Source: an uncultured virus (IMG/VR IMGVR_UViG_3300038428_000082) (lineage: Duplodnaviria > Heunggongvirae > Uroviricota > Caudoviricetes). Taken from it: DNA of 20,000 nt. The stretch lies in the IMG/VR virus record IMGVR_UViG_3300038428_000082; one strand, 5' to 3'. Below, piece after piece: positions 1 through 20,000 of this stretch. A program made the position numbers and the translations under genes. Numbering within the stretch: the stretch's first letter is position 1; the number at the start of each line of letters is the position of its first letter. The notes under the pieces are model-generated. The model searched no databases. It was not told the origin of the DNA and saw only the letters and a program-made list of their open reading frames with translations.

Positions 1-2
1 AT

Positions 3-73
3 GGGAGACGCTCTACCATTGAGCTACGCCCCGCATGGCGGGGCGACGGGACTCGAACCCGCAACCTTCTCCC
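3..73 (-). ncRNA. Circularly permuted tRNA-like module B (order T arm, closed acceptor stem, D arm; YrlA-like)
   Basis: Minus strand reads GGGAGA AGGTT GCGGG-TTCGAGT-CCCGT CGCCCCGC-CAT-GCGGGGCG TA GCTC-AATGGTA-GAGC G TCTCCC. The ends pair in place of an anticodon stem. May extend past the window edge. Confidence 0.75.
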
Positions 74-83
74 TGAATCAATC

Positions 84-187
84 CCCGGTATCCTACCATT
101 GAATGACGGGTCGCTGGGGGCGTTCTGCCTGACGGGAAGGCTACTCCATGCGATTATCCGGTGGGACTCGAACCCACATTTTCCGGG
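84..187 (-). ncRNA. Circularly permuted tRNA-like module A with a long closed acceptor hairpin
   Basis: CCCGG AAAAT GTGGG-TTCGAGT-CCCAC CGG..TCGC[hairpin]GCGA.CCG TC ATTC-AATGGTA-GGAT A CCGGG. The T arm precedes the D arm and the terminal CCCGG/CCGGG pair. Confidence 0.7.
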
Positions 188-193
188 CTAGCT

Positions 194-268
194 TGGCTCC
201 GAGGGGAGGACTCGAACCTCTCATTAACCGGGTCAGAGCCGGTTCTCCTACCGTTAGAGGACTCTGGA
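194..268 (-). tRNA. trnQ: tRNA-Gln(CUG), imperfect acceptor stem
   Basis: Anticodon arm ACCGG-CT CTG AC-CCGGT, TTCGAGT T loop, G73-CCA. Confidence 0.85.
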
Positions 269-331
269 ATATCTTGCTATTTACGTCAACTTTTAGCCCC
301 AGAGGGGTAAACTTGACGTATAAATCAATCT

Positions 332-410
332 TGGTCGGCGTGGGGAGATTTGAACTCCCGACCCCTCCGCCCCGAACGGAGTGCTCTAAACCGGGCTGAG
401 CTACACACCG
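332..410 (-). tRNA. trnP: tRNA-Pro(CGG)
   Basis: CTCCG-TT CGG GG-CGGAG, C1:G72, A73-CCA. Confidence 0.95.
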
Positions 411-420
411 AAAATTTAAA

Positions 421-1011
421 TCAGACGACCCCGGAATAATCTTTGCTTTTATTTCCCGGAACCCAATCCGCAAATAACCCAAGCTCCCTAACTTTTCGCA
501 TTGTATCAGCGATTAGTAACCACGCTTTGTAGGGCATATTTCCTCGAACAATGTTACATCTTGTGCAACAGGGAATTACGTTACTTTTCAAATGACCCCG
601 CATGTTATCTAATCGGTCCAACCCAATGCGTAGTTCTCTTTGGGTTACTCCACAGTATCGGCAGCCAGTGGATATAAGAGCAGCTACGTAGTTCCGGTCA
701 AGGTCGCAGGCAAACCCATGGCGTTTATCCCAACTCTTGCAGTCGTTTGTAACATGCCTTGCTTCGCCTTTATACCTTTGGGTGCTTAGAGTCTGTTTCC
801 TTCGCTCGTAAACCCCCTCGGTCATTCCATGTCGAGGTTTCCAACGTTTGTTATGCTTATTAAAGCAAATACGGCATAGAAATCGGTAATACTTATTCCC
901 ATTAGACCAACGTGTTGGGAAGTTCTTACCGTCCTCAGTTAATGCCTTCCCACATTTTTTGCAGATGTGTGGAAGTCTTACATTCACTCCACCAACTTCT
1001 TGACTCTTCAT
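421..1011 (-). CDS. HNH-type homing endonuclease inside the tRNA array (start revised to ATG at 1011)
   Basis: CRYC...GLDRLDNMRGHLKSNVIPCCTRCN motif and N-terminal CxxC pairs. The longer ORF start lies inside tRNA-Pro(UGG). Confidence 0.8.
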   Translation of the reverse strand: MKSQEVGGVNVRLPHICKKCGKALTEDGKNFPTRWSNGNKYYRFLCRICFNKHNKRWKPRHGMTEGVYERRKQTLSTQRYKGEARHVTNDCKSWDKRHGFACDLDRNYVAALISTGCRYCGVTQRELRIGLDRLDNMRGHLKSNVIPCCTRCNIVRGNMPYKAWLLIADTMRKVRELGLFADWVPGNKSKDYSGVV

Positions 1012-1030
1012 ACTAATAGATACTGAAGTC
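1012..1030 (-). promoter_or_regulatory. Putative phage-specific promoter GACTTC-N5-CTATTAGT directly before the ATG (leaderless)
   Basis: Same motif and spacing at 3233-3251 (-) and 3626-3644 (+); variants at 14152-14170 and 16513-16531. Confidence 0.65.
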
Positions 1031-1055
1031 AGAAGATTGGTCGGAGTGATATTTT

Positions 1056-1130
1056 TGGTCGGGGCGAGAGGATTTGAACCTCCAACGACTTGCTCCCAAA
1101 GCAAGTGGGTTACCGTTACCCTACGCCCCG
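1056..1130 (-). tRNA. trnP: tRNA-Pro(UGG)
   Basis: CTTGC-TT TGG GA-GCAAG, acceptor CGGGGCG/CGCCCCG, ACCA. Confidence 0.95.
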
Positions 1131-1167
1131 GCACAAGTTAGGCCGTTCAGCTACAGCCCGTAAACTT

Positions 1168-1242
1168 TGGTCAGGTCCGGCAGAGTCGAACTGCCAATCA
1201 CTAGTCCCCCAGACTAGGGCATTACCATTATGCTAGGACCTG
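1168..1242 (-). tRNA. trnP: tRNA-Pro(GGG)
   Basis: CTAGT-CT GGG GG-ACTAG, acceptor CAGGTCC/GGACCTG, ACCA. Confidence 0.95.
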
Positions 1243-1398
1243 ATAATGGAGGTTTGGCAGTACTCCCCCAGCTAATCAGAGCCAGTACTCGTCAACCTCC
1301 AAACGGTGACGGACAATGGGAGGTTTTCACCTCTCGGGCCTCAGCCCACATACTCAAACCGGTTAGCCTTGCCAGTCCAGTATGCTTCCGCCATAACT

Positions 1399-1473
1399 TG
1401 GTAGCTCGCACAGGAATCGAACCTGTGACATCCGCCTTATGAGAGCGGCGTTCTGCCACTGAACTAGCGAGCC
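1399..1473 (-). tRNA. tRNA with CAU anticodon (elongator Met or Ile2)
   Basis: CCGCT-CT CAT AA-GGCGG, paired 1:72, ACCA. Confidence 0.9.
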
Positions 1474-1590
1474 AGAACGTACGTGGTGTTTGGGAGCCAT
1501 GATGGTTGCGCTGCGCCACACCATGAGTATGTTACCCGACAATTACGCCGCCCAAACAATGGCCTTTTAAGGGGCACTCACGTACGGCTT

Positions 1591-1664
1591 GAGTTGCATG
1601 GGTGGAATCGAACCACCGACCTCCCGGTACCCCGGTCGCTCTTCCGCTGAGCTACAAGACAACC
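1591..1664 (-). ncRNA. Anticodon-less tRNA-like element (4-nt loop, no CCA)
   Basis: Intact D arm GCTC-AGCGGAA-GAGC and T arm GGTGG-TTCGATT-CCACC; anticodon arm reduced to CCGG-GGTA-CCGG. Confidence 0.7.
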
Positions 1665-1670
1665 CTAAGA

Positions 1671-1747
1671 TGGTAGCGGGGATGGGAATTGAACCCACCT
1701 TTACAGAGCTTATGAGACTCCGAAACTCACCAGAGTTATACCCCGCA
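1671..1747 (-). tRNA. trnM: tRNA-Met(CAU), initiator-like acceptor (U1.U72 mismatch)
   Basis: TGCGGGG/CCCCGCT-ACCA; GGAGT-CT CAT AA-GCTCT. Confidence 0.85.
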
Positions 1748-1800
1748 TCAAACCATACGCTACACCGCATATCTGTTGCTAATACGCTGTAGCGTATCAA

Positions 1801-1876
1801 GGTTGCGGAGGCTGGATTTGAACCAGCGGCCTGTTGGTTATGAGCCAACCGAGCTACCTGACTGCTCTACTCCGCT
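1801..1876 (-). tRNA. trnM: tRNA-fMet-like (CAU), A1.A72 mismatch, 3' end ACC-T
   Basis: AGCGGAG TA GAGC-AGTCAGGTA-GCTC; GTTGG-CT CAT AA-CCAAC; CTCCGCA ACC. Confidence 0.88.
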
Positions 1877-1882
1877 ATAACT

Positions 1883-1959
1883 TGGTGCCTCCCCAGAGAG
1901 TCGAACTCTGTTCTCCCGCTCTTCAGGCGGGCGCTATGCACCGCATCAGCTAAAGAGGC
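1883..1959 (-). tRNA. trnF: tRNA-Phe(GAA)
   Basis: CCCGC-CT GAA GA-GCGGG, ACCA. Confidence 0.93.
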
Positions 1960-2034
1960 AAAACCAAACTTTCAAACTTCTCGGCATTATCTTGAGAGCA
2001 CCTTAAGTCCTATAATACGCTCTCAAGAGCATCT

Positions 2035-2110
2035 TGGTGGGTCGGGAGGGAATCGAACCCTCAACCTTGGGCTTAAGAGGCCCCTGCTCTGCCAGTTAAG
2101 CTACCGACCC
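2035..2110 (-). tRNA. trnK: tRNA-Lys(CUU)
   Basis: GGGGC-CT CTT AA-GCCCA, GGGTCGG/CCGACCC, ACCA. Confidence 0.95.
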
Positions 2111-2115
2111 AAATT

Positions 2116-2192
2116 TGGTACCGCCGAGAGGACTCGAACCTCCAACTCCTCGGGCAAGAGCCGAGTACTCTGTCCAGTTGAGTTACGGCGGC
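2116..2192 (-). tRNA. tRNA with CUU (Lys) anticodon but G37/C38 and an Arg-like D loop
   Basis: CTCGG-CT CTT GC-CCGAG; D loop AACTGGACA; ACCA. Confidence 0.85.
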
Positions 2193-2198
2193 ACATCT

Positions 2199-2278
2199 TG
2201 GTGGAGCCGGTGGATTGGGTGCCCACGACCGTCCGCTTAAAAGGCGGCTACGCTTAACCACATCTGCGTCACGACTCC
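2199..2278 (-). tRNA. trnK: tRNA-Lys(UUU) with a non-canonical T loop
   Basis: GCCGC-CT TTT AA-GCGGA; T arm GTGGG-CACCCAA-TCCAC; GGAGTCG/CGGCTCC ACCA. Confidence 0.8.
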
Positions 2279-2284
2279 ATATTT

Positions 2285-2359
2285 TGGCTCTGGAGGAGGG
2301 AATCGAACCCCCAACCATTCGGTTAACAGCCGAACGCTCTACCGTTGAGCTACTCCAGA
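2285..2359 (-). tRNA. trnN: tRNA-Asn(GUU)
   Basis: TTCGG-CT GTT AA-CCGAA, U1:A72, G73-CCA. Confidence 0.95.
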
Positions 2360-2524
2360 AGAAACTGTCTCCTTCTCAGGCGGATATATAGACGAGTTGT
2401 TATGACACATCGTCCCTGAGTGCTCGCCTGAACCATACAACGGCTGGTGCTGTTTGCCCTCACAACCTGCCAACCAAGGGCGACCCTCATCACACCAGCG
2501 ACACTCGCTCATACGACCTCAAAC

Positions 2525-2598
2525 TGGCTGGGACGGCAGGACTCGAACCTGCATTCTCCGGGTAACAGCCGGGCATCTTACCATTGGATGACATCCCA
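2525..2598 (-). tRNA. trnN: tRNA-Asn(GUU) with a Gln-like body
   Basis: TGGGATG TC ATC-CAATGGTAA-GAT; CCCGG-CT GTT AC-CCGGA; 4-nt variable loop; GCCA. Confidence 0.88.
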
Positions 2599-2745
2599 AC
2601 AAACAGTGACCAGTGACAACCGCCCTCCGCAGGGGCGGGAAGTGCATAGCTGGGGACCTCGCCTGTTCCGAAGAACTGGTGCCCTGCTTACCACCGAACC
2701 CATCAGACTCGCCATCCCTTTGGGTGCGTCACGTGGTCTCAATCT

Positions 2746-2825
2746 TGGAAGCCCCGAGGGGATTTGAACCCACTGACCTTCGGTTTCGTAGACCGCTGCT
2801 CTAGTCCGGGCTGAGCTACGGGGCC
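2746..2825 (-). tRNA. trnR: tRNA-Arg(ACG)
   Basis: GCGGT-CT ACG AA-ACCGA, TCCA end. Confidence 0.9.
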
Positions 2826-3232
2826 TCAATCTTGTACCAACCTCTTTCTTTCGCTGTTTTACGACGGTGACAGTTGGCGCATCGCACGTCGCACTTAACT
2901 ATCTCAGCCTTTATCGTCTTTAATGATGCCTTCATTTGTGTCATTAAAGTTGAAACGGCTGCTAATTTCTTTTCTCCTTCCCGATGGTCAAACTCAAGGA
3001 CTATCGGGTCAGATTCTCCACAGTCGATACAGGGGTGAGTCATCAAATACTGTAAGACCCACTCTATGGCTTCTTTCCTATACCTTGCACCATTCCGTTT
3101 CGCTTTTTCAACATACGAGGTCTTATTCCTCTCGTAGTTTTGCTTATTGTAGCCTCGCTGGCATTCGAGGCAGTATGGTGCTGACCGGTGCTCTTTTTCC
3201 TTACCACATTTGTAACAGTTCTTAGACCTCAT
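2816..3232 (-). CDS. HNH endonuclease inside the tRNA array
   Basis: PCIDCGESDPIVLEFDH...CDVRCANCHRRKT; stop codon overlaps the 5' end of tRNA-Arg(ACG). Confidence 0.85.
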   Translation of the reverse strand: MRSKNCYKCGKEKEHRSAPYCLECQRGYNKQNYERNKTSYVEKAKRNGARYRKEAIEWVLQYLMTHPCIDCGESDPIVLEFDHREGEKKLAAVSTLMTQMKASLKTIKAEIVKCDVRCANCHRRKTAKERGWYKIEAP

Positions 3233-3271
3233 ACTAAAGGACTACGAAGTCCAATTACTGTTTTCAAATCT

Positions 3272-3347
3272 TGGAACCCCTGACAGGATTCGGACCTGCG
3301 ACCATCCGGGTCGAAACCGGGCGCTCTGTCCACTGAGCTACAGGGGC
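3272..3347 (-). tRNA. trnR: tRNA-Arg(UCG)
   Basis: CCCGG-TT TCG AC-CCGGA, A20, TCCA end. Confidence 0.92.
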
Positions 3348-3353
3348 CTAATC

Positions 3354-3431
3354 TGGAAGTCCCGGTCGGATTTTAACCGACGACCTTCTCCTTCGGAGGG
3401 AGTTGCTCTATACGGGCTGAGCTACGGGACC
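3354..3431 (-). tRNA. trnR: tRNA-Arg(CCG)
   Basis: ACTCC-CT CCG AA-GGAGA, atypical T loop TTAAAAT, TCCA end. Confidence 0.88.
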
Positions 3432-3437
3432 ATATAT

Positions 3438-3509
3438 TGGGGTGAATGACGAAGTGGGCTGCCCCCGCCCCCTCGGACCAGACCGAGTACCCTGTGGGGT
3501 TCACTCACC
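3438..3509 (-). ncRNA. tRNA-His mimic: His acceptor (G-1:C73, CCA) with non-canonical D, anticodon and T loops
   Basis: GGTGAGTG/CATTCACC-CCA; ACCC-CACA-GGGT; CTCGG-TCTGGT-CCGAG (6-nt loop); no TTC motif. Confidence 0.7.
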
Positions 3510-3514
3510 AAACT

Positions 3515-3589
3515 TGGGGTGACTGAGGGGAATCGAACCCCCGTATCCTGATTCACAGTCAGGCACTCTGCCACTGAGTTACAGTCACC
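3515..3589 (-). tRNA. trnH: tRNA-His(GUG), first tRNA of the array
   Basis: G-1, CCTGA-CT GTG AA-TCAGG, C73-CCA. Confidence 0.95.
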
Positions 3590-3644
3590 ATAAACGCAAA
3601 AAACCCACCCAAAAACCCATCTTATGACTTCCACTGTCTTTAAT

Positions 3645-4001
3645 ATGGGACAGTGGATTCATAGAATGCTTTTTGTTAACAAAGAAACTAAAACCGGGCT
3701 TTGTGCCGCCTGTGGAGATGTTAAAGTGCGACTCAAAGGTGGTAAGTATCTTTGCCGTAACTCACAAGCCCGTTGGACTGGAAGGTGTAACTACCCCTCT
3801 CATCCATACCGAGATAAGTCAAACCCCCCGAGAGTCTGCGATGAATGCGGCTTTGTTGCTAAATGCTCGTGCCAGATTGACATCCATCACATTGATGACA
3901 ACCACGCTAACAATCAGCCAGAGAACCTCCGTCCTCTATGCGTATGTTGTCACCGACTCATTCACTGCAAGTGCAAAATAAAAAAGCCCACAGAACCTTG
4001 A
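3645..4001 (+). CDS. HNH endonuclease, antisense to the tRNA operon (start revised to ATG 3645)
   Basis: CDECG...IDIHHIDDNHANNQPENLRPLCVCCHRLIH; preceded by the shared GACTTC-N5-TCTTTAAT motif. Confidence 0.85.
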   Translation: MGQWIHRMLFVNKETKTGLCAACGDVKVRLKGGKYLCRNSQARWTGRCNYPSHPYRDKSNPPRVCDECGFVAKCSCQIDIHHIDDNHANNQPENLRPLCVCCHRLIHCKCKIKKPTEP

Positions 4002-4012
4002 GTTCGGTGGGC
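3980..4012 (-). terminator. Intrinsic terminator (attenuator) upstream of the tRNA array
   Basis: GCCCAC-C-GAAC-TCAAG-GTTC-T-GTGGGC followed by TTTTTTATTTT. Confidence 0.88.
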
Positions 4013-4071
4013 ATCCTTGCACTCTGTTCGCTTTTTCGCTATGCGACTCCTGCGAACGGAAGCCCACCGAA
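4003..4071 (-). promoter_or_regulatory. Antiterminator helix, mutually exclusive with the terminator
   Basis: TTCGGTGGGC (4071-4062) is the exact complement of the terminator 5' arm GCCCACCGAA (4012-4003); inner TCC/GGA and GTTCGC/GCGAAC pairs extend it. Confidence 0.82.
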
Positions 4072-4134
4072 GCTTGGGCGGCTAAAATGCCGCTTAGGCT
4101 GCCACTGCATCGGGTTTGGTTTCCTATTTCGCAT
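4039..4134 (-). CDS. Leader peptide MRNRKPNPMQWQPKRHFSRPSFGGLPFAGVA (31 aa), putative tRNA-sensing attenuator peptide
   Basis: GGAGAG-AC-ATG start, TAG stop 26 nt before the terminator, codons match the downstream anticodons. Below the ORF-track size cutoff. Confidence 0.82.
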   Translation of the reverse strand: MRNRKPNPMQWQPKRHFSRPSFGGLPFAGVA

Positions 4135-4147
4135 GTCTCTCCAAAAC

Positions 4148-4215
4148 TGGTGCCCCTTTCGGGGCGTAAAATGGTAGGGGCTTTCGCCCCCTCAAACTGG
4201 TGGGCCTTTCGGCCC
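4148..4215 (-). repeat. Three tandem GAAA-tetraloop hairpins each followed by ACCA and a U-rich trailer
   Basis: GGGCC-GAAA-GGCCC-ACCA GTTTG; GGGGGC-GAAA-GCCCCT-ACCA TTTT; GCCCC-GAAA-GGGGC-ACCA GTTTT. Confidence 0.85.
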
Positions 4216-4318
4216 GGAATCTTGTGAGGCTGACCGGGTAACAATATCGTCCGGCTCCCCGCCTCAATTTTACCCCTACAAGTATAGGGTCGGTAGTTCG
4301 TTTTCTTCCTTCACTTAC

Positions 4319-4334
4319 ATAATACCACGGTTTT
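4319..4334 (-). promoter_or_regulatory. Putative promoter of the tRNA operon (AAAACCGTGGTATTAT, extended -10-like)
   Basis: Related AAAA-N2-4-RGTATYWT boxes at 11120-11134, 13258-13272 and 18942-18956 (-) and 19351-19365 (+); TGTGGTATACT at 10416-10426. Confidence 0.6.
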
Positions 4335-4579
4335 GGGAGAATATGGGGATTTTTTTAATCGGCCATTTATTTACTGTGAACCTAACTTTAGTTCCCGATA
4401 ACTTGTCTGATTTCCATTGGTTAGCCGTTCAGCCCGTATATCCCCGGTATTACCTCAAGGGCTGTCCAAATACTTCCCACCGGTCAACAAACCCGTCACT
4501 TCCTTTGTAACCCCGGATAAGCCGATTGGAGTTAATGACCGGATTAGAGTAAAGCGGCATCGTGGGAACCATAATGTAT

Positions 4580-5041
4580 TCAGGTTCCCTCCCATGAAAT
4601 TTCCAACCAAGTATGATACATGTTGTAGGGTGTCTCGGAGCCGCATTCGCCGCCGCTGTTCAAATAAGCGGCACTGTCATCATGCTCCACCCACCCTTCT
4701 TTGACCGTGACTTTGTAGCCGTCTCGGCGTAGCTTGGTGATGATTTTCTTTAGCTCGGCAGCGAACTCAAAATTCTTGAAAAACTTCTGTTCCCCGGCAA
4801 GCGGGCGGTCAGTCCAATTCTCCGTGGATAGCCGGTAGTCTTCAATTTTTGTTATGCCGTCTTTTATACGGGCGTCAATACGCCATTGAATGTCTTCGAG
4901 AGTTTTGGCGTAGTACTCTTTCCGCTTTTTCTCTTCCGCAGCCGCCCGCTGAACCTTGCGCTTGGCGGACTCCTCCACTTTCTCCCGAGCAATACGTTCA
5001 GCGTTGGTCTCAGCGAGCGCCCTTGCTTCCGCTGCCCTCAT
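4580..5041 (-). CDS. Hypothetical protein with an N-terminal coiled coil
   Basis: ATG overlaps the stop of the upstream gene (ATGA); charged helical N-terminus. Confidence 0.7.
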   Translation of the reverse strand: MRAAEARALAETNAERIAREKVEESAKRKVQRAAAEEKKRKEYYAKTLEDIQWRIDARIKDGITKIEDYRLSTENWTDRPLAGEQKFFKNFEFAAELKKIITKLRRDGYKVTVKEGWVEHDDSAAYLNSGGECGSETPYNMYHTWLEISWEGT

Positions 5042-5976
5042 AGCCACTTCCTCTCTTTCCAATGTTTCACGATGGCCCCGGCGACGAGCTTGCTGACCTT
5101 ATCCCGGTCACATTCCGGGGGAAGCGGGGTGTTCTTCTCTGCTTCGGGTACTTCATTCCGTAAAACCCCATATAGGTCTAATACTTCTTTTAGACCAAGT
5201 TTTCCGGTGCGAATGTTAAGCAGGAGGGTCTTCTCCGGTCGGGGGAAAGTCATCCTGCCGGTCCGCAAAAGCTCAAGACATTCTTGGATGCCTCGAATCA
5301 TGTGCATAGCCGCTTGGGGGTCGTAGCCGTACTCTTCCTTCTCGGCTTTCCGGGTCCCGTGCTTACCCGTGCCCTCCCCAAGCATCCGGTGGAACTGGTT
5401 ATCCGCCAACCCGATAAAGGCTTTCGCCGCCCGTGCGGACAGGAAGTCATTGGTGTTGGGCAGAATCATGGTGTCCCACACCGTGTTTGTATGCGCCTCC
5501 CGGTTACGCCTCACGCACGTGCTGTCCCGGTAGCCCTCATGGTCGCTTATGCAGCTTGGATACTCACACTGCTGCGCATCATAGGGGCAGGACCAGCGTG
5601 CCTTTGGCTCCAAGGATAGGTCCTTGATGCTGTCCGGGACAAACAGGAAGGAAAGCGCCGAAGGATTGCCCTTAAGCGCCAGACCCGCCCAACGGCGTAG
5701 GGAGTAAGCTTTGATGTCAACGTCCGCCTTGGTGTTCTTGCGCTTGTCTCCTGCCGTGCTAGCGCTCGCATGACCCATTTTACGAGGGTTCTCGTTGTCA
5801 AGTTGGAGTTCTTCTTCCGGGCGACCCACAAACACGCCGGACACATCAAGGTCGGCCTTGTCGTCCATCCGGGCACCATGCTGCCAACTCCCGGAGGCGA
5901 AGGCGAGAATCAGGCTATTGGGGGCAACCTCCCCAATCTCCACCAACGCTTGTTTGAGCTTTCCGTAGAATTCCAT
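5038..5976 (-). CDS. Pol-beta superfamily nucleotidyltransferase, RlaP/YcgL-like
   Basis: GSWQHG...DLD motif, D..YSL......LKGNP..L..LF and HMIR....LEL segments; start coupled by TAATG. Confidence 0.85.
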   Translation of the reverse strand: MEFYGKLKQALVEIGEVAPNSLILAFASGSWQHGARMDDKADLDVSGVFVGRPEEELQLDNENPRKMGHASASTAGDKRKNTKADVDIKAYSLRRWAGLALKGNPSALSFLFVPDSIKDLSLEPKARWSCPYDAQQCEYPSCISDHEGYRDSTCVRRNREAHTNTVWDTMILPNTNDFLSARAAKAFIGLADNQFHRMLGEGTGKHGTRKAEKEEYGYDPQAAMHMIRGIQECLELLRTGRMTFPRPEKTLLLNIRTGKLGLKEVLDLYGVLRNEVPEAEKNTPLPPECDRDKVSKLVAGAIVKHWKERKWL

Positions 5977-6287
5977 TAGAACACCGGTACCTTTGTGATA
6001 TTTTCCTTGGTTTGCTGCGTTGTCTCCACCACCCCGCACCGTCCACAAGTCCTTATCCAACGGGGAATTTCCTGCCGGGGCACATCCGTGGGAAGTTGCC
6101 GGTCAACCCCCATGGTGCCGGGCGGGTCGCCAGCGATATGGTACGCTTCGTGGATGATGGGGTCATACACCGGTTTACTCCACGCATGGCAGCACCGCAA
6201 CTCCGCCTCCGCCAGCCGTATCTTCGCTGATTGAAGTTCGTTCTCCAGCCGGACTACCTCTGCCCTGAACACTTGTACGGGTAGCAT
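5976..6287 (-). CDS. Hypothetical protein (CxH...CxxC)
   Basis: RBS GGGGGAG, coupled to both neighbours. Confidence 0.7.
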   Translation of the reverse strand: MLPVQVFRAEVVRLENELQSAKIRLAEAELRCCHAWSKPVYDPIIHEAYHIAGDPPGTMGVDRQLPTDVPRQEIPRWIRTCGRCGVVETTQQTKENITKVPVF

Positions 6288-6607
6288 CACTCCCCCCATT
6301 TCTTGGGAAACCACCGCATCGGCGAGGTCTCCGGTAACTCTTCTTCCAACATCCTTCGGCGTTCCGGTTTATCGAAGAACTTTACCAGCCTGCGCAGGAA
6401 GTCCTTGGATATCTCAATCTCCCCGTCTGCGTAAGCGAAGATGTGTTCGGACTTCACTGCCAAGACCTGCCGGTACTTGTCCTCATCCTTTATGCCGGGC
6501 TGGTCAATGTCGTTGGGATACTTGCGCTGGAGGTCACAGATGTTGAAGGACTCCCGGCGCTTCTCCAATCCGAGAATGGGGTCGTCGGTATCCAGAATCA
6601 ATCCCAT
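6287..6607 (-). CDS. Hypothetical protein
   Basis: GGAGG RBS before ATG 6607. Confidence 0.7.
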   Translation of the reverse strand: MGLILDTDDPILGLEKRRESFNICDLQRKYPNDIDQPGIKDEDKYRQVLAVKSEHIFAYADGEIEISKDFLRRLVKFFDKPERRRMLEEELPETSPMRWFPKKWGE

Positions 6608-6615
6608 GGTACCTC

Positions 6616-7143
6616 CTACAGTTTCCACCACTTCCCGTGACAGTCTTCCACTATCGTGGGGCAGGACGTAGGGAGTGGCTGGAAGTGTTGGTCAAGTTCC
6701 AGTCCGCAAACCTCACAAGGCACCTGTCCACTCGCCCGGTTGCATTCCTTGGCGGGCAAGTCTTGATTGGGTGCCAAGGTTCCGTGCCGCATCGCTTTGA
6801 TTATGCGCTCCAAGTACCGGCACCGCTTTACCAAGAGACTTGTGGGATGTTTGGAACACTCGGTGATATGCTTCTTGACCTTCTCCGCCATGGTCTCCGG
6901 GGTGTCTTTGTCTCCGGGTTCAAAGGTGGTCTGGCAATAGATACACCTGACGTACATGCCCGCCCGGACATCCGCCATGACTTCGCACATCCCGCCGTAC
7001 ATTTCCCGGAGGATGAAGTTCTCCTGCATTACGTGGGCCGGGTCGCAGTTGGCTTCCAAGTGGTGAATGAAATCTCGGAGGCGCTGCGGCAGGGCGTTGA
7101 TATCCTCGCTCGTACCTTTGAAGTCCGACAGGTCGGCTTTCAT
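6616..7143 (-). CDS. Hypothetical protein with Cys/His zinc-binding motifs
   Basis: GAGG RBS, CIYC...HITECSKHP, CEVC...H..C. Confidence 0.7.
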   Translation of the reverse strand: MKADLSDFKGTSEDINALPQRLRDFIHHLEANCDPAHVMQENFILREMYGGMCEVMADVRAGMYVRCIYCQTTFEPGDKDTPETMAEKVKKHITECSKHPTSLLVKRCRYLERIIKAMRHGTLAPNQDLPAKECNRASGQVPCEVCGLELDQHFQPLPTSCPTIVEDCHGKWWKL

Positions 7144-7144
7144 G

Positions 7145-7537
7145 TTACCTCTTTTTCTTGGTAGTTTTCTTGGCCTTCTTGACGGCTTTCTTGGCGGGCT
7201 TGGCCTCGGTCTTGGGTTCATCGTGAGGCAGCAAGCTCTTCCAGCCGTCCGAGGGCGGTTCATCCAAAGTTCCGTCCCGCCAGTCGATGGCTTCAAAGCC
7301 AACGCTGGACAGTTCGTACTTCTGGTCGTCAGTCAGGTCCAATTCCCCCTGCTGTTCGTCAACGTAATCGTTGAGTTCGTCCTCGCTCATATCCTCTTCG
7401 AGGACTTTAATCTGCACGTCGATTTTCGCCCAGTTGTCATCCCCGAAAAAGCTGTAACGGCGGATGCGGGGCTTCATCTCCGATAGCAGAGCGGCTTGAG
7501 CCTTAACCTGCTCTTCGGTCTTGGGTGTGATTGGCAT
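7145..7537 (-). CDS. Hypothetical acidic protein with a Lys/Ala-rich basic tail
   Basis: AAGGAG RBS; C-terminus KPAKKAVKKAKKTTKKKR. Confidence 0.75.
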   Translation of the reverse strand: MPITPKTEEQVKAQAALLSEMKPRIRRYSFFGDDNWAKIDVQIKVLEEDMSEDELNDYVDEQQGELDLTDDQKYELSSVGFEAIDWRDGTLDEPPSDGWKSLLPHDEPKTEAKPAKKAVKKAKKTTKKKR

Positions 7538-7538
7538 A

Positions 7539-7877
7539 CTACTCCTTGTCTAGCATGTAGACGGTGTCAGAAACCATGTAGTACAACACCGCCTTCTGGT
7601 CGTAATGCTCCATGGTCATGATAGCGACTTTGTCCATGGTAACCTTGTCGGTGAGAAGCCGGACGGGAATCATCGGTTCTCGGAGGATGGCGTTGCCCTC
7701 CTTGCCGTTACCCCATTCATCCTTCGCCGGGGCGGAGATAGTCATCCCGCCGCCCGTAAGCTCCCGGACTTTCTCGTCCCATATTCGGTGGTGGTTAAGC
7801 AAGAGCGGAATTCCCCTGCCGTCCGAGGCGGGCACCAAAACCTCCCATAGTTGTTTGCCGGTGATGAGGTTGCTCAT
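7539..7877 (-). CDS. Hypothetical phage protein
   Basis: ATGA coupling at 7874-7877; globular-looking sequence WEVLVP...HHRIWD...EPMIPVR...HYDQKAV. Confidence 0.7.
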   Translation of the reverse strand: MSNLITGKQLWEVLVPASDGRGIPLLLNHHRIWDEKVRELTGGGMTISAPAKDEWGNGKEGNAILREPMIPVRLLTDKVTMDKVAIMTMEHYDQKAVLYYMVSDTVYMLDKE

Positions 7878-8104
7878 TCTGCCTTCGCTTCCTCCAGCTT
7901 CCTGCGCTCTTCGGCGGCTTCTTTTTCTACTTGGACCAGAAAGCGCCGAAGCTGGTCGGTGGATATGGTGATGGTGTGGGCGGAAACAAGAGTACCATTT
8001 TCCCCCCACAACGTAACTTTAGTTTCGTCCCGAAAACAGGCCCGGTCGATAAATACTCGGTGACCGAAACCTTCAAAATTGTACGTCCCCTCACATGTGC
8101 CCAT
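7874..8104 (-). CDS. Hypothetical protein
   Basis: GAGG RBS, fills the operon gap. Confidence 0.65.
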   Translation of the reverse strand: MGTCEGTYNFEGFGHRVFIDRACFRDETKVTLWGENGTLVSAHTITISTDQLRRFLVQVEKEAAEERRKLEEAKAE

Positions 8105-8110
8105 ATGCCT

Positions 8111-8461
8111 CTATTCTCGGCGGTGGGCAATCAGTTCCAAGTAGCGGACCATCTCTTCCCCCCACCCCAGTTGTTCGGCGATACCCGCCATGCCCATTAT
8201 CGACCCCCGGTACCAGCAGCACCGAATGCAACGAATATCATCCAAAGCCGTGTATCGGCAGTCTGGACAGTCAATCATTCCCCACAATGCCGTCCGAATC
8301 TGCCGGTGAATGGTGCGATGGATGATGTCAACTGTAGCCGGTGGTCCGCCATGAAGGCCGCACGCCTGCCCCTTGGTTTCAACCTCGTGTGGGCAATCGT
8401 GCTGTGTGCAGAGCGGAAAACCGTGTACCTTTATCGGTGCGTCGGGGATAGTGACGTTCAT
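8111..8461 (-). CDS. Cys-rich hypothetical protein
   Basis: AAGGAG RBS; several CxxC pairs. Confidence 0.65.
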   Translation of the reverse strand: MNVTIPDAPIKVHGFPLCTQHDCPHEVETKGQACGLHGGPPATVDIIHRTIHRQIRTALWGMIDCPDCRYTALDDIRCIRCCWYRGSIMGMAGIAEQLGWGEEMVRYLELIAHRRE

Positions 8462-8483
8462 CGGGTCACTCCTTCAACTAATA

Positions 8484-9014
8484 CTACTCTTTCGGTCGGG
8501 GTTTGTAGATGGAATTCAGAAATTTAACGAAAGCGGCCATTCCTTCCGGCGTGTCGATGTGGTAGAAATCAATGGCGAAGCCTTCGTTCTGTTCCAGTGG
8601 AGAGGGGCAGCCGCAGTGTCCATTCACCCGGACCTGCCGACCCCAAGTCTTGTGGAACTCTTCGGCGATGTCCGAGGGGATTCCCCTTCCGCTCGCCCGG
8701 TAGTAGTACCACGCTCGCTCGAACTTCCAGTGATGCCAGAAACCGTAGATGTTGGTCGGGGCCTCCTTGTAATAGCCATTGCCGCATCCTCGGAAGCTCT
8801 CAGGCATGGCGACTATTCCTTCACCCCTATCCAAGGTTCCCATGGGCAATCCCGCCGCCGTCAATTCCGCCGTGATAGCGTCGTCAACCTCTTTGAAAAT
8901 GGCGCTCTCCTCGCCGCTGCCAACCTCTTCACTACTTAACCGGGCAAGATTGGGGAACACTCCGGGTTCGGAGTTGCTCGGGCACACCCCGGTGCTTGAT
9001 ATGACAAGACTCAT
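8484..9014 (-). CDS. Hypothetical phage protein
   Basis: GGAGGA RBS before ATG 9014; aromatic-rich core WKFERAWYYY. Confidence 0.75.
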   Translation of the reverse strand: MSLVISSTGVCPSNSEPGVFPNLARLSSEEVGSGEESAIFKEVDDAITAELTAAGLPMGTLDRGEGIVAMPESFRGCGNGYYKEAPTNIYGFWHHWKFERAWYYYRASGRGIPSDIAEEFHKTWGRQVRVNGHCGCPSPLEQNEGFAIDFYHIDTPEGMAAFVKFLNSIYKPRPKE

Positions 9015-9022
9015 GGTTCCTC

Positions 9023-9163
9023 CTACCAGAATTTTTTGATGAAGTGAATTGCTACATACAGCAAGCCGCCGCCCACGGCGATGCTCGCTAGCACGCCAAA
9101 AATCCAAACAATAAAGGCGACTTTGAATGTCGTACTCGGTTTGATTGTAGGAAACTGGTTCAT
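9023..9163 (-). CDS. Small membrane protein (46 aa)
   Basis: GAGGA RBS, long hydrophobic segment, ATGA coupling. Confidence 0.7.
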   Translation of the reverse strand: MNQFPTIKPSTTFKVAFIVWIFGVLASIAVGGGLLYVAIHFIKKFW

Positions 9164-9759
9164 GGGTTCCTCCCCGCTTTTTGTTTTATCCACTCTTTTG
9201 CGGCTTGTTCGGCGGAAAACTTTGATAGCCACTTGTTCTCACCCCGGACGTTCACTTCTACACCATCCACCTTGGCATAGTAGTGAATACCTCTCGGCCA
9301 CTGTGTGACTTCAATCTTATTGCACTCAGGAAGCTCAAATCCTTTAACCATGTGGGTTTCTAAAAGTTCCAACCCCTGCATGTGAGCGAAGTAAGAGCCA
9401 TTGTGATGGATGTAGACATGTCCATGTTTCTGAATGCAATCAAGCATGGATTTGATGATGCCATCGTCTACCCGGCAGGCGGACTCGAACAATGATTGCT
9501 CGTGTGCCATCCCATGGTAACAATAGACCGCCGCCAGCCCATTAACGAAGTGAGAGGGGCCGTCCGTGGACATTTCGCTCGGACCAACCTTGTTGGCGTC
9601 CTGATAGCGTTTTACTTCCGCAAAGGCCGCTCGGACCTGTTTGGGACGGCGAGCCTTCCAATAGGCGTTGAGTTCATCCTCCGACCGGATATCGAACCTC
9701 CAGCCGTAGTCCAACCCCATGGCAGGCCACGTTACGTGAGATACTCTCACTTCGCTCAT
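9160..9759 (-). CDS. Hypothetical protein
   Basis: AAGGA RBS, 199-aa ORF in the operon. Confidence 0.75.
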   Translation of the reverse strand: MSEVRVSHVTWPAMGLDYGWRFDIRSEDELNAYWKARRPKQVRAAFAEVKRYQDANKVGPSEMSTDGPSHFVNGLAAVYCYHGMAHEQSLFESACRVDDGIIKSMLDCIQKHGHVYIHHNGSYFAHMQGLELLETHMVKGFELPECNKIEVTQWPRGIHYYAKVDGVEVNVRGENKWLSKFSAEQAAKEWIKQKAGRNP

Positions 9760-9769
9760 GTTCCTTTCT

Positions 9770-10399
9770 TTATTTGACCCAAATCATGTCCGAAGTTACT
9801 TCCACCTGGCTTACGTCGTCGTCCACTGTTCCGTACTCCACGGTGTAGACGAGATTCCCATCTTCAACCTTTGCTTTGAAGGTCACACCGTTGTTGTATG
9901 TCATGCAATCTTTGGAGTTGTAAAAACGCACGGCGGTTCCCTCGGGAATCAGCTTTTCTACTTTAGCTAATTGGGACCTTAGAACTGGTTGGAGGGCGGG
10001 AGCAAAAGCAGGACCGGGCATACACTCGGTGCGAGCAAAATCATAAACTTCTCCGTCTGCCATTACGCCCGTTATTACACCAGCGCTGATGCCGTAGCTT
10101 TGCCGGTCATCGTTCATAACCACTTGGTCACCGTCATCAAGGACTTGACAAGCCTCTTCCCGTTCTTTCTTGCAGACCGGGCATTGACAAAGCCCATCCT
10201 CTGTGGCTTCGTCATCTACAGAACCGGTGTCACAGGAAAAGTCAGGGGTGGGTTTTCTGAACCAACCGATGAGGGCATCTCCAACGCTTTGGAAATAATG
10301 GAGTTTGCCGGGAAACCAGCGGACAACGGATGCCGCCACGGTGAGTTCCAATAAGGCATAAGACAGACCACCAAGCAGAAAGACAAGAACGGTGCGCAT
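9770..10399 (-). CDS. Hypothetical protein with an N-terminal membrane anchor
   Basis: GGAGG RBS and TGTGGTATACT promoter box; hydrophobic N-terminus. Confidence 0.75.
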   Translation of the reverse strand: MRTVLVFLLGGLSYALLELTVAASVVRWFPGKLHYFQSVGDALIGWFRKPTPDFSCDTGSVDDEATEDGLCQCPVCKKEREEACQVLDDGDQVVMNDDRQSYGISAGVITGVMADGEVYDFARTECMPGPAFAPALQPVLRSQLAKVEKLIPEGTAVRFYNSKDCMTYNNGVTFKAKVEDGNLVYTVEYGTVDDDVSQVEVTSDMIWVK

Positions 10400-10446
10400 A
10401 ATATCCTCCACTCTCAGTATACCACAGTGAGAGGGATTTTTGAGGA

Positions 10447-10837
10447 TTATTCTTCGAGCGGCGGGTCCCACCCGTCGTGCGCCATGGGGAACTCGAACAC
10501 CGGGTTCTCCGTCTTGCAGTAGGGTACAAACCCCCCAGTCATCGGCCTAATGGCGTAATACACGTTCTCCGTGTAGGTGTAGCGGAACTTTGCCCGTACG
10601 GACCAGAAAACCTTCCTTGTTGGCGTCCCACCGGGCTAGTTTGCCGTTTCTTCCCCACCCATAGTAGTAAGCGCCATGCTCAAGCTTCTCCAGAGGTATT
10701 GGCTCCGTGGCATCCTTGGTGGGGTCGGGGCAGTGGTCATCCCACCAGCCCCTTCCCTCCGAGACTACCTTAATTTTCCCGCATCGGATACATACCTGGT
10801 CTTGTTTTCTCTCTTCTTCATCCGTTGGGAATGCCAT
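10447..10837 (-). pseudogene. Frameshifted paralogue of the adjacent gene 10818-11105
   Basis: LEHGAYYYGWGRNGKLARWD in one frame; similarity continues in the +1 frame (VFWSVRAKFRYTYTE...FVPYCKTENPVFEFP) after about 10605-10620. Confidence 0.7.
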
Positions 10838-11105
10838 ACACAAATCCTCCACTGGCGTTAAATTCTTCCTCCGTCAAGGGAATGGTGAATCGAGGGTTAT
10901 CCAACTTGGCAAAAGGTTGAAACTCATCAAATCGAATCTCACCCGGCTTCGCATCTACCCAGTAACCGATGCACTCCGGGTAAGTGTCGTAAAACTTGGT
11001 GCGCCAATGGATGAAGAATCCTTTCTCATTCCACCGGGCAATGCTGGCGTTGCGGCAAGTGCCAGTGTAATAGGCACCGTGTTCGAGTTGGTCTTTAGGC
11101 AGCAA
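10818..11105 (-). CDS. Hypothetical phage protein (LEHGAYYxGxCRNA family), TTG start
   Basis: GGAG RBS plus own promoter box; paralogous to the downstream gene. Confidence 0.75.
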   Translation of the reverse strand: MLPKDQLEHGAYYTGTCRNASIARWNEKGFFIHWRTKFYDTYPECIGYWVDAKPGEIRFDEFQPFAKLDNPRFTIPLTEEEFNASGGFVYGIPNG

Positions 11106-11137
11106 TGATTCTCCACCTAATAATACTAGATTTTCCG

Positions 11138-11497
11138 CTATTTCCGCAGAGCTTCCAAATACCAATGGGGAGGCCACTCAAGTTCAGGGTCTAGGTAACC
11201 GGGGCGCATCTCGAAGCGGTATTGGTAGAGCTTGTTGACCGCTTTCATGTGACGGTCCCATGCACGGGCATCGGGATAGCACCAGTGTTGCTTGCCATCA
11301 CGCTTCCAGTTGTAGACATCGTTCCAGTGGCATTCACGGAAGTGGGGGAATATAATATCGGTTTCGGGGTCTTTGAGAGCTTGGTGGACCCAAGCATTTT
11401 GAGAACGACGGACACCTCGGTGAGCTATCCGTTTGTCGTCCTTGCAGGAGCCGACACCACAGACAGCCACGTAGGGTTTGCGGTAAGAGCGGGACAT
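11138..11497 (-). CDS. Small basic hypothetical protein (MSRSYRK...)
   Basis: AAGGAGGT RBS. Confidence 0.75.
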   Translation of the reverse strand: MSRSYRKPYVAVCGVGSCKDDKRIAHRGVRRSQNAWVHQALKDPETDIIFPHFRECHWNDVYNWKRDGKQHWCYPDARAWDRHMKAVNKLYQYRFEMRPGYLDPELEWPPHWYLEALRK

Positions 11498-11582
11498 TAA
11501 GCACCTCCTTTAGGTAGCCTAATGCACAGCCCCTCGTTCATCTTTAAAAGTAACATCCATACTAAGGACTCCGGTAGGTGGT

Positions 11583-12503
11583 TTACTTGGGTCCTTTTTC
11601 GTTCATACGATTTATCTCCTCCTTCATAAACCGCAGTTGTTGCAGAGTTTTTTCTGGTATTCCTTTGCATCCAGGATTGATGTTTTTTACCAAAGTTTGA
11701 AAAGCCACTGCCAAGTTTGCTTGGGCGGTCTTGATGATTAAGTACGGCCATATCCTACGAAGAATATCTTCAGCTTTTGAACTCGTCCATATCATCGTAT
11801 AGCAGTCCTTGTGGATTTTCCTTCGCCCTTTTCTTCTAACCGTAGTCGCTCCCCATCTTTTCTCAAGGTAATTTTTGAGGGTTTCTGAAGTATTATAGAC
11901 CCTTATGGATAGACGGTAAGCCTCCCGGCGCTTTGTTTCCCTTTTTACGATTGAAATGGTCCCTTCTCCATCTACGAGGGCAGCGAGATGAGAAGCACTT
12001 TGTACGGGGTCATTAAGGTCTGGAAACTCGTTCCTTTGTATTCCCCAGGTTTCTAGCCACTCTATCTCTTGAGAACTAAGCGGACATGGAGACGGATTTC
12101 CCGGCTTCCAAGGGTGGATATGGTCGGGGAGATTATTAAGTTCTGGGGGCCTCTGTCCGGTGTATACCCATATAGATGTTTGTAGGGCGTTAAGCAGGTT
12201 CCACATAGCTTGTGAAAGATGGGGTTCACTTCTGTCACCCTCTAAATGAGCGGTTATATGCCTTATAGCGCTATCAAGCAAATCCGCAATCTTCATCCCG
12301 TTCTCCCAATTACGGGTGTCTCCATTACCTGTTCCACCTGAGAGAAGGTCTCGTTGTTTGTTACCTATTTCATAGATGCGAGAAACCATCTTAACGGCTG
12401 TCCAGGGCATCCAGTGAAATGCTCCCTTGCCTATACGACTGTCTCGTTGTGCTCCAGTGGAATATATAGTCTCTGCTGTGGCACTTTTTTTGAATTGTTC
12501 CAT
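11583..12503 (-). CDS. dATP/dGTP diphosphohydrolase-like (DUF5664) domain fused to a LAGLIDADG endonuclease domain
   Basis: TGAQRD..GKG.F...P / RNWENG / DSAIRHI..HLEGD..EPHL..A.WN, then HLAALVDGEGTISI...PYLIIK..QA. Confidence 0.82.
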   Translation of the reverse strand: MEQFKKSATAETIYSTGAQRDSRIGKGAFHWMPWTAVKMVSRIYEIGNKQRDLLSGGTGNGDTRNWENGMKIADLLDSAIRHITAHLEGDRSEPHLSQAMWNLLNALQTSIWVYTGQRPPELNNLPDHIHPWKPGNPSPCPLSSQEIEWLETWGIQRNEFPDLNDPVQSASHLAALVDGEGTISIVKRETKRREAYRLSIRVYNTSETLKNYLEKRWGATTVRRKGRRKIHKDCYTMIWTSSKAEDILRRIWPYLIIKTAQANLAVAFQTLVKNINPGCKGIPEKTLQQLRFMKEEINRMNEKGPK

Positions 12504-12519
12504 GTTTATAGATACTGCT

Positions 12520-12732
12520 TTATTCTGATTTCTTCTCAGCTTTCCCTATGGCTTCTTTCACCTGTGGGAGGTCTTTTACCCACATGAGCCGGGGGTCATC
12601 CAGCATTTCCTTGGTGATGACGATGGGAGCCGGGGGCTGCATTGCTGAAAGCTGGATGATGGACTTAACCTGTTCCCGATGCATCAGGCACAGGTACAGA
12701 GCCAGCGCTCGAAGCATTTTGGAACTCTCCAC
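12520..12732 (-). CDS. Hypothetical protein
   Basis: 70-aa ORF filling the operon gap. Confidence 0.55.
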   Translation of the reverse strand: MESSKMLRALALYLCLMHREQVKSIIQLSAMQPPAPIVITKEMLDDPRLMWVKDLPQVKEAIGKAEKKSE

Positions 12733-12767
12733 TCACGAAGATGATACAGATTACAACCAAGGCAGTT

Positions 12768-13040
12768 TCACTTAGCATTTCTCTTCCCCCTTGCTTTGAA
12801 TTCTTGAATCTGACCCACCATCTTCATGTGGTTCCAGAGAGACACCTGTAATGCCTCTATCAGATGGTAAGTCTGTAAAGACTCCCACTGCATCCCGCCA
12901 AGCTCCCATGGCTTGGCTTCCACCCCCTTGGGGTTGGCGACGGAGACGCTTTGCACACAGAATTTCTTCCAGTTTGCTAAGACTTTGGCGAAGTCAATCA
13001 ACGTCTCCATGTTTAAGGCGTCATGTTTGCGGGTTGCCAT
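12768..13040 (-). CDS. Hypothetical protein
   Basis: AAGGAG RBS, TAATG coupling. Confidence 0.7.
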   Translation of the reverse strand: MATRKHDALNMETLIDFAKVLANWKKFCVQSVSVANPKGVEAKPWELGGMQWESLQTYHLIEALQVSLWNHMKMVGQIQEFKARGKRNAK

Positions 13041-13243
13041 TAACTCTCCTTGGGTACCGGAACTAGCCCCGACCCGTTACAGGTCGGACAAACTTTGTGC
13101 TTGGTCGGTTCGGGAGCCAATAGTCGGGGGTCATAGCTGCCGCATCCGGCGCAAACGTAGCACCCGCATTCCGGGCAAGTAATATGCCGGTATCCATCAC
13201 AGCTACCGGCTGGCGCACAATGCTTACATGCAGGCTTGTCCAT
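13040..13243 (-). CDS. Small Cys-rich zinc-finger protein
   Basis: GGAGGT RBS; four CxxC pairs including CPTCNGSG. Confidence 0.7.
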   Translation of the reverse strand: MDKPACKHCAPAGSCDGYRHITCPECGCYVCAGCGSYDPRLLAPEPTKHKVCPTCNGSGLVPVPKES

Positions 13244-13286
13244 AGGACCTCCCATATAAAATACTCAGTTTTATGGGAAAATTAAA

Positions 13287-14135
13287 TCATATTTGACAAT
13301 GTTGGCATCTTAAAACTGAAATTCCTCGATTTATATGCCAACGTTGATGGTTTCCTAAGTTACTTTTACCTAGGTTCTTTGAAGCTTCCAAATGTTTAGG
13401 AGTTAAAAGGTATGGTCTTTTTATCCTTTTTGGCATTAATATACGGATGGGCATCACAGGTTTAATGCCTTGTTCTTTCTCTCTTTTGCGTCTAAGGAGT
13501 TGTGCATTTGACCTATTAGTATAACATTGTGGGGATTGAATAGCTCTACGAAGACTTTTTAACCTTTTTATTTCACTTTCTTCGTTTTTTGGTTGTTTAG
13601 AATAACACAAATGTGAACAGTATATTTTTTCTTTCCTTCCAAATGAAACAGAAAATGATTTACCACACACCGGACAGACCTTGTTTATCTTTGGTCTACT
13701 ATTTAATTTCTTGGTTTCACTAATTTTTATATTAGAAAGTCTTTTAGTTTCAGAATTTCTAGGGTCTCTGTGCCAAGCCATTTTCATTTTGCTTTGATTT
13801 TGCTTCCATTCCTCAGAATGCGGCCCTGTAAATCCCTCTCCTCCCCGGCATATGTTGTACCCACACTCAGGGTCCTGCGACCGCAGGAACTTAATAAAGT
13901 CTCTTTCGGTCTGGTCAAGCTCTGTTTTATTCTGGATATCGGAACGTAGGGCGTAAATAGACCAGAGAGAAGACTGTGGATATTTTCTCATTGCATTGAA
14001 AAGGTGAGAACTTCCATTGTGCTGATGCCGAGCAGCGGATAACTTGGTTTGAAGATACTTTCTAAGATTGTTTCCCTTATGCTGACCGACATAATATTTG
14101 CCGGTCTTATGATTAACGATAAGATAAATGAACAT
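13287..14135 (-). CDS. GIY-YIG homing endonuclease
   Basis: FIYLIVN..TGKYYVGQ...E..FI......GYNI..GGEG; AT-rich; basic C-terminal DNA-binding region. Confidence 0.9.
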   Translation of the reverse strand: MFIYLIVNHKTGKYYVGQHKGNNLRKYLQTKLSAARHQHNGSSHLFNAMRKYPQSSLWSIYALRSDIQNKTELDQTERDFIKFLRSQDPECGYNICRGGEGFTGPHSEEWKQNQSKMKMAWHRDPRNSETKRLSNIKISETKKLNSRPKINKVCPVCGKSFSVSFGRKEKIYCSHLCYSKQPKNEESEIKRLKSLRRAIQSPQCYTNRSNAQLLRRKREKEQGIKPVMPIRILMPKRIKRPYLLTPKHLEASKNLGKSNLGNHQRWHINRGISVLRCQHCQI

Positions 14136-14180
14136 TTTGAACTCTACTCCTATAAATACTTTGGAAAGTTCATTTTTCCA

Positions 14181-14507
14181 TTATCTTAAAATATAGGCGA
14201 GAGTTAATTCATCATGGTCAAGGATGCGGTAGCTTTGCAGTTCGGCATCCTCGGGGACCACTCCCTCTTGCTTGAGGGTCTCGAAGGGGGGTAAAAAGCA
14301 CTCTATCACGGGAAACACCCTCATGTGGGGCATGAGAATGCACACCTCTTCCATGTAGGGTGCCCCAATGCCGGTGTATCCTGATAAGAGAAAGCTTCTC
14401 AAGTGCTTGGCTTCCTTGGTCAAATAGCGAAGCTGCACTTTGACGTGATTGGGCATCACGGAAGCGATGCCAATTTTAGTATCCGGGATTTCAGCGGCGG
14501 CGGTCAA
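14181..14507 (-). CDS. Hypothetical protein (probable TTG start)
   Basis: GGAG 7 nt before the TTG; overlaps the upstream gene end. Confidence 0.6.
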   Translation of the reverse strand: MTAAAEIPDTKIGIASVMPNHVKVQLRYLTKEAKHLRSFLLSGYTGIGAPYMEEVCILMPHMRVFPVIECFLPPFETLKQEGVVPEDAELQSYRILDHDELTLAYILR

Positions 14508-15117
14508 GGAATTTCTCCACAACACTGGCAATGTTTTGTACCGGAGGAGTTCCACCCGTGGGAGGAGCCTGTGGAGTCGTGGGGGTCGGGGGAGCCACGG
14601 CGGATTGACCCCTCTCCACTCGCTTATTGATTGTCATGGGTTGGCCGGTCTTCTGCTGGGTCAAATATTCCCGCAGATGAATGTCTCCCTCGGCAAGGAC
14701 GATGTTTTTGAGACCGCTGAACATTAGCCGGGTTCGGCTTCCGGCTCCGGTGCTGAAAGAGGTAACCCGGACCCCTTCTCCCTCTTTTCCAAGGTAGGCG
14801 AAATCCATTTGATAGACATCAAGTCCGTGCCTGCCCAACAGAGTGTAGATGGTGTCGGAGTTAAGGTGGATAGCGATGGCAACCTCGTTCAGGGCAATCT
14901 CTTCCTCTCGAAGGGTGGTTTCACCGTCTTCGTCCCAGTACTCCTCCAAAAGGTCAATGATGGATTCCTTGGCGGCACTGATGACACCCCGGTCAGAGGT
15001 CATGCCGTACAGGAAAATCTCCATCTCCCACACTTTTCCGTGACTGAGGCTCTCCATTATCCTCATTCCCTCGTAAAGGGTAGCCAGCCGGTCTTCGTCA
15101 ATCCACATGAAATCCAT
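14491..15117 (-). CDS. Hypothetical protein, acidic N-terminus and Pro/Thr-rich linker
   Basis: AGGGGG RBS, 208 aa. Confidence 0.7.
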   Translation of the reverse strand: MDFMWIDEDRLATLYEGMRIMESLSHGKVWEMEIFLYGMTSDRGVISAAKESIIDLLEEYWDEDGETTLREEEIALNEVAIAIHLNSDTIYTLLGRHGLDVYQMDFAYLGKEGEGVRVTSFSTGAGSRTRLMFSGLKNIVLAEGDIHLREYLTQQKTGQPMTINKRVERGQSAVAPPTPTTPQAPPTGGTPPVQNIASVVEKFLDRRR

Positions 15118-15148
15118 AATTTCCCCCTAATAAGGGGTCCAAAATCTG

Positions 15149-15388
15149 TTATTTGGGTGGGTGTTTTCCGAAAAGGCTTGAAAACAAATCACCGAAGTCT
15201 CCCCCATCTTTTCCGAATATCTGGTCTACAAACCGCTCACCAGCGGTCTGAGGCTGCGGGGGACTGCCGGGCGCTGGGGCTAAAGATACGGAAAGCTCCG
15301 CAACCTCGGCTATGCGGATAGTCACCGTCTCTCCCGAGGCTATCTTTCGGAGAGTCATCTCGCTAAGTCTCACTTGCGCTTTAGTCAA
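15149..15388 (-). CDS. Hypothetical protein
   Basis: GGAGGT RBS before the TTG. Confidence 0.65.
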   Translation of the reverse strand: MTKAQVRLSEMTLRKIASGETVTIRIAEVAELSVSLAPAPGSPPQPQTAGERFVDQIFGKDGGDFGDLFSSLFGKHPPK

Positions 15389-15400
15389 AACCCACCTCCG

Positions 15401-15868
15401 TTAAGGTTTCCTCACATAATCTTCCGCCATCCCGATTTCGGTCAAGCCGAGGTTACACTCACCGAGGAATTTCCTCGTAGCATTGAAGGAAGCTGTCCAG
15501 CGGGTCAGAGCGTCGGCGGATGGGTTGGGGGCCACAAAGTGGAAGATGCCTGCCTGTGCCATCTGCACGGCACAACGGATGCAACTCATGAAAGGCCACA
15601 TGTAAAGAACGCACCCGTTTACCGGTCTATTGGCGAAAAGCAGGGCGTTGATTTCGCAGTGAACCACGTGGTCATATTTGTACGTCCGGTCAGCGTAAAG
15701 CTCGGGGTCATCCTTGGCTCCCTGCGGAAAGCCGTTGAATCCCACACCCACGACAGACTTGTTCGGGCGCACGATTACCGCCCCCGTCTTAGTACTTGTA
15801 TCTTTTGACCATGAGGCTATGTGTGCTGCTAGTTCTAAAAATCGCCTATCCCATTTTTCGTTGAACAT
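15401..15868 (-). CDS. dCMP deaminase
   Basis: WD.RFL.LA..IA.WSKD..TKTGAVIV, GFNGFP.G, HCEINA, P..SC..C zinc motifs. Confidence 0.93.
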   Translation of the reverse strand: MFNEKWDRRFLELAAHIASWSKDTSTKTGAVIVRPNKSVVGVGFNGFPQGAKDDPELYADRTYKYDHVVHCEINALLFANRPVNGCVLYMWPFMSCIRCAVQMAQAGIFHFVAPNPSADALTRWTASFNATRKFLGECNLGLTEIGMAEDYVRKP

Positions 15869-16499
15869 GCCACTCCTTTATGCTCTGGCTAATCTTTCTT
15901 CTGCTTTTAGGACTATGACGCCGAGAACATCTTTCTAATACTTGTTCGGGAGACAATTTTCTTCCCCTTAATGCCGAAGATATTCTGAGTTTTTCGTCCT
16001 TGGTCCGAGATTTCCCAAACTGGGGGTTACGTGCTCCCCCTTGGGCTTCCCGCATTTTCTCTTTGGTCTTGTCACTATGATGTCGCCCCTTCCAATGAGT
16101 AGGAACAGAGGAGTATCTTTCCCGCTGTGCTGTGGACATATTCTCTTTTGCTCTATCAGAAAACCTTCTGCCTGTGTTTAGGATACTTATAGAAATGGCG
16201 GCTTGCTGCCTTATATACTCGTACTCCCTAGAATTTATATGAAGCTCACAGTTCTTGCTATGTAGAAATCTATGCAAAGCCAGAATCATTTTACATCGGT
16301 TTCTACCTTCGGTAAACTTGGCTAGAAGACGGTGAGCAATGAAGTGCTGCTTTCCAGTTAGCCACACCAAGTTGTCTTTCCGAGAGCTACCACCCAAGGA
16401 TTGGGGGATTATGTGATGAGATTCATAATATCTACTTAGCTCAAGAGGGCTGTTCTTAGCTTTATCTATAAGCTGGTAGTAGATTTTCTGGTAATTCAT
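15846..16499 (-). CDS. HNH homing endonuclease with NUMOD3-like repeats
   Basis: ESHHIIPQSLGG...NLV.LT..QHFIAH.LL; KGRHHSDKTKEKM-type repeats. Confidence 0.9.
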   Translation of the reverse strand: MNYQKIYYQLIDKAKNSPLELSRYYESHHIIPQSLGGSSRKDNLVWLTGKQHFIAHRLLAKFTEGRNRCKMILALHRFLHSKNCELHINSREYEYIRQQAAISISILNTGRRFSDRAKENMSTAQRERYSSVPTHWKGRHHSDKTKEKMREAQGGARNPQFGKSRTKDEKLRISSALRGRKLSPEQVLERCSRRHSPKSRRKISQSIKEWHVQRKMG

Positions 16500-16552
16500 T
16501 GCTATACCTTCTGTATAAGGATTGCATAGTCAAATGTGCTGGGGTCTTTAGA

Positions 16553-17206
16553 CTAACTGGTCTCCTTTGGTCGCTCCGGCATGATTATTGGTATCAAGTC
16601 ATCAAAAATCACGGGAATGACTCTCTGGAACTCCTTGAGTAGTGGTACAGCAATCTCTTTCATCTGAACGTGCGCCCCGGCGTTGCAGGCCCGCTTCTTG
16701 AAGAAGTTTCGCCAACTTGTGAGGTTCAGGCTCATGATGATTTCGGTCTTGAGACTGTTGGGAAGGACCGACCGAGCAATCTCCGGGCGTGCCCCCAAGC
16801 GGCGAAGCTCATTGTAAGCTTTTTCCGCTTCGTTCATGGCATAGGTCCAGACATCGAACTGCGCCGAGGTCATGAACTGTTTGATGTCGATGACTTGAAT
16901 CTGCCCCGCCTTGGTATAATCGCAATAGCGGGTAGACTCTTGCAGATAAGCGGCGATGCGGTGCCGGACTATTTCATGGCTTATGCCCCGGTCACAGACT
17001 ACCCGCACGGTAATCATATGGTGGTCGGCAATGCCCTCATGTTTGAGGGTATGGAGAAGTTTCTTCACGAACGCCTTCGTGCCATCCATGTCCGTGGTCT
17101 TGGCTTCGGACTTGTAACAGTTGCGAGCGTACTTCTCTATCTGACGGAGAATCTTCTCGCCGTCGTAGTCTTCCTCAATGTGGACCTCTGCCAGTCGGAT
17201 AATCAA
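16553..17206 (-). CDS. thyX: FAD-dependent thymidylate synthase
   Basis: RGISHEIVRHRIAAYLQESTRY (RHR-x7-S-x-R), EIARSVLP, W.NF..KR. Confidence 0.95.
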   Translation of the reverse strand: MIIRLAEVHIEEDYDGEKILRQIEKYARNCYKSEAKTTDMDGTKAFVKKLLHTLKHEGIADHHMITVRVVCDRGISHEIVRHRIAAYLQESTRYCDYTKAGQIQVIDIKQFMTSAQFDVWTYAMNEAEKAYNELRRLGARPEIARSVLPNSLKTEIIMSLNLTSWRNFFKKRACNAGAHVQMKEIAVPLLKEFQRVIPVIFDDLIPIIMPERPKETS

Positions 17207-17520
17207 AACGTTTCTTCCGTGGGTAGTTGTTTGGCTACTTCCTCCAGCGTGGCGGCAATCTTGTCTACAAACTCATCGTGGGTGTAGGTCTTCGGTTGTT
17301 CCACCTCATCCCCCCGCCCCCGGATATAAGTTCCGTCACCCCGGTGGAGCATACTGATGTCTGGACCAAAGCTGTCGCAATCTTTATTGCTGCATCCGTC
17401 CCCACCGCTACAAGTGAATGTAAATTCCTGCGGGTAGTTCAAGGCGATAACTTGGAAGTCCGCCTCGGGGTTAACCCGCTTTAGACGTTCAATTAACTCT
17501 TTGACCTTGATATTTTTCAT
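17203..17520 (-). CDS. Hypothetical protein
   Basis: 105-aa ORF, N-terminus KVKELIERLKRVNPEA, coupled to thyX. Confidence 0.7.
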   Translation of the reverse strand: MKNIKVKELIERLKRVNPEADFQVIALNYPQEFTFTCSGGDGCSNKDCDSFGPDISMLHRGDGTYIRGRGDEVEQPKTYTHDEFVDKIAATLEEVAKQLPTEETF

Positions 17521-17561
17521 ATGTCACCGTTCGCCTACTTATCTGGCGAGTCGTCGTTCAC

Positions 17562-18434
17562 TTACTTGGGGAGTAAGTCCTTTCGCATACTGATGTTATG
17601 CCCGCCACAGAAGAGACAATCTCCATCCCCGTTGGTGTCAGTTCCTACACCGCACTTGGGACATGGGACACCGTCATGTATGGGAAAGGTTTCTTTTTCC
17701 TTCTTCGCCTTCACCGCATCGGGCATCACGATTTCATAGTGAAGGTCAGACTGGGAGTTCAACCAACGGATTGCCTTATCAGCATGTTCAAGAAGAATCT
17801 TGACTCGGGCACGATTGAAGGTCGGGTAGATGACCATCTCGCCGCTGAATCCCTGTAGGTGCCGTTTCTGGTCGCAGGTAGTGTCTCCGTAGACTTCAAC
17901 GTGAATGAAGCCGTCCGCAGCAACCGCCTCCGGGGGAATTTTTAGTGGACCCGAGGGCGTTTCAAAGGCCATGAAGTACATGTGCATAGGGTCCCGGAAT
18001 TCTATATCGGCGTGCGGACACACCCGAACTTCCTTCTCAAAATTCACCGTGAAATCAAAGCTCTTGGTGATAACCTTGGGTGGATACCGTTTGACAAACC
18101 ACTTGGGGAACTTCGGATGTTGTTTCAACATATCCCACCACGTCTCTGGCAGCGCCAGAGTTTCTGTGACCGTTTTGGTTCCGGTCTCATGTTTGTTGCT
18201 ATCCCGGAGAATCCACGCCGTCAGGTTCATCACCATGGCTCGCATGGTGTGTTCCAACCGGGTATGCAATTTCAGGGTGTTCTTGACCTGCGGCATTTTG
18301 TTGAGGTCTTCAATAAGCCGGTCATTCTCTTCATCACCCTGTACAAACACACGGCTAACTCCGACGTGCAGGGGTTCCAGCATGTACTTCGTCTCCCGAT
18401 ACTCAGGAGGAAACTTCCCCATCCGGTCGAACAT
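17562..18434 (-). CDS. Hypothetical protein with a C-terminal zinc ribbon
   Basis: AAGGAG RBS; CPKC...CLFC. Confidence 0.75.
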   Translation of the reverse strand: MFDRMGKFPPEYRETKYMLEPLHVGVSRVFVQGDEENDRLIEDLNKMPQVKNTLKLHTRLEHTMRAMVMNLTAWILRDSNKHETGTKTVTETLALPETWWDMLKQHPKFPKWFVKRYPPKVITKSFDFTVNFEKEVRVCPHADIEFRDPMHMYFMAFETPSGPLKIPPEAVAADGFIHVEVYGDTTCDQKRHLQGFSGEMVIYPTFNRARVKILLEHADKAIRWLNSQSDLHYEIVMPDAVKAKKEKETFPIHDGVPCPKCGVGTDTNGDGDCLFCGGHNISMRKDLLPK

Positions 18435-18936
18435 TATAAATCTCCTTAACGTTAAAGCTGTCTGCCCGCTCGCCCCGCTGGAATGAGAGTGCCATGGCGA
18501 TAATCCAGTTGGCGTTGTGAACTAAGTCGGTGTAGTCTTGTAGGTCCCGTACCACGTGGATGCCCACGGTTTCATCAGTTTGAGTTGCTACCTTGTCATA
18601 GGCGGGACTGACGGTCCAGAAGAACCACACTCGTGCTTCGGGGAAGTCCAAGGTGCAGATGGTTTTCCAATCGGTGTGCCAAACCCCTGTCTCCTCGAAA
18701 AATTCCCGGCTCATGGCACCGAGGGGGTCTTCATCTTTCTCTACCTTCCCGCCCACTCCGTTGAGCAACCCATATTGCCATGATGGCCGGTTTTTGCGAA
18801 TGAGAACAATCTTGGAGAAATCGGGGCTGAACATATAGCCGACGACATACCACTTCTTTGTGACCAACTCTTGCAGTTCACCAATCAAGTTGTTGGTACG
18901 CTTGATGGAAAAGTCCAACTCTGTGGTTAAGCCCAT
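18403..18936 (-). CDS. Nudix hydrolase
   Basis: GGKVEKDEDPLGAMSREFFEETG Nudix box. Confidence 0.92.
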   Translation of the reverse strand: MGLTTELDFSIKRTNNLIGELQELVTKKWYVVGYMFSPDFSKIVLIRKNRPSWQYGLLNGVGGKVEKDEDPLGAMSREFFEETGVWHTDWKTICTLDFPEARVWFFWTVSPAYDKVATQTDETVGIHVVRDLQDYTDLVHNANWIIAMALSFQRGERADSFNVKEIYNVRPDGEVSS

Positions 18937-18954
18937 GGTACATAATACCAGTTT

Positions 18955-19083
18955 TTACCACATTATTGGCGAACCAAAAATGTGATGACCGCCCGGATGC
19001 ACAGGACAGGAAATGTGGACGCCCTCGGGTGGAATGACCATCCACAGGGGCTTGTTAAGAGTGCAGCGGGCATCCCTCCACAT
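18955..19083 (-). CDS. Small hypothetical protein (42 aa, MWRDARCTLNKPLWMVIPPEGVHISCPVHPGGHHIFGSPIMW)
   Basis: Fills the gap; GTATTAT box just upstream of the ATG, as for the Nudix gene. Confidence 0.45.
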   Translation of the reverse strand: MWRDARCTLNKPLWMVIPPEGVHISCPVHPGGHHIFGSPIMW

Positions 19084-19095
19084 AGCGATAATACG

Positions 19096-19365
19096 TCAAA
19101 CGCAGCCGACTCTGGTCTGTTCTTTCCACTCATCCGCCCATTGCGCATAAGCGACGATTTGGGCATCCGTATACATTGGTGGGTAATGTAGGGTAGTGGC
19201 AAACATCGTCGCCAACTTACGAGAGTCTTTATCGTGAACGCTCTGCCCGTGGCTTTTGAGACTATCGAGATACCGGAACATGTCATCGTGTGTAGGAACC
19301 ATACCCCATAATACCATCTCCGCCGTAAAGAAAAACCGGTTATAATCCGCAAAAGTGAGTATCAT
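19096..19365 (-). CDS. Hypothetical protein
   Basis: 89-aa ORF, first gene of the leftward unit. Confidence 0.6.
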   Translation of the reverse strand: MILTFADYNRFFFTAEMVLWGMVPTHDDMFRYLDSLKSHGQSVHDKDSRKLATMFATTLHYPPMYTDAQIVAYAQWADEWKEQTRVGCV

Positions 19366-19420
19366 CTTGTGATGACCCTTTGTACTCGGGTCTCTACTTT
19401 AGAAAACTTGCGGAGGAATC

Positions 19421-20000
19421 ATGCCAGAGATTCAGGGTCAACTGGTGCTTGCCCAAAACCAGTATGCCTTCATTCAGGACGCCACAAAGGGCACTGTCTC
19501 GGTCTATGCCGGGCCGTATGTCCTCGCTTTGTCAGGCAACGACCGCCCGGTCACCTACAACAAGGAAACCGACACCTTCACCCAAGTCCAGCTTACCGAA
19601 GCCATCAAGCAAAACCCGCTGGTCCCCGAGGGACACTACTTGGTTCTCGAAAATCCCGCCATCGACAACAAGGGAGAGTTGACTTTCCCCAAGGCGGGAA
19701 GCAATAATCCCATCAGTTTGGAAGTCGGACGCAAGATTAACATCCTCGGTCCGGCGACCATGCCGCTCTGGCCCGGACAGGTAGCCCAAGCCATCTCGGG
19801 TCACCACCTGCGTTCCAATCAGTACCTCGTGGTTCGGGTCTACAATGCCGAGCAGGCAAACAAGAACTGCCCGACGTTCCTCAAGTCCACCGGCAAAGAC
19901 CTCACCCCCGGTCAGCAAATCGTCATCAAGGGTACCGACGTATCCTTCTTCATCCCGAAGACCGGATTCGAGGTTCTGCCGGACGGCAACAACAACAATG
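19421..20000 (+). CDS. Major vault protein (MVP)-like repeat protein, 5' part (truncated by the window)
   Basis: GGAGG RBS; frame open to the end. LAQNQYAFIQDATKGTVSVYAGP, MPLWPGQV...LRSNQYLVVRVY and GQQIVIKG....FIPKTGFEV resemble MVP N-terminal repeats. Absent from the ORF track because it has no stop. Confidence 0.75.
   Translation, partial: MPEIQGQLVLAQNQYAFIQDATKGTVSVYAGPYVLALSGNDRPVTYNKETDTFTQVQLTEAIKQNPLVPEGHYLVLENPAIDNKGELTFPKAGSNNPISLEVGRKINILGPATMPLWPGQVAQAISGHHLRSNQYLVVRVYNAEQANKNCPTFLKSTGKDLTPGQQIVIKGTDVSFFIPKTGFEVLPDGNNNN

Follow-up and report, generated by a model that had tools for sequence, protein, structure and literature searches.

A predicted leader-peptide transcription attenuator with codons matched to the tRNA array behind it, one of four in a jumbo phage

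Leader-peptide attenuators are known from the trp, his, leu, thr, ilvGMEDA and pheA operons of the enterobacteria. The pheST aminoacyl-tRNA synthetase operon of E. coli also has an attenuator, with the pheM leader, and GNRA-type hairpins in a leader upstream of a terminator are a feature of lambda-type N/nut (boxB) antitermination. We are aware of no regulatory mechanism through which cells or viruses gauge their demand for a given tRNA and respond by making it. The principle of leader-peptide transcription attenuation is set out in the available text of PMC1183508. In the available portions of PMC11464382 and PMC11555353, phage tRNAs are described as a counter-defence against tRNA-cleaving immunity; these portions treat the function of the tRNAs and not the cis-regulation of their genes, and give a reason for the on-demand replacement of particular tRNA species. 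A literature search found no paper on codon-matched leader attenuators gating phage tRNAs.

The window analysed here, a stretch of 20,000 nucleotides, is part of a jumbo phage (a giant peat phage), and the window's own genome is 99 kb in length. A relative (316,945 bp, 99% complete) has 62 tRNA matches in four arrays. Modelling of the locus points with good confidence to a ribosome-mediated (leader-peptide) transcription attenuator that gates the phage tRNA array, one of four in the jumbo phage. As in the enterobacterial attenuators, a short leader ORF with regulatory codons tied to the product of the operon is combined with an intrinsic terminator and a mutually exclusive antiterminator, the upstream strand of which lies at the end of the ORF, and the position of the ribosome would decide the fold. 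The features of the window were as follows.

4319..4327, minus strand: TGgTATTAT, an extended -10-like promoter motif that heads the unit, by consensus match only
4135..4312, minus strand: structured 5' untranslated leader, from sequence and folding
4290-4272, minus strand: hairpin within the untranslated leader
4265-4226, minus strand: stem-loop within the untranslated leader
4215-4202, 4190-4177 and 4165-4152, minus strand: three tandem 5-bp GAAA-tetraloop hairpins (-10.0 kcal/mol each), with ACCA and a short T run after each one
4139..4142, minus strand: Shine-Dalgarno-like GGAG, 4 nt ahead of the ATG; anti-SD pairing energy -6.4 kcal/mol (median for random sites -3.2 kcal/mol)
4039..4134, minus strand: leader ORF of 31 sense codons plus TAG (MRNRKPNPMQWQPKRHFSRPSFGGLPFAGVA), with the ATG at 4134 and the TAG at 4041-4039
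4075..4131, minus strand: putative sensor block, codons 2-20, with at least one cognate codon for each anticodon class of the array (16 classes), by codon-anticodon count
4078..4093, minus strand: small hairpin within the sensor block (GCGGC, 6-nt loop, GCCGC), -8.6 kcal/mol, in every minimum-energy fold
4062..4079, minus strand: segment 1:2 hairpin (predicted anti-antiterminator), -6.9 kcal/mol; segment 2 is 4071-4062, codons 22-25
4026..4057, minus strand: hairpin with the stop codon in its loop, -11.2 kcal/mol
4001..4073, minus strand: predicted antiterminator fold, segment 2 with the terminator 5' arm (4012-4003) around the stop-codon hairpin, composite -34.8 kcal/mol
3975..4012, minus strand: predicted intrinsic terminator, a hairpin at 4012-3986 (-15.5 kcal/mol) followed by T6-A-T4 at 3985-3975
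3624..4001, plus strand: HNH homing-endonuclease-like ORF, an insertion between the terminator and tRNA-His (phrog_7545, E 4.3e-5; Pfam HNH_3, 19.5 bits, below the cut-off)
3589..3611, minus strand: remnant of the ancestral terminator, a 3' arm and T run directly before tRNA-His, which matches the 3' half of the terminator of a second haplotype
194..3588, minus strand: the putatively gated tRNA array (His, Arg x3, Asn x2, Lys x3, Phe, Met x3, Pro x3, Gln), from ARAGORN and Rfam

An earlier note on this DNA had described the 31-codon minus-strand ORF and its ribosome-binding site, and both are present in the sequence. It had also stated that 18 of the first 20 codons encode the eight amino acids of the tRNAs in the window, which is correct, the exceptions being W and S. 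All 13 anticodon classes that it named in the window exist, and each has a cognate codon within codons 1-19; twelve of them were called by ARAGORN, and the thirteenth, tRNA-Lys(UUU), is an Rfam-only tRNA at 2202-2278 with an anticodon loop that was read by eye. The description of synonymous codons sampled one by one stood, apart from the count for Pro (four Pro codons of three kinds, not three). The array runs on past base 1 of the window with Trp(CCA), Arg(CCU) and Arg(UCU). Of the three leader codons without a match in the window, two thus have their tRNA further along the array, Trp(CCA) and Arg(CCU), a point that the earlier note had proposed to check, but tRNA-Ser(GCU) belongs to a different array. 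In the window's own genome, 16 of the 16 anticodon classes of the array were covered by the leader, and 21 of its 30 codons were decodable by the array.

The tRNA genes of the relative are divided by amino acid as follows.

Array 1: Tyr/Leu/Ser
Array 2: His/Arg/Asn/Lys/Phe/Met/Pro/Gln(CUG)/Trp
Array 3: Val/Gly/Ala/Asp/Glu/Cys
Array 4: Ile/Thr/Gln(UUG)

Each of these arrays has its own upstream ATG ORF of 24-33 codons, followed by a hairpin and a T run, and ORFs in this size range were found in the four leaders of the relative and in two of the window's own genome. The number of codons decoded by the array behind was 18/29, 22/28, 17/32 and 10/23 for leaders 1-4, with only 0-6 codons belonging to other arrays (own-codon fraction 0.43-0.79, against 0-0.26 for other arrays). 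Every anticodon class was covered by its own leader, with 9/9, 16/16, 12/12 and 5/5 for arrays 1-4 (42/42), and the matched assignment of leaders to arrays was the best of the 24 permutations (42 classes, against at most 34). The match extended to the choice of synonymous codon: the leader of the array with the CUG anticodon contains two CAG codons, and that of the UUG array two CAA codons. The co-variation of leader codons with anticodon content, which the earlier note had proposed to test in related phages, was found within one genome, among four arrays of differing amino-acid sets.

The matching was specific to the reading frame and to these ORFs. When the same bases were read in the two shifted frames, the own-codon counts were 4 and 4, 7 and 7, 7 and 10, and 2 and 1 for arrays 1-4. 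Full coverage was reached by 4, 1, 0 and 32 of 800 control ORFs for arrays 1-4, and for three arrays the observed own-codon fraction was reached by 0 of 800. All 16 classes were covered by just one of 800 ORFs (20-40 codons) from the 99-kb genome, the leader itself. The probability of full coverage with uniform random codons was 9.4e-3, 2.1e-5, 3.3e-3 and 4.2e-2 for arrays 1-4, the product of which is approximately 3e-11. A good Shine-Dalgarno sequence was present only for the array-2 leader; the values for arrays 1, 3 and 4 were -2.8 to -3.8 kcal/mol, similar to random sites. A leader contains just 1-4 codons per tRNA class, with no run, and such a sensor should respond to severe rather than to mild shortage.

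The elements of a termination switch follow the sensor block. The sequences TTCGGTGGGC (4071-4062) and GCCCACCGAA (4012-4003) are perfectly complementary, and the second begins 26 nt past the stop codon; the pairing of codons 22-25 with the 5' arm of the terminator, noted previously, thus spans 10 bp without a mismatch. The U-tailed terminator after the leader ORF and the competing local hairpin at 4079-4062 were likewise located as described. The terminator and antiterminator folds of the window are nearly isoenergetic. The hairpin with the stop codon in its loop has an equivalent in all four leaders of the relative. A 1:2 hairpin occurs in arrays 2 and 3, but none is evident in arrays 1 and 4. 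The small hairpin within the sensor block (4078-4093) could possibly act as a pause or timing hairpin.

Folding was modelled by partition functions with ribosome masks, both on full-length leaders and on leaders truncated before the 3' arm of the terminator. In the truncated folds the 5' arm of the terminator was sequestered unless a ribosome covered the tail of the ORF. With the 3' arm untranscribed, the 5' arm was paired upstream with P 0.75-0.99 when the ribosome was absent or in the sensor block, and with P 0.08-0.66 when the A site was on tail codons; this drop was matched by 3, 0, 0, 0, 2 and 0 of 100 dinucleotide shuffles. For the window the values were 0.75 without a ribosome and 0.33-0.55 with the ribosome on most of the tail codons, a drop matched by 0 of 100 shuffles. 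Equilibrium folds with ribosome masks gave a clean switch for array 1 only (Pterm from approximately 0 to 0.8-0.98). For arrays 2 and 3 they favoured the terminator at almost every ribosome position, and therefore the switch would have to work kinetically, during transcription. The antiterminator formed in truncated folds without a ribosome, and thus untranslated leaders may read through.

Conservation was compared between two haplotypes, the second of which is the 93.9% haplotype. In the array-2 leader of the second haplotype, all four substitutions in codons 1-28 are synonymous third-position changes. The array-1 leader differs between the haplotypes by two in-frame indels (9 and 3 nt), and both of its flanks are replaced. 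The array-4 ORF is identical, and its terminator has the same stem with a different loop. The sequence of the stop-codon hairpin is replaced in the second haplotype and the hairpin itself is kept (7 bp). The triple GAAA-tetraloop hairpin of the window is unique in the 99-kb genome, and its first hairpin has in the 93.9% haplotype a G-C to C-G swap and a loop changed from GAAA to GCAA, which is still GNRA.

In the window the terminator is not adjacent to the array: 386 nt part it from tRNA-His, with the opposite-strand homing-endonuclease gene between them. The second haplotype has 53 nt in place of window positions 4051-3610, and the T run of its terminator ends 9 nt ahead of tRNA-His. A promoter may lie within the 386-nt gap of the window. 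In arrays 1-3 of the relative, the end of the T run and the first tRNA are 5, 9 and 18 nt apart, too close for a promoter between them; the earlier note had named transcription mainly from such downstream promoters as an observation that would speak against attenuation.

The motif YRGTATWATRTR was found in 8 copies in the 317-kb relative, compared with 0 for the reversed control. Five copies lie ahead of the four array leaders (array 3 has two), one lies directly before the tmRNA gene, and two lie before protein genes. A simple scan for promoters and terminators missed both the promoter motif and the terminator hairpin of the window. One contig from a metatranscriptome library spans the leader, the terminator and tRNA-His/Arg, joining across the segment that corresponds to window positions 4051-3610; as DNA carry-over is possible, this contig lends weak support to expression across the terminator. 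Contigs of RNA library X24 left window positions 4267-5370, 3610-4054 and those below 3267 without cover, which was counted neither way.

Viral and metagenome collections were searched with the promoter 18-mer, the peptide pattern and, in metagenome contigs, the hairpin pattern. Each search brought up the same two haplotypes, so support from covariation is thin; the 18-mer search also returned 2 of 10 matches that were unrelated AT-rich chance matches. The region had no megablast match among 50,697 phage records, and in a tblastn search with the neighbouring nucleotidyltransferase all matches were below 60% identity (approximately 25-30% among the matches listed). The genome context includes an RlaP-like gene, a weak match to a YrlA-like RNA and a dATP/dGTP diphosphohydrolase domain. 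Because of these, RtcB, Ro/TROVE and PurA/PurZ-like genes were sought in both genomes, and none was found.

In silico, the analysis showed the ORFs and their codon-anticodon matching, the terminators, the alternative pairings with their dependence on ribosome position, and the conservation between two haplotypes. From them a mechanism may be proposed in which the phage probably makes a tRNA set only when its ribosomes run short of that set. Transcription would start at a phage promoter common to stable-RNA genes and pass through a structured 5' leader into the ORF of approximately 30 codons. The first two thirds of this ORF would form a sensor block, with at least one codon for each anticodon species of the array behind it, and the last third would overlap segment 2, which is predicted to pair with the 5' arm of the terminator just before the first tRNA. 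If the sensor codons are read fast, a ribosome at the tail or stop codon would cover segment 2 and open the stop-codon hairpin, the terminator would form, and the array would be off. If any sensor codon is slow, with its tRNA scarce, uncharged or cleaved, the ribosome would lag, segment 2 would pair with the terminator 5' arm, and RNA polymerase would read into the tRNA genes. Because the products of the array read the sensor codons, negative feedback would keep each tRNA set at a sufficient level. We infer that the ORF is translated, that stalling drives read-through in vivo, and that the switch runs in this direction. The natural trigger would be loss of tRNA to defence nucleases rather than another shortage.

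The alternative that best survives, which we nevertheless consider improbable, retains the same codon sensor with another effector, such as Rho-dependent polarity, RNase access or processing of the primary transcript, in place of terminator/antiterminator competition. Codon matching indicates that in-frame reading matters and is silent on how it acts, and for arrays 2 and 3 the terminator persists in the equilibrium folds at nearly all ribosome positions. In addition, a candidate ORF in Xanthomonas phage XacN1 matches the tRNAs of that phage and is without a clear T-run terminator. However, all four leaders have a GC-rich hairpin, a T run and a complementary segment in the ORF tail, beyond the expectation from shuffles, which argues for the transcription attenuator.

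It is very unlikely that the mini-ORFs instead encode small functional peptides, with the terminators as ordinary boundaries and the composition match as a by-product. The array-2 peptide is basic, contains Trp and lies just after three GNRA hairpins, and is in this a loose reminder of the arginine-rich peptides that bind GNRA-type loops. The four peptides nevertheless have no common sequence, and the composition of each tracks the array behind it; neither the choice between CAG and CAA nor the full coverage of anticodon classes is predicted by a protein function.

Two further readings, both extremely unlikely, draw on the structures in the array-2 leader. One is sensing without a ribosome, in which tRNAs would pair directly with codon-like triplets of the leader RNA as in a multi-specifier T-box, and the three ACCA-tailed hairpins of this leader would fit it. 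The triplets share, however, a single reading frame that opens with an ATG and has its stop codon in a hairpin loop, and the haplotype indels keep this frame; no leader contains a T-box or another Rfam family. The other is processive antitermination, in which a phage factor would bind the GNRA hairpins, RNA polymerase would ignore the terminator and the ORF would be secondary. The retention of stem and GNRA loop through compensatory change, in a structure found once in the 99-kb genome, speaks for this reading. The hairpins are restricted to the array-2 leader, and the other three leaders have unrelated 5' regions with the same design of ORF, terminator and antiterminator; processive antitermination could add to an attenuator, but it cannot explain the codon matching. 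Chance ORFs beside ordinary terminators are the least likely reading. In its favour, short ORFs are everywhere and three leaders have weak ribosome-binding sites, but the product of the coverage probabilities and the frame and permutation controls agree against it.

The leader-peptide attenuator is thus retained as the preferred reading. Its extension to the whole genome is somewhat more likely to be right than wrong: a four-channel, demand-driven tRNA supply, in which approximately 62 tRNA genes are held in four arrays, each under the control of its own leader peptide. Should any one tRNA species be lost (through host shut-off, an anticodon-nuclease defence or a codon-usage mismatch), only the array able to replace it would be switched on, and the phage's own tRNAs would switch that array off again. 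If confirmed, it would be the first described case of tRNA genes under cis-acting supply-and-demand control, with classical attenuation logic turned on the decoding machinery and multiplexed over up to 16 anticodon species. It would explain the discrete tRNA blocks in large phages and give a direct sequence-level read-out of the tRNAs that a phage expects to lose in infection. For synthetic biology, such leaders would be small natural devices that sense the availability of single tRNAs. A link to tRNA-cleaving defences and the phage tRNAs that rescue from them is suggested by the available text of PMC11464382 and PMC11555353.

Cultured phages were screened for similar leaders. The nested-ATG version of the screen recovered arrays 1, 2 and 4 and not array 3 at p<1e-3; the block-wise version missed the positive controls and the longest-ORF version missed most of them. 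The tRNA regions of T5 and KVP40 gave weak candidates only (p 1.6e-4 to 2.4e-4 in approximately 500-600 tests), and one 8.5-kb tRNA region of Atu_ph07 gave no candidate; neither result was counted either way. On the basis of one cultured-phage candidate, such leaders may be common among phages with tRNA arrays.

The comparison with known systems places the phage leaders nearest to the amino-acid leaders. No Rfam match was obtained in window positions 3600-4400 (up to E 1) or in the remaining three leader regions (up to E 0.5). The phage leader would work like the Rfam amino-acid leaders Trp_leader, His_leader, Leu_leader, Thr_leader and Phe_leader, and is not a homologue of them. Like lambda N/nut, the array-2 leader, and it only, has GNRA-type hairpins ahead of a terminator; unlike lambda N/nut, which has no link to codons, no N-like protein was identified here and the other three leaders lack the hairpins. 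T-box riboswitches (RF00230, no Rfam match in the leader regions) also sense tRNA status through competition of terminator and antiterminator, but they bind one uncharged tRNA without a ribosome, by a specifier loop and the T-box bulge, whereas the phage triplets form a translatable frame. The pheST/pheM system resembles the phage leaders in placing a component of the translation apparatus under leader-peptide attenuation; it differs in having a single amino acid and a protein output, and in sensing the charging of one tRNA rather than the presence of a tRNA set. The thr and ilv leaders of enterobacteria are also multivalent and mix codons of several amino acids. The enterobacterial leaders nonetheless regulate biosynthetic enzymes and use runs of codons for 1-3 amino acids, whereas the phage leaders would regulate tRNAs and devote one or a few codons apiece to 5-16 anticodon species (up to 9 amino acids). 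Unlike their enterobacterial counterparts, the phage leaders are viral, have synonymous codons that match individual isoacceptors, and are present four to a genome with their codon content partitioned among them.

The window corresponds, in reverse complement, to positions 53,429-73,428 of a 99,272-bp virus record (50.6% GC), which was rated 53% complete by CheckV. No close relative was found in sequence searches of phage records. Two haplotypes of the phage, which was found repeatedly in peat and wetland metagenomes, are present in public collections. One is identical to the window and the other is 93.9% identical over 377 aligned leader-region bases; the latter is carried by two contigs, one of 237,553 bp and one of 316,945 bp; the larger was rated 99% complete and is referred to here as the relative.

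The earlier note had proposed that the tRNA array of the window is controlled by a leader-peptide attenuator sampling the codons read by the phage's own tRNAs. The ORF, its ribosome-binding site (GGAG), complementarity between ORF and terminator, competing hairpin and U-tailed terminator that it described are all present in the window sequence. Every detail was correct except the proline count: the note gave three Pro codons in the first 20, and there are four, of three kinds. The elements of the unit are as follows.

4327-4319, minus strand: extended -10-like motif, the first element of the unit
After the -10-like motif, minus strand: structured leader of 178 nt with three tandem GAAA-tetraloop hairpins at its end
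4142-4139, minus strand: GGAG
4134-4039, minus strand: leader ORF of 31 codons
4057-4026, minus strand: hairpin whose loop contains the stop codon (-11.2 kcal/mol alone)
4012-3975, minus strand: U-tailed hairpin (terminator), after the leader ORF

The 5' arm of the terminator (4012-4003) is the exact complement of ORF codons 22-25 (4071-4062), a pairing that corresponds to an antiterminator (2:3). The same codons can alternatively close a local hairpin with 4079-4075 (1:2, the anti-antiterminator). With predicted energies of -6.9 kcal/mol for the 1:2 hairpin and -15.5 kcal/mol for the terminator, together with the stop hairpin, against -34.8 kcal/mol for the composite 2:3 fold (stop hairpin included), the two states are nearly isoenergetic in the window. 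The hairpins ending the 5' leader are three tandem 25-nt units (4143-4215, minus strand), each a 5-bp GC stem capped by a GAAA tetraloop, with ACCA and a T run after it. These triple units occur nowhere else in the 99-kb genome, and in the second haplotype one G-C pair of the first hairpin has become C-G, a compensatory change, and GCAA stands in place of the GAAA loop, still a GNRA hairpin. The ACCA-tailed units resemble minihelices of an acceptor stem, or protein-binding sites of the boxB kind.

In the relative, 62 tRNA matches were found in four separate arrays (A1 to A4, the window array being A2), and one module was present upstream of all four: an ATG-initiated ORF 24-33 codons long, a hairpin whose loop contains the stop codon, and a GC-rich hairpin followed by a T run. 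The leader peptides are MKNLSSNSLSSLSYSSSLLSGLVLPDGWDG (A1), MRNRKPNPMQWQPKRHFSRPSFGGLPFAP (A2), MNMKTAITNPVDLIEAVAAVCEGGDTSPSGGLG (A3) and MLTITMPHTQTQTTISSGGGACLA (A4), and each is plainly composed of the amino acids of its own array.

tRNA arrays of the relative and their leaders. Decodable codons were counted by standard wobble rules.
A1 (Tyr, Leu, Ser): own-array codons 18/29; other arrays 0-6; anticodon classes covered 9/9
A2 (His, Arg, Asn, Lys, Phe, Met, Pro, Gln(CUG), Trp): own-array codons 22/28; other arrays 0-6; anticodon classes covered 16/16
A3 (Val, Gly, Ala, Asp, Glu, Cys): own-array codons 17/32; other arrays 0-6; anticodon classes covered 12/12
A4 (Ile, Thr, Gln(UUG)): own-array codons 10/23; other arrays 0-6; anticodon classes covered 5/5

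The choice of glutamine codon is an internal control on this matching. Both Gln codons of the A2 leader are CAG, and the sole tRNA-Gln of A2 is CUG; both Gln codons of the A4 leader are CAA, and A4 holds tRNA-Gln(UUG). Coverage in the genome of the window itself is 16/16 classes for the A2 leader and 8/8 for an A1 leader. The predicted co-variation of leader codons with anticodon content was thus borne out inside the relative, each of the four leaders matching its own array. Of the three further tRNAs sought beyond base 1 of the window, Trp(CCA) and Arg(CCU) lie further along A2 as anticipated, but Ser(GCU) is in A1. Within the window, 16 tRNAs were detected by ARAGORN and two more by Rfam.

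2202-2278, minus strand: tRNA-Lys(UUU) with encoded CCA (Rfam 35.8 bits, not ARAGORN; UUU anticodon loop read from the sequence)
1594-1661, minus strand: tRNA-like gene with an aberrant anticodon arm (Rfam 32.8 bits, not ARAGORN), which may be degenerate

A weak Rfam match to YrlA (Y RNA-like; 41.4 bits against a cut-off of 69) at 6-70 (minus strand) reads like a permuted tRNA-like element, with a tRNA 3' half and CCA directly preceding a 5' half that shares its acceptor stem.

When leaders and arrays were permuted, the true pairing covered 42 classes and outranked the other 23 arrangements, which covered at most 34. Among 800 control ORFs of 20-40 codons from the 99-kb genome, full class coverage was reached by 4 for A1, 1 for A2, 0 for A3 and 32 for A4, including the A1 leader itself (one of the four) and the A2 leader itself (the only one). 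The observed own-codon fraction of A1, A2 and A4 was reached by none of the 800. Own-codon counts in the two shifted frames were 4 and 4 (A1), 7 and 7 (A2), 7 and 10 (A3), and 2 and 1 (A4). The probability of full coverage by random codons was 9.4e-3, 2.1e-5, 3.3e-3 and 4.2e-2 for A1 to A4, respectively (product ~3e-11). For draws limited to each array's own codon set it was still 0.36, 0.016, 0.064 and 0.60, which points to selection for one of each.

Ribosome-masked folding at equilibrium gave the expected switch for A1 only. Its terminator had a probability of ~0 when no ribosome was present or the A site lay at codons 2-15, and of 0.8-0.98 when the A site lay at codons 17-29, which in this model is textbook attenuator behaviour. 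For A2 and A3, the terminator was preferred at most ribosome positions. The trp leader likewise favours the terminator at equilibrium, and works kinetically. Because of this preference, transcripts were refolded only up to the terminator loop, the 3' arm being not yet made. In these truncated folds, the terminator 5' arm was sequestered by upstream sequence with a probability of 0.75-0.99 without a ribosome or with a ribosome in the sensor block (codons 2-20 in the window leader). With the A site on tail codons, the corresponding values fell to 0.08-0.28 (A2, relative), 0.33-0.55 (A2, window; most tail codons), 0.31-0.55 (A4), 0.50-0.60 (A3) and 0.66 (A1). For the six leaders (four of the relative, two of the window's genome), a drop as large was seen in 3, 0, 0, 0, 2 and 0 of 100 dinucleotide shuffles. 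A clear 1:2 hairpin was found in A2 and A3 only. The predicted direction is that a stall in the sensor block would give read-through, and smooth translation to the stop would give termination. As the antiterminator forms in the models without translation, termination would appear to need translation. Most tRNA classes are represented by one to four codons, so the response should be to severe tRNA loss rather than to mild starvation. A weakness of this reading is that Shine-Dalgarno pairing is poor in three of the four leaders (-2.8 to -3.8 kcal/mol, random median -3.2; A2, -6.4 kcal/mol).

In the relative, the T run lies 5 nt (A1), 9 nt (A2) and 18 nt (A3) from the first tRNA, so these arrays can be reached only through the terminator, whereas the 386 nt between terminator and array in the window could hold a promoter. 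A gene of ~120 residues with a borderline DUF6915 match separates the A4 terminator from its tRNAs. A common -10-type motif (consensus match) stands ahead of every leader. Its strict form had three matches in 317 kb, all at arrays, and a looser form had eight compared with none in a reversed control: five at leaders, one directly ahead of a tmRNA gene and two ahead of protein genes. The phage tmRNA of the relative (949-1302, minus strand, of genome stretch L020; Rfam 124.4 bits) begins ~10 nt after the motif and is without a leader ORF. A second-haplotype contig of 1,353 nt from a metatranscriptome library spans leader, terminator and tRNA-His/Arg, a weak hint of co-transcription, as DNA in the library is possible.

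In A2 codons 1-28, the haplotypes differ by four substitutions, all at synonymous third positions. From codon 29 the window sequence has been replaced, 4051-3610 corresponding to 53 nt in the relative, where the T run ends close to tRNA-His. The replaced stretch includes a diverged terminator copy and an opposite-strand ORF.

3624-4001, plus strand: HNH homing-endonuclease-like ORF, inserted between terminator and tRNA-His

The 3' half of the old terminator is left as a remnant at 3611-3589, still adjoining tRNA-His. Despite the replacement, the stop-codon hairpin, the terminator and the 2:3 pairing were retained, the last of these with 10 bp in the window and 8 bp in the relative. In A1 both flanks were replaced, and the ORF differs only by in-frame 9- and 3-nt indels and the terminator only in its loop; in A4 the ORF shows no difference, and the terminator has a different loop on a retained stem. 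Across these two haplotypes, the synonymous changes, in-frame indels and kept stems look like the mark of purifying selection on a module that is both translated and structured.

In the window's strain, an HNH gene lies between the A1 promoter/5' leader and leader ORF (~9000-9811 of genome stretch L024; genome ~49,000-49,811); its TGA overlaps the leader ATG (ATGA), and translation of the leader may be coupled to it. Further HNH/homing-endonuclease-like ORFs in or near the window array are at 2816-3232, 421-1134, 13287-14135 and 11583-12503 (all minus strand), the last carrying a dATP/dGTP diphosphohydrolase N-terminal domain (PF18909) as a fusion. Neither the window's genome nor the relative yielded a PurA/PurZ-like gene. 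The A1 and A3 terminators of the relative (stretches L018 and L020) are nearly identical, with the same 6-bp stem and loops one base apart, and the A4 terminator has this stem inverted; this similarity suggests that the attenuator cassette was copied and given a new sensor block. Upstream of the window leader is a nucleotidyltransferase gene.

5038-6060, minus strand: RlaP-type (RNA repair pathway) nucleotidyltransferase (PF10127, phrog_388)

Among the matches listed, its nearest sequenced-phage relatives were ~25-30% identical (actinobacteriophages, Aeromonas and Bacillus phages). Ro/TROVE and RtcB genes were sought in both genomes and none was present.

A leader-ORF screen of fetched tRNA regions of the cultured phages T5, KVP40 and Atu_ph07 gave nothing convincing. 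Xanthomonas phage XacN1 has a 41-codon ORF without annotation in the interval from tRNA-Asn to tRNA-Phe (AP018399.1 46104-46229, plus strand; 4605-4730 of stretch L037). The next seven tRNAs (Phe, Asp, Ile, Ala, Val, His, Ser) read 25 of its 40 post-start codons (binomial p 1e-7 in ~1,000 tests), and a hairpin but no evident T-run terminator follows.

The four matched leader-array pairs of the relative support the attenuator proposed in the earlier note and extend it, and such a mechanism at these leaders is considered probable. PMC11464382 and PMC11555353 treat phage tRNAs as counter-defence, a plausible selective setting for these leaders. An Rfam search gave no homology to leader families or the T-box in the leader regions, and a literature search with thin coverage of subscription and old journals brought up no account of tRNA genes or phage tRNA arrays under attenuation. 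Like the leader-peptide attenuators of amino-acid operons, the principle of which is outlined in PMC1183508, these leaders combine, in silico, an ORF, product-related codons, a terminator and a ribosome-sensitive antiterminator. They differ in that the product is tRNAs, in that up to 16 isoacceptor classes are multiplexed with matched synonymous codons, and in that four channels are partitioned in one viral genome.

Follow-up and report, generated by a model that had tools for sequence, protein, structure and literature searches.

The window, by which we mean the whole 20,000-nucleotide stretch of DNA analysed, is part of the 99,272-bp record of a peat jumbo phage. It contains 16 tRNA genes according to ARAGORN and 15 according to Rfam. 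The 16-tRNA array (3588-194, minus strand) opens with tRNA-His (3515..3588, minus strand), which was called by both. An HNH homing-endonuclease gene (3624..4001, plus strand; Pfam HNH_3, E 7.6e-4, a match that misses the curated threshold; PHROG HNH endonuclease, E 4.3e-5) lies on the opposite strand, between tRNA-His and a terminator-like hairpin, and other homing endonucleases are present within the array. The leader of the array carries a cassette of three small hairpins, whose neighbours are RlaP, an unknown 160-aa protein and the HNH gene; a ToxN/AbiQ-like gene was not found among them. Enzymes of tRNA-end or RNA repair in this lineage include RlaP, adjoining the leader, and cREC in the L009 type of relatives, and a 99%-complete relative (G003) has a class II CCA-adding-type nucleotidyltransferase. 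RtcB was not found in the three records searched.

A structured leader upstream of the tRNA array

Comparison of the window with the L009 type showed 96.6% identity in the leader, versus 91.0% and 84.5% in the two adjacent protein genes. The HNH gene is absent from the L009 type, in which the terminator lies 12 nt before tRNA-His. In a more distant relative, L046, about 82% of the core of the leader is identical over 94 nt, versus 69-76% for the neighbouring protein genes, aligned over parts of their length only.

A putative extended -10 promoter (TGgTATTAT, 4319..4327, minus strand) was read by eye, with a predicted RNA start near 4312. It was missed by a simple consensus scan because the -35 element of the window is poor. 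TATTAT is also present in the L009 type, and L046 has TTGAAT upstream at 17-nt spacing. The depth of RNA-library contigs, 2.3 at 4300-4427 and 21.7 downstream of 4266, gives a weak hint at the RNA start; these data are assembled contigs of one library, which cannot show RNA ends, and parts of the stretch without contig cover were not counted as evidence. The contig with a depth of 21.7 is of the L009 type, has 1353 nt and runs from 4266 via the hairpin units, core, terminator and tRNA-His into the array. It places the region in an RNA library and so favours transcription of the units; being unbroken across all three, it speaks against their processing.

The leader begins with a two-tier helix, H-A (4226..4265, minus strand), with an outer GAGGC/GCCUC and an inner GCCGG/CCGGU stem and a 13-nt apical loop (-14.1 kcal/mol). 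In L046 the inner helix and loop ends are kept and the outer helix is re-formed as GACGGU/ACCGUC (-16.7 kcal/mol). A sensor-like core follows at 4051..4141 (minus strand), consisting of P1 (UGCGAA 4133-4128, paired with UUCGCA 4056-4051), a hairpin with a UUCG loop (GCCCA...UGGGC, 4079-4062) and region 2 (4070-4058). The last element is an intrinsic-terminator-like hairpin with a U6 tract (3980..4016, minus strand; stem 4012-3986, U6 3985-3980), missed by the simple scan because its stem carries one mismatch. Its position confirms the claim of the initial annotation that the hairpin units lie upstream of a terminator (hairpin and U6, 4012-3980).

Region 3 (4016-4002) forms the 5' arm of the terminator and can alternatively pair with region 2 of the core as an anti-terminator. 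The pairings 1:2, 2:3 and 3:4 are mutually exclusive and end in the hairpin and U-run. The computed energies are -16.7 kcal/mol for the terminator hairpin versus -23.5 kcal/mol for the 2:3 duplex in the window, and the same three-way logic is found, with co-varying letters, in the L009 type (-15.1 and -16.1 kcal/mol) and in L046 (-25.6 and -25.7 kcal/mol). Apart from tRNAs, no known RNA family, T-box included, matched the leader in Rfam at the gathering score. Searches at E up to 10 (3900-4450) and, for the L046 leader, at E up to 1 returned chance-level rows only, the best with E of at least 0.45 in the window and at least 0.028 in L046. Judged from sequence and predicted folding, the leader is conserved and structured, can form either terminator or anti-terminator pairings, and matches no known family. 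A conserved, switch-like leader before the tRNA array of a jumbo phage implies that tRNA supply may be under the control of an RNA switch. A further candidate pairing, of UCUCCCAAAAC with GUUUUGGAGAGA, was dropped: the L009 type does not preserve it, and its position is upstream of where the RNA probably starts.

Three tandem hairpin-ACCA units

The block of units (4215-4148) lies on the minus strand, which is the tRNA strand, in the leader RNA before the tRNA genes. Reading of this strand confirmed the three G/C stems of 5-6 bp first described. Each has a C-GAAA-G closure, with ACCA immediately behind the stem and then a U-rich spacer. Unit 1 (4215-4198) is GGGCC-GAAA-GGCCC plus ACCA, unit 2 (4191-4172) is GGGGGC-GAAA-GCCCCU plus ACCA, and unit 3 (4165-4148) is GCCCC-GAAA-GGGGC plus ACCA. 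The stem of unit 2 has 6 bp with a G.U first pair, or 5 bp and an additional U. The distance from the start of one GAAA loop to the next is exactly 25 nt, and the units are separated by two 6-nt spacers, GTTTGA (4192..4197), which combines the trailer of unit 1 with the leader of unit 2, and TTTTAC (4166..4171). On the 5' side, the linker ACAAGATTCC (4216..4225) doubles as a tRNA-like 5' flank of unit 1, and on the 3' side the block ends with the trailer GTTTTG (4142..4147), all on the minus strand. Constant across units are the GAAA/GNRA loop, the closing C-G pair, the first G-C pair and the ACCA, which directly follows the last stem pair in all three, as in an acceptor-end mimic or an RNase P hairpin substrate. 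The units share both strand and leader with the tRNA array.

The units exceed chance expectation. A stem of at least 5 bp with a GAAA loop and ACCA occurs only at these three sites in the whole record, both strands scanned, versus a mean of 0.055 and a maximum of 2 in 200 dinucleotide-preserving shuffles. With any GNRA loop allowed, 4 were observed versus a mean of 0.295. The folding energy per hairpin is -10.0 to -11.6 kcal/mol, and the pair probabilities of the three hairpins inside the leader are 0.91-1.0. No intrinsic terminator was listed at 4148-4215 by the consensus scan, and each stem is separated by ACCA from a run of merely 3-4 U; the RNA-library contig also passes through all three. 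A tRNA identity of 4148-4215 was rejected, since the ARAGORN and Rfam tRNA calls lie elsewhere, with none at the block even at E up to 10. The helices have 5-6 bp and a GAAA cap, rather than an acceptor and T stack of about 12 bp with a T-loop-like cap.

In the L009-type relatives, units 2 and 3 are identical to those of the window, and unit 1 is GGCCC-GCAA-GGGCC plus ACCA, corresponding to one flip from G-C to C-G with the GNRA loop kept. The trailer lacks G4147. All differences between the two blocks (the halves of the pair flip, the N of GNRA and the single trailer deletion) are structure-neutral. Covariation was assessed on four distinct stems, namely the three units and the orthologue of unit 1. 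All 20 cells were paired, 3 of the 5 pairs had changed on both sides, and the observed score was reached in just 2 of 500 shuffles. The stems had been said to differ by compensatory changes, and this is borne out, with pairing kept throughout; the pattern points to selection on the stems at the RNA level. The missing G4147 also argues against two open reading frames over the block, 3936..4244 (minus strand) and 4087..4227 (plus strand), as does the absence of the block from L046. Docking of a GAAA loop into an 11-nt tetraloop receptor was considered and set aside: CCUAAG is present at 4097-4092 (CCCAAG in L046), but no UAUGG partner was seen.

L046 keeps the core and terminator of the leader and lacks the whole cassette together with the linker; a 3-nt linker (GAA) occupies the site. 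Its leader holds a 7-bp GAAA hairpin without ACCA. The expectation that ACCA would be conserved in homologues therefore holds in part: the closest relatives retain ACCA in each of their three units, and L046 is without the block. By this comparison, the cassette (4225-4142, minus strand; about 85 nt) is a lineage-specific accessory insert, placed between the conserved helix H-A and the sensor/attenuator core and outside the conserved attenuator. Because L046 runs the same leader and terminator without it, the cassette is dispensable for the attenuator. Its known occurrence is limited to one phage lineage, with two sequence types and five public contigs. In three DNA runs, abundant contigs match the stretch only at 4090-4141 and 4625-4695; as their loose ends agree with the L046 leader, their source is apparently a phage of the L046 lineage.

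Interpretation of the units

The flanks of the units were compared with those of the phage's own tRNAs, and they look like the 5' leaders and 3' trailers of its pre-tRNAs. In a PWM test, the 5' flanks scored 3.54 for unit 1 (top 1.8% of background), 3.64 for unit 2 in the 6-bp register (top 1.7%; -5.07 in the 5-bp register) and 4.38 for unit 3 (top 0.95%), versus a median of 3.88 for real tRNAs. The 3' trailers fall in the top 2-11% of background, that of unit 3 with a score of 4.03 (top 2.1%). Spacers of 5-7 nt separate tRNAs in 7 of 26 cases in this phage, and both inter-unit spacers have 6 nt. CCA is encoded by 26 of the 27 phage tRNAs, and A is the commonest discriminator (14 of these 26). 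The ...tttac|G junction of the TTTTAC spacer also precedes tRNA-Ser(gga), tRNA-Arg(cct) and tRNA-Arg(tct), and CCA-GTTTGAGG does occur downstream of tRNA-Asn at 2525, as had been noted. Position -1 is C, A and C in units 1, 2 and 3, unlike the U found in most tRNAs of this phage, which counts against mimicry. The tRNA-like flanks could also be inherited from an origin in a tRNA array, without selection. On balance, the initial suggestion of an acceptor-end look-alike gains support from the flanks, the spacers, the discriminator A and the position in a tRNA operon leader.

Each unit comprises a G-started G/C helix, a discriminator A, CCA and a 6-nt U-rich spacer, and the cassette can accordingly be read as a miniature tRNA array. 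We hypothesize, with a probability of roughly 45%, that tRNA-maturation enzymes, above all RNase P and those of CCA-end trimming, recognize the units as mimics of tRNA ends. RNase P, guided by the helix and RCCA, would cut at the 5' G of each helix, and trailer cleavage and exonuclease trimming would halt at the CCA, releasing three microhelix-ACCA RNAs of 18-20 nt. Cleavage would at the same time detach the leader's 5' portion from its sensor/terminator portion. As the cassette lies upstream of the terminator, processing would take place regardless of read-through into the tRNAs. Candidate downstream roles are maturation or turnover of the leader in cis, or titration of a CCA-end-binding factor in trans. 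We infer both the cleavage and any later action of the microhelices or the cut leader.

Precedent for such recognition exists. In the text available to us, hairpins that combine an acceptor-type helix with a 3' RCCA serve as model substrates in work on bacterial RNase P RNA (PMC4975455), and a small non-tRNA substrate is reported to be cleaved in an RCCA-dependent manner (PMC12710915). The same available text reports that a GAAA loop in place of the T-loop lowers or misdirects cleavage of model substrates, with data for plant PRORP1 and a statement to this effect for E. coli RNase P RNA (PMC4975455). The 7-bp GAAA hairpin of L046, which is without ACCA, suggests that GAAA-capped G/C hairpins may be a general feature of these leaders, with ACCA secondary. 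Enzymes acting on tRNAs normally measure the 12-bp acceptor/T stack, and the 5-6 bp of the units are far shorter.

An alternative that we regard as unlikely is antitermination of the boxB kind, in which a phage protein would bind the GNRA stems and polymerase would read through the terminator at 4012-3980 and into the tRNA array. The arrangement suits it, with GNRA-capped 5-bp G/C stems upstream of a terminator-like hairpin preceding the array, and the units presumably resemble lambda boxB. With its terminator only 12 nt from tRNA-His, the L009 type has no room for a separate promoter, which favours read-through. The GNRA fold survives the change from GAAA to GCAA, the cassette-free L046 retains one 7-bp GAAA hairpin in its leader, and three sites would fit a multimeric binder. 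However, the leader has an RNA switch of its own, whose 2:3 anti-terminator co-varies in three lineages, and the loops of the units are true tetraloops, whereas those of lambdoid boxB are pentaloops. Protein binding would also leave the invariant ACCA, the tRNA-type 6-nt spacers and the 5' flanks unexplained.

The stability of the hairpins raises the prospect, improbable to a similar degree, of a purely structural role, as folding insulators between H-A and the core or as exonuclease barriers, with ACCA and spacers as leftovers of a tRNA array. The stems fold on their own and are very stable, with -10 to -11.6 kcal/mol and pair probabilities close to 1. That L046 has only a 3-nt linker (GAA) at this site indicates that the cassette is tolerated as an expansion, and its dispensability there fits as well. 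Yet an insulator needs neither three units nor ACCA, and at least three pair flips have taken place between units while every unit retained its ACCA, its tRNA-type flanks and its first G-C pair.

Quite unlikely, in our estimate, is a role of the trimmed units as decoys or sponges in trans, titrating a factor that acts on CCA ends, for instance a toxin of host defence or, among host enzymes, RNase P. All evidence for tRNA-end mimicry applies here too, and three units per transcript upstream of the terminator would give a dosage independent of tRNA read-through. The presence of RlaP, cREC and a CCA-adding-type enzyme in the lineage makes tRNA-end damage a plausible pressure, and presence or absence among relatives is typical of accessory counter-defence. 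Toxins acting on the CCA end or acceptor stem exist, as the accessible parts of two sources describe for FaRel2 (10.1101/2024.07.05.602228) and MenT (PMC10435456). According to the accessible part of the former, FaRel2-type toxins inspect the acceptor stem for specific tRNAs (10.1101/2024.07.05.602228), but the stems of the units match no identified toxin target, and decoys would have to compete with the very large cellular tRNA pool. Equally doubtful is the related notion of a constitutive, leader-made acceptor-end array, trimmed by host enzymes, that would supply either trans decoys or sponges for toxins of the toxSAS/MenT kind or feedback ligands for the attenuator. If the trans or feedback version were true, phages would have a new type of counter-defence or regulation by RNA, based on the smallest piece of a tRNA.

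Decayed tRNA genes or a DNA-level element (a repeat, protein-binding site or recombination scar) with no RNA function would suit a region rich in homing endonucleases (HNH 3624-4001, others in the array) and rearrangements, the lineage-specific distribution, and the likeness of units 2 and 3 to the acceptor ends of the adjacent tRNA-Arg(cct)/tRNA-Arg(tct) pair, but are very improbable, because neutral decay breaks stems rather than flipping pairs, C-GAAA-G would not remain after each of three independent deletions, a binding repeat would not need differing yet perfect palindromes, and GNRA was kept through a loop change.

Should the units be processed, the phage would have turned to its own use the minimal module that the tRNA-maturation machinery recognizes, and could in this way shape a regulatory leader or make small CCA-ended RNAs.

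Analogues in other genomes and comparison with known systems

To investigate the occurrence of the cassette elsewhere, we searched phage, viral and prokaryote sequences. The region had no match by megablast and blastn in GenBank phages (50,697 records), and tblastn of the neighbouring 340-aa protein against GenBank phages returned distant nucleotidyltransferases only, all below 60% identity (161 records). A metagenome scan with the RlaP protein gave 3 loci and no further contigs. Two conserved 17-nt patterns from the core hit 13 loci each in viral contigs, of which six belonged to the family already known and seven were unrelated. A two-unit pattern hit 27 loci in viral contigs, with both stems of at least 5 bp in the 5 family contigs only. 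A hairpin unit directly after any ACCA was found at at least 120 viral loci, with full stems in ten among the matches listed. Five of these ten are the family; the other five, which represent three distinct sequences, lack a hairpin before the ACCA and are probably chance matches. In the relatives, whole-record counts of other hairpin-NCCA units were at control level.

In 185,579 prokaryote genomes, the two-unit pattern gave 123 matches at 112 loci. Eleven matches, in 4 loci, had both stems of at least 5 bp, and a fifth locus, L155, was weaker. The prokaryote arrays are all tandem copies of one unit, and none adjoins tRNAs. The array of L155 (L180) was rejected as an analogue, because its 27-nt repeat is coding and belongs to the signal region of a lipoprotein. 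Two bacterial arrays, L178 and L179, consist of tandem GAAA hairpins with ACCA at a period of 24-26 nt like that of the phage, but their copies are near-identical, unlike those of the phage. L178, from a Clostridia MAG, repeats CCGCC-GAAA-GGCGG plus ACCA with a 6-nt spacer, and precedes the S-component gene of an ECF transporter, in its 5' UTR and away from tRNAs. An analogue with differing stems was not found in the viral or prokaryote collections scanned, nor did these searches return any natural genome-encoded array of acceptor microhelices.

Acceptor mini- and microhelices serve as substrates of synthetases and CCA enzymes, and laboratories have for decades used acceptor microhelices to study RNase P, synthetases and CCA-adding enzymes. 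Synthetic acceptor microhelices and RNase P substrates of the pATSer type share with the phage units, as far as the available descriptions go, the short helix, the loop (GAAA in some), RCCA and a short 5' leader, and it is by the RCCA that RNase P RNA recognizes them (PMC4975455, PMC12710915). They are laboratory constructs, mostly with a 12-bp stack, whereas the phage units are natural, have 5-6 bp and occur as three tandem, differing stems in an operon leader.

Host RNase P matures the C4 antisense RNA of P1 and P7, the CI RNA of P4, the M3 RNA of phi80 and the species 1 RNA of T4. These are likewise phage transcripts in which a non-tRNA helix with CCA recruits RNase P. Each has a single site and yields one regulatory RNA, whereas the three minimal units would release nothing larger than 18-20 nt. 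Type III antitoxin arrays of the ToxI kind are also head-to-tail hairpins, but of near-identical copies beside a ToxN/AbiQ gene; the phage stems differ, and the cassette has neither feature.

The boxB of the lambda nut sites shares with the units a 5-bp G/C-rich stem, a loop fold of the GNRA type and a place in a leader upstream of terminators. It has a pentaloop, occurs once per nut site together with boxA, and has no ACCA; the units have tetraloops and ACCA. Attenuators, like the phage leader, have mutually exclusive pairings that end in a hairpin and U-run. T-box leaders read the NCCA end of tRNA; in the phage leader, by comparison, the ACCA is inside the leader itself, and the regulated genes are tRNAs.

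The hairpin units and their leader

The window comes from a 99,272-bp virus record and follows its reverse strand. All 16 of its tRNA genes are on the minus strand (3588-194), and the units are therefore read on that strand, where they lie in a non-coding stretch. Unit 1 (4215-4198, -) is GGGCC-GAAA-GGCCC, unit 2 (4191-4172, -) is GGGGGC-GAAA-GCCCCU and unit 3 (4165-4148, -) is GCCCC-GAAA-GGGGC, each followed by ACCA. The spacers between them are GTTTGA and TTTTAC, the trailer after unit 3 is GTTTTG, and the loops are spaced exactly 25 nt apart, start to start. When the complete record was scanned on both strands, no GAAA-capped hairpin with a stem of 5 bp or more and ACCA directly after it turned up besides these three, against a chance expectation of 0.055 on average and 2 at most (200 dinucleotide-preserving shuffles). 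The folding energy per hairpin was -10.0 to -11.6 kcal/mol, with a probability of 0.91-1.0 within the leader. Sequence reading, scan, shuffles and folds confirmed, as written, the three tandem microhelix-ACCA units described in the initial annotation.

Upstream of the units are a promoter-like TGgTATTAT (4327-4319, -), read by eye and missing from the consensus-scan list, and a two-tier helix, H-A (4265-4226, -). Downstream are a leader core of ~90 nt (4141-4051, -), closed by the helix UGCGAA/UUCGCA, and a terminator hairpin with U6 (4012-3980, -), which is missing from the consensus-scan list because of a stem mismatch. An HNH homing-endonuclease gene (3624-4001, +) lies on the strand opposite to the tRNAs, between the terminator and tRNA-His (3588-3515, -). 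A partial copy of the terminator 3' arm and U-run (GGTGGG-T6, 3609-3598) adjoins tRNA-His on the far side of this insert. Further homing endonucleases are present in the window at 421-1134, 2816-3232, 13287-14135 and 15846-16499, and a 306-aa ORF (11583-12503, -) combines the N-terminal domain of a dATP/dGTP diphosphohydrolase with a homing-endonuclease part (weak Pfam LAGLIDADG match, assigned to HNH by PHROG).

Regions 1 to 4 of the leader form 1:2, 2:3 and 3:4 pairings that are mutually exclusive and co-vary in three lineages (window 4141-3980, -; second sequence type, L009 11590-11746; more distant relative, L046 10863-11034). Region 2 (CGGUGGGC..., the 3' arm of a small hairpin within the core) is complementary to region 3 (the terminator 5' arm) in all three, and the letters of both regions differ between the window and L046 with complementarity kept. 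The energies for the window, L009 type and L046 are -23.5, -16.1 and -25.7 kcal/mol for the 2:3 duplex and -16.7, -15.1 and -25.6 kcal/mol for the terminator; that of the 1:2 hairpin is about -8. In these folding models the leader is an attenuator, with terminator opposed to anti-terminator; the three units are located 5' of the switch, outside its pairings. No Rfam family fits the leader, and the structured region before the tRNA array may be a new riboswitch-like or attenuator element that controls a phage tRNA operon. A second tRNA array of the record (Tyr-Leu x4-Ser x3) has GGCGGC-taacaa-GCCGCC-TTTTTT 4 nt before its first tRNA (G000:C1:49900-49950, outside the window); the design of a terminator directly before the first tRNA recurs there, in an unrelated leader sequence.

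Conservation and transcription in related phages

Searches with the neighboring proteins gave five IMG/VR contigs, three of them practically identical to the window and two (L009 and L010) of a second sequence type. One of these two is 316,945 bp long and 99% complete, indicating a jumbo phage of which the window's record (53% complete) is a fragment. Between the types, DNA identity is 91.0% and 84.5% for the adjacent protein genes, 96.6% for the leader from predicted start to core end (8 mismatches and 1 gap in 261), and 99-100% for the tRNAs. Differences inside the block are limited to three: G4213 to C together with C4204 to G, which flips one G-C pair to C-G; A4209 to C, which turns the GAAA loop into GCAA and keeps it GNRA; and the loss of G4147 from the last trailer. 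Across the four distinct stems all cells are paired (20/20), with both-sided changes in three of five pairs, a covariation score reached by 2 of 500 shuffles. ACCA, the loop type, the first G-C pair and the closing C-G are invariant. The three units are a genuine and unusual feature, strongly non-random and under selection at the RNA level.

The second type lacks the HNH gene, and its terminator hairpin and U-run lie 12 nt before tRNA-His, so that the array can be transcribed only by read-through of that hairpin. One wetland RNA library contains a 1353-nt contig of this type at depth 21.7; it starts at 4266, crosses the units, the core, the terminator and tRNA-His, and extends 976 nt further into the array. 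The contig over 4300-4427 is at depth 2.3. These depths hint at a start near 4312 and terminator read-through, for contigs that are blind to RNA ends and processing, from a library possibly containing DNA, with the break at 4266 only 20 nt from a variant site. The second type also carries an extra 4.7 kb between the gene for a 160-aa protein and the leader (L009 6417-11359), encoding a radical-SAM protein, an NAD-dependent epimerase and a cREC_REC (cyclic-phosphate processing receiver) protein.

The 160-aa protein, encoded upstream of the leader, belongs to no known family; its profile led to L046 (49% protein identity, syntenic tRNA array). There the promoter-like sequence is TTGAAT-17-TATTAT, H-A keeps its inner helix and loop ends and re-forms its outer helix with other letters, core identity is 82% across 94 nt, and the terminator is present. 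The window's about 85 nt at 4225-4142 correspond to GAA in L046, and the three units are thus an insertion specific to their lineage, within a leader that is older and conserved. A single 7-bp GAAA hairpin elsewhere in the L046 leader is followed by GCAUCAAAAC instead of ACCA. High-depth DNA contigs from three peat and wetland runs match the window up to 4141; their loose ends match the L046 leader, so they are apparently of the same lineage. The units have a narrow distribution, and the conserved leader can do without them. The expected tRNA-His of L046 was not called by ARAGORN; about 125 nt past the terminator, 11159-11235 gives a sub-threshold tRNA-like Rfam match (22 bits) with an anticodon-like GTG, a T arm and a ...GGTCACC-CCA end, and by these features may be a divergent tRNA-His.

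Likeness to tRNA ends and possible roles

CCA is encoded in 26 of the 27 tRNA genes of the record, 14 of these 26 with discriminator A. The one lacking it, as judged at the ARAGORN end, is one of three tRNA-Met(cat) genes (G000:C1:71553-71628, window about 1801-1876, -; ...GCAACC|ttga). Spacers of 5-7 nt make up 7 of 26 inter-tRNA spacers (e.g. gatttg, aatttg, aatttac), and both inter-unit spacers, at 6 nt, look similar. With a weight matrix built from the 7 nt before each of the 27 tRNAs, units 1-3 scored 3.54, 3.64 and 4.38 (real-tRNA median 3.88), ranking in the top 1.8%, 1.7% and 0.95% of background positions; trailer-matrix ranks were top 11%, 9% and 2%. Because each spacer serves as trailer and leader at once, these tests are not independent of each other. 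Unit 2 fits the leader matrix only in a 6-bp register with a G.U first pair, which it shares with the phage tRNA-Arg(tct) and tRNA-Arg(cct). From flanks, CCA and discriminator, each unit reproduces a tRNA's helix start, discriminator, CCA and spacers, the parts read by RNase P and 3'-end trimming enzymes.

We tentatively read the units as tRNA-end mimics recognized by the tRNA-maturation machinery (probability about 0.45). RNase P would cut at the start of each helix and trimming would halt at CCA; this processing, upstream of the terminator, would cut the leader and release microhelices of 18-20 nt.

BoxB-like protein binding for antitermination, as the initial annotation proposed, is rather unlikely. 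That the hairpins are purely structural is also unlikely. A role in trans, as the decoy of CCA ends also proposed there or as a sponge, is quite improbable. It is favored by the presence of three units upstream of the terminator, which suggests that dosage matters, and RNA 3'-end and repair enzymes of the lineage make conflict over tRNA ends plausible. These are the cREC_REC protein of the second type; an RlaP-family nucleotidyltransferase encoded upstream of the leader (Pfam PF10127, E 1.7e-13; PHROG 388, E 4.6e-39), a family that extends damaged RNA at its 3' end by one or two nucleotides according to PMC12776372; and a 454-aa class II nucleotidyltransferase (L196 1438-2802 in the 99%-complete relative, outside the 4.7-kb insert), for which CCA tRNA nucleotidyltransferase is the best NCBIfam match (282.8 bits, cut-off 290). 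Relics or DNA elements are a very improbable account of these paired stems.

Similar arrays and known tRNA-like substrates

In viral contigs, a two-unit pattern matched 27 loci, with stems of at least 5 bp only in the five family contigs. The pattern of a unit right after any ACCA matched at least 120 loci; among the matches listed, 10 had full stems, five from the family and five chance-looking. Long tandem arrays of a 27-nt unit, CCCC-GAAA-GGG-C-GACC-ACA-GGTC-GATA, in three viral contigs (L013, L026 and L034, in the last reaching the contig end) are unrelated to the phage units.

With one genome per prokaryote species, the two-unit pattern matched 112 loci. Both stems were at least 5 bp in 11 matches, in four loci and a weaker fifth, all tandem copies of a single unit, none beside tRNAs and none with diversified stems. 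Related repeats, UUUCCC-GAAA-GGGAAA-CCAG..., occur twice in one bacterial genome (G006), as a non-coding 26-nt repeat in a divergent intergenic region (L179 3782-3925) and an in-frame 27-nt repeat in the N-terminal region of a lipoprotein-like ORF (L180 4119-4186). Among the loci with full stems, one in a Clostridia MAG (L178 3569-3700, G005:C272) has five 24-nt tandem copies of CCGCC-GAAA-GGCGG, ACCA and GTCAYG within the 5' UTR of an operon that encodes an ECF transporter S component and then a Fumble-type pantothenate kinase. Its unit architecture is like that of the phage, but its copies are identical whereas the phage stems differ.

A natural acceptor-microhelix array was not found in the literature searched, and one may still be in print. 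According to PMC4975455, bacterial RNase P RNA accepts as substrates hairpins that combine an acceptor-type helix with RCCA, and a GAAA cap replacing the T-loop lowers the efficiency or fidelity of cleavage. The phage helices are much shorter than 12 bp. On their sequence, the units would be filed with non-tRNA elements that borrow tRNA-maturation signals.
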